The notes under the pieces were generated by a model. That model was not told the DNA's origin, searched no databases, and saw only the letters and a program-made list of their open reading frames with translations. DNA of 64,000 bases from Escherichia phage 55. This document shows positions 1 to 64,000 of this stretch, piece by piece. The stretch is taken from the sequence record OQ599310; one strand, 5' to 3'. Both the position numbers and the translations under genes were made by a program. Positions within the stretch are counted from its first letter, which is position 1, and the number at the start of each line of letters is the position of its first letter.

Positions 1-39
1 TGTGTTACTATAGACATGTCAACTAGAGGAGAAATCAAA

Positions 40-498
40 ATGACTATCAATTCAGACGTTTTTATCCGCCGCAATAAACTCCGTCGAATCTTTGAAACGG
101 AGTTCCGCAAAATAAATGCCGGTATAAAAGATGCTGCAAAGTCTCTTGGACTACCAGGCTTTCATATCAAGTATTCTCAACATCTCTTAGATCGTGCCAT
201 CCAGAGAGAAATAGATGAGAATTACGTTTTTGAATTATTTCATAAAGTAAAAAATCATGTTAAAGAAGTTGCAGAATTTTTATCAATGCCGGCACGTCCA
301 GATGTTGATGAAGATTTTGTCGAAGGTGTCGAATATCGCCCAGGCCGTTTAGAAATAACTGACGGAAATCTTTGGTTAGGACTTACAGTCTGTCGCGAAA
401 ATCCAGCATTCAAAATGAAGACTCTTCAATGCAGAATGGCTATTATTAACAGTAAACGACTACCAGGAAAAGCTTCTAAAGCAGTGATTAAAATCTAG
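40..498 (+). CDS. regB: RegB-like sequence-specific endoribonuclease
   Basis: 152-aa ORF; GAGGAG RBS precedes ATG at 40 (track start 16 is an upstream in-frame ATG); size and position upstream of tk match T4 regB. Confidence 0.6.
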   Translation: MTINSDVFIRRNKLRRIFETEFRKINAGIKDAAKSLGLPGFHIKYSQHLLDRAIQREIDENYVFELFHKVKNHVKEVAEFLSMPARPDVDEDFVEGVEYRPGRLEITDGNLWLGLTVCRENPAFKMKTLQCRMAIINSKRLPGKASKAVIKI

Positions 499-506
499 AG
501 GTAAAC

Positions 507-1049
507 ATGAGAAAAGCACTACTCGCTGGTCTATTTGCTCTTTCGTTATCAGCACATAGCTCCGAGCATACTTTTAGTAATGTCCAACTCGATAACTTGA
601 ATTATGCTTATCAGTTTGGGGAACAGTTTTCTAAGGACGGAAAATTTAAAACGCATGAAAATATGCATAAGAAAGGACTTGGATACATAATGGCCGCAAT
701 ACTATGGCAAGAATCATCCGCAGGTATTAATCTTAAAGATAAGAAAGGTCACCATGCGTATGGAATGTTCCAAAACTATCTACCAACAATGAGGGCAAGA
801 ATTAACCAGCTTGGTTATAATATGACTGATGCCCAAATTAAGAAAATGCTATCTAAGCGGTCTAATTCAGCAAGATGGGCTTATATCGAATTTTCTTATT
901 GGTTAAATATACATAACGGGGATATAAGAAAAGCTATATCCTCATATAATGCGGGATGGAAGACAAGTGCTGGAAGTAAATATGCTTCTGAAGTCCTAGA
1001 AAAGGCTAATTACCTTAAATCAAATAAACTACTGGAAATAAAAGAATGA
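507..1049 (+). CDS. exported lytic-transglycosylase-like protein
   Basis: N-terminal signal peptide (MRKALLAGLFALSLSAHS); E-S...GMFQ...YNAG pattern resembles SLT-domain motifs. Confidence 0.45.
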   Translation: MRKALLAGLFALSLSAHSSEHTFSNVQLDNLNYAYQFGEQFSKDGKFKTHENMHKKGLGYIMAAILWQESSAGINLKDKKGHHAYGMFQNYLPTMRARINQLGYNMTDAQIKKMLSKRSNSARWAYIEFSYWLNIHNGDIRKAISSYNAGWKTSAGSKYASEVLEKANYLKSNKLLEIKE

Positions 1050-1393
1050 CCAAAGTGTTGGCTTTAATAGTTGGCTTGGTTTCATTTAACACTCTTGCTA
1101 ATACTACATATACTGATGTAACGGAGTATACAAACAGAACGGCGTCTGATTATTGTGGTAAAAGCCAAGAGTGTAAAGTAGATTTTTCACAAAAATTGTT
1201 ATATGCGTATAAAGACGGAGAAAAAGATTGGGCGTCTAGTAGGTTCAAGGCGTCTACCTTAATTAAAAGATACTATAAAAAATGGCAAATATTAGAATGC
1301 TCGGTGGCGGAACCTAAAGATAAGGCAGCATGCAATTCTATGGTGGACCGTCTAGTTGACTCTTATAATAGAGGACTTGCAGCAAGTGATTAA
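1046..1393 (+). CDS. small exported protein
   Basis: 115-aa ORF with hydrophobic N-terminal signal sequence; ATGA overlap with upstream gene. Confidence 0.5.
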   Translation: MTKVLALIVGLVSFNTLANTTYTDVTEYTNRTASDYCGKSQECKVDFSQKLLYAYKDGEKDWASSRFKASTLIKRYYKKWQILECSVAEPKDKAACNSMVDRLVDSYNRGLAASD

Positions 1394-1853
1394 AAACTAT
1401 ATCAAGGGCGATATTGTCGCCCTGTTTTCTAAAGGTAATAATATTGCTCATGGGTGTAATTGTTTTCATACAATGGGCGCCGGTGTAGCAGGCCAATTAG
1501 CAAAGGCTTATCCAAAAATTTTAGAAGCCGATAAACTTCAAACCGAATTCGGAGACGAGTCTAAACTCGGGTCTTATTCGGTTTATGAAAAATATTTTAA
1601 GACCCATAAAGCTTATTGCTTTAATCTTTATACACAGTTTGAGCCCGGACCTAATTTTGAGTACTCTGCTTTAATGAATTGTATAATAGAATTAAATGAA
1701 TTCGGAAAGAATAAGATAACAAAGCCTGTAATTTATATGCCAAGAATTGGTGCAGGTATCGGTGGCGGAAACTGGGATATCATCGAAGAGATTTTAGATA
1801 CGTATTCCACTAAACTAGAAATTGTGATTGTTGATTGGGAACCATTATTATGA
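1356..1853 (+). CDS. macro-domain (ADP-ribose binding/hydrolase-like) protein
   Basis: GDIVALF...NIAHGCNCFHTMGAGVAGQL and PRIGAGIGGG resemble macrodomain Gly-rich loops; start uncertain (38-nt overlap with upstream ORF). Confidence 0.5.
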   Translation: MTLIIEDLQQVIKNYIKGDIVALFSKGNNIAHGCNCFHTMGAGVAGQLAKAYPKILEADKLQTEFGDESKLGSYSVYEKYFKTHKAYCFNLYTQFEPGPNFEYSALMNCIIELNEFGKNKITKPVIYMPRIGAGIGGGNWDIIEEILDTYSTKLEIVIVDWEPLL

Positions 1854-2062
1854 ATATACATTATCCACATCCATACGACCCAAAGAATAAGGCAGTAATT
1901 ATTCGTCAATGGGAACGCATTTGCCGTACTAAATGTCCAATTAATAGTCCACATGATGTAGATAAAGACTACATTGGAACATTCGTTGAATATACCTTTA
2001 TTGATAAGAAAGGTCGTAAACAGCATGTAGAAGAATACTGCTTAAAGGTGACATGGTTATGA
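1835..2062 (+). CDS. hypothetical protein (75 aa)
   Basis: ORF in tight early-gene array; start overlaps upstream gene. Confidence 0.4.
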   Translation: MGTIIMNIHYPHPYDPKNKAVIIRQWERICRTKCPINSPHDVDKDYIGTFVEYTFIDKKGRKQHVEEYCLKVTWL

Positions 2063-2265
2063 GCCAAACAAAAATTCTTACAGGCGCTAAATGCGAAAAA
2101 TGCGAATGGCCTGTAGTTTTTGCTTTATGCAATGACGAAATGGCTTGTGATTTTGATTATTGGTGTTACTGTTCGAACAAAGGTTGTAGCAATCATAAAG
2201 GTGAAGGGTTTTACTCAGGATTTTACCCTTACCCAGATTTCGTTAAAGAAGGTGAACCTAAATGA
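2053..2265 (+). CDS. Cys-rich small protein, putative zinc-binding
   Basis: 70 aa with multiple CxxC-type pairs (CEKCEW..., CYCSNKGCSNH). Confidence 0.45.
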   Translation: MVMSQTKILTGAKCEKCEWPVVFALCNDEMACDFDYWCYCSNKGCSNHKGEGFYSGFYPYPDFVKEGEPK

Positions 2266-2444
2266 AATTGACTAAAGAAGAGAAAGCTAAACTGTTAGAA
2301 CTTATCCATGACCTATTGGATGAACAAGCAGCCACCAATGCGTACGATGAATATGCTCCTTTGACGGACGAAGAATATCACGCATTGATGGAATCATTTG
2401 ACAGGAAAGAACAAGAACTCATTGACTACGTGAATTCACTATAA
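2262..2444 (+). CDS. hypothetical acidic protein (60 aa)
   Basis: ATGA overlap with upstream ORF; helical acidic sequence. Confidence 0.45.
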   Translation: MKLTKEEKAKLLELIHDLLDEQAATNAYDEYAPLTDEEYHALMESFDRKEQELIDYVNSL

Positions 2445-2453
2445 GGGACTCTT

Positions 2454-3035
2454 ATGGCTAGTTTAATTTTTACATATGCCGCTATGAACGCTGGTAAGTC
2501 TGCTTCATTACTTACTGCCGCACATAACTATAAAGAACGTGGCATGGGTGTATTAGTTCTTAAACCGGCTATTGATACTCGTGATTCAAAAGGTGAAATA
2601 GTCTCTCGTATTGGTATTCGTCAGGATGCCAATATAATTACAAAAGACATGGACATCTTTGAATTCTATAAATGGGCTGCAGCACAAAAGGATATTCATT
2701 GTGTATTTGTTGACGAAGCTCAGTTCTTAACTACTGAAAAGGTGTATCAACTTAGTCGTATTGTTGACGTATACAATGTGCCAGTAATGGCATATGGGCT
2801 ACGAACAGATTTTAAAGGTAATCTATTTGAAGGTTCTCAAGCATTAATGGCTATTGCCGATAAGCTTGTTGAACTTAAAGGTGTCTGTCATTGTGGTAAA
2901 AAGGCCACAATGGTAGCTAGAGTCACGGAAGACGGACTTCCAATTACAGATGGCAGTCAAATTGAAATTGGTGATACCGATAGATATGTGTCATTATGCC
3001 GGAAGCATTGGAATGATTTGACAGGGTTGTTATAA
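2454..3035 (+). CDS. tk: thymidine kinase
   Basis: MASLIFTYAAMNAGKS P-loop start, CHCGKKA zinc motif; near-collinear with T4 Tk as recalled. Confidence 0.95.
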   Translation: MASLIFTYAAMNAGKSASLLTAAHNYKERGMGVLVLKPAIDTRDSKGEIVSRIGIRQDANIITKDMDIFEFYKWAAAQKDIHCVFVDEAQFLTTEKVYQLSRIVDVYNVPVMAYGLRTDFKGNLFEGSQALMAIADKLVELKGVCHCGKKATMVARVTEDGLPITDGSQIEIGDTDRYVSLCRKHWNDLTGLL

Positions 3036-3038
3036 ATA
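3031..3038 (+). promoter_or_regulatory. late-promoter-like TATAAATA overlapping tk stop codon
   Basis: exact TATAAATA about 25 nt upstream of the ATG at 3063. Confidence 0.35.
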
Positions 3039-3062
3039 CTAATATCTAATCAAGAGGTATAT

Positions 3063-3275
3063 ATGTAGCAATTAAACGAAAGACAACTTCGTAATCTTAC
3101 TGTAACCCAATTGGATGAAATCCGAAGAGAATTAGGACATTCTATTTCTCATTTAAATGAGGATATCCGTCAAACTGGTTCTAAAGCTGATTATACACGC
3201 AAGCGCAAGCTGGAAAAATACCTCACAGATGTTAAGGCCGTCCAAAGGCGAAAAATAAATACTGGCCAAAATTAA
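3063..3275 (+). pseudogene. small ORF with in-frame TAG as codon 2 (possible amber-interrupted gene between tk and rI)
   Basis: AAGAGG RBS, ATG at 3063 followed directly by TAG, then 68 sense codons with protein-like composition ending TAA at 3273..3275. Confidence 0.3.
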
Positions 3276-3287
3276 CAGGAGGCCTAT

Positions 3288-3590
3288 ATGGCCTTAAGAG
3301 CGATAGCTGTCATAGCGATGCTGGGGTTTTTTGCAGCAACAACTCCTATCGTTGGTACTGCACATATCGACCCATATTTTGATAACTTTATGGAATCAGG
3401 GATTAAAAACGTATATACTTTGTTTGAAATTCAAAATGTCGAGAATTCTGAAAAATTCTATAAGTATATGGCAAAGCATTACAAAAATAGTCCCTGTGAT
3501 GATGCATTTGAATGTCATGAACAAGGCATAAAAACCGCCAGACAATTTGCTGAGTTCATGAAAATAAAATTAGAGCCTACATCTATCTAA
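3288..3590 (+). CDS. rI: lysis-inhibition regulator RI-like protein with signal-anchor
   Basis: 100 aa, hydrophobic N-terminus, AGGAGG RBS; position downstream of tk and size match T4 rI. Confidence 0.6.
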   Translation: MALRAIAVIAMLGFFAATTPIVGTAHIDPYFDNFMESGIKNVYTLFEIQNVENSEKFYKYMAKHYKNSPCDDAFECHEQGIKTARQFAEFMKIKLEPTSI

Positions 3591-3596
3591 TTTACT

Positions 3597-3625
3597 AGCC
3601 CCTTCCGAAAGGTTGGGGCTTTTTG
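3597..3625 (+). terminator. rho-independent terminator after rI
   Basis: AGCCCC...GGGGCT stem with inner GAAA loop followed by TTTTT. Confidence 0.55.
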
Positions 3626-3635
3626 GCATTTAGCA

Positions 3636-3664
3636 GTTTACTTTTCCTCAGGTTGTGTTATAGT
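3636..3664 (+). promoter_or_regulatory. early promoter (sigma70-like, -35 GTTTAC, -10 TATAGT, 17-nt spacer)
   Basis: GTTTAC 3636..3641, TATAGT 3659..3664. Confidence 0.55.
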
Positions 3665-3691
3665 AGACCTTACTTACTAGAGGAGAACATT

Positions 3692-3871
3692 ATGACACGT
3701 AAAGAAAAAATTTCTAAGTTAATGTTTTTGATTGAAGAGTACGCTAATGCGGTATCTGATTGGGAAAATGCTCATGGTTGCGAAGATGGAGACATCGACA
3801 TTAACAGGGCCATGAAAAAGATGGCTGATACGCACACCGAATTGCAAATGTATGTTAACGAGATTATGTGA
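3692..3871 (+). CDS. hypothetical small protein (59 aa)
   Basis: GAGGAG RBS before ATG at 3692; track ORF 3623 extends upstream through the promoter. Confidence 0.5.
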   Translation: MTRKEKISKLMFLIEEYANAVSDWENAHGCEDGDIDINRAMKKMADTHTELQMYVNEIM

Positions 3872-3878
3872 GGATATT

Positions 3879-4088
3879 ATGCTTTACGATTATACTGGAA
3901 AATCTGAAGACGGTGTACTTGAACTTTTACCTGAAAGCGCTGAAGATGACGATATGACGACGGTGATGTTTTGTAAAAATGGCCCTGGGGATAAGGGATG
4001 GATTTATCTTCGTCAAGAAAATGACTTAATTGTTTTGGACCCTAAACAAGTTGAAGAACTTTATCAACATTTAAAACACAATCGGTAG
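3879..4088 (+). CDS. hypothetical acidic protein (69 aa)
   Basis: GAGGA RBS before ATG at 3879. Confidence 0.5.
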   Translation: MLYDYTGKSEDGVLELLPESAEDDDMTTVMFCKNGPGDKGWIYLRQENDLIVLDPKQVEELYQHLKHNR

Positions 4089-4126
4089 TTTACAACTTGA
4101 TAGGACTATGTTATAGTAGTCCTATC
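4088..4126 (+). promoter_or_regulatory. early promoter with 10-bp inverted repeat spanning the -10
   Basis: GTTTAC 4088..4093, TATAGT 4112..4117; GATAGGACTA / TAGTCCTATC arms. Confidence 0.55.
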
Positions 4127-4145
4127 AAACCGAACGGAGAACAAA

Positions 4146-4256
4146 ATGAAACTTTTGCTTATCGCTTATGTTGTAGTACAATACAATTATCCGATGTTTA
4201 CTTATAACATGGTAAACGGCATAGTGAATCTTATTGAAATGAGTATGGTAAAATGA
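4146..4256 (+). CDS. small hydrophobic ORF (36 aa), not in track
   Basis: GGAG RBS before ATG at 4146; stop overlaps next start as ATGA. Confidence 0.3.
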   Translation: MKLLLIAYVVVQYNYPMFTYNMVNGIVNLIEMSMVK

Positions 4257-4432
4257 CCCGTGAACAAGCTAATAAATTGATGGACCTTATCCGTGACCTA
4301 CGTGAAGCCGATTCAGATTTGAATGATGTAGCTTATCACGCGGTAAATGATAACGGAGACTTTTATGAAAATCAGGTTGACGCTTGCCAGAATGCTTTGG
4401 TGAATTTTGTTGAAACTTTAATTGGTGAATAA
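4253..4432 (+). CDS. small acidic ORF (59 aa), not in track
   Basis: ATGA-coupled start; protein-like sequence; stop 2 nt before next ATG. Confidence 0.4.
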   Translation: MTREQANKLMDLIRDLREADSDLNDVAYHAVNDNGDFYENQVDACQNALVNFVETLIGE

Positions 4433-4433
4433 T

Positions 4434-4964
4434 ATGAAAACTGTAATTGAAACAACAGAGTTGTTCGGTGATTTATGTATTGAAAAACGCGGTTATGCTT
4501 ACGTTCTGACGCAAGAAGATGATTCTGTTACTATTCTTCCTATGGAACTGGACAAGATTTTGAAACTCAATCCGCCAGGCCATGCATCTGTAATTAACAT
4601 CGATGAAGACCTTCAAGTTCGTTTTTATCACGGTCTTTATAGTGGGGTTAATATCGAAACAGAAGATGAATGCCTTTCTATCAATAATTGGAAAACATTC
4701 GTCACTAAGGTGAAAGAATTAATGGAATCTGAAATAGCCAAAAAGGCCAAACTTCAATGGGCTAAATGCCGTAATGCTTTTATTACAAATCAGGACCGCC
4801 CTGACTATACAACAGTCCTAGGCGTTAATCCTTCTTATGAAGATGGCGATGTTGTAGTTATTCGTCAAATTGATGACCTTCGTCAACATATCGTTACATT
4901 AGACAAAGATGAAGCAGTTGCTCTTAAAGCTTATCTCGATTCTATTATCCCGACTTTGAAATAA
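4434..4964 (+). CDS. hypothetical protein (176 aa)
   Basis: ATG at 4434 (track start 4422 is TTG). Confidence 0.6.
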   Translation: MKTVIETTELFGDLCIEKRGYAYVLTQEDDSVTILPMELDKILKLNPPGHASVINIDEDLQVRFYHGLYSGVNIETEDECLSINNWKTFVTKVKELMESEIAKKAKLQWAKCRNAFITNQDRPDYTTVLGVNPSYEDGDVVVIRQIDDLRQHIVTLDKDEAVALKAYLDSIIPTLK

Positions 4965-4973
4965 GGAATTATT

Positions 4974-5447
4974 ATGATTATCAATGAAAACTCTTGGCAC
5001 TTTAAAATTTATGCCGCGTTCAATAGTACATGGAATCGTCCGAAAACGTTGTGTGCTTATTTTTGGAAAACGTTAATCCCGGTATTGGCTGTTTCAATTA
5101 TTGGATTTGCGATTTTAGCAGCAGTCACAATCGTTGGCCAGGAAATTTTAACTAAATTCTTTGTTTTTAGCAGTCTATGGACATTAGTTCCAGCCTCAAT
5201 TGGTGTAGGCATTTTAATTGTAGCAGTCATGGCTTTTATTGCTACCGGGTTAGTAATTGGTCCGTCTTGGTTGTTAGACAAATATAACGACAGAAAATAT
5301 TATAAAGAAATTGAGCTCATTGCGCAAAACCAAGAACGAATTAAAAATGGACTTGAGCCTATTGAACGTAAGAAATCATTAATAGGTGAATACCTTAAAG
5401 CTCGTAAAGAAAAAGTCTGTCCTACTCTTGAATATAAGGCTAAATGA
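4974..5447 (+). CDS. membrane protein (multi-TM N-terminal region)
   Basis: long hydrophobic segments (LIPVLAVSIIGFAILAAVTIVG..., VPASIGVGILIVAVMAFIATGLVIG). Confidence 0.6.
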   Translation: MIINENSWHFKIYAAFNSTWNRPKTLCAYFWKTLIPVLAVSIIGFAILAAVTIVGQEILTKFFVFSSLWTLVPASIGVGILIVAVMAFIATGLVIGPSWLLDKYNDRKYYKEIELIAQNQERIKNGLEPIERKKSLIGEYLKARKEKVCPTLEYKAK

Positions 5448-6433
5448 TGAAAACAATTATGAAAGGCTACTTTGGTAGCCACCTTTATGGAACGTCTACT
5501 CCTGAATCTGACGTCGATTTTAAAGAAATTTATGTCCCTCATGCTCGTGATATCTTGACAGGTAACGTTAAAGAACATATGAGCAAGAACACGAATAACA
5601 CATCTTCTAAGAACACAAAAGACGACGTGGACCATGAGTTGTATAGTCTCAAATATTTCTTTAAACTAGCTGCGGATGGTGAAACTGTTGCATTAGATAT
5701 GCTTCACACTCCACCAAGTCTAGTAGTTAAATCTGATTTGCCTGATGTATGGAAGTATATTCAAGATAACAGGTCTCGTTTCTATACCACTAACATGAAA
5801 TCTTATTTAGGGTATGTCCGTAAGCAAGCTTCTAAATATGGTGTCAAGGGTTCTCGACTGGCTGTTCTTCGTCAAGCCCTTAAACGTTCTAATGAATGGG
5901 GACAATACTTTGATAACGGTGCAGTAATTCGTTTATCACATATGAAGAATGTTCTGCCTGTAGGTGAATTTGCTTCGTGGGTTGAAACCGAAAACGAGAA
6001 AACAGGTAAGCAAACATTCTATAATCTGTTAGACCGTAAATTCCAAGATACGTTAACCAATAAAGAGTTCAATGCCATCCTGGTTAAACTGGAAGAGAAC
6101 TATGGCGAACGTGCTCGTAAAGCAGAAGCTAACGAAGGTATTGACTGGAAAGCATTGAGTCATGCATGTCGTGGTGGACTTCAATTATTGGAAATTTACA
6201 AAACCGGCGACCTGGTTTACCCACTTCAGGATGCTCCATTTATTCTCGATGTTAAGCTTGGTAAACATACGTTTAAAACTGTACAAGAATTCCTAGAAGA
6301 TATCGTTGTCCAAGTTGAACATGCGTCAGAACAAGCTGCCAAGAACGGTATGCAACAAAAAGTAGATATGAGTTTCTGGGATGATTTCCTTGAGCAAGTC
6401 TATCTCGAAAATCATAATTCTTACTATAAATAA
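5444..6433 (+). CDS. nucleotidyltransferase-fold protein (Pol-beta-like)
   Basis: N-terminal YFGSHLYGTSTPESDVD fits the G[GS]-x(9-13)-DxD NTase signature; C-terminal ~200 aa unassigned. Confidence 0.5.
   Translation: MMKTIMKGYFGSHLYGTSTPESDVDFKEIYVPHARDILTGNVKEHMSKNTNNTSSKNTKDDVDHELYSLKYFFKLAADGETVALDMLHTPPSLVVKSDLPDVWKYIQDNRSRFYTTNMKSYLGYVRKQASKYGVKGSRLAVLRQALKRSNEWGQYFDNGAVIRLSHMKNVLPVGEFASWVETENEKTGKQTFYNLLDRKFQDTLTNKEFNAILVKLEENYGERARKAEANEGIDWKALSHACRGGLQLLEIYKTGDLVYPLQDAPFILDVKLGKHTFKTVQEFLEDIVVQVEHASEQAAKNGMQQKVDMSFWDDFLEQVYLENHNSYYK
6425..6432 (+). promoter_or_regulatory. late promoter TATAAATA
   Basis: exact TATAAATA 33 nt upstream of ATG 6465. Confidence 0.5.
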
Positions 6434-6464
6434 GTAGATAAATAACCCTTAACTTGAGGTAAAT

Positions 6465-6725
6465 ATGAAAAAATTAGCAATCGGTTTATTCGCAGTAATG
6501 ATGGCATTCTCTGTTGGTGCTACCACAGGAGCTGGTGGTAACCAGTCTTCTGGGCCTTCCAACGGTTCGGTAAATGCATCACATTCTCAGGGTATTGAGA
6601 ATATCAAATCAAGCTATATTAATAGCACGGCCGGACAAGCAACTGAAGCATGGTCAAAGGGTCGAGTAGTTACACGCTCCGTATTCTGTGATATGCCTAA
6701 TTATGTTGCTAAGTGTGATAAGTAA
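6465..6725 (+). CDS. small secreted Gly/Ser-rich protein
   Basis: signal peptide MKKLAIGLFAVMMAFSVGA; preceded by late-promoter motif. Confidence 0.6.
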   Translation: MKKLAIGLFAVMMAFSVGATTGAGGNQSSGPSNGSVNASHSQGIENIKSSYINSTAGQATEAWSKGRVVTRSVFCDMPNYVAKCDK

Positions 6726-6730
6726 ATGTG

Positions 6731-6750
6731 GGGACCTTCGGGTCCCTTTA
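6731..6750 (+). terminator. stem-loop terminator with UUCG tetraloop
   Basis: GGGACC-TTCG-GGTCCC followed by TTTA. Confidence 0.55.
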
Positions 6751-6777
6751 GGGGGTTAAAATATTTTTAAAAAGTAG

Positions 6778-6812
6778 TGTACATGCTTTTAGGATATGAT
6801 ACTATAGACCTA
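6778..6812 (+). promoter_or_regulatory. early promoter (-35 TGTACA; conserved ACTATAGACCTATC downstream box)
   Basis: TGTACA 6778..6783 followed by GATACTATAGACCTATC. Confidence 0.45.
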
Positions 6813-6843
6813 TCGAAACGAAATGAGTAAATTGGAGAATAAA

Positions 6844-7824
6844 ATGTTCAACGTTCAAATCAAAAAAGGTATCTATCGTAATAACGAAATCTCTGGTTCT
6901 TATGTTGCCACAAAGACCTGGTTCCCGGCAAAGCTTAATCCTGAATGTTCCCACTTAGGTGATGGTAAAATTTTCGTTATGATTGATGGTTCTGAACGTG
7001 GAGTATGGGTCTTCAAATCAGACATCGTAATGGAAGGAGTTGAGACGTCACCAGTTGCAGTTGTTGAAAGCACTGAAGATATGAAAACTCGTATCAACAA
7101 ACGCTTTAAAGTAATGAACATGATGACGAATGGCATTATTGATGGCAAAATTCGTTCACTCATTATTTCAGGTGCAGCTGGTATTGGTAAGACGTATTCT
7201 CTGGATAAAGCACTTAATAATGCTAATGATAATGGTTTCATCAAATACAAAAGCATTAATGGTAAAATCTCCGGTATTGGCCTTTACGAACAACTTTGGC
7301 TCAACCGTGATGAAGACAGCGTTCTCTTAATCGATGACGTTGACGTATTCTCAGATATGGACATCCTGAACCTTCTTAAAGCAGCATTAGATACCGGCGA
7401 TAAACGCAAAGTTTGTTGGAGCACTGCGTCATCTTATCTCGATGATAAGGGTATTGATAAAGAATTTGAGTTTGAAGGTACTATCGTTTTCATTACAAAC
7501 GTTGATATCGATAAAGAGTTAGAACGCGGTTCGAAACTTGCTCCGCACCTTCAAGCTTTAGTATCTCGTTCAGTGTATTTAGACCTTGGAGTACACTCTA
7601 ATGAAGAGATTATGGTTCGAGTTGAAGATGTAATATTATCTACTGACATGATGCAGAAACGTGGTCTGACGGATGCAGAAACGTATAAAGCATTGTCCTG
7701 GATGAAGGCTAACGTATCTCGTCTTCGCAATGTATCATTACGTACGGCTCTTTATGTAGCAGATTTTATTTCAACCGATAAAGATGGTTGGGAGGAAATC
7801 TCTGAAGTAACTTTACTGAAATAA
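6844..7824 (+). CDS. P-loop ATPase
   Basis: Walker A GAAGIGKT, Walker B VLLIDDVD; GGAG RBS before ATG 6844 (track start 6823 lacks RBS). Confidence 0.6.
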   Translation: MFNVQIKKGIYRNNEISGSYVATKTWFPAKLNPECSHLGDGKIFVMIDGSERGVWVFKSDIVMEGVETSPVAVVESTEDMKTRINKRFKVMNMMTNGIIDGKIRSLIISGAAGIGKTYSLDKALNNANDNGFIKYKSINGKISGIGLYEQLWLNRDEDSVLLIDDVDVFSDMDILNLLKAALDTGDKRKVCWSTASSYLDDKGIDKEFEFEGTIVFITNVDIDKELERGSKLAPHLQALVSRSVYLDLGVHSNEEIMVRVEDVILSTDMMQKRGLTDAETYKALSWMKANVSRLRNVSLRTALYVADFISTDKDGWEEISEVTLLK

Positions 7825-7962
7825 GCTTATAGGAAGTTCTGAGGTAACAAAAGCCATAAAGATGAATAATCATATGGCTTACCTAAAAGAAGGACACCAG
7901 GAACCTACTGAGGGCATAGAAATATTTAAAAATAATGATGTACAAATCAAAGAGGATATGTT

Positions 7963-8250
7963 ATGGATTTTATGCAAAAAATTAAAGCCGCAGTCGAACT
8001 CTATGCTCATCGTATGGTTAGTTCTACGATGCAATATAGCGAGGAGGTTCGCCAGGACTCTTCCTTGAAAGGAAAAACTAAAGCCTTAATTACCTTAGAT
8101 CATTTGCAAAAGAGTGCCATAGAGATGCTCCAGTACGACAAGGATGCGTATAAGAAAGAACAGGAAGAGAAACTTAAATCTGAAAAATTACAAAAAATCC
8201 CGAAGTCGGTTTGGTTCAGTGGAAAAAATACCGAAAAAAGTTTCTTTTAG
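7963..8250 (+). CDS. hypothetical protein (95 aa)
   Basis: AAGAGG RBS before ATG 7963. Confidence 0.5.
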   Translation: MDFMQKIKAAVELYAHRMVSSTMQYSEEVRQDSSLKGKTKALITLDHLQKSAIEMLQYDKDAYKKEQEEKLKSEKLQKIPKSVWFSGKNTEKSFF

Positions 8251-8252
8251 TT

Positions 8253-8281
8253 GTTTACAAGGTCTATGATTATGTTATTAT
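8253..8281 (+). promoter_or_regulatory. early promoter with inverted repeat
   Basis: GTTTAC 8253..8258, TATTAT 8276..8281; GGTCTAT/ATAGACC arms. Confidence 0.5.
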
Positions 8282-8308
8282 AGACCTATCAACTACTGGA
8301 GGTAAAAC

Positions 8309-8836
8309 ATGAACGCTAAAGATATTTTCAACCTGGTAAATTATAACGACGGTAAATTTAAATCTGAAGCACAAAGCAAGTTCTTTAATGACGTTGCTTA
8401 TGGTAACGAGATTACCGTAGACGGAGGTCAGATTTTCAAATCTCGCTGGAATTGGATTGTTATCATCGATTCAGTTGGAATTGTGGAAGTCTACAAAAAC
8501 ACCAACAAAAAACGTACATTATTCTGGTCTCGTGAAACTAACGAGCAGTACAAAAAGGATAAAGCATCTCGTTTATCCAAAGTAACCCAGGAAGATATCG
8601 AGTTTATCAAGAAAGATATCGAGATGTACGAAAATTTAATCGCTGAAGACCAGGCAGTACTCGATAAGTTTGATGAAATTAAAGCTTCTCGTGAAATCCC
8701 TGACTTCATGAAAGAAACAGTAAACGAACGATACGCTCTCACTTCAGAACGTATTGCAAACTATACAAAACAGAAAGCAGAACGTATTAGTACTCTTCGG
8801 AAATTTGAAGAACGTTTAAAGACGGTTCACGCATAA
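8309..8836 (+). CDS. hypothetical protein (175 aa)
   Basis: GGAGG RBS before ATG 8309. Confidence 0.6.
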   Translation: MNAKDIFNLVNYNDGKFKSEAQSKFFNDVAYGNEITVDGGQIFKSRWNWIVIIDSVGIVEVYKNTNKKRTLFWSRETNEQYKKDKASRLSKVTQEDIEFIKKDIEMYENLIAEDQAVLDKFDEIKASREIPDFMKETVNERYALTSERIANYTKQKAERISTLRKFEERLKTVHA

Positions 8837-8837
8837 A

Positions 8838-8863
8838 CGCTTTACCCAAGGACGGGTTATAAT
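8838..8863 (+). promoter_or_regulatory. middle-promoter-like element (MotA-box-like GCTTTA + TATAAT)
   Basis: aacGCTTTA 8836..8844, 13-nt gap, TATAAT 8858..8863. Confidence 0.35.
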
Positions 8864-8898
8864 GGTTTTGAGTTCCAATTCAATCTGAGGAAATAGTT

Positions 8899-9894
8899 AT
8901 GAGCATTACATCTGATGCGGTAAAACATGAAATTAACGGTTTATGTGCTTCACAGATTAAAGTGTGGTTTAAAGACCATAACGATCGCAGAGCACTTAAT
9001 TATGAGCAAATTGCTATCCAAGTTCATCAATTACTGACTAGTAAATTTGATTTTCATATGCCGTCTGAAATCTATACTAATCTGCCGCGAGCACTTATTA
9101 AAGCGTGTAAAGGTTATGGAAAATCAATGGCTGATGGAATCTTCAGCGCGCTGAATAAACTTAACGTTCTGTCGATGATTAACTCTAACAACATCCTGCG
9201 TAATCTAGGACGTACTGATTTGTTCGGTCGTGAACAGTGTAAAATGCCTTTGAAATGGATTGTTGCTCATCTTAACGAGAACCAAACACGTTTTATGGCC
9301 GTAACAGCACGTTTACAAATGGGCCTAGATCGTCAGATGAACTTTAAAACTCATCCACGTTATTCAGGTTCAACAGACTTTTATAAATGTGAGCTTCAAA
9401 AGGTTGGTGGTAAAACTGTCTTAGTAGTTCGTGTAACGTTTGAAGGACGACGTCAAGGATATTTTGACATAATCGGCTCTGGACTTAAACATTGTGGATT
9501 TATCGACGAAGTTGATATCAAGCGAGACGGCGTTGGATACCGTATTGGGTATGTTTGTACTCTTAAAGAAGAGATTTCAGGACCAGTACCAGGACTAAAA
9601 GACGTTAGATATAAAGACGAGCTCGTTGAAGAAATAAAAGAAGTTGAATATGATATCAACCAAGAAGATGCTCTTAAAGACCTTATTGATGAACTGAACC
9701 AAGACGTTATTCCTGTTCAGAAATTTGAATCAAAACATGCTGAGCAAATCAAATACTTTGAAGCTTTGATTAACGAACTTAATGTAACTATTCAACAGAC
9801 TGACGATGAAATCTCACGATTAGCAGGCTTAAATGGTAAAAATAAAACAGAACGAGCTAATCTTATTCAAGTAGTAAAACTTCTTAAGGAATGA
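8899..9894 (+). CDS. hypothetical protein (331 aa) with C-terminal coiled-coil-like tail
   Basis: long ORF, GAGGAAA RBS; heptad-like C-terminus. Confidence 0.6.
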   Translation: MSITSDAVKHEINGLCASQIKVWFKDHNDRRALNYEQIAIQVHQLLTSKFDFHMPSEIYTNLPRALIKACKGYGKSMADGIFSALNKLNVLSMINSNNILRNLGRTDLFGREQCKMPLKWIVAHLNENQTRFMAVTARLQMGLDRQMNFKTHPRYSGSTDFYKCELQKVGGKTVLVVRVTFEGRRQGYFDIIGSGLKHCGFIDEVDIKRDGVGYRIGYVCTLKEEISGPVPGLKDVRYKDELVEEIKEVEYDINQEDALKDLIDELNQDVIPVQKFESKHAEQIKYFEALINELNVTIQQTDDEISRLAGLNGKNKTERANLIQVVKLLKE

Positions 9895-9923
9895 TGTACA
9901 ACCAAGGATGGTTGGAGTATAAT
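9895..9923 (+). promoter_or_regulatory. early promoter, copy 1 of conserved ~30-bp promoter repeat
   Basis: TGTACA-ACCAAGGATGGTTGGAG-TATAAT. Confidence 0.55.
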
Positions 9924-9949
9924 AAATTTTTCAACATGAGGAATATAAA

Positions 9950-10909
9950 ATGGCTTTTATTACACGTAGAGAACTTATCAAAGAATTTACCTCGAACGCA
10001 TATACTCCAGGACCTAATCCTATCCGTATGCCTGTAAAGACTCCTGAAGAGATTGAGGAAATCTGTTCATATTATGGGATTAATTCTCGTATGTTTACTC
10101 AATTTGAATGCGTTACTAACACACCCGTTAAAGAGTTCATTAAAAATGGTGAGTTCAGCCGTTTATTAGCCAAACAGAAACTTCGTAATTTTTGTATTGG
10201 TGGTGAAGGACAATATTTCGCTAAGCAGTTCCGGAATAACCTTAACAATCTGATGGCCATTGCTTCTCGTATTCGTCCTCAAGCAATTAACATGAAACAT
10301 TTGAAATATACTTACGATAAGTTAGAAATCATGGTTATCAGTGAGAACGAGTTCACTCTTACATATAATCCTAAGAATGATAACGTTGCTCGTGTATTCC
10401 ACCAAGCACTGGAAGTTTTAGGCGATAATATCCACCAGATTAAAGCGATTTATTCTCGTGAGCTTAATATTATTGACCCTATCAAGAATAAGGGCAATAT
10501 CGCTATCCAGGCTCGTGTATCTATTGGTAAAAAGGTTCCTGCGCCATGGTGGCACAAAGACTCTGAATACTATCAAAATCTTAAAAAGGAAAATGCATTG
10601 TTTGAAGCATCGCTTACTGGGACCCCAATTGGCAATGCTGAAGTTCTAGGTGCATATTCTACTTCGAGTAAATCAATGTTTAAAGGTTTGCCAAATGTGT
10701 GCAAACTGTCTGCAGTAAAACTAAATGTTTCTAATGACCTTCTTCCGGCCGAAGATTACCATTACAATCAAATCAAGGCCACTATGGACCAACTGTCTGT
10801 TGAACTTGACAAAGCACAAGCTAAGCTTCGTGATGCTCAACAAGTAGTTACCAATCTCCAGTTGCAGTACTCTAAACTTTTTAACGCAATGAATGCATTA
10901 AAATCATAA
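9950..10909 (+). CDS. hypothetical protein (319 aa) with C-terminal coiled-coil-like tail
   Basis: long ORF downstream of promoter repeat; GAGGAA RBS. Confidence 0.6.
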   Translation: MAFITRRELIKEFTSNAYTPGPNPIRMPVKTPEEIEEICSYYGINSRMFTQFECVTNTPVKEFIKNGEFSRLLAKQKLRNFCIGGEGQYFAKQFRNNLNNLMAIASRIRPQAINMKHLKYTYDKLEIMVISENEFTLTYNPKNDNVARVFHQALEVLGDNIHQIKAIYSRELNIIDPIKNKGNIAIQARVSIGKKVPAPWWHKDSEYYQNLKKENALFEASLTGTPIGNAEVLGAYSTSSKSMFKGLPNVCKLSAVKLNVSNDLLPAEDYHYNQIKATMDQLSVELDKAQAKLRDAQQVVTNLQLQYSKLFNAMNALKS

Positions 10910-10913
10910 ATCA

Positions 10914-10943
10914 GTTTACAACCAAGGATGGTTGGAGTATAAT
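10914..10943 (+). promoter_or_regulatory. early promoter, copy 2 of conserved promoter repeat
   Basis: GTTTAC-AACCAAGGATGGTTGGAG-TATAAT. Confidence 0.55.
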
Positions 10944-10971
10944 GAATCTATCTTAACGAGAGGAAAATATT

Positions 10972-11916
10972 ATGACACGTTCACATTACATTGATTATTT
11001 TGCAGGTCTTATCGCTAATGTTCATGCCCAACGTGCTTCTGGTTCATTAGGATTTGATGTTCCACACCGAGATGTAGTAAGTGGTATTCTTCGCGATTTT
11101 GGTACATATACCGGCCAAGAAAATCATATCTGTAAAGATACTCAAAATGCGTATTCTCATTCATTAGGGACACTGCTTCAATGGTTCAAACGTTCTCGTT
11201 TATTATCTTCTACTGTGGCTCGCGATAACATTAAAAACTTTATGAAACCGAGCTTTATTAAATCTGTGACATCTAAAACCGATTTGGTTGAATTTACCAT
11301 TATTAACGATGTTAAAAAGACTCATTTAGCTGATTGGTTATCTACAATTCCTGAAACTAAATTTGCTGATAAATTTGCTTGTGAATTCAATAACCAAGTG
11401 AATATGCTTTTTAAACATTCACGTAAATTATTCACAGGCGGCGATGGTCGTACAAATAAAGTTCATGTTAAAGATTGGGTTACTGCAGTATTCAAACCAA
11501 CTGGTAATGGTAACGCATCGTTATCAATTGATATCCAGGTTCCTTATTATTACTCACGTAATCTCGGTACAATGAAAGCCGAAGAAATTAATAAGCGCAA
11601 CAAAACCATTCGTTCTCTGTCTTATAAACTTCGCATGATGTTACAGACTATGGATGTTGTTGAAATGTTCGACGAAACCGAAGATAACGGTTCAATGTTA
11701 TTCAGTTCTCGAATTAAAATTAAACTGAAGAACCCTAATGTGTTTAAGTCTATTAAAGAACCTAAAGCAGAAAAGGTTGATATCATGGCTGAAGAACGTG
11801 AGTACCTCAAATCTCGTCTGAAAGAAGTCGAAGCCCAGATTGCAGAACAAACTAAATCGTTAAAAGCTCTGAATGCGAAAGCGGACGGTTTACGAAATGC
11901 CATTGAGGTTTTATAA
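10972..11916 (+). CDS. hypothetical protein (314 aa) with C-terminal coiled-coil-like tail
   Basis: long ORF; GAGAGGAAAA RBS. Confidence 0.6.
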   Translation: MTRSHYIDYFAGLIANVHAQRASGSLGFDVPHRDVVSGILRDFGTYTGQENHICKDTQNAYSHSLGTLLQWFKRSRLLSSTVARDNIKNFMKPSFIKSVTSKTDLVEFTIINDVKKTHLADWLSTIPETKFADKFACEFNNQVNMLFKHSRKLFTGGDGRTNKVHVKDWVTAVFKPTGNGNASLSIDIQVPYYYSRNLGTMKAEEINKRNKTIRSLSYKLRMMLQTMDVVEMFDETEDNGSMLFSSRIKIKLKNPNVFKSIKEPKAEKVDIMAEEREYLKSRLKEVEAQIAEQTKSLKALNAKADGLRNAIEVL

Positions 11917-12221
11917 TGAAACTACGTCTTTTAGAGGATATTGATATGAGCACTAATCACGGCTTGGTTAAGTTTATTGACGATAGTTCAAAGATTGAAT
12001 TTGTTCAGCGAGATAAAATCCACGGTGAAGAAGAGTTCGTTCCTCCGGCATGGAACGAAATAATGAAAATGGTTGAACGACGTGAAAATGCTGCCAAATC
12101 GGCGGCAAAACATCTATGCCCGGAATGTGGAACTATCCAAGTCCAACTGGTTAACTGGACCACCGATAACTTGAAATTGAAATGCCGTAAATGCTTCCAC
12201 AAATTTGAGAGAACATTATAA
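11916..12221 (+). CDS. zinc-ribbon protein
   Basis: CPECG...CRKC pairs; ATGA-coupled start. Confidence 0.55.
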   Translation: MKLRLLEDIDMSTNHGLVKFIDDSSKIEFVQRDKIHGEEEFVPPAWNEIMKMVERRENAAKSAAKHLCPECGTIQVQLVNWTTDNLKLKCRKCFHKFERTL

Positions 12222-12634
12222 TGAGATATAGCCTTCGTTGTTTTATCGCAGCTTTAGTTTTTGCTGTTATTCCATTCATTTGGAACAGCCAGAATACTTA
12301 CATGGAAACTAAAGTAATTCCTGTGGAGGTAGTGGAATTAATCTCAGGCCAATCTACAGGAAAATATTCTAAATTGGAATTTATCGCAGTCTATAAAGAT
12401 GAGCAAGGACGAGTTTTTGACAGGCATGTATCTCCATCATTTTATACGCTTCTGAATAAAGGTGATACGATAGCTATAGAAATTCGTGAGATGGATATCA
12501 AACAAACTACTAAAGATAACTTGATTTGGTTCTTTGGTACAGTGTTGTTGGTTTCTATCTGTATCACAGGTTTTATTACATGTATTGTATTTGGCATTGC
12601 ATATTTAATCGATGAAAGGAAAAATAATGTTTAA
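12221..12634 (+). CDS. membrane protein
   Basis: N- and C-terminal hydrophobic helices; ATGA-coupled start. Confidence 0.55.
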   Translation: MRYSLRCFIAALVFAVIPFIWNSQNTYMETKVIPVEVVELISGQSTGKYSKLEFIAVYKDEQGRVFDRHVSPSFYTLLNKGDTIAIEIREMDIKQTTKDNLIWFFGTVLLVSICITGFITCIVFGIAYLIDERKNNV

Positions 12635-12890
12635 AGTGTACGGGTATGACTCTACTATTCATAAATGCATTTATTGTGATAATGCGAAACGATTGCTGGC
12701 TGTTAAGAAACAGCCGTTCGAATTCATTAATGTTATGCCAGAAAAAGGTGTTTTTGATGATGAGAAAATTGCTGAGCTTCTGGTTAAGCTTGGGCGTGAA
12801 TCACAAGTCGGATTGACTATGCCTCAAGTGTTTGCTCCTGACGGAAGTCACATTGGTGGATTTGACCAACTGCGAGAATATTTTAAATGA
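12627..12890 (+). CDS. nrdC: glutaredoxin/thioredoxin NrdC
   Basis: MFKVYGYDS...CIYC active-site motif; near-identical to T4 NrdC as recalled; ATG 12627 with GAAAGGAAAA RBS. Confidence 0.85.
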   Translation: MFKVYGYDSTIHKCIYCDNAKRLLAVKKQPFEFINVMPEKGVFDDEKIAELLVKLGRESQVGLTMPQVFAPDGSHIGGFDQLREYFK

Positions 12891-13054
12891 TTGAATTAAT
12901 GTTGGGTGTTTTGTATATTATCATTGGTATTGGCTATGCTAAGACCCTAGCTAAATTAGATGATTTCGGTGTAGGTGATTTTTGTTGGTGGCTGACGTCT
13001 ATGATTTGTTGGCCTTTATTTCTGGTTGGTGCTTCATTCTGGAACTTTAAATGA
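12887..13054 (+). CDS. small membrane ORF (55 aa), not in track
   Basis: ATGA overlap with nrdC stop; hydrophobic sequence. Confidence 0.4.
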   Translation: MIELMLGVLYIIIGIGYAKTLAKLDDFGVGDFCWWLTSMICWPLFLVGASFWNFK

Positions 13055-13076
13055 TTAATGAATTTATGGTGGAATT

Positions 13077-13385
13077 ATGAGTGAATTAAGTGGACAAACA
13101 ATTTATCTAGGCGATGGTAACGAAGACGACCTGGAATATAAACTATATGAATACATGGTAGCCCTGGCGAAAGAAGAAGGTATTGACTTTGCTGTTGCTA
13201 ACCATTGGGGTGAAAACACCGTCGTAATTGGTGGCACTGCTTATGAAGTCCAATGGCAATACGTTGGACTAGAACCTGAAGAATATAACGTCACTGACGA
13301 CGGTAAATGGATTCCTATCGGTCCCTGGTCCTGGAATGATGACGAACCCGATTTTGAAGTATCGAGCTATTGGTGTGACCGTTAA
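13077..13385 (+). CDS. hypothetical acidic protein
   Basis: 102-aa ORF. Confidence 0.55.
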   Translation: MSELSGQTIYLGDGNEDDLEYKLYEYMVALAKEEGIDFAVANHWGENTVVIGGTAYEVQWQYVGLEPEEYNVTDDGKWIPIGPWSWNDDEPDFEVSSYWCDR

Positions 13386-13524
13386 GCCATGGTATGTCGC
13401 TCGATGGGAGACTGTCGAGCCAGACGTTGAAACAGTTTACAACGACGAAGAAACGTGTTATGATGAACCTTCAATAAATGAATTAATTGATATGGAAATG
13501 GGAAGAGATTATTATGCAAGTTAA
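13336..13524 (+). CDS. possible small ORF (start uncertain)
   Basis: track ORF overlapping upstream gene by 50 nt; no clear RBS. Confidence 0.25.
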   Translation: MMTNPILKYRAIGVTVKPWYVARWETVEPDVETVYNDEETCYDEPSINELIDMEMGRDYYAS

Positions 13525-13684
13525 ATTATTGTACCGTTTATTAAAAAATGGCAAGCATGATTGGTATTTGCTTATTAAAACCGATCCTAATTTTTTCTCT
13601 GGACAACCATTTACAGTTCGTCCTACTAAACGTCAGCTTCGCAAAGCTAAACGTTCTCATCGTAACTTTTATAGAGAATATTGA
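13514..13684 (+). CDS. small basic protein
   Basis: internal ATG of track ORF 13487; Lys/Arg-rich C-terminus. Confidence 0.4.
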   Translation: MQVKLLYRLLKNGKHDWYLLIKTDPNFFSGQPFTVRPTKRQLRKAKRSHRNFYREY

Positions 13685-13685
13685 T

Positions 13686-14099
13686 ATGAATATTTCTGAA
13701 ACTCGCGGTAAATGGTTCAAGATTGTTAAAGAAGATGAAGAACTACAAGTCAAGTTTCCTGAATTAAAGAAAGGAACAATCATCAAGGTAATTGGTACTA
13801 CTACCGAAGATGGTTATGGCGACCATGGCATTATCGAAGTGATGTTGGACACAGGTGAGAAACTTTGCATCTATGACCGTGATACTTCTCTTTGGTGCTT
13901 CTGGGAATCCCATTCAATAGATGAACTCGAAGAAATTGACCAAGTAGTTTGTGATGGTGGACTTGGCGAATTCGAAGGTGAACGTATTTCTTATGCTTTA
14001 GCTAAATTAGCTGGTCAAGAAAATAATGACGGTTATGAAGGTAATCTGATGCAAGCCGCAGCGGAATACATTGAATATTTAGAAAGACGTTTAAGTTAA
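13686..14099 (+). CDS. hypothetical acidic protein (137 aa)
   Basis: ATG at 13686; track ORF 13548 extends upstream implausibly through the previous gene. Confidence 0.55.
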   Translation: MNISETRGKWFKIVKEDEELQVKFPELKKGTIIKVIGTTTEDGYGDHGIIEVMLDTGEKLCIYDRDTSLWCFWESHSIDELEEIDQVVCDGGLGEFEGERISYALAKLAGQENNDGYEGNLMQAAAEYIEYLERRLS

Positions 14100-14134
14100 T
14101 AAATACCCTTATCTATTTAAGGTAAGGGTTTATC

Positions 14135-14608
14135 ATGTTATTATCAGGCGCAAAATATAAAGAAGAAAAACAAAAATTTTATGATGCACAGAACGGTAAG
14201 TGTCCTATTTGCCACCGTGAATTAGACCCTGATGTTCAAGGTAACCATCTTGACCACGACCACGAATTAAACGGGCCAAAAGCCGGTAGAGTTCGTGGAT
14301 TACTCTGTAATCTGTGCAACGCAGCAGAAGGTCAAATGAAGCATAAGTTCAATCGTTCTGGTCTTAAAGGTCAAAACGTTGATTACCTCGAATGGCTTGA
14401 AGCTCTTCTTGCTTATTTGAAACAAGATTATTCTGATAATAATATCCATCCTAATTTTGTTCCAGACAAAACTAAAGAGTTCTCAAGACTAGGTAAAGAG
14501 GAAATGATGACTGAGATGCTTCAAAGAGGATTTGAATATAATGAATCTGATACTAAAACACAATTAATAGCTTCATTCAAAAAGCAGCTTAGAAAGAGTT
14601 TAAAATGA
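14135..14608 (+). CDS. 49: recombination endonuclease VII
   Basis: 157 aa; CPIC...HLDHDHEL...CNLCN motifs; matches T4 gp49 as recalled. Confidence 0.9.
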   Translation: MLLSGAKYKEEKQKFYDAQNGKCPICHRELDPDVQGNHLDHDHELNGPKAGRVRGLLCNLCNAAEGQMKHKFNRSGLKGQNVDYLEWLEALLAYLKQDYSDNNIHPNFVPDKTKEFSRLGKEEMMTEMLQRGFEYNESDTKTQLIASFKKQLRKSLK

Positions 14609-15426
14609 ATGTAGTATATAAACTATCATTTATTAATAGAATTAATGCTAAAACCCCACCATATTATTACATTGGAAGTAAAACCAATTGCACTTTTGAT
14701 GGAACGAATATTATTGATAAAAATGGTAAATTTTATTATTCGTCTTCGTCATCTTCCGAATTTCAAAAAGCCTTATTGAAAGAAACGCCGAAAGTTGAAA
14801 TATTATATTTTCAATTAGTCGGAGATGAACAAATAACTAGCATTGAAGCTGAATTTCAAAAGAATATAGAAAAAGATGTATGGAATAAAGAGTATTTTAA
14901 TTTAGCATATGCTGATGGCAAATTTACGACATATGGTATTTCTCCTTCTAAAGAAACTAGAGAAAAGCAATCAATAACCATGATTAAAAGAAATCGTAAT
15001 AAAGGCAAAAATCATGGATTTTATGGAAAGCATCATACTAATTTAGCCAGAAAGAAAATATCAGAAGCTTCTAAAAAATACTGGAAAGAAAATCCGCATC
15101 GTGGATTTTCGCATACAAAGGAAGCTAAAATTAAAATTGGAATTTCATCTTCTATCAGGCATAAAGGAAGTGGAAATCCGATGTATGGTGTAAAACCTTG
15201 GAAAACTCCGAACGCAATTAAATCTGGTACTTGTATATTATGGTTAAAATACGCAGAAATTTTATATGATTATTTAGGTCCAGATTTTAAAAGTAAATCA
15301 TCTATTTTTGCGGATTTAAACTTACCGAAATTTAGAATTGATAATTTCATCAAAAGGTTTAAAATGGGTTGGAACCCATATTTAGACGAAGAATTTCAAA
15401 AGGATAAATTAGAATTATGTCTTTAG
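14605..15426 (+). CDS. free-standing homing endonuclease (Seg-like, divergent GIY-YIG with NUMOD3-type DNA-binding motifs)
   Basis: N-terminal VVYK...YYIGSK; repeated GKHHT..KKIS / SHTKEAKIKIG motifs; very AT-rich gene between 49 and nrdD. Confidence 0.55.
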   Translation: MNVVYKLSFINRINAKTPPYYYIGSKTNCTFDGTNIIDKNGKFYYSSSSSSEFQKALLKETPKVEILYFQLVGDEQITSIEAEFQKNIEKDVWNKEYFNLAYADGKFTTYGISPSKETREKQSITMIKRNRNKGKNHGFYGKHHTNLARKKISEASKKYWKENPHRGFSHTKEAKIKIGISSSIRHKGSGNPMYGVKPWKTPNAIKSGTCILWLKYAEILYDYLGPDFKSKSSIFADLNLPKFRIDNFIKRFKMGWNPYLDEEFQKDKLELCL

Positions 15427-17234
15427 AGAAAGATGTTTTAAATTTTATTTCAAATAAAGATAAAGAATTAAATACCGAAAACGCCAACAAAGATTCTCGT
15501 GTCTTTCCAACAAAAAGAGATTTAATGGCCGGTATTGTTTCTAAACATATCGCTTGTCGTATTCTTCCAAGTCATATTGTAAATGCCCATAATGTTGGAT
15601 TAATTCATTTTCATGATTTAGATTACAGTATATCATTGCCTTTTACTAATTGTTGTTTAGTAGATTTAAAAGGAATGCTTGAGAATGGATTTAAATTAGG
15701 CAATGCTCAAATTGAAACGCCTAAATCTATTGGCGTTGCTACTGCAATTATGGCACAAATTACCGCGCAAGTTGCTTCACATCAGTATGGCGGAACTACA
15801 TTTGCGAATGTCGATAAAGTTCTTTCTCCTTATGTTAAACGTACATACGCTAAACATGTTGAAGATGCAGAAAAATGGCAAATCACCGATGCACCGAATT
15901 ATGCTCAATCTAAAACAGAAAAAGACGTATACGATGCATTCCAAGCTTATGAATATGAAGTAAATACTCTCTTTAGTTCAAACGGACAAACGCCTTTTGT
16001 AACAATTACATTTGGTACGGGAACTGACTGGACTGAACGAATGATTCAGAAAGCAATTCTGAAAAATCGTATTAAAGGTCTTGGACGTGATGGGATAACT
16101 CCTATTTTCCCTAAGCTTGTTATGTTTGTTGAAGAAGGTGTTAATCTTTATAAAGATGATCCGAACTATGATATTAAACAACTTGCGTTAGAATGTGCAA
16201 GCAAAAGAATGTATCCTGACATTATTTCGGTTAAGAATAATAAAGCTATTACTGGTTCTTCAATTCCTGTTTCTCCGATGGGTTGCCGTAGTTTCTTGAG
16301 TGTATGGAAAGATTCGACTGGCAATGAAATTCTTGATGGACGTAATAATCTCGGTGTTGTAACACTGAATCTTCCTCGTATCGCATTAGATTCTTATATT
16401 GGAACACAGTTCAATGAACAGAAATTTACTGAATTGTTTGATGAGCGAATGGACCTGTGTTTTGAAGCTTTGATGTGTAGAATTAGTTCCTTAAAAGGAG
16501 TTAAAGCTACTGTTGCTCCTATTCTTTACCAAGAAGGTGCATTCGGGGTTCGTCTTAAACCTGATGACGACATAATTGAGTTATTTAAAAACGGCAGAAG
16601 TTCAGTGTCTTTAGGATACATCGGTATTCATGAATTGAATATTCTTGTTGGTCGTGATATTGGACAAGAAATTTTAACTAAAATGAATGCTCATCTTAAA
16701 CAGTGGACCGAAAGAACTGGATTTGCTTTTAGTTTATATTCTACTCCTGCTGAAAACTTGTGTTATCGTTTCTGTAAACTCGACACAGAAAAATATGGAA
16801 GCGTAAAAGATGTTACCGATAAAGGCTGGTACACTAATAGTTTCCACGTTTCAGTAGAAGAAAATATTACTCCGTTTGAAAAGATTTCTCGTGAAGCGCC
16901 ATATCATTTCATTGCGACAGGTGGTCACATTTCTTATGTTGAACTTCCTGATATGAAAAATAACTTAAAAGGACTTGAGGCTGTCTGGGATTATGCTGCA
17001 CAACATTTAGATTATTTTGGTGTTAATATGCCAGTAGATAAGTGTTTTACATGCGGAAGTACCCATGAAATGACTCCTACTGAAAACGGATTTGTTTGTT
17101 CAGTTTGCGGAGAAACTGATCCTAAAAAGATGAACACCATAAGAAGAACATGCGGTTATCTTGGAAATCCGAACGAACGCGGATTTAATCTCGGTAAAAA
17201 TAAAGAAATCATGCATAGGGTTAAACACCAATGA
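15417..17234 (+). CDS. nrdD: anaerobic ribonucleoside-triphosphate reductase
   Basis: 605 aa; C-terminal Cys cluster (CFTCGSTHEM...CSVCG) and RxxCGY glycyl-radical-type tail; no intron. Confidence 0.95.
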   Translation: MSLEKDVLNFISNKDKELNTENANKDSRVFPTKRDLMAGIVSKHIACRILPSHIVNAHNVGLIHFHDLDYSISLPFTNCCLVDLKGMLENGFKLGNAQIETPKSIGVATAIMAQITAQVASHQYGGTTFANVDKVLSPYVKRTYAKHVEDAEKWQITDAPNYAQSKTEKDVYDAFQAYEYEVNTLFSSNGQTPFVTITFGTGTDWTERMIQKAILKNRIKGLGRDGITPIFPKLVMFVEEGVNLYKDDPNYDIKQLALECASKRMYPDIISVKNNKAITGSSIPVSPMGCRSFLSVWKDSTGNEILDGRNNLGVVTLNLPRIALDSYIGTQFNEQKFTELFDERMDLCFEALMCRISSLKGVKATVAPILYQEGAFGVRLKPDDDIIELFKNGRSSVSLGYIGIHELNILVGRDIGQEILTKMNAHLKQWTERTGFAFSLYSTPAENLCYRFCKLDTEKYGSVKDVTDKGWYTNSFHVSVEENITPFEKISREAPYHFIATGGHISYVELPDMKNNLKGLEAVWDYAAQHLDYFGVNMPVDKCFTCGSTHEMTPTENGFVCSVCGETDPKKMNTIRRTCGYLGNPNERGFNLGKNKEIMHRVKHQ

Positions 17235-17701
17235 ATTATGATAGATTTTATCCTTGCGATTTTGTGAATGGCCCTGGTTGCAGGGTCGTTCTTTTCGTTA
17301 CAGGTTGTTTGCATAAATGCGAAGGGTGTTATAATAAATCAACATGGAATGCTAGAAATGGTATTCCATTCACTGGTGAAACACTAGAACAATTAATTGA
17401 ATGTTTGAATAATGATTATATAGAAGGATTAACTATAACTGGAGGTGACCCTCTTTATCCTGATAACAGAGACGTGATTCACTCTGTGGTACAAACTATT
17501 AAAAATCTTTATCCCAATAAAAGCATTTGGTTGTGGACAGGATATAAGTTTGAAGATATTAAACAACTAGAAATGCTTAAATATGTTGATGTTATTATTG
17601 ATGGGAAGTATGAGAAAAATCTTCCGACCAAAAAGCTGTGGCGAGGATCAGATAATCAGCGACTTTGGTCAAATACCAACGGGGTGTGGAAACATGATTA
17701 A
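17231..17701 (+). CDS. nrdG: anaerobic RNR activating enzyme (radical SAM)
   Basis: CxxxCxxC-type motif (GCLHKCEGCYN); ATGA-coupled to nrdD. Confidence 0.9.
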   Translation: MNYDRFYPCDFVNGPGCRVVLFVTGCLHKCEGCYNKSTWNARNGIPFTGETLEQLIECLNNDYIEGLTITGGDPLYPDNRDVIHSVVQTIKNLYPNKSIWLWTGYKFEDIKQLEMLKYVDVIIDGKYEKNLPTKKLWRGSDNQRLWSNTNGVWKHD

Positions 17702-17815
17702 ATTGAATTATATTATGGATACTATAAATGATATGATTTTTCATTTTGGTCCAGAATTTTATTCACAGTGTAGTTTAGTGCTTATCAATGCTTGGTTAAC
17801 CAATTAAGGGTAAAT

Positions 17816-18028
17816 ATGTATAAATTTCGTAAAGGTTTAGCTGATTTTCTTACAACTGTAACGTTCTTTTTGTTTATGGCAGTTGGAGCTATTTTTCTTA
17901 TTCCTTTTACTGTTGTATTTTTCGTGATTAGTTTAATTTCTCCGGAAAAGGGTTTATCCTCCAGCGAATTCAATGAACGTTTGGACAAAATTACTAATAA
18001 ACTGAATTCTGTTCTTGGCAAGGAATAA
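17816..18028 (+). CDS. small membrane protein
   Basis: ATG 17816 with AAGGG RBS; central hydrophobic stretch. Confidence 0.5.
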   Translation: MYKFRKGLADFLTTVTFFLFMAVGAIFLIPFTVVFFVISLISPEKGLSSSEFNERLDKITNKLNSVLGKE

Positions 18029-18030
18029 TT

Positions 18031-18339
18031 GTGGAACACAACAAGATTGAAATTTATGGCATCCCTGAAGAAGTAGGACGTTGTCCAGGATGTTATACTG
18101 TTACAAAACTTTTAAAGGAGCTCAATGCTCCTTATACATTTTATAAAGTCCTCACTAATAATGGTAAGATTGAATATGACCGTCCTTTAATTGTATCTCT
18201 TGCTAAACGTGCAGGATTCACTTCACTTAATATTCGTTATCCTGTCATATTTTTAAATGGTAAGAAACAAAAGAATATTGCAGAGTTTAAAAAGTCCTTG
18301 ATTTCATTAGGATACGACTCTGATATCATAGAAGATTGA
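18031..18339 (+). CDS. nrdH: glutaredoxin-like protein NrdH
   Basis: CPGCY redox motif; GTG start 6 nt after AAGGA. Confidence 0.75.
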   Translation: MEHNKIEIYGIPEEVGRCPGCYTVTKLLKELNAPYTFYKVLTNNGKIEYDRPLIVSLAKRAGFTSLNIRYPVIFLNGKKQKNIAEFKKSLISLGYDSDIIED

Positions 18340-18363
18340 CCAGGTGCCGCCTGGTCTTCTTTA
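18338..18363 (+). terminator. stem-loop terminator after nrdH
   Basis: GACCAGG-tgccg-CCTGGTC followed by T-rich tract. Confidence 0.5.
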
Positions 18364-18447
18364 TCCCATTTCTAATATACTCCATTGGAATCTTCACTTC
18401 ACTATCTCCTTGTGCCCCTCTCAAATCAAAAATATTTTCATAAAACA

Positions 18448-18476
18448 GTTTACATCCTCAATAGATGTGTTAAGAT
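18448..18476 (+). promoter_or_regulatory. early promoter (-35 GTTTAC, -10 TAAGAT)
   Basis: GTTTAC 18448..18453, 17-nt spacer; CTCAATAGATG/CATCTACTATAGAGG inverted repeat. Confidence 0.45.
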
Positions 18477-18504
18477 TAAACCATCTACTATAGAGGAAAA
18501 TAAA

Positions 18505-18687
18505 ATGACAATTGAAGATAAAGAAATTAAGGTCGACCAGTACTATTCTGTCAACGGTAATGCAGTACAGATAACCAGAGTTTCAAGCCTGGATGTTTGG
18601 TACCGTTCAATCAAATATCCAGAAATTGGTGAAATGCTTTGTGACCGTGGTATCTTCTGTTCAATTGCGAAGGAAATTAAGCCATGA
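18505..18687 (+). CDS. hypothetical small protein (60 aa)
   Basis: GAGGAAAA RBS before ATG 18505. Confidence 0.5.
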   Translation: MTIEDKEIKVDQYYSVNGNAVQITRVSSLDVWYRSIKYPEIGEMLCDRGIFCSIAKEIKP

Positions 18688-18932
18688 TTAGTTTAGATTC
18701 AAAGAAAGTTGTTCTAACCCTTAAAGTTAATGACGAGCGACCGGTATTCATTACCATTTCCGATTTACATGTTGAAATTGCTAATGGCGTTCGTACTTAT
18801 CAAACGACTAAAACACAATGGGACTATATCCCGATGTTGACGCTTACTCAGCGTTTAGAATCAATCGGTCTTAAAGACCTTTCAGTAAGTGAAGTGAATT
18901 TTATCAAACGTGTCGTATCAATCAACCTCTGA
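18684..18932 (+). CDS. hypothetical small protein (82 aa)
   Basis: ATGA-coupled ORF. Confidence 0.5.
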   Translation: MISLDSKKVVLTLKVNDERPVFITISDLHVEIANGVRTYQTTKTQWDYIPMLTLTQRLESIGLKDLSVSEVNFIKRVVSINL

Positions 18933-18939
18933 GGTACTT

Positions 18940-19233
18940 ATGGGTAAAACATATCGTCGTAAAGATTTGAAAGTTCGCGATTATGACTATTTTGGTAAGC
19001 GTAAAGCTCCTGACGGTGTTAGCCACAAAGACATGGTTGAAAACATTTTCCGCTCAGATAAATGGAAACGTATGAAAGGAGTTGATTCTGAAGTCAAGAA
19101 TGAAATGAATCGACAACTCCGCAAAGAAGTTCGTAAGTTGAAAAAAGATGTTTACAGTAAAGAAGAGTATGATTATAATACTTCTCATACTGAAGCCAAA
19201 CGTAAAGCTAACGAATGTTATCGTTACAGTTGA
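18940..19233 (+). CDS. hypothetical basic protein (97 aa)
   Basis: GAGGT RBS before ATG 18940. Confidence 0.5.
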   Translation: MGKTYRRKDLKVRDYDYFGKRKAPDGVSHKDMVENIFRSDKWKRMKGVDSEVKNEMNRQLRKEVRKLKKDVYSKEEYDYNTSHTEAKRKANECYRYS

Positions 19234-19240
19234 GGAAATT

Positions 19241-19375
19241 ATGAATATCAAACGAATGCTTTTTAAGCAGGGATTATATACTTTAAATGTTAATCCAAAG
19301 GGTGATACAACTAAATGGTCTGTAAATGACTGGATTAAGTTCATCGATGAAAATGGGGCGTGGAACACAAAATGA
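19241..19375 (+). CDS. hypothetical small protein (44 aa)
   Basis: GAGGAAA RBS before ATG 19241. Confidence 0.4.
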   Translation: MNIKRMLFKQGLYTLNVNPKGDTTKWSVNDWIKFIDENGAWNTK

Positions 19376-19572
19376 ATCCTGAAAATATTGTGTCATGGCA
19401 ACTTCGTGAAGAACGTGCCGAATTCTTTGCCAATATGAAACTCAACGGTGTTGAGGATGAAGACTTTTTACGCTGGTTCTGGATTTACAAATACAAAGAA
19501 TGCCAACATGCTGTGCTATTGACTTGCGCAATTATGTACGAAGGCTGGAAAGGCGCTAAAAAGTTCGGTTAA
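19372..19572 (+). CDS. hypothetical small protein (66 aa)
   Basis: ATGA-coupled start at 19372. Confidence 0.45.
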   Translation: MNPENIVSWQLREERAEFFANMKLNGVEDEDFLRWFWIYKYKECQHAVLLTCAIMYEGWKGAKKFG

Positions 19573-19583
19573 TAGTTTATGAT

Positions 19584-19610
19584 GGTAGGAAGAAGTGTTA
19601 TCTTCCTACC
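19584..19610 (+). promoter_or_regulatory. promoter-associated inverted repeat (GGTAGGAAG/CTTCCTACC)
   Basis: 9-bp perfect inverted repeat between GTTTAT -35-like hexamer and the RBS of ORF 19628. Confidence 0.4.
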
Positions 19611-19627
19611 AATTTGAGGAGAATATC

Positions 19628-19867
19628 ATGGAACAAGAATTAGACATTATTACATCGAAAAAACGTCTTGAAGTTGTAGTGACCGGCTCAACTATTAAGT
19701 TTGTATATGACACTTTAACTGATGCTATTACCGTTAGTTGTGGCGGAAAGGCTTTTAGTCTAGATTCTACTGAAAACAAATACCCGTTCTATAAAGGTAT
19801 CTTTGATATGGGTGTTGATATCAGTGTTCGTCAAGCAAACTATTTACATTATCTTATCACGAAATAA
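19628..19867 (+). CDS. hypothetical protein (79 aa)
   Basis: GAGGAG RBS before ATG 19628. Confidence 0.5.
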   Translation: MEQELDIITSKKRLEVVVTGSTIKFVYDTLTDAITVSCGGKAFSLDSTENKYPFYKGIFDMGVDISVRQANYLHYLITK

Positions 19868-19933
19868 CGCACAAACTCTTGAGAGCAGAGTATAATGCTC
19901 TCGTTGGATAATAAAATAACAGAGGAAAATAAT

Positions 19934-20266
19934 ATGTCTACTAAAATCAAAAACGTAGTGAACTCTTTCGCTTTCGATAAAGTTGTTAGTCTTCTAGAAA
20001 AAGGTGGTATTGTTACTCCTCAAGTTCTTGACGCGTGGGAATTCCGTCTTTATGAAATCATGCAAAAACACGACCAGAAAATTGGACGTAATTCTATTCG
20101 TGAAATTCTAGTACAATATATTCTTTCTGAATTTGACGTTGCTGCATTTGGTGTTGAATCTAAAGCTTATCAGAAACATGAAATCTCTGAAAAAACTATC
20201 CGTCGTATGAAAAATCAACGTAAGAAAAAATTCGCTGACTTGAAAATTGTTAAGGCGGTAAAATGA
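19934..20266 (+). CDS. hypothetical protein (110 aa)
   Basis: AGAGGAAAA RBS before ATG 19934. Confidence 0.5.
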   Translation: MSTKIKNVVNSFAFDKVVSLLEKGGIVTPQVLDAWEFRLYEIMQKHDQKIGRNSIREILVQYILSEFDVAAFGVESKAYQKHEISEKTIRRMKNQRKKKFADLKIVKAVK

Positions 20267-20490
20267 GCATACTAACAGAAACTTTGATTAATGATCTGCG
20301 TCTAGCTGGTTACGAAGTTGGTACAAATAGTCTAGGTCTTCCTCAGATTGAAGGTCCTGGATTTATTCTAGAATACGAATTCAAACAATGGTGGCTATAT
20401 GCTACGGTTGACGATGCGTTGAATATTGATTTCGTTGACCAATTTGATTCATTGGATGCTGCTCTTGAAGCGGCAAAGGAACTAGAATGA
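20263..20490 (+). CDS. hypothetical acidic protein (75 aa)
   Basis: ATGA-coupled ORF. Confidence 0.5.
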   Translation: MSILTETLINDLRLAGYEVGTNSLGLPQIEGPGFILEYEFKQWWLYATVDDALNIDFVDQFDSLDAALEAAKELE

Positions 20491-20756
20491 AATTAACTCG
20501 AATCAGTATAACTGAAGAAAAGCTGGGCGAATTTTATGTTGACGAATACATGAAAGTCACGTATTTTCCATTCGTTAAAGGTGTTGGTTTTTGGGAAACT
20601 CATGTATCTCAATTAAATGAAGGCGACTATAACGAAACACATGAGAACTTTTTAGATTTTCTTTATAATGCCGGTCTTACTGAGCTTTATATTGATATAC
20701 ATGAGTTCAAACGTTTAATGGAAAAAGTGTTTCAGGCTTATTGTTTGCTCCGATAG
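20487..20756 (+). CDS. hypothetical protein (89 aa)
   Basis: ATGA-coupled ORF. Confidence 0.5.
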   Translation: MKLTRISITEEKLGEFYVDEYMKVTYFPFVKGVGFWETHVSQLNEGDYNETHENFLDFLYNAGLTELYIDIHEFKRLMEKVFQAYCLLR

Positions 20757-20763
20757 TATCTCG

Positions 20764-20807
20764 TGCTTTAAGATAGGTCTCTAAATATTATGATATAATA
20801 GACCTAT
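20764..20807 (+). promoter_or_regulatory. promoter region of gene 55 (TGCTTTA box, TATAAT, ATAGGTCT/AGACCTAT inverted repeat)
   Basis: TGCTTTA 20764..20770; TATAAT 20794..20799; 8-bp inverted repeat flanking the -10. Confidence 0.4.
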
Positions 20808-20828
20808 GAATTGAGCCAAGAGGTACTT

Positions 20829-21386
20829 ATGACTGAACAAAAACCTAAAAATAACTATGTGAATAATAAAGAGCTTCTCGCCGCTATAATCGAGTGGAAA
20901 AAGGAGCTCCTAAATAATAAAGACCCAAACAAAATTATTCGTCAGAATGATACCATCGGTTTAGCAATTATGCTTATCGCCGAAGGCCTGTCCAAACGTT
21001 TCAACTTTTCAGGATATACCCAGTCTTGGAAGCAGGAGATGATTGCAGACGGGATTGAAGCCTCTATTAAGGGACTTCATAATTTCGACGAAACTAAGTA
21101 CAATAACCCACATGCATACATAACTCGAGCTTGTTTTAATGCTTTTGTCCAACGTATCAAAAAAGAACGTAAGGAAGTTGCAAAGAAATATAGTTACTTC
21201 GTTCATAATGTCTACGACAGTCATGACGATGATATGGTAGCGTTGGTAGATGAAACGTTTATTCAAGACATCTACGATAAAATGACGCATTATGAAGAAT
21301 CCGCTTATAAAGCTCCTGGGGCTGAAAAGAAGGAAGTTGTTAGCGATTCGCCTAGTTTGGATTTTTTATATGAGGATGACAATTGA
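20829..21386 (+). CDS. 55: late-transcription sigma factor gp55
   Basis: [17 protein letters not shown]...; near-collinear with T4 gp55 as recalled; AAGAGG RBS before ATG 20829. Confidence 0.9.
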
Positions 21387-21585
21387 CATCTCTAACTACT
21401 TAGAAGAACCTTTTGACGAAGCAATCCCTTATTTGGTAAAACTGTTGGGTCGTGAATTTAAAATTAATTTTGACATCGACCCTTTGAACCCACATGACGT
21501 GTCATTTTCAATAAATGGGACTCCAGTTGAGTACGAGTTCTGTATTGAAGAGGATGGACGTTTTTATTTTAATTTAATGAGATAA
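21370..21585 (+). CDS. hypothetical small protein
   Basis: ATG pair at 21370/21376 overlapping the gene 55 stop. Confidence 0.45.
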
Positions 21586-21586
21586 T

Positions 21587-21910
21587 ATGACTACCGAGAT
21601 TATTGAAAATAAAGAAGCAGAAGATGCAGTAGCTAAAATGCTACAAGAAATCCAAAAGAAAAATGAAGCTGAAGCACGTAAAAAATCCGAAAAGATTCTT
21701 AAAAAGAATCGTTTTGAACTAAACCGTCTTTATGCACATGCTCAAGAAGCAGCAATTCAAAACAACTTCGAAGCTTACGAATATGCTATTAAGAAATCTC
21801 GGGATATTCTACGACAACCATATAATGACAAGTTAATTAAAATCCAGTGGATTACTACTCGTCAGGCTATTGAGGACATCATTAATGGCGCTAGTTCAAA
21901 CAAAGTTTAA
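21587..21910 (+). CDS. hypothetical protein (107 aa)
   Basis: ATG immediately after previous stop. Confidence 0.55.
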   Translation: MTTEIIENKEAEDAVAKMLQEIQKKNEAEARKKSEKILKKNRFELNRLYAHAQEAAIQNNFEAYEYAIKKSRDILRQPYNDKLIKIQWITTRQAIEDIINGASSNKV

Positions 21911-22091
21911 ACGTCTGAAGCTGAACGCAGGGTTCACCCTTAAATTGGGAGGTCCTCTCTGTGTTAAAATTTCTGAAAAGGAATATCACGACGGTTCTAT
22001 TACAGAAATTTGTCCGCCTATTGTAAAGGCAGACCCAAAACAACTCGTGTGGGTCGATTCATTTCAAGTTAAGAAATGGTGGAAACGATGA
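21885..22091 (+). CDS. hypothetical small protein (68 aa)
   Basis: internal ATG of track ORF 21870, overlapping the upstream gene end. Confidence 0.45.
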   Translation: MALVQTKFKRLKLNAGFTLKLGGPLCVKISEKEYHDGSITEICPPIVKADPKQLVWVDSFQVKKWWKR

Positions 22092-22130
22092 GAGAAATCG
22101 ATTTAGGTATTTTCTGAGAGGTGCTTATGC

Positions 22131-22304
22131 GTGACGAACATCCCGACTTCTGAAAATTTCGATAAAATCCGTAAAGGCAAAGCAGAAAGAACGAGACGTT
22201 TTAAAGAGTCTTATGATAAAGCTAAAGCCGAAGGAACTATTACATACAAGCCCATTCGATTTAAAAGTTCAAATGAGCCTCTGTACGGTGTACTATGTGG
22301 ATAG
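22131..22304 (+). CDS. possible GTG-initiated small ORF (57 aa), not in track
   Basis: GAGAGG upstream, basic protein-like sequence, stop abuts the terminator hairpin. Confidence 0.2.
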   Translation: MTNIPTSENFDKIRKGKAERTRRFKESYDKAKAEGTITYKPIRFKSSNEPLYGVLCG

Positions 22305-22327
22305 GAACTCTTCGGAGTTCCTTTTTT
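22304..22327 (+). terminator. stem-loop terminator with UUCG tetraloop
   Basis: GGAACTC-TTCG-GAGTTCC + TTTTTT. Confidence 0.6.
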
Positions 22328-22350
22328 GCTTTATAAACGGATGATAGAAT
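22327..22350 (+). promoter_or_regulatory. middle promoter of gene 47 (MotA box TGCTTTA + TAGAAT)
   Basis: TGCTTTA 22327..22333, 11-nt gap, TAGAAT 22345..22350. Confidence 0.5.
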
Positions 22351-22373
22351 GAATTAACTAATGAGGAAATAAT

Positions 22374-23393
22374 ATGAAAATTTTGCACTTAGGCGACTTC
22401 CATATCGGAGTCAAACAAGACGACCCGTGGGTTCAAGATATTCAACGTGATGGTATTCGTCAAGCAATTGAATACTCTAAGAAACACGGGATTAAAACTT
22501 GGATTCAGTACGGCGATTGGTTTGACGTCCGTAAAGCAATAACACATCGTACGATGGAATTCAATCGTGAAATCGTTGATATGATTTCTAAAGCAGGCAT
22601 TCACGTTCATGTCACGATAGGAAACCATGACATGGCGTTTAAGAATACAATAACACCTAACACTGTTTCTGAATTGTTAACTCAATTTGAAAACTTTACT
22701 ATTTACGAACATCCAACTACTGTAGATTTTGACGGATGTCTGATTGATATCGTTCCATGGATGTGTGAAGAAAATACAGGTGAAATCTTAGAGCACATCA
22801 AGACTTCTTCTGCTGCGTATTGTGTTGGTCATTGGGAACTGAACGGCTTTTATTTCTATAAAGGAATGAAGTCTCATGGGCTTGAACCTGATTTCTTAAA
22901 GACCTATAAACAAGTCTGGTCTGGCCACTTCCACACAATCTCTGAAGCTGCTAACGTCAAATATATTGGGACACCATGGACCCTTACTGCAGGCGATGAG
23001 AACGACCCGCGCGGATTCTGGGTATTCGACACTGATGTTGAACGTATGGAATTTATTCCTAATGAAACAACATGGCATCGACGAATCACTTATCCGTTTA
23101 AAGGCAAAATCAATTATTCTGATTATACTAATCTAGCCGTACGTGTTATAGTATCAGAAATTGATTCAGAGTTGACTAAGTTTGAATCTGAACTTGAAAA
23201 AGTAGTTCACTCTCTTCGTATGGTTTCTAAAGTTGATAACAGTGTTGAATCTGATGACGACCAGGAAATCGAGATTAAATCACTTCAAGATATCATTAAA
23301 GAATATATTGACGCGATTCCAGATATCTCAGACGAAGACCGAGAAGCGCTGGTCAAATATTCCAACGAACTTTATATCGAGGCAACACAATGA
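22374..23393 (+). CDS. 47: recombination nuclease subunit gp47 (Mre11-like phosphoesterase)
   Basis: 339 aa; HLGDFHIG and GNHD metallophosphatase motifs. Confidence 0.9.
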   Translation: MKILHLGDFHIGVKQDDPWVQDIQRDGIRQAIEYSKKHGIKTWIQYGDWFDVRKAITHRTMEFNREIVDMISKAGIHVHVTIGNHDMAFKNTITPNTVSELLTQFENFTIYEHPTTVDFDGCLIDIVPWMCEENTGEILEHIKTSSAAYCVGHWELNGFYFYKGMKSHGLEPDFLKTYKQVWSGHFHTISEAANVKYIGTPWTLTAGDENDPRGFWVFDTDVERMEFIPNETTWHRRITYPFKGKINYSDYTNLAVRVIVSEIDSELTKFESELEKVVHSLRMVSKVDNSVESDDDQEIEIKSLQDIIKEYIDAIPDISDEDREALVKYSNELYIEATQ

Positions 23394-23647
23394 CTTTAGA
23401 TGAATTTAACAATGCCGGACTCAGCCTTGAAGTTGAAATGGACGTTAAAGATGATGATGGATTCGAGAACACTATCAAGTATTGGATTGAACCATTACGT
23501 GTTGAAGGCAATGAAGTTAAAGCAGTTCATGTCTGCACCGACTGGGCTATTGAATTTAGCTTTAATATAATGGACAACGATACTCCCGGTTCTATTCTTA
23601 AAATGGCTGAAGCATGTATCAAGGATGCGTATAATGACGAAGACTGA
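23390..23647 (+). CDS. hypothetical small protein (46.x-like)
   Basis: ATGA-coupled ORF between 47 and 46. Confidence 0.5.
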   Translation: MTLDEFNNAGLSLEVEMDVKDDDGFENTIKYWIEPLRVEGNEVKAVHVCTDWAIEFSFNIMDNDTPGSILKMAEACIKDAYNDED

Positions 23648-23873
23648 TTATGAAATCCATCGTCACGAATTTAGTATTGGTGACGGTTATATTGGTATCG
23701 TTGAATGGACTGAGAATTACGAGGAGACAACTCCTCGTTTCTTTGGAACAATGTATGTTACCTGTGAGTACGCACCTGGTGTTGTTATGTATGCAGAACT
23801 AGATGAATATTTTGCTGATAGAGATGACATGTTAAAATATGTAGAGGACTTCATTCGAAGAGAATACATATGA
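23634..23873 (+). CDS. hypothetical small protein (46.x-like)
   Basis: ATGA-coupled ATG at 23634 (track start 23625). Confidence 0.45.
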   Translation: MTKTDYEIHRHEFSIGDGYIGIVEWTENYEETTPRFFGTMYVTCEYAPGVVMYAELDEYFADRDDMLKYVEDFIRREYI

Positions 23874-25558
23874 AATCATTTAAATTAAATCGTGTTCGTT
23901 ATCAAAACATCATGTCGGTAGGTGGGAATCCTATTGATATCCAATTAGATAAAGTCCAAAAGACCTTAATCACTGGTAAAAACGGCGGTGGTAAATCTAC
24001 GATGTTAGAAGCCATCACTTTCGGACTTTTCGGTAAACCATTTCGTGATGTTAAGAAAGGACAAATCATTAATAGCACGAACAAGAAAGAGCTCTTAGTT
24101 GAGCTTTGGATGGAATTCGATGATAAAAAATACTTCATTAAACGAGGCCAAAAGCCCAATATTTTCGAAATCTCCGTTGACGGTGTTCGTCTTGATGAAT
24201 CTGCCAGCAGTCGTGACTTCCAAGAAGAATTTGAACGTAGCATCGGAATGTCATACGCGTCTTTTAAACAGATCGTTGTGCTTGGGACGGCAGGGTATAC
24301 CCCTTTCATGGCTCTTAGCACCCCTGCTCGCAGAAAGCTTGTCGAAGACTTATTAGAAGTTGGAACACTAGCTGAAATGGATAAAATCAATAAGTCTCAA
24401 GTTCGAGAACTTAATTCACAGGGACAAGTTCTCGATGCCAAGAAAGATGGTATTATCCAACAAATTAAGATTTATAACGAGAATATCGAACGTCAAAAGA
24501 AATTATCTGGCGATAATGTAGCGCGTCTACAGAATATGTATGACGACCTAGCCAAAGAAGCTCGTTCATTAAAAGCAGAAATTGAAGAAGCTAACGAGCG
24601 TCTACTTAATATCGTTCTTGACGAAGACCCTACTGAGGCATTCAACAAGATCGGACAAGAAGCATTATTGATTAAATCTAAAATTGACTCATATAACAAA
24701 GTTATTAAGATGTATCATGATGGCGGTACATGTCCTACTTGTGCATCACAGTTGCACCAGGGTGATCCTATTGTCTCTAAGATTACCGATAAGCTTCATG
24801 AATGTAATCACTCATTCGAGCAACTTACCTGTCACAGAGATAATCTGAGTGTCCTAGTGGACGAATATAGAGCTAATGTTAAGACTAAACAGGACCTTGC
24901 ATCTGATATTCGTACCAAGAAACAAGCAATGATTGCCACTATTGATAAAGCTAAGAAAGTTAAAGCTGCAATAGAACAAGCCTCGGCGGAATTTATCGAC
25001 CATGCCGATGAGATAGCTTTGCTTCAAAAAGAACTTGATAAAATCATTAAAACAAAATCGGATATCGTTCTTGAAAAATACCATCGTGGTATTATCACAG
25101 ATATGTTAAAAGATTCTGGTATTAAAGGTGCTATCATTAAAAAATATGTGCCTCTGTTCAACAAGCAGATTAATCATTACCTTAAAATCATGGAAGCTGA
25201 TTACGTGTTTTCTATTGATGAAGAATTCAATGAATCTATAAAATCACGTGGTCGTGAAGATTTTAGTTATGCTTCATTTAGTCAAGGTGAAAAGGCACGT
25301 ATCGATATCGCATTGTTGTTTACATGGCGAGATATTGCTGAAAAAGTTTCTGGTGTTAAAATCAACACGTTGATTCTTGATGAGGTTTTTGACGGCGCTG
25401 TAGATTCTGAAGCTGTTAAGGCTATAGATACCATTCTTGGAAGTTTACAAAATACTAACGTGTTCATTATCTCTCATCGAGACCATGACCCTCAACGTTA
25501 TGGACAACATCTTCAGATGAGTAAAGTTGGACGATTTACTGTAATGACTGTTTCATAA
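23870..25558 (+). CDS. 46: recombination ATPase gp46 (Rad50/SbcC-like)
   Basis: 562 aa; Walker A GKNGGGKST; central coiled coil with CxxC hook-like CPTC; C-terminal ILDEVFDG D-loop. Confidence 0.9.
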   Translation: MKSFKLNRVRYQNIMSVGGNPIDIQLDKVQKTLITGKNGGGKSTMLEAITFGLFGKPFRDVKKGQIINSTNKKELLVELWMEFDDKKYFIKRGQKPNIFEISVDGVRLDESASSRDFQEEFERSIGMSYASFKQIVVLGTAGYTPFMALSTPARRKLVEDLLEVGTLAEMDKINKSQVRELNSQGQVLDAKKDGIIQQIKIYNENIERQKKLSGDNVARLQNMYDDLAKEARSLKAEIEEANERLLNIVLDEDPTEAFNKIGQEALLIKSKIDSYNKVIKMYHDGGTCPTCASQLHQGDPIVSKITDKLHECNHSFEQLTCHRDNLSVLVDEYRANVKTKQDLASDIRTKKQAMIATIDKAKKVKAAIEQASAEFIDHADEIALLQKELDKIIKTKSDIVLEKYHRGIITDMLKDSGIKGAIIKKYVPLFNKQINHYLKIMEADYVFSIDEEFNESIKSRGREDFSYASFSQGEKARIDIALLFTWRDIAEKVSGVKINTLILDEVFDGAVDSEAVKAIDTILGSLQNTNVFIISHRDHDPQRYGQHLQMSKVGRFTVMTVS

Positions 25559-25584
25559 ACGCTTTAACACGATGTGGTTATAAT
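25558..25584 (+). promoter_or_regulatory. middle promoter (MotA-box-like GCTTTA + TATAAT)
   Basis: aacGCTTTA 25558..25566, 12-nt gap, TATAAT 25579..25584; ATGTGGT/ACCACAT inverted repeat around the -10. Confidence 0.45.
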
Positions 25585-25612
25585 GACCACATCAAATTAA
25601 ATGGAGAACAAC

Positions 25613-25801
25613 ATGGAGTATTCAACCGGACAACATCTTCTTGTTGTCCCTGAAATTAAAAAATATGTTTTGACCAATACGTTTTCAGGTGAAGAACATA
25701 TTGTTACTGAACAAATGCTCAAATCTGCTTTTAAAGATGAGTATAATAAAATAATGTCTAATCGCAATTCCGCATGGACAGTTACTGACTTCTACGAATA
25801 A
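25613..25801 (+). CDS. hypothetical small protein (45.2-like)
   Basis: GGAGAA RBS before ATG 25613. Confidence 0.5.
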   Translation: MEYSTGQHLLVVPEIKKYVLTNTFSGEEHIVTEQMLKSAFKDEYNKIMSNRNSAWTVTDFYE

Positions 25802-25813
25802 GAGAGAAATAAT

Positions 25814-26230
25814 ATGTTTACTACTGCTAAAGGTTTCACTGCTGCTGATCTGAAAGTTACTTCTATCCGTACTGACGCTAACCCGCATAACCATAATCGT
25901 GTTCGTAAAGCATGGGTCCTGCATTGTGATGACGCAAGTGCTAAAAAGCTTCAATCTTTGCCACAAGAAACTCGTTTTATGATTTATGGTTTTATTGATA
26001 ACGATGTATCTGATATGTGGATTCATCTGATGCGTAAGCACTATAAAGATTCTATTGAAGCTGGCGGAAAAATCGTTCTTGATAAAGACGGTTCTGAGCG
26101 TCTAGAAGATTTCTACTGTGTTGATGCCGACGAACAACTAATTGCAGCTGGCGAAATTGTTGCTTCTAAAATTCCAGAATATATTGAATCACTGCCTGAA
26201 GCTATTAAAAAGCAGATGGTTGCTGCATAA
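25814..26230 (+). CDS. rpbA: RNA polymerase-binding protein RpbA-like
   Basis: 138 aa directly upstream of gene 45, as in T4; assignment by position and size. Confidence 0.45.
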   Translation: MFTTAKGFTAADLKVTSIRTDANPHNHNRVRKAWVLHCDDASAKKLQSLPQETRFMIYGFIDNDVSDMWIHLMRKHYKDSIEAGGKIVLDKDGSERLEDFYCVDADEQLIAAGEIVASKIPEYIESLPEAIKKQMVAA

Positions 26231-26272
26231 TAAATTTGTTATAAACTTTGAATTGTCTTGAAAGGAAATAAA

Positions 26273-26959
26273 ATGAAACTGTCTAAAGATACTATCGCTA
26301 TTCTGAAAAACTTTGCCTCTATTAACTCTGGTATTCTGCTGAGTCAAGGTAAATTTATTATGACTCGTGCAGTTAATGGCACCACTTATGCGGAAGCAAA
26401 TATCTCTGATGAAATTGATTTTGACGTAGCACTTTATGATTTGAATAGCTTCTTAAGCATTTTGAGTCTAGTGTCTGATGATGCTGAAATTTCAATGCAC
26501 ACTGATGGCAATATTAAAATTGCAGATACACGTTCCACAGTTTATTGGCCTGCCGCTGACAAGAGCACCATTGTTTTTCCTAATAAGCCAATTCAATTCC
26601 CAGTGGCTTCTGTGATTACTGAAATTAAAGCAGAAGATCTTCAACAATTGCTTCGAGTTTCACGTGGTCTTCAGATTGATACAATTGCTATTACAAATAA
26701 AGATGGTAAAATTGTTATCAATGGCTATAATAAAGTTGAAGATTCTGGCTTGACTCGTCCTAAGTATTCTTTGACTCTTACCGATTATGATGGTTCTAAC
26801 AACTTTAACTTCGTAATCAATATGGCTAATATGAAAATCCAGCCAGGTAACTATAAAGTAATGTTGTGGGGAGCTGGTGATAAAGTTGCAGCTAAGTTTG
26901 AAAGCTCTCAAGTAAGTTATGTTATTGCGATGGAAGCCGATTCTACTCACGACTTCTAA
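26273..26959 (+). CDS. 45: sliding clamp gp45
   Basis: MKLSKDTIAILKNFASINSGILL...; near-collinear with T4 gp45 as recalled; ATG 26273 (track start is TTG). Confidence 0.95.
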   Translation: MKLSKDTIAILKNFASINSGILLSQGKFIMTRAVNGTTYAEANISDEIDFDVALYDLNSFLSILSLVSDDAEISMHTDGNIKIADTRSTVYWPAADKSTIVFPNKPIQFPVASVITEIKAEDLQQLLRVSRGLQIDTIAITNKDGKIVINGYNKVEDSGLTRPKYSLTLTDYDGSNNFNFVINMANMKIQPGNYKVMLWGAGDKVAAKFESSQVSYVIAMEADSTHDF

Positions 26960-26965
26960 GTCAAA

Positions 26966-27008
26966 GCTTTACGTTTAATGTAGTACGATTATGGAGGAGA
27001 AATCCTCC
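26966..27008 (+). promoter_or_regulatory. gene 44 leader: middle-promoter-like element plus GNRA-tetraloop hairpin
   Basis: GCTTTA 26966..26971, TACGAT -10; GGAGGA-GAAA-TCCTCC hairpin 26993..27008 just upstream of the gene 44 RBS. Confidence 0.45.
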
Positions 27009-27034
27009 AGTTTAATGATAATGAGGAAAATTAC

Positions 27035-27997
27035 ATGATTACTATCAATTCCAAAGAGCACATTCTAGAACAGAAATATCGTCCTTCTTCCATTGACGAA
27101 TGTATTCTGCCTGCGTATGACCATGAAACATTCAAGTCTTTAGTATCTAAAGGAAAACTTCCTCATATTATTTTACACTCTCCATCTCCTGGTACCGGTA
27201 AAACAACCGTGGCAAAAGCATTATGTAATGATATCAATGCCGAAATGATGTTCGTCAACGGTTCTGATTGTAAGATTGATTTTGTGCGTGGTCCGTTAAC
27301 TGCATTCGCTCGTTCAGTCTCAATGGAAGGCAAGCCTAAAGTTATTGTTATTGATGAATTTGACCGTAGTGGCCTCGCCGAATCACAACGTCACCTTCGT
27401 ACATTCATGGAAGAATTCTCTAGTAACTGCTCTATTATTATCACTGCTAACAATATTGATGGAATTATTGAACCATTACGTAGCCGTTGTCGAGTTATCG
27501 AATTCGGACGTCCGACTGAAGAAGATAAAATCTCGATGATGAAGAAAATGATTCATCGTATGGTTGAAATCTGTAAGAACGAAAATATCGAAATCGCTGA
27601 TATGAAAGTTGTTGCAGCTCTGGTTAAAAAGAACTTCCCAGACTTTCGTCGCACAATTGGCCAATTAGACCAGTACTCGTCTAAAGGTGTTCTTGATGCA
27701 GGTATTCTGTCTATCGTAACTAATGACCGTGGCACAGTCTCTGATGTTATCGAAGCAATGAAGAACAAAGATATCAAACAGCTTCGTGCATTAGCTCCAA
27801 AATATGCTGCAGATTATTCATGGTTCATCGATAAATTAGTTTCAGAATGTTATGATCAAGTTGCACCCGGTAAAAGTATTATTTCGCTTTACGAAATTGC
27901 AGGCGAAAATAATAAGTTTCATGGACTAGCAAGTAATATTGAATTACATGTTATGTATATGCTTCTTCAACTGACCTGCGAACTGACTTGGAAATAA
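27035..27997 (+). CDS. 44: clamp loader large subunit gp44
   Basis: Walker [10 protein letters not shown]; DEFD Walker B; SRC motif. Confidence 0.9.
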
Positions 27998-27998
27998 T

Positions 27999-28562
27999 AT
28001 GAACTTATTCGATGATGACGTCCAGCTTAACGAGCACCAAATTGCATGGAAGTCTAATGACGCTGATGCGATTCAAAAATGTGCTGATATGTTTAAAGAA
28101 AAACCTGAGAATGAATTCTTTAAAATCATTAATGCTATTAATGAAAAGAAATCTATGTCAATTGCTCAGGTCGACTACTCAAAATTTATGGTTGAGAACT
28201 CATTATCACAGTTTCCAGAATGTATGCCAGCCGTTTACATGATGAACTTAGTCGGTTCTGAATTAAGTGATGAAGCGCACTTCAACTATATGATGGCGGC
28301 AATTCCACGTGGTCGTCGATTCTCTAAATGGGCTAAACTAGTCGAAGACACTTCAGAGTTACTAGTTATCAAACTGTTGATGAAACATTACACAATCAAC
28401 ATGAATGATGCTACCGAGTATAAGCGGCTCCTTGAAAAAAATAACAAGTTGCCAATAGTCCTTAAAGAACTGAAGGCCATGGTCACTGATGAATTTCTCA
28501 AAGAAGTTACTAAAAACGCAAAAGAACAAAAACAATTTAAAAAATTAGCATTGGAATGGTAA
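27999..28562 (+). CDS. 62: clamp loader small subunit gp62
   Basis: 187 aa immediately downstream of gene 44; position and size. Confidence 0.8.
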
Positions 28563-28564
28563 AA

Positions 28565-28933
28565 ATGATTGAAATTAAATTGAAGAACCCTGAAGATTTT
28601 CTGAAAGTCAAAGAGACTCTAACCCGTATGGGCATCGCTAATAACAAGGATAAAGTTCTTTATCAGTCCTGTCATATCCTCCAAAAGCAAGGTAAGTACT
28701 ATATTGTCCACTTTAAAGAAATGTTGCGTATGGATGGACGTCAGGTTGATATTGATGGTGAAGACTATCAGCGACGTGATTCGATTGCTCAGCTGCTTGA
28801 AGACTGGGGATTGATTGTTATTGAAGACTCTGCTCGTGAAGATCTGTTTGGCCTGACTAATAACTTCCGTGTTATCTCTTTTAAACAGAAAGATGACTGG
28901 ACTTTGAAAGCAAAATACACAATTGGTAATTAA
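28565..28933 (+). CDS. regA: translational repressor RegA
   Basis: MIEIKLKNPEDFLKVKETLTRMGIANNKDKVLYQSCHILQK...; matches T4 RegA as recalled. Confidence 0.9.
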   Translation: MIEIKLKNPEDFLKVKETLTRMGIANNKDKVLYQSCHILQKQGKYYIVHFKEMLRMDGRQVDIDGEDYQRRDSIAQLLEDWGLIVIEDSAREDLFGLTNNFRVISFKQKDDWTLKAKYTIGN

Positions 28934-28938
28934 AGCAA

Positions 28939-28957
28939 TGGGACTTCGGTCCCATTT
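28939..28957 (+). terminator. stem-loop with UUCG tetraloop after regA
   Basis: TGGGAC-TTCG-GTCCCA + TTT. Confidence 0.5.
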
Positions 28958-29014
28958 GGAGTATAATAAGTTCATCAACAAACAAAAGACAATAACTCGT
29001 CTAAAGGAAATTAA

Positions 29015-31726
29015 ATGAAAGAATTTTACTTAACGGTTGAACAGATTGGTGATTCAATTTTTGAACGTTACATCGATTCTAATGGCCGTGAACGTACTCG
29101 TGAAGTAGAATATAAACCATCATTGTTTGCTCATTGTCCAGAAAGTCAGGCTACTAAATATTTCGATATCTACGGTAAGCCGTGTACTCGTAAGTTGTTC
29201 GCTAATATGCGTGATGCCTCCCAATGGATTAAACGCATGGAAGATATCGGACTTGAAGCACTTGGCATGGACGATTTCAAATTGGCGTATTTGTCTGACA
29301 CTTATAACTATGAAATCAAATACGACCATACAAAAATTCGTGTGGCTAACTTCGACATCGAAGTAACATCTCCGGATGGGTTCCCTGAGCCGTCACAAGC
29401 AAAACATCCGATTGATGCTATCACCCATTATGACTCAATCGACGACAGGTTCTACGTATTTGACCTTTTGAATTCTCCATATGGTAATGTAGAAGAATGG
29501 TCTATCGAAATTGCGGCTAAGCTTCAAGAACAAGGTGGTGATGAAGTTCCGTCCGAAATTATCGATAAAATCATTTATATGCCGTTTGATAATGAAAAAG
29601 AATTATTGATGGAATATCTCAACTTCTGGCAACAGAAAACTCCTGTCATTTTGACTGGATGGAACGTTGAGTCATTTGATATTCCATATGTGTATAACCG
29701 AATCAAGAATATTTTTGGTGAATCTACTGCGAAACGTTTATCACCACATCGTAAAACTCGTGTTAAAGTTATCGAAAACATGTATGGTTCTCGTGAAATC
29801 ATTACATTGTTCGGTATCTCTGTTCTTGATTATATCGACCTTTACAAAAAATTCTCTTTCACAAACCAACCGTCGTATTCTCTGGATTACATTTCAGAAT
29901 TTGAATTGAATGTCGGTAAACTGAAATATGACGGTCCTATTTCTAAACTTCGTGAAAGTAATCACCAACGATATATTTCTTATAACATTACCGACGTGTA
30001 TCGTGTATTGCAAATTGATGCTAAACGCCAGTTCATAAACTTGAGTTTGGACATGGGTTATTATGCTAAGATACAGATTCAATCTGTGTTTAGCCCAATT
30101 AAAACATGGGATGCTATTATTTTTAATAGCCTTAAAGAGCAGAACAAGGTGATTCCACAAGGTCGTTCTCACCCGGTTCAACCTTATCCTGGCGCTTTTG
30201 TTAAGGAACCTATTCCAAATCGATACAAATATGTAATGAGTTTCGACCTTACATCTCTGTATCCAAGTATTATTCGCCAAGTGAATATTAGCCCAGAAAC
30301 AATAGCAGGAACGTTTAAAGTAGCTCCATTGCATGATTATATTAACGCAATCGCTGAACGTCCTTCAGATGTGTACAGTTGCTCTCCTAACGGCATGATG
30401 TATTATAAAGACCGTGATGGTGTAGTTCCAACTGAAATCACTAAGGTCTTTAATCAACGTAAAGAACATAAAGGTTACATGCTTGCAGCTCAACGTAATG
30501 GTGAAATAATTAAAGAAGCCTTACATAATCCTAATCTTTCTGTTGACGAACCATTAGATGTTGATTATCGTTTCGACTTCACTGACGAGATTAAAGAAAA
30601 GATTAAAAAGTTGTCTGCTAAATCTCTTAATGAAATGTTGTTTAGAGCTCAACGTACTGAAGTTGCAGGTATGACTGCACAAATTAACCGTAAATTGCTT
30701 ATCAACTCACTTTATGGTGCACTTGGCAACGTTTGGTTCCGTTATTATGATTTGCGTAATGCTACTGCAATCACAACATTTGGGCAAATGGCTTTACAGT
30801 GGATTGAACGTAAAGTTAATGAATACCTGAACGAAGTTTGTGGTACAGAAGGTGAAGCTTTCGTTCTTTACGGTGATACAGACTCTATTTACGTATCTGC
30901 TGATAAAATTATCGATAAGGTTGGTGAATCTAAATTCCGTGATACCAACCATTGGGTAGACTTCTTAGATAAGTTTGCACGTGAACGTATGGAACCGGCT
31001 ATTGATAGAGGTTTCCGTGAAATGTGTGAATACATGAACAATAAACAACACTTAATGTTCATGGACCGAGAAGCTATCGCTGGTCCTCCGCTCGGTTCTA
31101 AAGGTATTGGTGGATTCTGGACCGGTAAGAAACGTTATGCATTAAACGTGTGGGATATGGAAGGAACCAGATACGCTGAGCCTAAACTCAAAATCATGGG
31201 TCTCGAAACACAGAAATCTTCGACCCCTAAAGCAGTACAGAAAGCTCTTAAAGAATGTATTCGTCGTATGCTTCAAGAAGGTGAAGAATCATTACAAGAA
31301 TATTTTAAAGAGTTTGAAAAAGAATTCCGTCAATTGAATTATATTAGCATCGCGTCGGTATCTTCTGCGAATAACATTGCTAAATATGACGTTGGTGGAT
31401 TCCCTGGTCCTAAATGTCCGTTCCATATTCGTGGAATTCTGACATATAACAGAGCTATCAAAGGTAATATTGATGCTCCACAAGTTGTAGAAGGTGAAAA
31501 AGTATATGTTCTGCCTTTACGTGAAGGAAACCCATTCGGTGATAAATGTATCGCATGGCCTTCTGGTACTGAAATCACAGATTTAATTAAAGACGACGTA
31601 CTTCATTGGATGGACTACACTGTTCTCCTTGAGAAGACATTTATTAAACCACTTGAAGGATTCACATCAGCAGCGAAACTCGATTACGAGAAGAAAGCAT
31701 CTCTGTTCGATATGTTCGATTTTTGA
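29015..31726 (+). CDS. 43: DNA polymerase gp43 (family B, RB69-type, 903 aa)
   Basis: MKEFYLTVEQIGDSIF...; exonuclease FDIE/YNITD, polymerase DxxSLYPS and YGDTDS motifs; length and N-terminus match RB69 gp43 as recalled. Confidence 0.97.
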   Translation: MKEFYLTVEQIGDSIFERYIDSNGRERTREVEYKPSLFAHCPESQATKYFDIYGKPCTRKLFANMRDASQWIKRMEDIGLEALGMDDFKLAYLSDTYNYEIKYDHTKIRVANFDIEVTSPDGFPEPSQAKHPIDAITHYDSIDDRFYVFDLLNSPYGNVEEWSIEIAAKLQEQGGDEVPSEIIDKIIYMPFDNEKELLMEYLNFWQQKTPVILTGWNVESFDIPYVYNRIKNIFGESTAKRLSPHRKTRVKVIENMYGSREIITLFGISVLDYIDLYKKFSFTNQPSYSLDYISEFELNVGKLKYDGPISKLRESNHQRYISYNITDVYRVLQIDAKRQFINLSLDMGYYAKIQIQSVFSPIKTWDAIIFNSLKEQNKVIPQGRSHPVQPYPGAFVKEPIPNRYKYVMSFDLTSLYPSIIRQVNISPETIAGTFKVAPLHDYINAIAERPSDVYSCSPNGMMYYKDRDGVVPTEITKVFNQRKEHKGYMLAAQRNGEIIKEALHNPNLSVDEPLDVDYRFDFTDEIKEKIKKLSAKSLNEMLFRAQRTEVAGMTAQINRKLLINSLYGALGNVWFRYYDLRNATAITTFGQMALQWIERKVNEYLNEVCGTEGEAFVLYGDTDSIYVSADKIIDKVGESKFRDTNHWVDFLDKFARERMEPAIDRGFREMCEYMNNKQHLMFMDREAIAGPPLGSKGIGGFWTGKKRYALNVWDMEGTRYAEPKLKIMGLETQKSSTPKAVQKALKECIRRMLQEGEESLQEYFKEFEKEFRQLNYISIASVSSANNIAKYDVGGFPGPKCPFHIRGILTYNRAIKGNIDAPQVVEGEKVYVLPLREGNPFGDKCIAWPSGTEITDLIKDDVLHWMDYTVLLEKTFIKPLEGFTSAAKLDYEKKASLFDMFDF

Positions 31727-31766
31727 TATAATGCCATGGACGGTAAACTAATTAAATGAGAGAAAT

Positions 31767-32402
31767 ATGAAAACTACTCCTATTACTATCGCTATTGACG
31801 CAATTATAAAACAAGCTTCTTCTTTGGCCGCTATGGCCAAAGTAATTAGTCAAAACCCTGCTCGTTATAATGCTATTCTAGAAACTCTTCGACGCCCAGG
31901 ACTTAGCAATTATGAAAGCCGAGTAATTATTACAGGTGTTGGTAAGAATGCTAATATTGCAACTAAAGCTTCTGAGACATTTGCTTCACTCGGTATCCCA
32001 AGTATGTACTTGAACACCGGGCATTATTCTCACGGTGATGCAGGATTCATTGCGCCTAATGATGTGTTGATTCATATTAGTCGTTCTGGTAAAACTGAAG
32101 AAATGATAGGCGTGGCTAAGCATCTTAAAATGATTCGACCGAACGTCAAACAGATTCTGTTGCATTGTAACCCAGACATTCCACAAGAAAATGAAGCCCT
32201 TTTTGATTACTCTTTCTGTACAGGCATCGCGGTAGAGGTTGATGAGAATTCTCTGGCTCCGACCATGTCCACTACATTGTTGTTAGCGCTTATCGATACG
32301 TTTGCTATCAACCTTTCGTCTGAACGTGGATTTACCTCTAATGACTTCCTTAAGTTCCATCCAGGCGGTGCACTAGGTGCCATGTTACGAGGCGAGCAAT
32401 GA
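31767..32402 (+). CDS. single-domain SIS sugar-phosphate isomerase, D-arabinose-5-phosphate isomerase-like (KdsD/GutQ family)
   Basis: ITGVGKNANIATKASETFASLGIPS...HGDAGFI...ISRSGKTEE...LAPTMSTT...FHPGGALG tracks the KdsD SIS domain motifs. Confidence 0.7.
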   Translation: MKTTPITIAIDAIIKQASSLAAMAKVISQNPARYNAILETLRRPGLSNYESRVIITGVGKNANIATKASETFASLGIPSMYLNTGHYSHGDAGFIAPNDVLIHISRSGKTEEMIGVAKHLKMIRPNVKQILLHCNPDIPQENEALFDYSFCTGIAVEVDENSLAPTMSTTLLLALIDTFAINLSSERGFTSNDFLKFHPGGALGAMLRGEQ

Positions 32403-32542
32403 AAGCAATAACAATAGGACTTTTACTATTGATGCTTGCCATGACTATCTACTGGAGCTTAACGGCTCCAGTAATGATTCCAACACTTGTAATTGGATGG
32501 ATTATGATTGGTCTACAGGCAAAGTATGAATGCTTTAACTAG
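32399..32542 (+). CDS. small membrane ORF (47 aa), not in track
   Basis: ATGA overlap with upstream stop; two hydrophobic segments. Confidence 0.3.
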   Translation: MKAITIGLLLLMLAMTIYWSLTAPVMIPTLVIGWIMIGLQAKYECFN

Positions 32543-32583
32543 AATAGTGTACAATACACCTACTTACCAATGAGGACTTCAAC

Positions 32584-34269
32584 ATGAAAAAAGCTGTTAT
32601 TCTTGGTGCTGGATTAGCAACTCGTTTATATCCAATTACTCACCATATTCCTAAGGTGCTTGTTAACTATAAACAAGACACTATTCTGAGCAATTTGTAT
32701 ACAATTTATTCTGACCTTGGCGCAGATGAAATTATTGTAGTAGTTCATTCAAAATTTGCTGAAACTGTTCGAGCTTATTGTGAGCAAGAAGGGTTCAATG
32801 TGACTATTCGTACAGTTGATGAAGCGTATGGATCTGCTTATGCTCTTGCTAAATTACACAAAGATTTAGACGGCCATAATGTAATTGTTAACTGGTGTGA
32901 TATTATTCCTGATTTTGGTTCATGGTCTTGGAATGTCAACGCAATCTATGTTAAGGGTGATGAATGTCGATATAATTTCGACGGTGAAAATATCACTAAC
33001 GTAGGTTCAACAGGCGGTAATGTTGTAGGAATTTATCAGTTCAAAGACTGGGAATTCTATATGGGTTCTACCGATGAGGAAATTCATGAATACTGCAAAG
33101 GACGTGATTTCGTAGAATTCCTTTACAGCGGCGCATTCAATAAATCAGAGCTTATGAATATAATTGATTTAGGTGATATGCCTAAACTTGAAAAAGCTCA
33201 TGAAGTTCGTGAACTTAATCGTAGTTTTAATGCAGTTGAAATTGGTGAAGAAACTGTAACTAAATTCGCATTAACCGAACAGGGACGAGCTCTTCAGAAA
33301 GATGAGATTTCATGGTATTTGAAAGTGAAATCAGATTCAGTTCCTCAGTTAGTTTCTGTTAATGAAAACAATTTTGAAATGGAACGTATTAAAGGTAAGC
33401 CGGCATTTGAATATATTAAATCCAAATCAAGTCTTGCTCGTCCACAAATTGTTGATGCAATTTTAGATGCACTGAAATTCAGCACAGACACGTATTTTGT
33501 AAGTCCTGAAACTGTTCGTCGTGATTTCACTAAAGAATTCTATACGAAAGTTATTGATCGTTGTGAAAGCATTCAACCATTGATTGATTCATTTGGTAAA
33601 ATCACACATGTGAACTACACTAAGATTGGACGTCTGAAGCCAATGTTGAAACAAGCTTTAGAACATCTTATTCGTTATCATAACCGTTCTCAGGGACAGT
33701 ACTCTGTTATTCATGGTGACCCGAACTTCAGTAATACTATGATTACTGATAACGGCGAAGTCAAGTTTATCGACCCTCGTGGATATTTTGGCGAAACCAA
33801 GATTTACGGGCCAAAATTGTATGACGAAGCTAAAGTGCTTTATGCTGTTTCAGGTTATGATGAATTCAATGCTAATCCGACCTGGGGACAGTTTACTATT
33901 GATGAAACAACTTGTAATGTGACTATTAACATCAATCCATTAATTTACAAATATGGAAAGATGAGTTCGTTTAACGAGTATCATCATTTGGCGGTGGCAA
34001 TTATCTGGATTGCATTAGGTGGTTATTTCAAGAATAATCCACTTAAAGCGGTAGCCGCATATTATAAAGGTATGGAACTTCTGACTAAGCAATTACGTAA
34101 CATGGGCCGTGTACTTCAAGACGGCTCTATTAGTTATGACGTAGCAGAACCTGTAACGGCTACTCTGATTACAAAAAATCCTGGTAAATGGGTACTAACT
34201 GATAAAGAAACTGGTGTTTCCTATCGTCCAATCGGTGGCGATATCACTCACCAATGGGAACGAATCTAA
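32584..34269 (+). CDS. bifunctional sugar-1-phosphate nucleotidyltransferase / sugar kinase
   Basis: N-terminus AVILGAGLATRLYPIT (sugar nucleotidyltransferase G-x-G-x-R-L motif); C-terminus HGDPNFSN...IDPRG (APH/choline-kinase-like catalytic loop). Confidence 0.65.
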   Translation: MKKAVILGAGLATRLYPITHHIPKVLVNYKQDTILSNLYTIYSDLGADEIIVVVHSKFAETVRAYCEQEGFNVTIRTVDEAYGSAYALAKLHKDLDGHNVIVNWCDIIPDFGSWSWNVNAIYVKGDECRYNFDGENITNVGSTGGNVVGIYQFKDWEFYMGSTDEEIHEYCKGRDFVEFLYSGAFNKSELMNIIDLGDMPKLEKAHEVRELNRSFNAVEIGEETVTKFALTEQGRALQKDEISWYLKVKSDSVPQLVSVNENNFEMERIKGKPAFEYIKSKSSLARPQIVDAILDALKFSTDTYFVSPETVRRDFTKEFYTKVIDRCESIQPLIDSFGKITHVNYTKIGRLKPMLKQALEHLIRYHNRSQGQYSVIHGDPNFSNTMITDNGEVKFIDPRGYFGETKIYGPKLYDEAKVLYAVSGYDEFNANPTWGQFTIDETTCNVTININPLIYKYGKMSSFNEYHHLAVAIIWIALGGYFKNNPLKAVAAYYKGMELLTKQLRNMGRVLQDGSISYDVAEPVTATLITKNPGKWVLTDKETGVSYRPIGGDITHQWERI

Positions 34270-34655
34270 TGCACCGTGTAGAAAACATGCTTAATCTTTG
34301 TTTTGATGTCGATGATTGTATAACAGAGTGGAATAACAATCGTGATTACGTGAACTTCAAACCAGACGTCGAAATGGTGTCTGCCATTAATGCCTTGTAT
34401 GATGCAGGGCATACCATAACGCTTTACACTGCTCGCGGTATGAAGTCAGTAGGTCCCGGTCGTATAGCAATTGACATTCTCCCGAGTCTGATTCAGAACT
34501 TGGAAAACATTGGCTTGAAGTACCATAATTTGCTAACACATAAACCAGTATATGATTGGATTATCGACGACAAAGCTATGCGTCCTGACGAATTCAAAGC
34601 TCTTATGAATAAAGGCGAATTCGAAACATTTAAATCATATAAACCGAATCTATAA
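34269..34655 (+). CDS. HAD-superfamily phosphatase
   Basis: motif I FDVDDCIT, motif II TLYTAR, motif III K (LTHKP), motif IV WIIDD; TAATG-coupled start. Confidence 0.6.
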   Translation: MHRVENMLNLCFDVDDCITEWNNNRDYVNFKPDVEMVSAINALYDAGHTITLYTARGMKSVGPGRIAIDILPSLIQNLENIGLKYHNLLTHKPVYDWIIDDKAMRPDEFKALMNKGEFETFKSYKPNL

Positions 34656-34709
34656 TAATTTAAGTAAGACCTGCAAAAACCATCGCATCAATTAACGCGA
34701 GATGCAAAA

Positions 34710-35870
34710 ATGAACACTTTTAAAATCGGAACGAATTTTGATTTAGCTCTTCTTGATAAAATCGTAGAGCTCAATAAAACCTATCCTAATAGCTTGATAA
34801 ACGAAGTATATGGCTCTACAAGAGAAATGGCTTTTGTAGCAGCCAGACCTGATTTTAGGCTTCCTGACGTTGACAAAAAGATGTTAGAAGACTACGTTAA
34901 ACGTTGTAACGAATTAGGTATTTGCTTTAACTATACACTCAACACGATAAATCCTGGTTCAAAAAGAGAACTAGTTGAGTGGAAGAAGAAAGCTATTCAG
35001 GATTATGTTCAGTATCTTTGGTCAATAGGCGTATGGCGTATTACTATCGCTAACCCTGTTGTTATGGAAATTGTTCGTGAAGTCAATAAAGATATTGAGA
35101 TTGAAGTTTCAACAATTCTACATGTCGATGCTGTAACTCAAATCAAATACTTGCACGACCAATATAACATCAAAAAAGTCTGTTGCGGAATTCATAAGAA
35201 CCGTTCAGTTTCTTTCCTGAAGCGTGCAGCAGAGTTTTGCAATAAGAACAATATAATATTTGAAGTTCTTGTAAATGAGTTCTGTTCTAATGCTGGTAAA
35301 GGGTATACAACACATTGTAGTTATCGTGACTCTTGCTATATTTTCCATAGTACTGATGTTACCGCTGATGATGCTAAATCCTTAAATGGATATCCAATGC
35401 AGCACTGTATTAAAGCTCGTGATACAGATCCATTTAACTGGTTGAGAACTCGTTTTGTTCGTCCTCAAGATTTGAAACTTTATAATGATATTGGTATCAC
35501 TCAATTCAAAGTTTCAGGACGTACAGGTAGCACAGACTACATTTTGAAAGTTCTTGAAGCATACGCTTCTGAAAAGTTTGAAGGTAATTTGTTAGAACTG
35601 TGGAAGCCTTTAGAGACTATTTTCACTCTTGAAAACGAAACTGAGTTTTCACATACAGTAAATATTGAAACCTCTTTGTTAGATGGCTTTTTAGAAAAAA
35701 GGTGGTTCAGACATCCAGATTTTGATTGTGCTAATGAAATCTGTGGGTCAACGTGTACATATTGTGAAAGGTATTATAAACGTCAATTATCTAAAAACGG
35801 GTTAGCAGAAAACTCCATATCTATTATTGATATAACTAGCTCTGATGACGCTTTGAGATACCCGGAATGA
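34710..35870 (+). CDS. hypothetical enzyme with C-terminal Cys cluster (possible metal/Fe-S site)
   Basis: 386 aa; C-x4-C-x3-C-x2-C (CANEICGSTCTYC) near C-terminus plus internal Cys cluster; no confident family assignment. Confidence 0.55.
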   Translation: MNTFKIGTNFDLALLDKIVELNKTYPNSLINEVYGSTREMAFVAARPDFRLPDVDKKMLEDYVKRCNELGICFNYTLNTINPGSKRELVEWKKKAIQDYVQYLWSIGVWRITIANPVVMEIVREVNKDIEIEVSTILHVDAVTQIKYLHDQYNIKKVCCGIHKNRSVSFLKRAAEFCNKNNIIFEVLVNEFCSNAGKGYTTHCSYRDSCYIFHSTDVTADDAKSLNGYPMQHCIKARDTDPFNWLRTRFVRPQDLKLYNDIGITQFKVSGRTGSTDYILKVLEAYASEKFEGNLLELWKPLETIFTLENETEFSHTVNIETSLLDGFLEKRWFRHPDFDCANEICGSTCTYCERYYKRQLSKNGLAENSISIIDITSSDDALRYPE

Positions 35871-36106
35871 TTTCTAGAAAAAGTTTTAATTATAAACTTA
35901 ACGAAGAGATTTTGACTATGAAACTGAACACTAACGAACAAATTCTTAAAAAGGCCCTTATGGGCCTGTTTGAAACCAAAGCGGCTAAAGTGATTAAAGA
36001 ACCTGTTCAATTGGAATACTACACTGATGCATTCCTTCATAGTGTTCTTGGAAGTATAGATTCTGAAGCTTTACGTTATATCAACATTGCCAAGAAATTC
36101 AAATAA
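35867..36106 (+). CDS. hypothetical small protein
   Basis: ATGA-coupled ORF; alternative internal ATG at 35918. Confidence 0.45.
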   Translation: MISRKSFNYKLNEEILTMKLNTNEQILKKALMGLFETKAAKVIKEPVQLEYYTDAFLHSVLGSIDSEALRYINIAKKFK

Positions 36107-36130
36107 GCTTTATGAATTGAGTATATAATA
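36104..36130 (+). promoter_or_regulatory. middle-promoter-like element upstream of gene 42
   Basis: aaGCTTTA 36105..36112 then TATAAT-like at 36124..36129. Confidence 0.4.
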
Positions 36131-36148
36131 AATTGTATTGAGGTAAAC

Positions 36149-36865
36149 ATGGGAAAACATAACACAATGAAATATATCAAAGCCGCAGATTTTCAAACCG
36201 CATTTAAAGCAGTCAATCGTGAAATTTTAGAAAACCCGGAATTCGTAACCGATTCTCGTATTGGACGTTGTAATGAAATTGGGTCTATGACAGTAGTTGT
36301 TGACAATCCATCATCATTCAAAATGACCGACCCACGTATTAACCGCATCTCTTATGAATATGCCGAAGACTTCTGGAAGTTTATGATTTCTGGTGGTACT
36401 GATGCAGAAGAAGCGTTTAAGGCATATCCTAATGTCGCTAAATTTATTTCTAAACCTAAATCAGACGCTTTGCCTGCAAACTTCAACACTTTCTACGGTC
36501 CTCGCATTGCGGCCCAATTACCAGCTCTTCTAAAAGAACTTAAAGAGAAACCTAACTCTCGAAGAGTTGTGTTCCAAATTCTAGAAAGTTCTGATCAGGC
36601 TTTGCTTGATTCGGACGAAACACTTGAATATCCATGTACTGACTCAGTAACTTATTATATTCGTGATGGTAAGCTTTATACCCACTGCCATATGCGTTCT
36701 CAGAACTGTGCTGTTGTTATGCAGTTGGATTTTTATCTCCAAGGAAAATTACTTCATTATATCGCTAACGAATGCGGTGTAGAAGTTGGTGATTATACTC
36801 ATACCATGGTAAGTGCCCATGTGTTTGAACGTGATTTTGATTATGTTAAAGGATTCCTTGACTAA
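36149..36865 (+). CDS. 42: dCMP hydroxymethylase (thymidylate-synthase fold)
   Basis: KPNSRRVVFQI and PCTDSVTYYIRDGKLYTHCHMRSQNCAVV align with T4 gp42 NPDSRRGIMIY / MCTNTVQYLIRD...NMRSNDVV as recalled; N-terminus divergent. Confidence 0.75.
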   Translation: MGKHNTMKYIKAADFQTAFKAVNREILENPEFVTDSRIGRCNEIGSMTVVVDNPSSFKMTDPRINRISYEYAEDFWKFMISGGTDAEEAFKAYPNVAKFISKPKSDALPANFNTFYGPRIAAQLPALLKELKEKPNSRRVVFQILESSDQALLDSDETLEYPCTDSVTYYIRDGKLYTHCHMRSQNCAVVMQLDFYLQGKLLHYIANECGVEVGDYTHTMVSAHVFERDFDYVKGFLD

Positions 36866-37764
36866 TGGCTATTTTCCGCGTACCAATCTTGAGTATGCGG
36901 TCTTATGAAACTGGACAGTATGCTATCCTTAAGGATGGCAACTTCCAACTTCATTTGCACCGTGCTAATCCAGGTGATGTGATTACATATCCACGTAATG
37001 CATCTGATATTAAAGAATGCGAACGTCTTTTCCCAGAATTTAAGTTTGTTCCATTATGGTATAAAGATAACGCGTATAACACTCGTAAATATTTCTGGTC
37101 TGAAAATGAATTTGTGGTTGATTCATTAATTGCTTATTATGATTGTGATTTTCTAATCACAGATATCACCGGATATGACGGCGCTTTTGATGTTGAATTC
37201 AATTTCAATATCACTGCAGACCCTAATAAACCACGTTTTTATATTGACGAATTCTTAAAAACCGATATGTTGTCGGTTAATCGTTCACTTCAAACTACTG
37301 TGTTGAATGAACGTCAAAAAGAAGTGCTGGTTAACGCAGGTGCAGATGGTAATAAGATTATCGTAACGCAGAAAGTTATACGTCCTTCCATCATGCAGCG
37401 TCTTGTAGGTGATTTGGCCCCTATTCATCTAGATGGTATTTTTCATCCATTTCGAATTAGTGACCCATGCTATCGTTTTGAACAAGTGGTTGAATGTGCA
37501 ATTCAATTAGGTCAACCGCTTTATATAACCGATCCAAATAATAGTTTCGACAGAAATAAGTATCCTGAAGAAGCGCTGATTCGAATTTTTAAACCAACTA
37601 AAACTGAGTACTATCAAATTCTTAAAGGACGACCGAAGATTCAATATTTCGAAAATCCTGAAGAAGTATTCCATCCAGGTCTTGGCGAGTTCATCTACTT
37701 TAATGCTTTAATTTCTTCGCCGTATAATATACCTAAATACGAAGATGTCGTAATCGAGGAATAA
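36865..37764 (+). CDS. hypothetical protein (299 aa) at the T4 beta-gt locus
   Basis: TAATG-coupled to gene 42; no family motif recognised; not similar to T4 beta-gt as recalled. Confidence 0.6.
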   Translation: MAIFRVPILSMRSYETGQYAILKDGNFQLHLHRANPGDVITYPRNASDIKECERLFPEFKFVPLWYKDNAYNTRKYFWSENEFVVDSLIAYYDCDFLITDITGYDGAFDVEFNFNITADPNKPRFYIDEFLKTDMLSVNRSLQTTVLNERQKEVLVNAGADGNKIIVTQKVIRPSIMQRLVGDLAPIHLDGIFHPFRISDPCYRFEQVVECAIQLGQPLYITDPNNSFDRNKYPEEALIRIFKPTKTEYYQILKGRPKIQYFENPEEVFHPGLGEFIYFNALISSPYNIPKYEDVVIEE

Positions 37765-37765
37765 A

Positions 37766-38314
37766 ATGGCTAAAATTATTTTAGTAGATGGCCCAGATAA
37801 TGCCGGTAAAACAACTTTCATTAATGACATAATGGAAATTAGTGAAAGATACGTAAAGATTGATTTCCCTAAACGAACAGTTGATGGACGTTTCGATGTT
37901 AAGTCTCGAAATGAAGTTGGTTGTTTCGAAACGATGTTGAATTATTTAGACCCTACTAAGATTTATCTGTTAGACCGTGGATATATTAGTAACTGGGTTT
38001 ATGGACGTATTCGACAAGATGCGGACTCTGTTCTTGATGTTTATGAGCAGGATTATGTTCGTCTTTGCCAAAACCATGATGTGTTCACAATTATTTTAAC
38101 ACGTAACGAAATGACTGAAAGTTTTGAAGACGACCTTATTACTTTGTCTTCATTCGGTTTTAATACAGTCATTTCACATTTTGAAGAGTTTGCAATTCAT
38201 AACAAAATCCAAACGTATCAATTACTTAATCATGATGGTGCTAACAAAGTTATAGGATTTAATGCAAGCGAACGTAATGGTTTGATTATAGAAATCATCA
38301 AATGGGCTCGTTAA
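37766..38314 (+). CDS. P-loop kinase-like protein
   Basis: ILVDGPDNAGKTTF Walker A near N-terminus, typical of small (d)NMP/nucleoside kinases. Confidence 0.5.
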   Translation: MAKIILVDGPDNAGKTTFINDIMEISERYVKIDFPKRTVDGRFDVKSRNEVGCFETMLNYLDPTKIYLLDRGYISNWVYGRIRQDADSVLDVYEQDYVRLCQNHDVFTIILTRNEMTESFEDDLITLSSFGFNTVISHFEEFAIHNKIQTYQLLNHDGANKVIGFNASERNGLIIEIIKWAR

Positions 38315-38332
38315 GAGCCATTTAAAGTTTTA

Positions 38333-38359
38333 AATGCTGTATAACCCTTAGTATATAAT
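38333..38359 (+). promoter_or_regulatory. middle promoter of uvsX (MotA-box-like + TATAAT)
   Basis: aaTGCTgtA 38333..38341, 12-nt gap, TATAAT 38354..38359. Confidence 0.45.
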
Positions 38360-38412
38360 CATCTTATCTTTTAAACATGAGTAAAATATAATGACGCCTA
38401 TGGAAAAATACA

Positions 38413-39585
38413 ATGTCTGATTTAAAATCTCGTCTGATTAAAGCTTCTACTTCTAAAATGACTGCAGACTTGACTAAGTCTAAGCTGTTTAATAATCGTG
38501 ATGAAGTCCCTACTCGTATTCCGATGTTGAATATCGCACTAGGTGGTGCTCTGAATGCAGGATTGCAATCAGGCTTGACTATTTTTGCTGCACCTTCTAA
38601 ACATTTTAAAACATTGTTTGGACTAACTATGGTTGCAGCGTATATGAAGAAATATAAAGATGCAATCTGTTTGTTCTATGACTCAGAATTTGGTGCTTCA
38701 GAATCTTATTTTCGTTCAATGGGTGTTGATTTAGACCGTGTAGTTCATACACCAATTCAGTCCGTCGAACAACTTAAAGTTGATATGACTAATCAGCTTG
38801 ACGCGATTGAACGCGGTGATAAAGTTATTATCTTTATCGATTCAATCGGTAATACTGCATCTAAGAAAGAAACCGAAGATGCATTGAACGAGAAAGTCGT
38901 AGGTGATATGTCTCGTGCTAAGGCACTTAAATCTCTGTTCCGTATTGTGACCCCGTATCTGACTATTAAAGATATTCCATGTGTTGCAATTAACCATACA
39001 GCAATGGAAATCGGCGGACTATATCCTAAAGAGATTATGGGTGGTGGTACAGGTATTCTTTACTCTGCTAACACTGTATTCTTTATCTCTAAACGTCAGG
39101 TTAAAGAAGGTACAGAATTGACCGGTTATGACTTCACGTTGAAAGCAGAAAAATCTCGTACAGTTAAAGAAAAATCTACTTTCCCAATCACAGTTAATTT
39201 TGATGGTGGTATCGACCCATTCAGTGGCTTGTTAGAAATGGCAACTGAAATTGGATTTGTTGTTAAGCCTAAAGCCGGGTGGTACGCTCGCGAATTCCTT
39301 GACGAAGAAACAGGCGAAATGATTCGTGAAGAGAAATCGTGGCGTGCTAAAGCTACTGATTGTGTAGAATTCTGGGGACCTTTGTTTAAACACAAACCTT
39401 TCAGAGATGCAATTGAAACTAAATATAAACTAGGTGCTATCTCTTCTATTAAAGAAGTTGATGACGCTGTTAACGACCTTATTAATTGCAAAGCAACAAC
39501 TAAAGTTCCTGTTAAAGCTTCTGATGCTCCGTCTGCAGCAGATATTGAAAACGACCTTGACGAAATGGAAGATTTCGATGAATAA
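38413..39585 (+). CDS. uvsX: RecA-like recombinase UvsX
   Basis: 390 aa; MSDLKSRLIKASTSK...; matches T4 UvsX as recalled. Confidence 0.95.
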   Translation: MSDLKSRLIKASTSKMTADLTKSKLFNNRDEVPTRIPMLNIALGGALNAGLQSGLTIFAAPSKHFKTLFGLTMVAAYMKKYKDAICLFYDSEFGASESYFRSMGVDLDRVVHTPIQSVEQLKVDMTNQLDAIERGDKVIIFIDSIGNTASKKETEDALNEKVVGDMSRAKALKSLFRIVTPYLTIKDIPCVAINHTAMEIGGLYPKEIMGGGTGILYSANTVFFISKRQVKEGTELTGYDFTLKAEKSRTVKEKSTFPITVNFDGGIDPFSGLLEMATEIGFVVKPKAGWYAREFLDEETGEMIREEKSWRAKATDCVEFWGPLFKHKPFRDAIETKYKLGAISSIKEVDDAVNDLINCKATTKVPVKASDAPSAADIENDLDEMEDFDE

Positions 39586-39919
39586 TCTCGATGATTTAAA
39601 TCTAGAAATCGTTGATGAATCCCCTTCTTCGGAAGGGGAAGACATTCGCAAAGAACGAGTGTTTAATGAATCTCTTAAAATTATCCGTTCAGCAATGGAA
39701 AATGTCATTCAAGAGATTCTGATTACACTTGAAGATGGTTCTCATCATATAGTCTATATTACAAAACTAGACTGGGTTGATGGTAAAATCGTAATGGACT
39801 TTGCAGTTCTTGACCAGGACAGAAAAGCAGAACTTGCACCGCATGTTGAAAAATGTGTTACAATGCAAGTACAACAAGCTTTTAATGAACGGGCCAAGAA
39901 AAAATTTAAATTCTTTTAA
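39578..39919 (+). CDS. 40: gp40-like protein
   Basis: ATG 39578 overlapping uvsX stop; track ORF 39434 is an implausible in-frame extension inside uvsX. Confidence 0.6.
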   Translation: MNNLDDLNLEIVDESPSSEGEDIRKERVFNESLKIIRSAMENVIQEILITLEDGSHHIVYITKLDWVDGKIVMDFAVLDQDRKAELAPHVEKCVTMQVQQAFNERAKKKFKFF

Positions 39920-39928
39920 GGAGTTATC

Positions 39929-41371
39929 GTGGTAGAAATTATTTTGTCTCATCTAGTATATGACCAGGCTTATTTTTCTAAGGTCTGGCCTTATATGGAT
40001 TCTGATTACTTTGAGCGTGGACCGGCAAAAAACGTCTTTAAAATTATAAAGAGCCACGTTAACGAATATAATGCAATGCCATCTATCAATGCATTAAAGG
40101 TGGCTTTAGATAACAGTTCTTTAACTGAAGCTGAATATAAAGGAACTTCAGACCTAATTGAAAAATTGGCTGATACTCCTGAAGACCATGAATGGCTGGT
40201 TAAAGAAACTGAGAAATATGTCCAGCAAAAAGCGATGTATAATGCTACATCCAAAATCATTGAGATTCAGTCTAATGCTGAACTACCTCCAGAACAACGT
40301 AACAAGAAAATGCCTGACGTAGGAGCTATTCCTGATATTATGCGTCAAGCACTTTCAATTTCGTTCGATAGTTATGTTGGACATGACTGGATGGAAGACT
40401 ACGAAGCACGCTGGCTTTCTTATCTAAATAAAGCACGTAAGGTCCCGTTCAAATTAAACATTTTGAATAAAATCACCAAAGGCGGTGCAGAAACAGGTAC
40501 ACTAAACGTTTTAATGGCTGGTGTTAACGTTGGTAAATCTTTAGGCCTTTGTTCACTTGCTGCAGATTATCTTCAAACAGGACATAATGTTCTTTATATT
40601 TCCATGGAAATGGCTGAAGAAGTTTGTGCTAAGCGTATAGATGCAAATATGCTTGACGTATCGCTCGATGATATCGATGATGGTAACGTATCTTATGCTG
40701 AATATAAAGCCAAGATGGAAAAATGGCGTTCAAAATCCACATTAGGACGTTTAGTAGTTAAACAGTATCCTACCGGCGGAGCTAATGCTAATACATTCCG
40801 TGCATTGCTTAATGAATTGAAACTCAAGAAGAACTTTGTGCCATCTGTAATCATGGTTGATTACTTAGGTATTTGTGGGTCTTGTCGTATCAGAGTTTAC
40901 ACTGAAAATAGCTACACATTAGTTAAAGCTATCGCAGAAGAACTTCGTGCATTAGCAGTAGAATCTGAAACAGTTCTATGGACTGCAGCTCAAGTAGGAC
41001 GTGCAGCATGGGATGCTTCGGACATGAACATGAGTGATATCGCAGAATCAGCAGGTTTACCAGCAACGGCAGATTTCATGTTGGCCGTAATTGAAACCGA
41101 AGAACTTGCACAAGCTGAACAACAACTTATCAAACAAATCAAATCACGATATGGCGATAAGAATAAGTGGAACAAGTTCTTGATGGGTGTACGTAAAGGC
41201 AACCAGAAATGGATTGAGATTGAGCAAGAAGGCGTGAACACCCCTAACACCGTAAATGAAAACGCAGGTGCTCAGATGCGTCAGGCAGAGGTGAATCGTA
41301 CGGAACGCGTAGGTAAAGCCAAAGCAACACGTGCTGACCTAGATAGCTTAGCCAATGAGTTAAAATTTTAA
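39929..41371 (+). CDS. 41: replicative DNA helicase gp41 (DnaB-like)
   Basis: MVEIILSHLVYDQAYFSKVWPYMDS...; Walker A GVNVGKS; GTG start after AAGGAG RBS. Confidence 0.95.
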   Translation: MVEIILSHLVYDQAYFSKVWPYMDSDYFERGPAKNVFKIIKSHVNEYNAMPSINALKVALDNSSLTEAEYKGTSDLIEKLADTPEDHEWLVKETEKYVQQKAMYNATSKIIEIQSNAELPPEQRNKKMPDVGAIPDIMRQALSISFDSYVGHDWMEDYEARWLSYLNKARKVPFKLNILNKITKGGAETGTLNVLMAGVNVGKSLGLCSLAADYLQTGHNVLYISMEMAEEVCAKRIDANMLDVSLDDIDDGNVSYAEYKAKMEKWRSKSTLGRLVVKQYPTGGANANTFRALLNELKLKKNFVPSVIMVDYLGICGSCRIRVYTENSYTLVKAIAEELRALAVESETVLWTAAQVGRAAWDASDMNMSDIAESAGLPATADFMLAVIETEELAQAEQQLIKQIKSRYGDKNKWNKFLMGVRKGNQKWIEIEQEGVNTPNTVNENAGAQMRQAEVNRTERVGKAKATRADLDSLANELKF

Positions 41372-41377
41372 TAAAAA

Positions 41378-41397
41378 GGAGACTTCGGTCTCCTTTC
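41378..41397 (+). terminator. stem-loop terminator with UUCG tetraloop after gene 41
   Basis: GGAGAC-TTCG-GTCTCC + TTTC. Confidence 0.55.
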
Positions 41398-41458
41398 GGG
41401 GTTTACATCTTCCTCTAGGCATGATATGATGAACTTACACAAACCAAGAGGAAACATT

Positions 41459-41833
41459 ATGAATATGTCTCAAGCAATTTTTACTGCAATCACCGAAAAC
41501 ACAACTGTTGAAGTAGTTTCTCCGCTGGCAACCTACGTTATTCTTGCTCCTAAAACTATTGTATCTCGTATGGAAAACATGGGCAAACGTATCGTACAAA
41601 TCGTTGGAGCCGGAAATCAAAAACTTGATTATCTGCGAACCATCAAAGCTTATGAACATTTCCAACTCGAAAAAGGTTCTCCTATCCAGGTAGAACTCGT
41701 AAATGGTGATATCGTTCGAGCAATGTTCCATCATTTCTATGCATTGAATGACCCATCTAAAGCGGTTCGTTTAATTGCATACGACGCAAACCAAAACGAA
41801 ATCAATGCAGATATATCTAAATTACGTTTTTAA
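41459..41833 (+). CDS. hypothetical protein (124 aa)
   Basis: AGAGGAAA RBS before ATG 41459. Confidence 0.55.
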   Translation: MNMSQAIFTAITENTTVEVVSPLATYVILAPKTIVSRMENMGKRIVQIVGAGNQKLDYLRTIKAYEHFQLEKGSPIQVELVNGDIVRAMFHHFYALNDPSKAVRLIAYDANQNEINADISKLRF

Positions 41834-41880
41834 GTTTACTTCTCCAGTAGTTGTGTTATTATAGACCTATCAACTACTGG
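41834..41880 (+). promoter_or_regulatory. early promoter with 10-bp inverted repeat whose downstream arm overlaps the RBS
   Basis: GTTTAC 41834..41839, TATTAT 41857..41862; CCAGTAGTTG 41844..41853 / CAACTACTGG 41871..41880. Confidence 0.55.
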
Positions 41881-41888
41881 AGAACAAA

Positions 41889-42206
41889 ATGAAAACCATC
41901 GATTGTAAAGCAGAATTTAAGATTTTTTATCACGGTTCAAGTAGTTCAGTTAACATCGAAAACATGCTTTGTCCTCCTGAAGAAACAGGAGTTCTGTCTG
42001 AAACTGGACGTAAGAAAAACTTGGATCGTGTATTCTTTACTGAAGATATCGGTTTAGCAAAGATTTATGCAGGACGAGCAGCACGCTCTTATGGAGGTGA
42101 ACCACGTCTCTATCGAGTAATTTCTCCGGTAGACGTAGTTCAAATGAATGATACTAAAGGTGCTACAGTTTATCACGCTGAATGGGCCTTCTGTGAGGAA
42201 ATCTAA
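41889..42206 (+). CDS. Arr-like (rifampin ADP-ribosyltransferase family) fold protein
   Basis: FYHGSSS...RVFFTEDIGLAKIYAGRAA...GEPRLYRVISP parallels Arr motifs FYHGTKA...HIYFS...GYIYIVEPTGP as recalled. Confidence 0.4.
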   Translation: MKTIDCKAEFKIFYHGSSSSVNIENMLCPPEETGVLSETGRKKNLDRVFFTEDIGLAKIYAGRAARSYGGEPRLYRVISPVDVVQMNDTKGATVYHAEWAFCEEI

Positions 42207-42213
42207 AATGGAA
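42195..42213 (+). repeat. 19-nt gene-junction repeat copy 1 (GAGGAAATCTAAAATGGAA)
   Basis: exact duplicate at 42400..42418. Confidence 0.8.
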
Positions 42214-42411
42214 AATATGGCTAAAGTGTTGTTTATTGGTTGGTTTGAAAATGGGAATATGTTTACCAAAGAAGTTACCATGGACGTGTCTGATAAAGAC
42301 CAAATCCTACGGGCCACTTCTCAATTTGCTGAAGTAAATAAAGCTTTAGTTGAAGCATTTGTTGATGATAAGAAAGTTTTTGAATCCGATTGGCGTAAAG
42401 AGGAAATCTAA
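42208..42411 (+). CDS. hypothetical small protein (67 aa)
   Basis: GAGGAAA RBS before ATG 42208. Confidence 0.5.
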   Translation: MENMAKVLFIGWFENGNMFTKEVTMDVSDKDQILRATSQFAEVNKALVEAFVDDKKVFESDWRKEEI

Positions 42412-42418
42412 AATGGAA
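42400..42418 (+). repeat. 19-nt gene-junction repeat copy 2
   Basis: exact duplicate of 42195..42213. Confidence 0.8.
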
Positions 42419-42553
42419 GAAGTAGAATGTGTAGTGTGTGGTTGTAGCGTCTATGAAGACGAAGCTGTTTTCGATGCATATGATAATGCGACTTGTTTAG
42501 ACTGCGACCGTGAATCTGAAGAACATGCTTACGAGCATGAAGACGAGGAATAA
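42413..42553 (+). CDS. small acidic zinc-ribbon protein
   Basis: CVVCGC...CLDC pairs; 46 aa. Confidence 0.5.
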   Translation: MEEVECVVCGCSVYEDEAVFDAYDNATCLDCDRESEEHAYEHEDEE

Positions 42554-42565
42554 AATAAAATAATT

Positions 42566-42600
42566 GTTTACAGGGGTCTATGGTAGTGATACTATAGACC
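42566..42600 (+). promoter_or_regulatory. early promoter (GTTTAC + conserved ACTATAGACCTATC box; GGTCTAT/ATAGACC inverted repeat)
   Basis: GTTTAC 42566..42571. Confidence 0.5.
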
Positions 42601-42623
42601 TATCAACTATAGAGGAAATTGAA

Positions 42624-42992
42624 ATGAAAAAATTAATCGCTTTAGCAATGGTATTTGGATTAACCGGATGTGGTGCTCATGGCTTTATCCCTAATAACGT
42701 TGGCCAATTGATTTATAACCCGAATGTTAAACAGTATAACCAACCTAAAGTTGAAGTGGAAGACCCGGTTACTGTAGGTAATCGAATGATTCAAGCTGAT
42801 GCTCATGCTCAACGTTATCGTGACTCTGATACTGTAGCTATGTCAAAAGAACAACGCGTTAAAGAACATTGTCTACAGGCTACTGAAATCGCATTTATTC
42901 GCTATGTTGAAACAACTGGTAAAGAGCCTACCCAGAAACAAATCGCGAATAACTACGTCCAGTGTATTGAACGTTTAAACAAATTTAATTAA
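42624..42992 (+). CDS. predicted lipoprotein
   Basis: MKKLIALAMVFGLTGC lipobox; AGAGGAAA RBS before ATG 42624. Confidence 0.5.
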   Translation: MKKLIALAMVFGLTGCGAHGFIPNNVGQLIYNPNVKQYNQPKVEVEDPVTVGNRMIQADAHAQRYRDSDTVAMSKEQRVKEHCLQATEIAFIRYVETTGKEPTQKQIANNYVQCIERLNKFN

Positions 42993-43053
42993 TTGGTTTA
43001 CACCAAAGTTAAACCAAGATACTATAAACATAACAAATCAAGAGGAAATTAAC

Positions 43054-43302
43054 ATGGAATTATTCGTGGCTAGTTCAGTAGCAGTTTTAATCGCAGGTAT
43101 TGGTTCAATCATCATTTACATGTTGCCTTGGGTAATCGCACTTATTCGTGGCACAAAAAGCACAACAGCAATCTTCTTTGTATCTTTACTCTTTAACTGG
43201 ACGATGGTTGGTTGGATTGGAACTTTAATTTGGTCTATCGTTGCCGAAAAGAAATCGGCTCAGCAGCCTCAACAAGTAATTATTATTCGCGAAAAAGAAT
43301 AA
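43054..43302 (+). CDS. small two-TM membrane protein
   Basis: two hydrophobic helices separated by RGTK. Confidence 0.55.
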   Translation: MELFVASSVAVLIAGIGSIIIYMLPWVIALIRGTKSTTAIFFVSLLFNWTMVGWIGTLIWSIVAEKKSAQQPQQVIIIREKE

Positions 43303-43306
43303 ACTT

Positions 43307-43345
43307 GTTTACATTATAGATGGACTATAGTATAGTAGTCCTATC
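43307..43345 (+). promoter_or_regulatory. early promoter (GTTTAC, TATAGT) with inverted repeat
   Basis: GTTTAC 43307..43312, TATAGT 43331..43336; GGACTA/TAGTCC arms. Confidence 0.5.
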
Positions 43346-43365
43346 AAATCAACTAAGGAGTTAAA

Positions 43366-43659
43366 ATGAAAAAGTTATCATTGGCAGCAATCCTACTTGC
43401 AGTATCATGTGCACCGGCTCCAGTTACGGCAGGTTATGATAAAGACCTCTGTGAGTGGTCAATGACTGCAAATCAAGAAGATGTTGAACAACAAATCTTC
43501 TCTGATATCATGAACATCACTAAACGAGACCGTCCTAATATGGTTAATAAAGTTGTTGAACAACTTAAGTCTGGCGGTATCATGCAGTACAACTATGTTT
43601 TGTATTGTGACCCTAATTTCGATAACAAAGATATCGTAACCGAAATCACAGGTGAATAA
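43366..43659 (+). CDS. exported protein, Spackle (sp)-like by size, signal peptide and position
   Basis: 97 aa; signal peptide MKKLSLAAILLAVSCA; between genes 41 and 61 as T4 sp. Confidence 0.4.
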   Translation: MKKLSLAAILLAVSCAPAPVTAGYDKDLCEWSMTANQEDVEQQIFSDIMNITKRDRPNMVNKVVEQLKSGGIMQYNYVLYCDPNFDNKDIVTEITGE

Positions 43660-43660
43660 T

Positions 43661-44311
43661 ATGATTTATTATATGCACAAAAACGCACCATTTAAATATG
43701 GTAAATTTCCTAATGCACAATGTTATAATATAACGCCGAATGAAAATAATAACGGATACCATATTGGTGTAATTTTTGTAATTGTTAAAGATAACGAAAT
43801 TGTTGCCTGGGCAGATTTTAAAGGTACAACATATGATGTTAATCCAGTGCCTTTCACATATTATAATTTAATGGATTTAGCATACGACTATAATTGGTTT
43901 ACTCATGATACTCTAGCACATGTTGAAGGCGTAGGATTTGACATCTCTTATTCTAGTTATTCATTATGTCCTATGAGCCGAGCTCACGGTAAAGATGTAT
44001 CATATCTTTCAATTCGGAAACGTGTAAACTTCAAACGTAGTACAGAGTATGTTGGTGGACTCTTTGTTAAAGATAATAAAATAACTCGTATTAGTTATCC
44101 TTTAAGTGTAGGTCAAAAAGATGTTGATGTTGATTTAGACTTAACTGAAAGTAACATTAATCGTATTGCTTCTGTATATTTTGATATCGATGAAAAAATT
44201 GTAGTGTGTGGATACGAATTACCACCTGAAGAAAAGGTTGAAGCAATTGAAGTCGAATTAGAAATTTCTGTTGATGACCAAATATTTAATGCATTTATGA
44301 ATCGAGGTTAA
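43661..44311 (+). CDS. hypothetical protein (216 aa) in AT-rich segment
   Basis: ATG 43661 right after upstream stop; markedly AT-rich codon usage. Confidence 0.5.
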   Translation: MIYYMHKNAPFKYGKFPNAQCYNITPNENNNGYHIGVIFVIVKDNEIVAWADFKGTTYDVNPVPFTYYNLMDLAYDYNWFTHDTLAHVEGVGFDISYSSYSLCPMSRAHGKDVSYLSIRKRVNFKRSTEYVGGLFVKDNKITRISYPLSVGQKDVDVDLDLTESNINRIASVYFDIDEKIVVCGYELPPEEKVEAIEVELEISVDDQIFNAFMNRG

Positions 44312-44312
44312 A

Positions 44313-44510
44313 ATGACTACTGCAATTTGCACTGGTTCTAAAATTAGTGTTTTTACAAGTTTTGAAGATTATGAAGTTGTTTCAAAACACCAATACAATA
44401 TTAGCGTAAAAGCTAATGATGGTGTAATTTGGAATATTCCACACTATGAAGACACTACATATGAAGTCACAGATGCGAACGGTGATAAAGCGATCTTTGT
44501 GATTGATTAA
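44313..44510 (+). CDS. hypothetical small protein (65 aa)
   Basis: ORF directly following 43661..44311. Confidence 0.45.
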   Translation: MTTAICTGSKISVFTSFEDYEVVSKHQYNISVKANDGVIWNIPHYEDTTYEVTDANGDKAIFVID

Positions 44511-44529
44511 ATATACTCAGGAGGTACCT

Positions 44530-44997
44530 ATGGGTATTATTAACACTGCAATAGATTCTGTTTACGCATATAAGTTTATTCGACTAATGCAAAAACCTTT
44601 TACCGAATGGAAAGCGTACGAAGCCAAAATAATCGACGAACGTGGAAGTGTTCTTAAACGTCCTTCTACTCCCGAAGAGAAAGCGGCTTATACACCTTTT
44701 CATGCTTCAGTTCGTTCAATGAAGCGAATGATGAGTACTGTTCCAGGTCTTAATGGAATGGCCTCAATGATGTCTGCCTGGAGTGCTGTAGCTTCACGCT
44801 ATAACATTACTGAAGAACAACAGAAAGAAATATTTAAAGAACTCCCTTTATTTGAGGATATGGTTGCTGGTGATTCAGGTGGCAGTCCTCAAGCTATTGC
44901 ATCAGGAACAACTACAGGTGCAGTCGTAAATAAAGGTCCAGAACAAATTCCTTCCAAGAAAAGAAAGCGAATTAAAGTAAATATTAATAAGTTGTGA
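44530..44997 (+). CDS. hypothetical protein (155 aa)
   Basis: AGGAGG RBS before ATG 44530. Confidence 0.5.
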   Translation: MGIINTAIDSVYAYKFIRLMQKPFTEWKAYEAKIIDERGSVLKRPSTPEEKAAYTPFHASVRSMKRMMSTVPGLNGMASMMSAWSAVASRYNITEEQQKEIFKELPLFEDMVAGDSGGSPQAIASGTTTGAVVNKGPEQIPSKKRKRIKVNINKL

Positions 44998-45036
44998 TAA
45001 GATGGCCTTATTAATTTAAGGCCTCTGGAGAATACT

Positions 45037-46059
45037 ATGGCTGAATGGATAGATAATGAATTTGCTTATCGTGCGTTTTCTCACCTACCTCGTTTTAGAC
45101 AAATCAATAATTCAAGCACATTTAAATTAACATTTCGATGCCCAGTTTGTGGCGACTCTCAGACAGATGCAATGAAAGCCCGCGGATGGTATTATGGCGG
45201 TACTCCAGGTAATGTGCATTGCTATAACTGTCAATATCATAATACAATTTCTGGATACTTAAAAGAGTACGATGAAGAGCTTTATCGCGAGTATCTAATG
45301 GAAGTTCGTAAAGAAAAAGCTAGAATGGAACCAAAGATTGAAAAGGTTCCTGAAGCTAAGCCGGAGCCAGAGAAAAAGACTATAAATTCTTTGCCGTCTT
45401 GTTCTCGTCTGGACAAGCTGCCTGAAGAGCATCCTATTGTGAAATATGTTAAGTCTCGGTGTATTCCTAAAGAATCGTGGAACAGATTATGGTTCACATT
45501 AGAATGGCCCAAATTGGTCAACAAGATTCAACCTGGTACGTATAAGAAAGAGATTCCCGAACCACGTTTAGTGATTCCTATTTTTAATAAAGACGGGAAG
45601 GCCGAGTCATTCCAAGGACGTGCACTTCGTAAAGATGCTCCTCAGAAATATATCACTATTAAAGCGTTTGAGTCTGCAACAAAAATTTATGGTGTTGAAC
45701 GTGTTAAGGAAGGGGACGTCTGGGTAATGGAAGGCCCTATTGATAGTTTATTCATACCCAATGCAATCGCTATTACAGGCGGCTCAATAGATTTAGATGT
45801 GGTACCATTTAAAGAACGTCGGGTATGGGTAATGGATAATGAACCTAGGCATCCGGATACTATAGCTCGTATGAAGCGATTAGTTGATGCAGGCGAACGT
45901 GTCATGTTCTGGGACCGAGCTCCATGGAGATCAAAGGATGTGAATGATATGGTAATGAAAGAAAATGCAACACCACAAGAAATTTTAGAATATATGAAAC
46001 AGAATATTTCAAGTGGGTTGCATGCTAAAATGAGATTATCTCGTTATTCGAAGATTTAA
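45037..46059 (+). CDS. 61: DNA primase gp61
   Basis: N-terminal zinc ribbon CPVCGDS...CYNC; TOPRIM-like region. Confidence 0.9.
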   Translation: MAEWIDNEFAYRAFSHLPRFRQINNSSTFKLTFRCPVCGDSQTDAMKARGWYYGGTPGNVHCYNCQYHNTISGYLKEYDEELYREYLMEVRKEKARMEPKIEKVPEAKPEPEKKTINSLPSCSRLDKLPEEHPIVKYVKSRCIPKESWNRLWFTLEWPKLVNKIQPGTYKKEIPEPRLVIPIFNKDGKAESFQGRALRKDAPQKYITIKAFESATKIYGVERVKEGDVWVMEGPIDSLFIPNAIAITGGSIDLDVVPFKERRVWVMDNEPRHPDTIARMKRLVDAGERVMFWDRAPWRSKDVNDMVMKENATPQEILEYMKQNISSGLHAKMRLSRYSKI

Positions 46060-46253
46060 ACAAGCCCTATAATAGCAAAGGCCAAATCAACTACAGTATC
46101 CAATGGAACAGAAGGAACCATAACACCATGGGCAACTAACAATGGTGCAATCCCGAAGTTCCATGAAATAATGCCACCTACAACTATTGCAGCGATAGCA
46201 GTTTTCTTTTTATTGCCTTTAATAGCGTTGATTAACGATGGAAGTTTAAACAT
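46056..46253 (-). CDS. small membrane protein on the minus strand
   Basis: AAGGAG RBS 7 nt upstream of ATG (minus strand); two hydrophobic segments; convergent with gene 61. Confidence 0.5.
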   Translation of the reverse strand: MFKLPSLINAIKGNKKKTAIAAIVVGGIISWNFGIAPLLVAHGVMVPSVPLDTVVDLAFAIIGLV

Positions 46254-46284
46254 AATATCTCCTTAGTTACCTATTATTTATTAC

Positions 46285-46308
46285 GCTTTATAAAATTAAT
46301 GGTAGAAT
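46285..46308 (+). promoter_or_regulatory. middle promoter of gene 56 (GCTTTA box + TAGAAT)
   Basis: cGCTTTA 46284..46290, 12-nt gap, TAGAAT 46303..46308. Confidence 0.45.
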
Positions 46309-46341
46309 TAACTTTCTTATACTGAATTGAAAGGAAAAATA

Positions 46342-46863
46342 ATGGCACACTTTAACGAATGTTCACAACTTATTTCTGGTGTTGATAAAGCAGAAGAAGC
46401 TTATTTTAATGCTCTGATTCACGAAGATAAAGACCCACTGCAGGTAATGCTTGATATGCAGAAATCTTTACAGGTTCGTCTGGCAAATGACAAGCCTGAA
46501 CATAACAAACATCCTGATGAATTGGCTACTGCTGGTGATGTTGTTGATTGGCTGCGTAATCAGAAAGATTATATTGATGATGAATTCCGTGAACTGCTGA
46601 CTTCACTTGGTGGTATGAGCAATGGTGAAAAAGCCGCTAGCTCTGTATGGAAGCCATGGAAAGCACAACATGCTGAATATCGTAATCGTCGTATTGATGA
46701 ACTGTCTCCTGAAGACCAACTGGAAATTAAGTTTGAAATGATTGATATTCTCCATTTCGTTCTGAACATGTTCCAAGGTCTTGGTCTTACAGCAGAAGAA
46801 ATCTTTAAACTTTATTACCTGAAAAATGCTGAAAATTTCGCACGTCAAGACCGAGGTTATTAA
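46342..46863 (+). CDS. 56: dCTP pyrophosphatase gp56
   Basis: MAHFNECSQLISGVDKAEE...; matches T4 gp56 as recalled. Confidence 0.9.
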   Translation: MAHFNECSQLISGVDKAEEAYFNALIHEDKDPLQVMLDMQKSLQVRLANDKPEHNKHPDELATAGDVVDWLRNQKDYIDDEFRELLTSLGGMSNGEKAASSVWKPWKAQHAEYRNRRIDELSPEDQLEIKFEMIDILHFVLNMFQGLGLTAEEIFKLYYLKNAENFARQDRGY

Positions 46864-47030
46864 TGGCTCGTTTAAATAAACGCCAGCTCAAGAAAGCCCA
46901 TAAGAAACGTATTGACCAGCTATTTAAAGATTATAACAAAGAGCTCGTGTGTGAGCTCTTAACTAATCAACTTCGTATGGTTGAAGTTATAGAAGGTCCT
47001 GACGAAATTTTGTCAGTGAAGAAGCTTTAA
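46863..47030 (+). CDS. small basic ORF (55 aa), not in track
   Basis: TAATG-coupled to gene 56. Confidence 0.35.
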   Translation: MARLNKRQLKKAHKKRIDQLFKDYNKELVCELLTNQLRMVEVIEGPDEILSVKKL

Positions 47031-47052
47031 AATTAATTATAGAGCATTCAAA

Positions 47053-47277
47053 ATGAAATTTGATTTCTACGCATGGCAAAAAGCCGGGAGACCGGCTAAT
47101 AAAGCATTCGGCTCTGATGGATATAATACTAGACTCCACTGGAAATTTAATACTCCAGATGATTATTCTCCGGTAATAATTAACGGCGGTGTTGTTATAT
47201 TAGCTAAATTCGGATATTTTATTGTCCCGAAGAAATTCATTATAAATACACCTGTAATTAAACAACAAAGGAGTTAA
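47053..47277 (+). CDS. possible small ORF
   Basis: track ORF; contains the soc late promoter in its 3' end. Confidence 0.3.
   Translation: MKFDFYAWQKAGRPANKAFGSDGYNTRLHWKFNTPDDYSPVIINGGVVILAKFGYFIVPKKFIINTPVIKQQRS
47241..47248 (+). promoter_or_regulatory. late promoter TATAAATA of soc
   Basis: exact TATAAATA 32 nt upstream of soc ATG. Confidence 0.6.
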
Positions 47278-47279
47278 TT

Positions 47280-47516
47280 ATGGGTGGTTATGTAAACATC
47301 AAAACCTTTACGCATCCTGCTGGTGAAGGTAAAGAAGTTAAAGGTATGGAAGTTTCTGTGCCGTTTGAGATTTATTCAAACGAACATCGGATCGCAGATT
47401 CTCATTACCAAATCTTTCCATCAGAAAAGGCAGCTTATTCTACTGTAGTTTCTGATGCAGCTGACTGGAAAACTAAGAACGCTGCAATGTTTACCCCTAC
47501 ACCAGTAAGTGGTTAA
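47280..47516 (+). CDS. soc: small outer capsid protein Soc
   Basis: GYVNIKTF...HYQIFPSEKAAYSTV matches T4 Soc as recalled; late promoter upstream. Confidence 0.85.
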   Translation: MGGYVNIKTFTHPAGEGKEVKGMEVSVPFEIYSNEHRIADSHYQIFPSEKAAYSTVVSDAADWKTKNAAMFTPTPVSG

Positions 47517-47525
47517 ATAATTTAA

Positions 47526-47551
47526 GGAATCCTTCGGGATTCCTTTTTTTT
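47526..47551 (+). terminator. strong rho-independent terminator (UUCG tetraloop, U8 tail) after soc
   Basis: GGAATCC-TTCG-GGATTCC + TTTTTTTT. Confidence 0.75.
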
Positions 47552-47560
47552 GTTTATACA

Positions 47561-47590
47561 GTTTACAACCACTAAAAACTGTGTTAAGAT
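47561..47590 (+). promoter_or_regulatory. early promoter (GTTTAC, TAAGAT)
   Basis: GTTTAC 47561..47566; same GTGTTAAGAT -10 region as the promoter at 18448. Confidence 0.45.
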
Positions 47591-47618
47591 ATTCTTACTT
47601 ACTCAAGAGGAGAACAAT

Positions 47619-47846
47619 ATGTTAAATCGTTGGATTAAACCTAATAACACATTAGGTGCTTTGATTGCTCAAGAAGTTTCGTTGAAATACGGTCTTGGAT
47701 ATTACGATGATGTAGTCATACACTCATTCATGATGGATGGTGAAGACGTCAAATTTAATGCTGAAATCCGTTGGGATGATGGTGGTGTTCGTTTTGTTCG
47801 AGGAACAATTAATGCTTACGATACTGAAGAAGTTATTTGCTGTTAA
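47619..47846 (+). CDS. hypothetical protein (75 aa)
   Basis: AAGAGGAG RBS before ATG 47619. Confidence 0.5.
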   Translation: MLNRWIKPNNTLGALIAQEVSLKYGLGYYDDVVIHSFMMDGEDVKFNAEIRWDDGGVRFVRGTINAYDTEEVICC

Positions 47847-47859
47847 ACCAGGCGAAGGG

Positions 47860-48048
47860 ATGATGCCTATTCCTGATACACACGAAAAAAGTTGGGAATA
47901 CATTGGTGACGGCATGATGGAAGAAGTTATTCGTCCTAAGTCTGCTTCAAGCTCTTCAAGTTATAATCATTCATACGTATCGTCTTGGCCTGGTGATTCC
48001 GGGTCAAGTTATTCTGATTGTGGTTCAAGCTCAGGGAGCTGCGAATGA
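47860..48048 (+). CDS. hypothetical Ser-rich small protein
   Basis: GAAGGG RBS before ATGATG at 47860. Confidence 0.4.
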   Translation: MMPIPDTHEKSWEYIGDGMMEEVIRPKSASSSSSYNHSYVSSWPGDSGSSYSDCGSSSGSCE

Positions 48049-48224
48049 ACAAGTTAGTTAAATGGTTTAAAAGCTGGGACGATGGTGTCGGTCCAGAAGA
48101 TTGGCTGGATGTTCTTGAAGAGAATATGGCTAAAGAATTCCAGAAACATGAAGAAAAGCTCGTCGAAGATGAAGGCGAACGTATTGTAAAACTTTATATG
48201 GGTGAACCATCGAGGAAATTATAA
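48045..48224 (+). CDS. hypothetical small protein
   Basis: GGGAG RBS before ATG 48045. Confidence 0.45.
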   Translation: MNKLVKWFKSWDDGVGPEDWLDVLEENMAKEFQKHEEKLVEDEGERIVKLYMGEPSRKL

Positions 48225-48688
48225 TGGATGCTATGCTATTTAAAATGTATTTGCTTGAAGCCAAGTCATTTAAACATATACCAGTAGAAGATAAGACTCC
48301 ACTAGAAATAGCTATTCTCATTAACAAAAGTCTAAATAATCCGCAATATATCGTAGAAGAATTCTGCAAATTGCAGATTCCTAAAGGTTACAAAATTCGT
48401 GTAGAGCGAGTTGGAGCTATTACTCGTTCTAAAAATTCTCCGTTTAGTCTTGAAGAAGGCATAAAGGACTTAGGTTATGAATCCACGGAAAATGCTGTTT
48501 ATGTGAATCCTGAAAAGCGTTTAGACCTGTTTGAAAAGCGGGACCATAAGTATTTTGCCAAAAAATACTTTATTACATCATTAGCAGATTTAGTCCATTT
48601 GCAACGAGCTATTTGGAAATTTTTTAAGACAAAAGGTGTAGCGCTAGAAACATTCTCCGAGCAGCCTAGTTTTTATTTAGGTGAATAA
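48224..48688 (+). CDS. hypothetical protein (154 aa)
   Basis: ATGA-style coupled ORF. Confidence 0.55.
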   Translation: MDAMLFKMYLLEAKSFKHIPVEDKTPLEIAILINKSLNNPQYIVEEFCKLQIPKGYKIRVERVGAITRSKNSPFSLEEGIKDLGYESTENAVYVNPEKRLDLFEKRDHKYFAKKYFITSLADLVHLQRAIWKFFKTKGVALETFSEQPSFYLGE

Positions 48689-48689
48689 T

Positions 48690-48869
48690 ATGGACCTTAT
48701 GAGTATGTTTGACGAGCCTGAAGTTGAGGCTCCTAAAGTGCATCGTAGTGAACTTGTTGATGAACTAGATAGTATTATACAACGACACGGCTTTAGTTTA
48801 CCTGTTGAAGCCCTGAAAGACCTTGCCTCTTATTATGACGACCCTCCGCCATGGAGTCCTTGGAAATGA
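48690..48869 (+). CDS. hypothetical acidic small protein
   Basis: ATG 48690 after upstream stop. Confidence 0.45.
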   Translation: MDLMSMFDEPEVEAPKVHRSELVDELDSIIQRHGFSLPVEALKDLASYYDDPPPWSPWK

Positions 48870-49030
48870 AAGAGAAATTTAAAGAGAAATTCTTACTAGA
48901 AATCAAGGAAAAAGACTTTGAGACATGGTATCGAATGGTGAAAGGGTTGACATTGCTTTTTAAAGCATCTTTATTCATGTTAGAACAACCCGGTCCTGAT
49001 GGTCCTTTAGTAGGAAAGCTTAAAAAGTAG
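48866..49030 (+). CDS. small ORF (54 aa), not in track
   Basis: ATGA-coupled; Lys-rich. Confidence 0.3.
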   Translation: MKEKFKEKFLLEIKEKDFETWYRMVKGLTLLFKASLFMLEQPGPDGPLVGKLKK

Positions 49031-49058
49031 TTTACATTCCCTCCTCTCGTGTTATGAT
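49030..49058 (+). promoter_or_regulatory. early promoter (GTTTAC, 17-nt spacer, TATGAT)
   Basis: GTTTAC 49030..49035; TATGAT 49053..49058. Confidence 0.5.
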
Positions 49059-49085
49059 AGGCTTATCTTTAAATGGAGGTCTATC

Positions 49086-49667
49086 ATGACATGTCAATCT
49101 GAACTTCAAGAACGCGAGTATCTCGCAGCACTAATTAACGATAAATTCACTAAACAAGAACAAAACATTCTCTGGGCTTGCACCGATTCTAAGGAAGACC
49201 CGGATTTCCACTATGAATTAGACCATCTTGTTCGTAAGCATATGACTTCTACAGTACCAGTAGAACTCTACCGTGGTGTAACTCCAGAAGAAGTAGAACA
49301 TCTTTCCCTTCTTTCTGTTGGATGCCATTGGTCTCCTGGACGAGTAACATCGTTCACAACTGATTTCAGTACGGCTCGTCAATTCTCTGGGAGATGGGAA
49401 TATCAGACGTACACTATTCTTAGTCTCAGGAATGCTCCATTCATTTTTGATTACTACCAAAACATGGTTAACATTGTACTCGCCGGAAAGAATCCTAAGC
49501 ATGTTATGGAAGAAACGCGCGTTGACGTCCTAGATATGATTGAATCTGAACAAGAGTACATGGTCTCAGGCATCTCTAGATTTGAGATTGTGGAAATTGA
49601 AGACTTAGAATATGACCCTTTATCTCGATTATACAAAATCATTCATTTGAAAATGTTGAATTTTTAG
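49086..49667 (+). CDS. modA: mono-ADP-ribosyltransferase, ModA-like
   Basis: R / S-T / E-x-E ART-type motifs (YRG..., SFTTD, EQEYMV); first of two tandem paralogs. Confidence 0.5.
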   Translation: MTCQSELQEREYLAALINDKFTKQEQNILWACTDSKEDPDFHYELDHLVRKHMTSTVPVELYRGVTPEEVEHLSLLSVGCHWSPGRVTSFTTDFSTARQFSGRWEYQTYTILSLRNAPFIFDYYQNMVNIVLAGKNPKHVMEETRVDVLDMIESEQEYMVSGISRFEIVEIEDLEYDPLSRLYKIIHLKMLNF

Positions 49668-49724
49668 TGTACAAACTCTTCCTATGATGATACTATACCT
49701 TTATCAACAACAGGAGAAACCAAA

Positions 49725-50333
49725 ATGTTTATGCCGTATAACGAGTGTGAAATTGAAGAAATGGTTCGTCGTGCTCAAAACCCCGAATATCAAGATGTAT
49801 TGCAGTACGAAATTGATAGTCAATTCAGCGACATTGAACAAAGTGTACTGTGGCAGTGTATGGAAAACAAGCCAGACTGTATTCAACAGGAGTTAAGTTC
49901 AATCGTTCGTAGAAATTGGACGTCTTCTGTTCCTGAGACAATGTATCGTGGAATCTCTAAGAAAACTATGGCCACACTTGATGATAAAGGCATCGGTAGT
50001 ATTATTAAATTTGACAGAGTAATGAGCTTCAGTCCAGTGTTCGGTGTAGCACGTAACTTTGCTTCGTATAATTTTTACGGAACATTTAATATGTTCTGCA
50101 TCAAAGATGCACCATTTGCTTTCAACTTCCGTGAACATATGCTTAACATGATTCTGGCTGCGCCATCTTGTGAGTTCAATGGAGCTTTCCCTGAAGCGAC
50201 AAGACGGTCTAATGCTAGACTTATATCTGACGAATGTGAATTTATGCTCCCTATAGGGACTACACTGCGTGTAGATTCTATTATTCAAGATGGACGTTAT
50301 ACAATCTGGAATCTGTCTATTGTCGGTTACTGA
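49725..50333 (+). CDS. modB: mono-ADP-ribosyltransferase, ModB-like
   Basis: paralog of previous ORF (YRGISKK..., SFSP..., ECEFMLP). Confidence 0.5.
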   Translation: MFMPYNECEIEEMVRRAQNPEYQDVLQYEIDSQFSDIEQSVLWQCMENKPDCIQQELSSIVRRNWTSSVPETMYRGISKKTMATLDDKGIGSIIKFDRVMSFSPVFGVARNFASYNFYGTFNMFCIKDAPFAFNFREHMLNMILAAPSCEFNGAFPEATRRSNARLISDECEFMLPIGTTLRVDSIIQDGRYTIWNLSIVGY

Positions 50334-50486
50334 CTGGATTGGAATAACCGGATGGAACTCAGAACCATTATAACACATAAAAAATTAAAGCATTTTATGA
50401 AAAAAGAGTGTACACTACCTGAGGGCATGATATTATAAGCTTATCAGCTAAATGACCTTAACGTCCGTAAGACAGAGGAAAATATT

Positions 50487-51233
50487 ATGTTATCAAATAA
50501 TAAAATTAACAAAATCAATCGTCGTCTTGACCACACCAGAGCTTCTGCGAAGAGACGCTCTAAGGATTTTAACTTAGACTTTAATTACCTTAAAAACATT
50601 CTTGATCAAAAGGTCTGCGCTTACTCAGGTGAATCTTTTAATAACTCTGTTGAAGGTGAGAAATTATCCTTAGAACGTTTTAATAATGATATAGGCTACA
50701 TTAAAGGTAATGTTATCCCAGTTAAGAAAAAATATAACACGGCTCGTTCTGATTTAACACTAGAAGAACTTATTGAGAAACGTGACGCTGTTGCAAGACG
50801 TATTGCTAATCCTTCTGCCCGTAAAGTAGAGAAACTTAATCTCGACGAGAAGAAATGGGCCCAAATTAAAAAGGTTTATGATACTATTTTAAAAATCCGA
50901 GCAAAACGTGAAAATCGTGTTAAGCATATGGCGAACATGATGAAAAATCAACCTTTATCTAACGAATCTAAACTTAGAATTGTTGCTTTGAAAGCACGCA
51001 TTAATGGCTCACATCAAGCAGAAGGCCATGAACTTACTAAACTCAACGTTCTTCTTAAAGGCTCTGACTGGAAAACTAAAACTAAATTAACTGACGCTGA
51101 ATCGCTTTTCGATACATATGATAAAGTTATCCAAGGTCTGCGACGTTTTGAAAAGATTGGTTTCATTGGTAAATTAAAATTGAAACGTGGCTTACCACTT
51201 AGCGCATCATTATTCCAACTGATTAAAGGTTAA
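50487..51233 (+). CDS. Srd-like protein (by position and size)
   Basis: 248-aa basic protein between modB-like gene and dda, as T4 srd. Confidence 0.4.
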   Translation: MLSNNKINKINRRLDHTRASAKRRSKDFNLDFNYLKNILDQKVCAYSGESFNNSVEGEKLSLERFNNDIGYIKGNVIPVKKKYNTARSDLTLEELIEKRDAVARRIANPSARKVEKLNLDEKKWAQIKKVYDTILKIRAKRENRVKHMANMMKNQPLSNESKLRIVALKARINGSHQAEGHELTKLNVLLKGSDWKTKTKLTDAESLFDTYDKVIQGLRRFEKIGFIGKLKLKRGLPLSASLFQLIKG

Positions 51234-51235
51234 TT

Positions 51236-51547
51236 ATGGTTTATGTATATGCAATAGTTTATCGAGATATGGAAGGATTTACTGTCCCGGTTCCACTTGA
51301 TGAGCATCGTCCTGCAGTATTTTTTAGAAAGGATATTGCAGATAAAGTTTTCGATACTTTGAAAACACAGTATAAAACAGATTTAAAAATGGGAGTTCTA
51401 AGAATGGTCGAAACTCCGCGTAAGTTCTGGTTTAATAAGCTTGAAATGAAACACGTTAAACTAGATGCGGAGACGCAAAGATTGTATCAACGAATTCTGG
51501 ACACAGGCCGTATTGTTAGTATTCCAATTGCAGGGACTTTACGATGA
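51236..51547 (+). CDS. hypothetical protein (dda.1 position)
   Basis: 103 aa, ATGA-coupled to dda. Confidence 0.5.
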   Translation: MVYVYAIVYRDMEGFTVPVPLDEHRPAVFFRKDIADKVFDTLKTQYKTDLKMGVLRMVETPRKFWFNKLEMKHVKLDAETQRLYQRILDTGRIVSIPIAGTLR

Positions 51548-52857
51548 CATTTGATGATTTGACTGAAGGCCAGAAAAACGCCTTCAACGTTGTTATGAAC
51601 GCTATTAAAGAAAAGAAACATCACGTAACTATTAATGGGCCTGCTGGTACAGGTAAAACAACCCTTACTAGATTCATCGTTGAAGCTCTTATTTCTGCCG
51701 GAGAATCAGGTATTATTTTAGCAGCCCCTACACATGCTGCTAAAAAGGTTCTAAGCAAACTTGCGGGTCAAGAAGCATCGACTATTCATAGCATTCTTAA
51801 AATCAACCCAACTACATACGAAGAAAACGTATTGTTTGAACAGAAAAAGGTTCCCGACTTAGCCTTGTGTCGTGTACTGTTATTTGATGAAGCGTCAATG
51901 TGTGACCGTTCTCTGTTTAAAATAATGTTAGCTAGTATCCCTAAATGGTGCACAGTAATTGGAATTGGTGACCGATGTCAGATTCGACCGGTAGACCCAG
52001 GCGAATCAACTGCGTATCTAAGTCCTTTCTTCACTCACAAAGACTTTGTGCAATGCGACCTTACAGAAGTTAAACGTAGCAATGCACCAATTATTGATGT
52101 TGCGACTGATATTCGTAATGGCAAATGGATTTATGATAAAGTAGTTGATGGGCATGGTGTTCATGGATATACAGACCTTAAATCGTATATGATGAATTAT
52201 TTTAATGTCGTTAAAACTCCTGAAGACCTTTTCGAAAATCGAATGATGGCATTCACAAATAAGTCAGTAGATAAGTTGAATTCAATTATTCGCCGAAAAC
52301 TTCTTGAAACAGAAAAACCATTTATTAAAGACGAAGTCATTGTTCTACAAGAGCCGTTTACCAAGACATATAAGCTAGATGGCAAAAATATGACCGAAAT
52401 GCTTTTCAATAACGGGCAGTTCGTTCGTATTCGAGACGCTGTAGAAACGTCTACATTCGTTAAAGCACGTGGTGTTTCAGGCGAATATATGATACGATAC
52501 TGGAATCTTACAGTAGAAACATATGGCGATGATGAAGAATACGTCCGCGAGGATATAAAGGTTATTTCTTCTGAAGAAGAGCTTTATAAATTCAATTTGT
52601 TTTTGGCTAAGACCGCAGAAACATATAAATTCTGGAATAAAGGCGGTAAAGCTCCATGGAGCGAATTCTGGGATGCTAAACGTATGTTCACTAAGGTGAA
52701 GGCATTACCAGTATCAACCTTCCATAAGGCCCAGGGTATGTCTGTTGACACGGCCTTTGTTTATACACCGTGTATCCATTATGCCGATTCAGAATTAGCC
52801 AAACAATTACTATATGTCGGCACAACTCGTGGTCGTTTTGACGTCCATTTTATTTGA
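51544..52857 (+). CDS. dda: SF1 DNA helicase Dda
   Basis: Walker A GPAGTGKTT, Walker B LLFDEAS; matches T4 Dda as recalled. Confidence 0.9.
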   Translation: MTFDDLTEGQKNAFNVVMNAIKEKKHHVTINGPAGTGKTTLTRFIVEALISAGESGIILAAPTHAAKKVLSKLAGQEASTIHSILKINPTTYEENVLFEQKKVPDLALCRVLLFDEASMCDRSLFKIMLASIPKWCTVIGIGDRCQIRPVDPGESTAYLSPFFTHKDFVQCDLTEVKRSNAPIIDVATDIRNGKWIYDKVVDGHGVHGYTDLKSYMMNYFNVVKTPEDLFENRMMAFTNKSVDKLNSIIRRKLLETEKPFIKDEVIVLQEPFTKTYKLDGKNMTEMLFNNGQFVRIRDAVETSTFVKARGVSGEYMIRYWNLTVETYGDDEEYVREDIKVISSEEELYKFNLFLAKTAETYKFWNKGGKAPWSEFWDAKRMFTKVKALPVSTFHKAQGMSVDTAFVYTPCIHYADSELAKQLLYVGTTRGRFDVHFI

Positions 52858-52866
52858 GAGAAAATT

Positions 52867-53544
52867 ATGAGCACTGATGTTATTATAGATTTTGAAACAT
52901 TCGGCAATACATCAAAAGCGGCTGTTATTGACCTTGCGGTTATTGCATATAATTCGGACCCTGAAGTTGTTGAAACATTTGAAGAACTTGTTCAACGAGG
53001 TAAGCGAATTAAATTTAATTTAGCTTCTCAAAAAGGGAAGCGAGTTTTCGCTAAATCCACTATGAAATGGTGGAAAGAACAATCAGCAGAAGCACGTAAA
53101 AACCTGGCTCCGTCTGAAGACGATGTCACTACGCTTGAAGGCATTAAAATCTTTTTAGACTATTGCCGAGCTAATAAAGTTGACCAATGGAAATCACAGA
53201 TGTGGTGCCGTGGTATGAGCTTTGACTTCCCGATCTTGGTCGATTTGATTCGTGACCTCTATCGTGATGAAGGTGTTCTTGAACCAGATATTGATACTGA
53301 TAAATTAGAACCTGTTAAATTCTGGGCTCAACGTGATATTCGTACGGCAATCGAAGCTTACTCGTTGACACGAGGATTAAGTATGTGTCCATTACCGATG
53401 GGTACGCTAAAAGGATTCGTTGCCCATGATAGTATTCATGATTGTGCTAAAGATATTTTGATGTTAAAATATGCTCAGCGTTATGCGCTTGGCCTTGAAG
53501 ATGTCCCTGAGAATCCTGACCCGTTAAGTGTAAAACAGCGATAA
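52867..53544 (+). CDS. dexA: exonuclease A (DEDD family)
   Basis: IIDFETFG exo I motif; HDSIHD motif; matches T4 DexA as recalled. Confidence 0.85.
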   Translation: MSTDVIIDFETFGNTSKAAVIDLAVIAYNSDPEVVETFEELVQRGKRIKFNLASQKGKRVFAKSTMKWWKEQSAEARKNLAPSEDDVTTLEGIKIFLDYCRANKVDQWKSQMWCRGMSFDFPILVDLIRDLYRDEGVLEPDIDTDKLEPVKFWAQRDIRTAIEAYSLTRGLSMCPLPMGTLKGFVAHDSIHDCAKDILMLKYAQRYALGLEDVPENPDPLSVKQR

Positions 53545-53549
53545 AACCA

Positions 53550-53579
53550 GTTTACAACCAAGGATGGTTGGAGTATAAT
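53550..53579 (+). promoter_or_regulatory. early promoter, copy 3 of conserved promoter repeat
   Basis: GTTTAC-AACCAAGGATGGTTGGAG-TATAAT. Confidence 0.55.
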
Positions 53580-53609
53580 CTTTCTATCTTAACCAAACAG
53601 GAAAACATT

Positions 53610-54104
53610 ATGAATATCAATACTACGGCTACTTACATCCTGAAAGATGAAAAACAAATCAACTGGTATGGTGCTTCAGTGCGAGCTTATGAAAAGTTTT
53701 GTGAAATTTTAGGTGCCACTCAAGGTAATAGTTTCACTATTGTTAACTTCATCAAACAAGTTGAAGGCCCTTGGTTATTCTTAGAAATTAAAAATTCATA
53801 TGGTACAATTTCTACTACCGCCCTTCCAAGCACCGACTTTGAACTGCTGATTGAAGAAGTAGAACCCGTTAAAGATATCTGTATTGATATGGATATCGCT
53901 TGTATGTACGGTACTCTTATTAAGCCTATTGAGCCTACTGATTTGCTGTGTAAATATGTTTCAATTCGACGCCCATTCGCTGGTCCAGTAAATGGATGGG
54001 TAACTGATCAGTGGATTGAAGACGGTGTTGAACTTCTGAACGTTGTTCATGCCGGTGATTTTAGTGTGGTTCCACGTAGTGCAGTAGTTAATATTCTAAA
54101 TTAA
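53610..54104 (+). CDS. paralog 1 of a three-gene family (conserved C-terminal GW[IV][ST]DQW[IV]EDG...N[IV]V...GDF.VV)
   Basis: ATG 53610 (track start 53568 is a TTG inside the promoter repeat). Confidence 0.55.
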   Translation: MNINTTATYILKDEKQINWYGASVRAYEKFCEILGATQGNSFTIVNFIKQVEGPWLFLEIKNSYGTISTTALPSTDFELLIEEVEPVKDICIDMDIACMYGTLIKPIEPTDLLCKYVSIRRPFAGPVNGWVTDQWIEDGVELLNVVHAGDFSVVPRSAVVNILN

Positions 54105-54107
54105 TGT

Positions 54108-54136
54108 TGTACATCCAAGGATGGATGGAGTATAGT
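54108..54136 (+). promoter_or_regulatory. early promoter, diverged copy 4 of conserved promoter repeat
   Basis: TGTACA-TCCAAGGATGGATGGAG-TATAGT. Confidence 0.5.
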
Positions 54137-54168
54137 GAATTCAATTTAAACAAAGAGAGAGAGAAATT

Positions 54169-54624
54169 ATGATTACTATTGGTGAAATTAAGCGTGTATC
54201 GTCTGCATCTCGTTCTAAAGCTGCAGGTCGTCTAGTTGAAGTGGTAGGACTTCGTACTAATGGTACTGGACGTGTTAAAGAAGTTAAAGTTCGAATCATT
54301 CCTAGTTCTGGAAAAACTGAAACTCAGTACGCTTACGTAAGTCCTAAATTCTTGGAAACTCATGTGAGCGCTCATTTTGCTTCTACTGAACCTAATGTAC
54401 AGTTCAAATGGGCCCTTTGCAAAGGCGTTGAATTCCGGACTGATAAAGAATTTGATTTCATCGACGAATATGGTTATCCAAACAAAACTGATATTATGTG
54501 CGGCTTCATCACTGACCAATGGGTTGAAGATGGTGAAAAGTTATACAATATCGTATTCTTAGGTGACTTCCGAGTTGTTAAAGAATCTGAAATCACTCGC
54601 TATGTGTCTCCTCGTAAAGCTTAA
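54169..54624 (+). CDS. paralog 2 of the three-gene family
   Basis: shares N-terminal SRSK(A/V)AG(R/K)LVEV and C-terminal GFITDQWVEDGEKLYNIVFLGDFRVV with paralog 3. Confidence 0.55.
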   Translation: MITIGEIKRVSSASRSKAAGRLVEVVGLRTNGTGRVKEVKVRIIPSSGKTETQYAYVSPKFLETHVSAHFASTEPNVQFKWALCKGVEFRTDKEFDFIDEYGYPNKTDIMCGFITDQWVEDGEKLYNIVFLGDFRVVKESEITRYVSPRKA

Positions 54625-54633
54625 GGAATTATT

Positions 54634-55053
54634 ATGAATATTGTAAATCTCTCTACAGGTGATTACGTATATGTATCTGTTGCTTCTCGCTCTAAAGTTG
54701 CCGGGAAGTTGGTTGAAGTTCTTTCTGTGAGTGATCCGGTTTTTGGTCGTAACCAAGTTAAAGTTCGTGATGCTAATGGTAATATTGGCTACGTCTCAAG
54801 CCAGTTCATTGAGCCAGAAGAAAAAGCGTTCAAATGGGGACTATGCAGATCAGTTTCTGTTGAAAAAGACCATGAATTCACTATTGCCGCGGCAACTGAT
54901 GGAACGCCATGGAAAACTAAGCAAATCGCCGGATTTATTAGCGACCGTTGGGTAGAAGATGGTGTTAAGCTTTATAACATCGTTTTCGCTGGTCAGTTCA
55001 TGGTAGTTCCTGAATTCCAAATTAAAAAATATAGCCCAGCTGCTTTCGCATAA
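54634..55053 (+). CDS. paralog 3 of the three-gene family
   Basis: GFISDRWVEDGVKLYNIVFAGQFMVV. Confidence 0.55.
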   Translation: MNIVNLSTGDYVYVSVASRSKVAGKLVEVLSVSDPVFGRNQVKVRDANGNIGYVSSQFIEPEEKAFKWGLCRSVSVEKDHEFTIAAATDGTPWKTKQIAGFISDRWVEDGVKLYNIVFAGQFMVVPEFQIKKYSPAAFA

Positions 55054-55057
55054 AGTT

Positions 55058-55106
55058 GTTTACTTCTCCTCTGGTTTTGATATTATAACCATATCAACCA
55101 GAGGAG
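55058..55106 (+). promoter_or_regulatory. early promoter with 11-bp inverted repeat whose downstream arm contains the RBS
   Basis: GTTTAC 55058..55063, TATTAT 55081..55086; CTCCTCTGGTT 55066..55076 / AACCAGAGGAG 55096..55106. Confidence 0.55.
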
Positions 55107-55112
55107 AATAAT

Positions 55113-55637
55113 ATGTTAGTTTACCGCGTAGAACGTAGTTTTTGTACTCAACGTGAATCATTACCAGGAATTGTTATCGAAGACGGTAAAGCCGTCAGAA
55201 TTTGGGAAACCTCTTGGAATAAAGAACCTCGCTCACCTTACGGTTGGTCTGGCACTGACAACTCTGAAGAAACATGGGAGTTCCTTGATAAGCATGGAAT
55301 ACTCTCAGGTAACTTCTACCATCACGGCGACAACTATAATGTCCCTAATCGTCCTACTGTAAATGAGGACAAACTTCTTGAACAAAATATCTTAAGATAC
55401 TACAGAATTGAGCACACATTTGAATTGAACGAAGATTGGGCTCAAGGGTTCTATTTTGGATTTGAAAGTGTTGACGCGGTTTATGCATGGTTTGATGACC
55501 AGGTGGATGTTGAACTCTTGAAAGCTAAAGGATACTACATCGCGGTCTATGAAGCACCTGATTTCATCCTCGGAAGTTGTCAATTAATGTTTAGACGTTC
55601 ATTGGCAGAACAAGTTGATTTTATTTTGCTAAAATGA
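55113..55637 (+). CDS. hypothetical protein (174 aa)
   Basis: GAGGAG RBS before ATG 55113. Confidence 0.55.
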   Translation: MLVYRVERSFCTQRESLPGIVIEDGKAVRIWETSWNKEPRSPYGWSGTDNSEETWEFLDKHGILSGNFYHHGDNYNVPNRPTVNEDKLLEQNILRYYRIEHTFELNEDWAQGFYFGFESVDAVYAWFDDQVDVELLKAKGYYIAVYEAPDFILGSCQLMFRRSLAEQVDFILLK

Positions 55638-55674
55638 TGTACAACAACTATGGTCTATGATACTATAGACCTAT
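55638..55674 (+). promoter_or_regulatory. early promoter (TGTACA + GGTCTATGATACTATAGACC inverted repeat)
   Basis: TGTACA 55638..55643; conserved ACTATAGACCTATC box. Confidence 0.5.
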
Positions 55675-55694
55675 CAAAACAAGAGGAGAATATT

Positions 55695-55922
55695 ATGAAA
55701 CGTCAAATCATTAAAAACGTAACTACTGATTCAAACATCGATGAGTTTGAAGATGTTCTGTTTAATCCTGATTTAGTTGTTGTACAGAAAAACTGGACCG
55801 AATTTTTATGCTACACTGAAGTGGTTTACGTTTACGAAAAACTCGGCGATGAAATGCCTATCTACGGTATCTTCCGTGAAATCACTGAAAACGGTACAAC
55901 TTATTGGAAGGAAACTTACTAA
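55695..55922 (+). CDS. hypothetical small protein (75 aa)
   Basis: AAGAGGAG RBS before ATG 55695. Confidence 0.45.
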
Positions 55923-56332
55923 TGGCTAATAAATTCCGCATTAACTCATGGTACCAATTTAAAGATAAACGTGCCCAAGAAGAGTTTATTAAAGACCATA
56001 CTGATAATGGGATTTATGCACGACGTCTTGGCCTGGAACCATTTAAAGTATTAGATGTTGACCATCTTGGTCGTCCTACTAAAATTGTGACATCTACTGG
56101 CATGGTTGGATACGCAACAGGCGGTGATATCCTTGATGAAAACTTTATCTGGCTCTCCACGAATGAAGCAGAGTTCTTTGACGAAGTTGGAAATCCATAT
56201 CAAGAGTCTGAAGAGCAAGATTCTAGTGAACTTGGTGAATTGTCTGAATTTCCGGTGATGTCGATTACTATCGAAAATAACGACCAGGCATGGTCTTTGT
56301 ATCAAATGTTGAAAGCACATTTTAAGGAATAA
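55922..56332 (+). CDS. hypothetical acidic protein (136 aa)
   Basis: TAATG-coupled start. Confidence 0.5.
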
Positions 56333-56337
56333 TAATA

Positions 56338-56517
56338 ATGCCGTTATACGACTATAAATGTCAATCTGAAGATTGTGGTCATGAATATGAAAAAATTAAA
56401 AGAATTTCTGAACGAGAAAACGATGTTTGCCCTGAATGTCATCGTCTGTCTACTCGTCGGGTTTCTGCTCCTAAACATGTGAACGGTGGTTTTTACGACT
56501 TACTTAAGAAGGGATAA
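56338..56517 (+). CDS. FmdB-type zinc-ribbon protein (59 aa), not in track
   Basis: MPLYDYKCQSEDCGHEYE...CPECH matches the MP-x-Y-[DE]-Y-x-C...C-G...C-P-x-C zinc-ribbon signature. Confidence 0.5.
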   Translation: MPLYDYKCQSEDCGHEYEKIKRISERENDVCPECHRLSTRRVSAPKHVNGGFYDLLKKG

Positions 56518-56519
56518 TT

Positions 56520-56942
56520 ATGGCTTTTAAAGGTTTTGAAGTTGGTAAGAAATATCGTATTATCAAAGGTCAAGAAGATAATTTCTTGAGAATTCTTAAT
56601 ACAACTGGTAAACGTCTTAACACTACTCTGCATACAGTTTTATTATCAAGAGATTTTATTGTAGAAGAGATGATTGGTTACGGTGTTTCAATGATTGCCG
56701 CTGAAACCGATGGACCTGGACGTACAATCATTAGTATGCAAGGTGATATTCTGCTTTATGGTGCAGAATTTAAATTCTTTGAAGAAGTTAAGGAACCAGA
56801 TACAGCTGTCGATTTCAAAAAAGGCTCTATAGAATTTGTTGATGGTTCGGTTATCGTATCAGGCGATGTGGTCATTACAGTTAAAAGTGAACAAGGGCGT
56901 TTGGCTGCAATTGATGCACTTCAGAAAATTAAATTTAAATAA
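56520..56942 (+). CDS. hypothetical protein (140 aa)
   Basis: ATG right after upstream stop; terminator follows. Confidence 0.55.
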   Translation: MAFKGFEVGKKYRIIKGQEDNFLRILNTTGKRLNTTLHTVLLSRDFIVEEMIGYGVSMIAAETDGPGRTIISMQGDILLYGAEFKFFEEVKEPDTAVDFKKGSIEFVDGSVIVSGDVVITVKSEQGRLAAIDALQKIKFK

Positions 56943-56959
56943 GGGCTTCGGCCCTTTTT
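56943..56959 (+). terminator. stem-loop terminator with UUCG tetraloop
   Basis: GGGC-TTCG-GCCC + TTTTT. Confidence 0.6.
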
Positions 56960-56983
56960 GCTTTAGATTTCGGATGATAGAAT
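56959..56983 (+). promoter_or_regulatory. middle promoter of gene 39 (MotA box TGCTTTA + TAGAAT)
   Basis: TGCTTTA 56959..56965, 12-nt gap, TAGAAT 56978..56983; shares CGGATGATAGAAT with the gene 47 promoter. Confidence 0.55.
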
Positions 56984-57005
56984 ACCTTCATAACGAGGAG
57001 ACAAC

Positions 57006-58823
57006 ATGATTAAAAATGAAATTAAGGTATTGTCAGATGTAGAACATATTAAGAAACGTAGTGGTATGTATATTGGTTCTTCTGCTAAAGAAGCCCACGA
57101 GCGTTTTTTGTTTGGTAAATATCAACAAGTTGAATATGTTCCTGGCCTGGTTAAATTAATCGATGAGATTATTGACAACTCGGTTGATGAAGCTATTCGT
57201 ACATCATTTAAGTTTGCAAATAAAATTGATGTGCAAATTAAAAATAATCAAGTTTCGGTGGAAGATAACGGACGTGGTATTCCTCAAGGTTTAGTTACCG
57301 ACCAAACAGGTGAACAAATTCCTGGGCCTGTAGCAGCCTGGACTATTCCAAAGGCCGGTGGTAACTTTGGTGATGATTCTGAACGCAAGACTGGTGGTAT
57401 GAACGGCGTCGGGAGTAGTTTAACTAATATCTTCTCTACGTTGTTTACAGGCATCACGTCAGATGGCGAAAATGAAATCACTGTTAACTGTTCAAACGGA
57501 ATGGAAAACAAATCATGGTCTTCTAAGAAATCTAAAGGTAAAGGCACTAAAGTAATCTTCACTCCTGATTTCACTTCATTTGAAGAGCATAATTTATCTC
57601 AAATTTATTTAGATATTACTTTAGACCGACTTCAAACATTGGCAGTCGTTTATCCTGATATCAAGTTCACATTTAATGGTAAAAAGGTTGATGGTAATTT
57701 TAAACGATTTGCTAAACAATTTGGTGAAGATAACATCATTCAAGAAAATGATAAAGTCTCTATAGCATTCACAACATCACCAGATGGCTTCCGTCATTTA
57801 ACTTATGTGAATAACATCCATACTAAAAATGGTGGTCATCATGTTGAATGTGTAATGGATGATATCTGCGAACATCTTTTGCCGGGTATTAAAAAGAAAT
57901 ATAAGGGTATTGAAGTCACTAAAGCTCGTGTTAAAGAATGTCTCACAATGTTGATGTTTATTAGAGACATGAGCAACATGCGTTTTGATTCTCAGACTAA
58001 AGAACGTTTAACGTCAACGTATGGTGATATTCGTAATCATATCCAATTAGATACTAAGAAAATTGCTCAGGCACTTCTTAAAAACGAAGCCTTGATTATG
58101 CCTATTGTTGAAGCAGCATTAGCTCGTAAATTGGCGGCAGAAAAGGCTGCAGAAACTAAAGCAGCTAAAAAGGCAACTAAAGCTAAGGTTCATAAGCATA
58201 TTAAAGCTAACCAATGTGGTAAAGATGCAGATACGACATTGTTTTTAACAGAAGGTGATTCGGCAATTGGTTATCTCATTGATGTTCGTGACCGTGAACT
58301 ACACGGTGGATTCCCATTACGTGGTAAGGTGATGAATAGCTGGGGTATGTCATATGCTGATATGATGAAGAACAAAGAGCTCTTTGATATCTGTGCTATC
58401 ACGGGTCTTATTCTTGGTGAAAAGGCAGAGAATACGAACTATCGTAATATTGCAATTATGACTGATGCCGATCATGACGGTCTTGGAAGCATTTATCCGG
58501 CTTTGCTTGCTTTCTTTAGTAATTGGCCTGAATTGTTTGAACAAGGACGTATTCGCTTTGTTAAAACACCTGTAATTATTGCACAAATTGGCAAAACTCA
58601 AAAATGGTTTTATACTGTAGCTGAGTATGAAGAAGTTAAAGATACACTGCCTAAGCATAGTATTCGATACATCAAGGGATTAGGCTCACTTGAAAAGTCA
58701 GAATATCGTGAAATGATTCAGAACCCTGTGTACGACGTAGTTAAACTTCCTGAAAATTGGAAAGAACTCTTTGAAATGTTGATGGGTGATGATTCAGAAC
58801 TTCGTAAAGAATGGATGTCCTAA
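57006..58823 (+). CDS. 39: topoisomerase II large (ATPase) subunit, fused gene 39+60 type
   Basis: 605 aa; GHKL ATPase motifs (IDNSVDEA, GRGIP, GGMNGVGSS) and TOPRIM-like EGDSA; one continuous ORF. Confidence 0.9.
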   Translation: MIKNEIKVLSDVEHIKKRSGMYIGSSAKEAHERFLFGKYQQVEYVPGLVKLIDEIIDNSVDEAIRTSFKFANKIDVQIKNNQVSVEDNGRGIPQGLVTDQTGEQIPGPVAAWTIPKAGGNFGDDSERKTGGMNGVGSSLTNIFSTLFTGITSDGENEITVNCSNGMENKSWSSKKSKGKGTKVIFTPDFTSFEEHNLSQIYLDITLDRLQTLAVVYPDIKFTFNGKKVDGNFKRFAKQFGEDNIIQENDKVSIAFTTSPDGFRHLTYVNNIHTKNGGHHVECVMDDICEHLLPGIKKKYKGIEVTKARVKECLTMLMFIRDMSNMRFDSQTKERLTSTYGDIRNHIQLDTKKIAQALLKNEALIMPIVEAALARKLAAEKAAETKAAKKATKAKVHKHIKANQCGKDADTTLFLTEGDSAIGYLIDVRDRELHGGFPLRGKVMNSWGMSYADMMKNKELFDICAITGLILGEKAENTNYRNIAIMTDADHDGLGSIYPALLAFFSNWPELFEQGRIRFVKTPVIIAQIGKTQKWFYTVAEYEEVKDTLPKHSIRYIKGLGSLEKSEYREMIQNPVYDVVKLPENWKELFEMLMGDDSELRKEWMS

Positions 58824-58845
58824 GCTCCTTCGGGAGCTTCATTTT
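58823..58845 (+). terminator. stem-loop with UUCG tetraloop after gene 39
   Basis: AGCTCC-TTCG-GGAGCT followed by T-rich tract. Confidence 0.5.
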
Positions 58846-58865
58846 AATTTTAATAAGGCTTAATT

Positions 58866-59966
58866 ATGAAAGTTATGTTTATCCCATCTCGTGCAGTCCC
58901 ATTTAATCCTGACCGTGTACAAGGTGGTCTTGAAGCAGTACATTTAAATGTGTTGAAATATTTAGTTTCTATCGGTGCCGATATTGATTATATTGGTTTT
59001 GATAATGACACATTTGGTGATTGGAAGGTTAATCATCATCCTGTTGGTCATCTGACTAAATTCAGTCTAGGTATGAGTTATACTATGGCTCGTAAGATTG
59101 TTGAACTAGCCGGCATCCATGAATACGATTTTGTTGTTACTATGGAACCGACTAAACTAACCGTTCAGGCAATTAAAGACGCAGGTCTCTCTAAAGTTCA
59201 TAAGAATTTTATGGCAACACCATTTGAACCGGTATCTCGTGGCATTGTTCAAATTTGGGACCAGACTATTCAAATTCATAAGAACGGTGGTAAGAGTTAT
59301 GCTCCTACTAAAGCCTTCCGTGAATTTGAACGTAAATATTGTTATATGACTTCAGGTCTGACTGACAAAATTGATTATGATTATTGGCGAGCAAATCCGT
59401 TGTTTGAAGCCGAAGATTATCCGGTTATTTGTTTGAATGAGAAACCTGAAGTTCTTCCGGCGACTGATCTGATTATTAGTGCACAACGTTATGACACTAA
59501 AATGCGTCGTACTGATGTTGCTCTTGAAGCGATTAAAGCACTAGGCGAAAATGGTGCAGGATACTGTCCTAGTAAATGGGCACCACCAGCTAAATATCCT
59601 GTTATTATTGATGCTCCACACAGTGAAATTATGGAACGTCTTAAAACAGCTAAAGCACTTATTAATACGTGTCCTGACACAGGTACGGTAGAGAATAGTT
59701 CTATTGAAGCCATCTCTAAAGGTGTCCCTGTAATCCAGCTAGTTTTTAAGGATTATCCTCATGCGACATTTGAATACGACCCAGATACTGTGCGTGTAGA
59801 AATTGATTCCTCTACTCCTAAGAAAGAAGTAGTTGCGCTTTACACAAAAGCTGTATTAGAATTCACTGACACATACGAAGCTCGAGTTAAACGTGCTGAA
59901 GCAGTATGGAAGAAGTATAACCGAGATGCGGTTGTTGCGATGTGGGATAAAATCTTCACAGCGTAA
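58866..59966 (+). CDS. GT-B-fold (GT4-like) glycosyltransferase; candidate DNA hydroxymethylcytosine glycosyl(arabinosyl)transferase
   Basis: N-terminal GGLEAVHLNVLKYLVSIG and C-terminal E-x7-E-like ENSSIEAISKGVPVI; sits where T4 has gene 60/mobA; no alpha-/beta-gt homolog elsewhere in the window. Confidence 0.5.
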   Translation: MKVMFIPSRAVPFNPDRVQGGLEAVHLNVLKYLVSIGADIDYIGFDNDTFGDWKVNHHPVGHLTKFSLGMSYTMARKIVELAGIHEYDFVVTMEPTKLTVQAIKDAGLSKVHKNFMATPFEPVSRGIVQIWDQTIQIHKNGGKSYAPTKAFREFERKYCYMTSGLTDKIDYDYWRANPLFEAEDYPVICLNEKPEVLPATDLIISAQRYDTKMRRTDVALEAIKALGENGAGYCPSKWAPPAKYPVIIDAPHSEIMERLKTAKALINTCPDTGTVENSSIEAISKGVPVIQLVFKDYPHATFEYDPDTVRVEIDSSTPKKEVVALYTKAVLEFTDTYEARVKRAEAVWKKYNRDAVVAMWDKIFTA

Positions 59967-59981
59967 ATCCTGAATCGCCTG

Positions 59982-60032
59982 AGGCACTATTACACATAAG
60001 ATGATAGATTATATGGTCTTTAGTAATAGTGC
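59982..60032 (+). promoter_or_regulatory. 11-bp perfect inverted repeat bracketing a promoter-like region upstream of rIIA.1
   Basis: GGCACTATTAC 59982..59992 / GTAATAGTGCC 60022..60032, 29-nt spacer containing GATGATAGATTAT. Confidence 0.4.
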
Positions 60033-60058
60033 CCTAGGAATCTACTGAAGAGAATATT

Positions 60059-60259
60059 ATGAGAACATATAACGTGGACTTGGAACTTTTTGATAAAGCA
60101 GTGCTCCGGGAATTCCGGCTTATCCAAAGATTTTTTGATATCGAGTCAGCAGAGTCCTTTAAAGAACGCTTTAAAGAAATTCGATATAAAATACAAACCG
60201 ATACAGCTACTAAAGAAGAACTTCTTGAAGTAGCAGAAATTTTTAAACGTAACTTGTGA
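60059..60259 (+). CDS. rIIA.1: rIIA.1-like small protein
   Basis: 66-aa ORF immediately upstream of rIIA; AAGAGAA RBS. Confidence 0.5.
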   Translation: MRTYNVDLELFDKAVLREFRLIQRFFDIESAESFKERFKEIRYKIQTDTATKEELLEVAEIFKRNL

Positions 60260-60271
60260 TGAGAGAAAAAT

Positions 60272-62485
60272 ATGATTATTGAAACGGCTAAAGAAACGAT
60301 TATTGGTTCAGGCGGTAAGAGCACAGCATTCACTATTCAAGGCAATAGCAAAGTTTATAAGATTTTGTCTAATGACCTTTATACAAACAAAGAATTGGCT
60401 TGTGTACGTGAATTAATTACAAACTGTATCGATGGACAAATTCTTAACGGTTGCACTGATAAGTTTATTGTTCAGGCTCCAGGTCGTTTAGACCCACGTT
60501 TTGTAGTTCGTGATTTTGGACCTGGTATGAGCGATTTCACCATTCGAGGTAATGACGAAGAGCCAGGAATTTATAACTCATATTTTGCTTCAACTAAAAC
60601 ATCGAGTAACGATTTCATTGGTGGATTCGGACTCGGCTCTAAAGCTCCATTAGCATATACCGATACGTTTAACCTTACGTCTTATCACAACGGTGAAGTT
60701 CGTGGTTACGTAATCTACCAAGATGACACAGGTCCACAAATTAAGCCGACCTTTGTAGATAAGATGGGTCCTGATGACCGTACGGGTGTAGAAGTAGTTG
60801 TACCGGTTAACCCGGAAGATTTTGAAAAGTTTGCATCCGAAATTGCATATGTTATGCGTCCTCTAGGTGATATTGCAGAAGTTCGTGGTGTTAAAGATAT
60901 TAAATACTTCCCAGAATTTGATGATGTATATTTGGCCAAGGAAGCTCCATGGGGTGAACGTGGTAATATCATGGCTGTTTATGGTGGTATTGTATATCCA
61001 ATCGGAAGTGTTATTAAAGAACAAACATGGATGATGACGCGATGCACTACAGCTTATATTAAATTCCCTATGGGTGAACTAGACGTAGCTCCGTCTCGTG
61101 AAGCATTGTCATTTGATAAACGTACAGTAGCAAATATCCATAAACGCGTTGCAGAAATCGATGCTAAATTGTTCGCTGAAGATTCTAAGAAATGGATTGA
61201 TTGTAAATACCCACGTCATGTGTTCCGTGAAATTGATTCTCTTGGCTATACCGCTCGTAAATACATGGAAAAGGCCGGGTCTAATATTGAATCACTGAAA
61301 TACTCTAAAGAACAACTAACTTATTCTGAGTTGTACAAACGTTTTAAAATGGGGCCTGAGTGGTGTAATCTTGGCGTCGTATATGATATCGTTGAATCCC
61401 CTCGTCTTCGTCGTATTCGTGAAAGTGGTAGCTCAACGGCAACCATTTCAATTAACAGTCTGATTGGCATTAACATTAAAAATGTTGAAATTGTTATTGA
61501 CGACGTTAAGGGACGCGTTCCATTAATGCGAGCTCTTAATTCAATTGAAATGTCTAAAGACGAGGTTAAATTAACTGGTAAAGTTCCACGCGGTTTTGGT
61601 AAAAGTGTACTATTCGTTGACCCTACAGACGAAGATGCAATGAAACTTCTGGAACGCCTTAAAGTTATCTTTGATGGCGACAACATTAACATGTACAAGA
61701 CTTCAGAGCTTTTACAAATCGTTAAGCCATGGATTGAAGTCAGGAAACGAACTAATGAGCCTCGTCCTAAATCCCCAAGTGCTCATCGGTTCTTTAAGAA
61801 TGAAAACGATGTTTGGGTATCAGAAGATCTCTTTATTCCAGCGAGTGAAGCAGATGAAATCCAAGGTTATGCTGTAATTCGTAATCGTTCTAATGCTGAA
61901 TGTCTTGACGCAGATAAAGGTTGGTTGAACTATGACTCCAATTTCTTGACCCGTATTGCTGATTTGTCAGGTATTAAAGAGTTCACTGTAGTTCGTCCAC
62001 AGATTGCTAAGAAAGTTCGTAAACTTGGTGAAGTAGAATGCTTGTTCGAAAAATCAATTAATGACTATATTACGCTAATCGATAAAGTGGATTATGATGA
62101 GTATGTATCACCAAGTCGTAGAGCACAGCCTTATTTGAATCATATTACTCGTAACGAAGAGCTTAACTTCCTTAGTAAGTATTTTAGCTCTAAGAACAAA
62201 GAAATCAGTAAAGACTTTGCAAAACTCTCAACAGTAAATAATCGTTGGGGATGGAATCGATTCGCAGGTGCTACTAATACAGACCTGAATAAGAAGTTAG
62301 AATTGTGTGCTAAAATTTTCGATAAGCTTAAAGATAATGCTTACGATAATGATGATAAAATGGTTATTGAATTCGAAACCAATTATCATATTGTGTCAGA
62401 CTACATGGGACGACGTGGTACTCTTTCTAAAGAACAAGTCGCTCAAATCGTTAAATTCATGAAGGCCGTGGAAGCGGCCAAATAA
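60272..62485 (+). CDS. rIIA: rIIA membrane-associated protein (GHKL ATPase-like N-terminus)
   Basis: MIIETAKETIIGSGGKSTAFTIQG...YTNKELACVRELITNCIDG matches T4 rIIA as recalled; 737 aa. Confidence 0.9.
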   Translation: MIIETAKETIIGSGGKSTAFTIQGNSKVYKILSNDLYTNKELACVRELITNCIDGQILNGCTDKFIVQAPGRLDPRFVVRDFGPGMSDFTIRGNDEEPGIYNSYFASTKTSSNDFIGGFGLGSKAPLAYTDTFNLTSYHNGEVRGYVIYQDDTGPQIKPTFVDKMGPDDRTGVEVVVPVNPEDFEKFASEIAYVMRPLGDIAEVRGVKDIKYFPEFDDVYLAKEAPWGERGNIMAVYGGIVYPIGSVIKEQTWMMTRCTTAYIKFPMGELDVAPSREALSFDKRTVANIHKRVAEIDAKLFAEDSKKWIDCKYPRHVFREIDSLGYTARKYMEKAGSNIESLKYSKEQLTYSELYKRFKMGPEWCNLGVVYDIVESPRLRRIRESGSSTATISINSLIGINIKNVEIVIDDVKGRVPLMRALNSIEMSKDEVKLTGKVPRGFGKSVLFVDPTDEDAMKLLERLKVIFDGDNINMYKTSELLQIVKPWIEVRKRTNEPRPKSPSAHRFFKNENDVWVSEDLFIPASEADEIQGYAVIRNRSNAECLDADKGWLNYDSNFLTRIADLSGIKEFTVVRPQIAKKVRKLGEVECLFEKSINDYITLIDKVDYDEYVSPSRRAQPYLNHITRNEELNFLSKYFSSKNKEISKDFAKLSTVNNRWGWNRFAGATNTDLNKKLELCAKIFDKLKDNAYDNDDKMVIEFETNYHIVSDYMGRRGTLSKEQVAQIVKFMKAVEAAK

Positions 62486-62494
62486 GGAAACATT

Positions 62495-63430
62495 ATGTAC
62501 AATATCAAATGCTTGTCCCAAGAAGAACAGTTAGAAGCTTACGGCCTGGTTGAATCAGGCAAATGGACTCGTAAAGAAATTGCCGATTACTTCAATATTT
62601 CTACTGACACTCTTCGTAAGATTGTTAAGAACTTTAAAGCTGAAGAGAAAGCAGCTGAATTTGAAGACGAAGAACAGGTCCAAGAAAATGATGAACCTAT
62701 TATCGGCGGACATCGTCCTGAAATCGTATGGAACGCGTCATCTAAATTTATTTCAATCATTGAAGGACGCGTAGCATACAATGCGACCCCATCAAGTCAT
62801 GCAAATTTTGAAGAAATTAAAGCTAATCTGGTCGCAGGAAACCTTAGTAAAGCTGTCGAACTTATTAACATCAAGAAAGCTATTACTAAGTTTGTTGATG
62901 GTAATGTTACTATTGAAGGTGGTAGTTTATTTTATCAAGGTATAGAGATTCGTTCAGGGCTGGTTAACCGTATTATTGATTCCATGGAAAAAGGCGAAGA
63001 CTTTAAATTCTATCTGCCATTCCTTGAAAACTTGTTAGAAAACCCAAGCGAAAAAGCTGTACAACGTTTATTCGACTTCTTGGTTGCAAACGATATTGAA
63101 ATCACTGAAGATGGGTATTTCTATGCGTGGAAAGTAGTTCGTAAGGACTATTTAGACTGCTATAGTGGTACATTTGATAACTCCCCAGGTAAAGTTGTTT
63201 CAATGCCTCGTACTCGAGTTAACGACGATGATACTCAAACCTGTTCTCGCGGTCTCCACGTTTGTGCTAAATCTTATATTCGCCACTTTGGTTCAAGCTC
63301 AGATAAAGTTGTTAAGGTTAAAGTTCATCCACGTGATGTTGTATCCATCCCGGTTGACTATGGTGATGCTAAGATGCGTACTTGTCGTTATGAAGTAATT
63401 TCAGACGTTACTGAATTATTTGCAGAATAA
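62495..63430 (+). CDS. rIIB: rIIB protein
   Basis: MYNIKCLSQEEQ...; 311 aa directly after rIIA. Confidence 0.85.
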   Translation: MYNIKCLSQEEQLEAYGLVESGKWTRKEIADYFNISTDTLRKIVKNFKAEEKAAEFEDEEQVQENDEPIIGGHRPEIVWNASSKFISIIEGRVAYNATPSSHANFEEIKANLVAGNLSKAVELINIKKAITKFVDGNVTIEGGSLFYQGIEIRSGLVNRIIDSMEKGEDFKFYLPFLENLLENPSEKAVQRLFDFLVANDIEITEDGYFYAWKVVRKDYLDCYSGTFDNSPGKVVSMPRTRVNDDDTQTCSRGLHVCAKSYIRHFGSSSDKVVKVKVHPRDVVSIPVDYGDAKMRTCRYEVISDVTELFAE

Positions 63431-63435
63431 TAATT

Positions 63436-63458
63436 GGGGACTTCGGTCCCCTTTTTTT
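63436..63458 (+). terminator. strong rho-independent terminator (UUCG tetraloop, U7) after rIIB
   Basis: GGGGAC-TTCG-GTCCCC + TTTTTTT. Confidence 0.75.
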
Positions 63459-63472
63459 CTTTAGGGGTAATT

Positions 63473-63760
63473 ATGATTCATCCATTTGACGTATCAGAAT
63501 CCAAAATTGCTAATCTTCGTGGTCATCATAAGTGTAAATCAGTTTATTGTGCTAAATTGGTAAAACATCCTGGTGATGCACACTATGGCTGGTTAGAATG
63601 CGACGAAGTTGTTAATGAAATTCCACCGGTAGATGCTAACTATCTTGAAGAAGGAGACCGCATTTATTTTGGCGAACTACACATCAGAGGTATCTATGGT
63701 AAAGACGAACTTGGGACTGTTGAGACTGAAGAATCTTCCGACATTTATCCTGTCGAATGA
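63473..63760 (+). CDS. hypothetical Cys/His-containing small protein
   Basis: ATG 63473 (track ORF 63434 starts inside the terminator). Confidence 0.45.
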   Translation: MIHPFDVSESKIANLRGHHKCKSVYCAKLVKHPGDAHYGWLECDEVVNEIPPVDANYLEEGDRIYFGELHIRGIYGKDELGTVETEESSDIYPVE

Positions 63761-63776
63761 GTTTTTGACTAGTGAA

Positions 63777-64000
63777 ATGAAAGTGAAGATTGCTAACACC
63801 GCTCGGTATTCCCTGAGCCAAAATCCAGACCAAAACAAAGAAGATGTAGTTCGACGTTGTAAGGTTGCAGTCTTTGCAGAGTATGTAGTAGCAAATTGGC
63901 TAGACGGATATGTTAATAAAGGTATTGAAGATGTAGAAGACCCGTATACGTATGCATGGGACGTGTTAGCTCATCCTAAGTACTGTGGTCTACGCGTAGA
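63777..64000 (+). CDS. 5' portion of an ORF truncated by the window end
   Basis: ATG 63777, open to the window end; identity not established. Confidence 0.4.
   Translation, partial: MKVKIANTARYSLSQNPDQNKEDVVRRCKVAVFAEYVVANWLDGYVNKGIEDVEDPYTYAWDVLAHPKYCGLRV

Follow-up and report, generated by a model that had tools for sequence, protein, structure and literature searches.

Introduction

Arabinose was found in the DNA of phage RB69 by Thomas et al. (2018, PMC6024577), who described the modified base as ara-hmC. They put forward ORF003c as the arabinosyltransferase, assigned it a GT-B fold by HHpred and Phyre, and named Gly-20, Arg-207 and Glu-281 as residues of note. Lee et al. (2026, PMC13326640) have since described the RB69 base as beta-D-Araf-(1->3)-alpha-D-Araf ether-linked to 5-hydroxycytosine (5hoC), accompanied by a mono-arabinosyl form; RB69-type DNA is without a hydroxymethyl bridge. 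In the same work, 5-hydroxy-dCMP is made by a flavin-dependent homologue of thymidylate synthase that can be recognised by the substitution D169N. Two putative RB69 transferases are named there: gp46:47, encoded beside the synthase and proposed to act first, and gp3 (the product of ORF003c), labelled "beta-arabinosyltransferase 2". The former and its homologues are referred to below as GT1.

The number of arabinoses differs among related phages. DNA of the Acinetobacter phage DLP3 has a third beta-Araf, and purified DLP3 gp76 and gp77 together added this third arabinose onto RB69 DNA from UDP-Araf in vitro, although neither DLP3 gp79 (its GT1) nor gp76/gp77 acted alone on 5hoC DNA (PMC13326640). 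A single arabinose has been reported in Serratia phage LC53 and in Thanatos, and a double arabinose in Bas46 and Bas47. The paper on the Durham collection describes the same two transferase genes in Mosigvirus NP, whose DNA carries mono- and di-arabinosylated bases at a ratio of 1:4. Putative arabinosyltransferases of the ORF003c type have been published between 2018 and 2026, one of them with a PDB structure near-identical to the protein considered here, and the DNA described below adds one near-identical copy to what is already known.

Location and identity of the gene

The window analysed here comprises 64,000 nucleotides of Escherichia phage 55 (sequence record OQ599310) and is colinear with RB69. 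Between gene 39 (57006..58823), which encodes the topoisomerase II large subunit as an unsplit, full-length protein of 605 aa, and rIIA.1 (60059..60259), which is followed by rIIA and rIIB (names after the RB69 annotation), lies a single ATG-initiated ORF of 366 aa on the plus strand (58866..59966). It encodes a GT-B glycosyltransferase that is a candidate for the distal (second) DNA arabinofuranosyltransferase. In T4 the same gap is filled by gene 60 and mobA. The preliminary description of this DNA had placed the ORF there in their stead, and the ORF call and the RB69 annotation agree with that placement.

A Shine-Dalgarno sequence, AAGG (58855..58858, plus strand), can be read 7 nt 5' of the ATG, and in alignment the N-terminus MKVMFIPSR lines up with MKILYLPCR of Acinetobacter-phage homologues. 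Relative to its RB69 orthologue the gene shows 16 nucleotide differences and 1 amino acid difference (dN/dS 0.04), and relative to its HY126 orthologue 25 nucleotide and 7 amino acid differences (dN/dS 0.12). These ratios show purifying selection and hence a genuine gene.

Predicted hairpins lie on either side of the gene. Upstream, a terminator-like scan and folding revealed a UUCG-tetraloop hairpin with a U-rich tail (58822..58839, plus strand; -10.5 kcal/mol, z -1.4) that overlaps the end of the gene 39 stop codon and may be terminator-like or mRNA-stabilising. The intergenic region between the ORF and rIIA.1 holds a long hairpin (59978..60038, plus strand; -28.5 kcal/mol, z -4.06), as stable a fold being reached by none of 200 shuffles; of the three columns that vary between the window, RB69 and HY126, two are predicted to pair with each other. 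A sigma-70 promoter scan around the gene returned fewer sites than were found in shuffled sequence.

By sequence, RB69 ORF003c/gp3 and the HY126 glycosyltransferase have their Mosigvirus orthologue in this ORF. Its product differs from RB69p003 (NP_861693.1) by a single residue, T327I (99.7% identity), and 361 of its 366 residues (98.6%; E 8e-250) are identical to the chain in PDB entries 9IQZ (apo) and 9IR0 (with UDP), which were released on 2025-07-16 under the title "phage HY126 glycosyltransferase". PHROG 8302, annotated as "unknown function", matches residues 1-366 of 366 (E 6e-223). Megablast retrieved the gene from 163 phage records, Mosigvirus almost without exception, among them RB69 with ORF003c at 98.5% nucleotide identity. 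GenBank already contains identical protein sequences (JS09_0177; O157 typing phages 3, 6 and 13), most of them annotated as "hypothetical protein".

RB69 ORF003c and the HY126 glycosyltransferase share with the ORF both the length of 366 aa and the location usual in Mosigvirus, with gene 39 on one side and rIIA.1 on the other, and no substantive difference separates them. The genes that accompany this family, namely those for the 5hodCMP synthase, the UDP-Araf cassette and GT1, are likewise all in the window. On every feature that could be tested, the gene belongs to the RB69 ORF003c/HY126 glycosyltransferase family.

Fold and conserved motifs

Our data support the assignment of the ORF product as a GT-B, GT4-like, UDP-binding glycosyltransferase of the DNA-arabinosylation pathway, with fold and UDP binding predicted from its near-identity to 9IR0. 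A weak AF2 model (pLDDT 60, from a six-sequence alignment) was used only to retrieve the orthologous structure and the fold class. Its top Foldseek matches were 9IR0 and 9IQZ, and next came the GT4-type GT-B enzymes PimA, BshA, WaaG, LmbT and PglA, with E values of 6e-10 to 1e-7 and 12-15% identity for the GT4 neighbours. The closest solved folds after the orthologue are thus retaining GT4 enzymes of bacteria (PimA, BshA, WaaG, PglA and MshA).

This kinship is retained at the level of fold, while membership of GT4 by sequence was rejected. Pfam returned 0 families for the protein at E <= 10, including PF00534 (Glycos_transf_1) and PF13439 (Glyco_transf_4), NCBIfam gave 0 matches even at E 10, and searches of PDB sequences, with the protein by itself and with a profile of the ORF family, matched only the orthologue. 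The preliminary description had called the protein GT-B/GT4-like, and that call stands on the HY126 orthologue structures and the GT4 neighbours found by Foldseek.

Of the two motifs given in the same description, the N-terminal G-G-x-E loop is present as G20-G21-L22-E23 and is invariant across members of the ORF family. The proposed C-terminal E-x7-E, however, is absent from that half of the protein: such spacing occurs just once, in the N-terminal half (residues 86-94), and the glutamates that are invariant towards the C-terminus form E276-x4-E281. They lie in NTC-x-x-TGT-V-E-N-S-S-I-E-A-I, where E281 aligns with the glutamate of "EA..G.PV". The family-invariant residues G20/G21, R208, E276 and E281 match GT-B nucleotide-sugar-binding positions noted by Thomas et al. 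Compared with the bacterial GT4 enzymes, the ORF has E-x4-E instead of the canonical E-x7-E, is without a sequence-family match, and putatively uses an acceptor that is borne on DNA.

Base chemistry and the modification cassette

Genes putatively supplying the donor sugar lie in a plus-strand cassette at 31767..34655. The first (31767..32402) encodes a SIS-domain arabinose-5-phosphate isomerase (RB69 gp55), recognised by Pfam SIS and the RB69 annotation. The second (32584..34269) encodes a bifunctional nucleotidyltransferase/kinase (RB69 gp52:53, AfhE-like) that putatively makes UDP-Araf, with matches to Pfam NTP_transferase and to NCBIfam uridylyltransferases and weak kinase matches (PMC13326640). 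The third (34254..34655) encodes a HAD-like sugar phosphatase (RB69 gp51, AfhF-like) that matches the capsule biosynthesis phosphatase TIGR01689 of NCBIfam (E 2e-13; PMC13326640). Together, these enzymes would yield UDP-D-arabinofuranose. From the end of the cassette to the start of the 366-aa ORF the distance is 24.2 kb, close to the 25 kb estimated earlier.

Beyond a Peptidase_U32-like gene (34710..35870) lies a plus-strand gene for a thymidylate-synthase homologue of 238 aa (36149..36865; Pfam PF00303), assigned from published work (PMC13326640) as a 5-hydroxy-dCMP synthase and not a T4-type dCMP hydroxymethylase. It is about 98% identical to PDB entries 9IQC/9IR2, 70% identical to DLP3 gp80, an experimentally verified 5hodCMP synthase, and 25% identical to T4 gp42. 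In a HMMER alignment to bona fide thymidylate synthase it shows both D169N and N177D. These two substitutions and the identity to DLP3 gp80 point to 5-hydroxycytosine, not hmC, as the acceptor chemistry here; the hmC acceptor assumed in the preliminary description has to be given up on these grounds and on the published chemistry of RB69-type DNA (PMC13326640). The synthase would make 5-hydroxy-dCMP, through which 5-hydroxycytosine would replace cytosine in the phage DNA.

Directly beside the synthase, on the plus strand, is a second GT-B glycosyltransferase gene (36865..37764; 299 aa), encoding GT1 (RB69 gp46:47, DLP3 gp79), a candidate for the base-proximal arabinosyltransferase. In the window it is the intact form of RB69 ORF047 and ORF046, which are split in the RB69 reference record through what Lee et al. 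regard as a sequencing error (PMC13326640). GT1 models as a GT-B glycosyltransferase (pLDDT 94.7) with GT4-like neighbours, and it has no Pfam, NCBIfam or PDB-sequence match. A gene for a thymidylate-kinase-like nucleotide kinase follows (RB69 gp45; 37766..38314, plus strand), 98% identical to RB69p045 and structurally assigned in Table 1 of PMC13326640, and then uvsX.

Comparison with glucosyltransferases of T-even phages

The T4 alpha-glucosyltransferase (GT72) and beta-glucosyltransferase (GT63) combine a GT-B fold, a UDP-sugar donor and a DNA acceptor, as is predicted for the ORF product, but their donor sugar and acceptor differ from those presumed for it, and they are encoded at other genome loci and show no pairwise sequence similarity to it. 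BLASTP detected no similarity between the ORF product and either T4 alpha-gt (E 7.1) or beta-gt (E 3.0), in agreement with the impression recorded in the preliminary description. When both T4 enzymes were searched against the whole 64-kb window by tblastn, the lowest E value was 2.9, and homologues of a-gt.2 to a-gt.5 are all that lies between genes 55 and 47 (21383..22374). It is thus literally true, as that description held, that no T4-type glucosyltransferase occupies either expected locus (between 55 and 47, or between 42 and uvsX), but the gene for GT1, beside the synthase, had been missed. The ORF protein has a near-neutral pI and no hydrophobic segment, like T4 alpha-gt.

In phages T2 and T6, a beta-1,6-glucosyl-alpha-glucose transferase ("TAGT") extends the sugar on the modified cytosine of DNA to a disaccharide. 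This enzyme offers a functional analogy to the ORF, as a second phage glycosyltransferase that extends a DNA-borne sugar. The two are likened by function alone: TAGT transfers glucose, not arabinofuranose, acts on hmC rather than 5hoC, and presumably belongs to another protein family.

Distribution of the two transferases

The ORF family appears to be narrowly distributed. By tblastn it occurs in 211 phage records: about 155 of Mosigvirus with one copy each, 55 of Acinetobacter T4-like phages with two copies each (about 43% identical to the ORF protein), and 1 of Tegunavirus. A word-indexed protein search found the family in 5 clusters, and HMMER, run exhaustively over 1.84 billion representatives, recovered only 12 family proteins at E <= 1e-3. 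Divergent metagenomic members trace back to the same isolate phages. All in all, the family is confined to phages with a 5hoC-arabinose cassette.

This confinement bears on the reading that the ORF is a literal arabinosyl-hmC transferase, or a glycosyltransferase with a cell-envelope or other non-DNA role. Its structural neighbours are mostly GT4 enzymes acting on lipids, LPS and small molecules, and ara-hmC is what the 2018 paper described (PMC6024577). Against these points stand the lack of a hydroxymethyl bridge in RB69-type DNA, the 5hoC signature of the synthase, the restriction of the family to cassette-bearing phages, and a protein whose maximum Kyte-Doolittle value in any 19-residue window is 1.07, that is, one without a hydrophobic segment. 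A cell-envelope role was rejected on phyletic distribution and the absence of hydrophobic segments, and we regard this reading as a whole as extremely improbable.

GT1 is more widespread. It was found in 348 records, always beside the synthase and in 138 protein clusters, and its hosts include Dhakavirus and phages of Klebsiella, Enterobacter, Edwardsiella, Yersinia, Serratia, Proteus, Providencia, Shewanella and Acinetobacter. At genus level the ORF family falls entirely within this range, and no GT-B protein other than GT1 is shared by all arabinosylating T4-like phages. These distributions also speak to the idea that the ORF product is only an obligate partner, in a complex with GT1 or in an oligomer, and contributes to both sugar additions. 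GT1 functions without an ORF-family member in about 137 phage records, and in Mosigvirus the two genes are 21 kb apart; such a partnership is very unlikely.

Assignment of the arabinosylation step

The number of ORF-family copies parallels the number of arabinoses on the DNA. Mono-arabinosylated LC53 and Thanatos have 0 copies, di-arabinosylated RB69 and NP have 1, and tri-arabinosylated DLP3 has 2; Bas46 and Bas47, also di-arabinosylated, are assigned one copy by genus. The LC53 and Thanatos loci contain GT1 and no ORF-family member. One candidate for a hidden member, Thanatos TH1_065 (378 aa, at the position of DLP3 gp77), was rejected, with an hhalign probability of 0.1% and a Pfam match to Peptidase_U32. 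The simplest reading of the parallel between copy numbers of 0, 1 and 2 and one, two and three arabinoses is that GT1 acts next to the base and the ORF family extends the chain. Since GT1 is shared by all arabinosylating phages and the ORF family is absent from the mono-arabinosylated ones, the ORF is most likely the distal transferase.

The DLP3 enzymes provide the nearest comparison for such an activity. DLP3 gp77 and gp76 are 42.8% and 40.8% identical to the ORF product over the full length and share its invariant GGLE, R208, E276 and E281. They are 57.5% identical to each other and are both encoded inside the cassette, right after the kinase. Because gp76 and gp77 are closer to each other than to the ORF, the ORF is co-orthologous to both and not to gp77 alone. 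The arrangements differ: DLP3 has two paralogues within its cassette, both needed for the third sugar, whereas the window has one copy, 21 kb from the modification cassette, and a DNA type that stops at two sugars. By analogy, the ORF enzyme may act as DLP3 gp76/gp77 do and, more loosely, as the second-sugar glucosyltransferase of T2 and T6 does.

Taken together, these data suggest that the ORF product is probably a soluble, UDP-sugar-dependent GT-B enzyme that adds the second, distal arabinose in Mosigvirus, with Ara-5hoC DNA as the presumed acceptor and UDP-Araf as the presumed donor. GT1 would most likely link the first alpha-arabinose to O5 of the base, and the 366-aa enzyme would then most likely act on DNA, adding the distal beta-(1->3) arabinofuranose and so converting mono- to di-arabinosyl-5-hydroxycytosine. 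This assignment agrees with the proposal of Lee et al. (PMC13326640). Furthermore, deletion of the arabinosyltransferase "Aat" from the Mosigvirus phage Bas46 is viable and alters sensitivity to defences, and viability is as expected of an accessory step if Aat is the ORF-type gene.

Alternatively, the ORF could encode the base-proximal transferase, attaching the initial arabinose to 5-hydroxycytosine, either in DNA or in the nucleotide, with GT1 responsible for the second sugar or for a sugar-nucleotide step. This was the original proposal (PMC6024577), and several later results are compatible with it: the orthologue of the ORF, and not GT1, was crystallised for the HY126 pathway by He et al. 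(2026), who may regard it as the base-proximal enzyme, and deposited simply as "phage HY126 glycosyltransferase"; TH1_063, the GT1 homologue of Thanatos, has been reported to be a UDP-xylose pyrophosphorylase and not a transferase; and the first transfer was not reconstituted with GT1 (PMC13326640). However, LC53 and Thanatos arabinosylate their DNA without the ORF family, GT1 is the one GT-B protein that all arabinosylating phages share, sugar-to-sugar transfer is what has been characterised for the homologues gp76 and gp77, and Lee et al., citing He et al., still put gp3 second (PMC13326640). We consider a base-proximal role rather unlikely.

The preliminary description had favoured the ORF as the transferase for the sugar made by the cassette. 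Its place in the arabinosylation pathway is upheld, but it is probably not "the" base transferase, given the universality of GT1 and the absence of the ORF family from mono-arabinosylated phages. That description was in outline a correct rediscovery, with outdated chemical detail and one gene overlooked.

Fold does not discriminate between the two steps. Both glycosyltransferases are GT4-like, yet the two linkages are of opposite anomeric configuration, so the fold cannot assign them; the use of the retaining GT4 neighbours of the ORF as an arbiter between the alpha and the beta step was dropped, since GT1 has neighbours of the same kind. Both enzymes resemble retaining GT4 proteins, yet alpha (base) and beta (sugar-sugar) bonds would be formed from what is presumably a single UDP-Araf donor, which raises the idea that one of them, possibly the ORF with its non-canonical E-x4-E, is mechanistically unusual, either as an inverting enzyme or as a heteromer with GT1 acting on a DNA-borne sugar. 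Relocation of the ORF from the cassette to the gap between gene 39 and rIIA.1 may, on the same line of thought, mark the recent acquisition of "chain extension" as a module. Both ideas are speculative, and we think them quite unlikely.

Biological significance

Addition of the distal arabinose, as the probable role of the ORF, would bear on phage defence. Arabinosylated 5-hydroxycytosine shields Mosigvirus DNA from restriction enzymes, DNA glycosylases and some CRISPR-Cas systems, and it complicates matters when phages considered for therapy are to be sequenced or engineered. These effects, and those of arabinose number, are already in the literature for RB69, HY126, Bas46/47, NP and DLP3. The number of arabinoses decides which host defences are evaded or triggered, and the enzyme that sets chain length, in Mosigvirus probably the product of this gene, is therefore of practical interest.

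Discussion

The 'gene 42' homologue of phage 55, a thymidylate-synthase homologue at 36149..36865 (+), is by signature and identity a 5-hydroxy-dCMP synthase rather than a dCMP hydroxymethylase: its predicted product carries N where E. coli ThyA has D169 and D where ThyA has N177, and it shares 70% identity with gp80 of Acinetobacter phage DLP3. On this assignment the modified base of the phage is 5-hydroxycytosine (5hoC) rather than hmC, so the hmC base of the preliminary description was not borne out.

Adjoining the 3' end of the synthase gene is an intact 299-aa ORF (GT1; 36865..37764, +), a candidate base-proximal arabinosyltransferase, for which modelling predicts a GT-B glycosyltransferase structure (pLDDT 94.7). 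Its RB69 counterpart is split into ORF047 and ORF046 in the reference record. GT1 is often labelled 'RNA polymerase binding protein' in databases, and it had no match among Pfam, NCBIfam or PDB sequences. The homologous Thanatos protein TH1_063 (locus L008, 6995..7897; 47.5% identity) has been reported to act in vitro as a UDP-xylose pyrophosphorylase (PMC12838424), an activity that sits oddly both with the confidently predicted GT-B fold and with the proposed role of GT1 as first arabinosyltransferase.

A Peptidase_U32-like gene is kept within the arabinosylation cassettes of Mosigvirus (34710..35870, +, in the window), LC53 (locus L007, 4796..5965) and Thanatos (L008, 8462..9598); the DLP1 and DLP3 cassettes lack it. 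Lee et al. offered only a guess at its product, a 'sugar or heterocycle reductase' (PMC13326640).

For the 366-aa GT-B glycosyltransferase encoded between gene 39 and rIIA.1, matches in the phage collection outside Mosigvirus and the Acinetobacter phages comprise one putative family member (<60% identity), from a single record named 'Tegunavirus'. The HY126 gene in GenBank PP658200 (locus L003, 3001..4101) translates to L288-G289, while the crystallised HY126 protein (PDB 9IQZ) and the window ORF have P288-V289, which is invariant in the family; the discrepancy probably stems from a sequence error in the GenBank genome or from a construct that differs.

Terminator-like sites were commoner than expected around this 366-aa ORF (six observed versus 1.8 expected). 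Between its stop codon and rIIA.1 lies a strong predicted hairpin (59978..60038, +; -28.5 kcal/mol, z -4.06), with none of 200 shuffles equally stable. Over 106 nt compared among the window, RB69 and HY126, just three columns are variable, two of which (59986 and 60030) form the two sides of one predicted pair, occurring as A-U, A.C and G.U across these genomes. Two short UUCG-tetraloop GC stems with U-rich tails look like terminators or mRNA-stabilising hairpins: one (58822..58839, +) overlaps the final bases of the stop codon that ends gene 39, and the other (56941..56956, +), ~50 nt upstream of gene 39, overlaps the final bases of the preceding ORF (56520..56942).

Most window proteins are 98-100% identical to those of RB69, but nrdD (15417..17231; 93.9% protein identity) and the small ORF049 homologue (35867..36103; 89.9%) are clearly more diverged. 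Their higher divergence points to mosaic exchange between Mosigvirus genomes.
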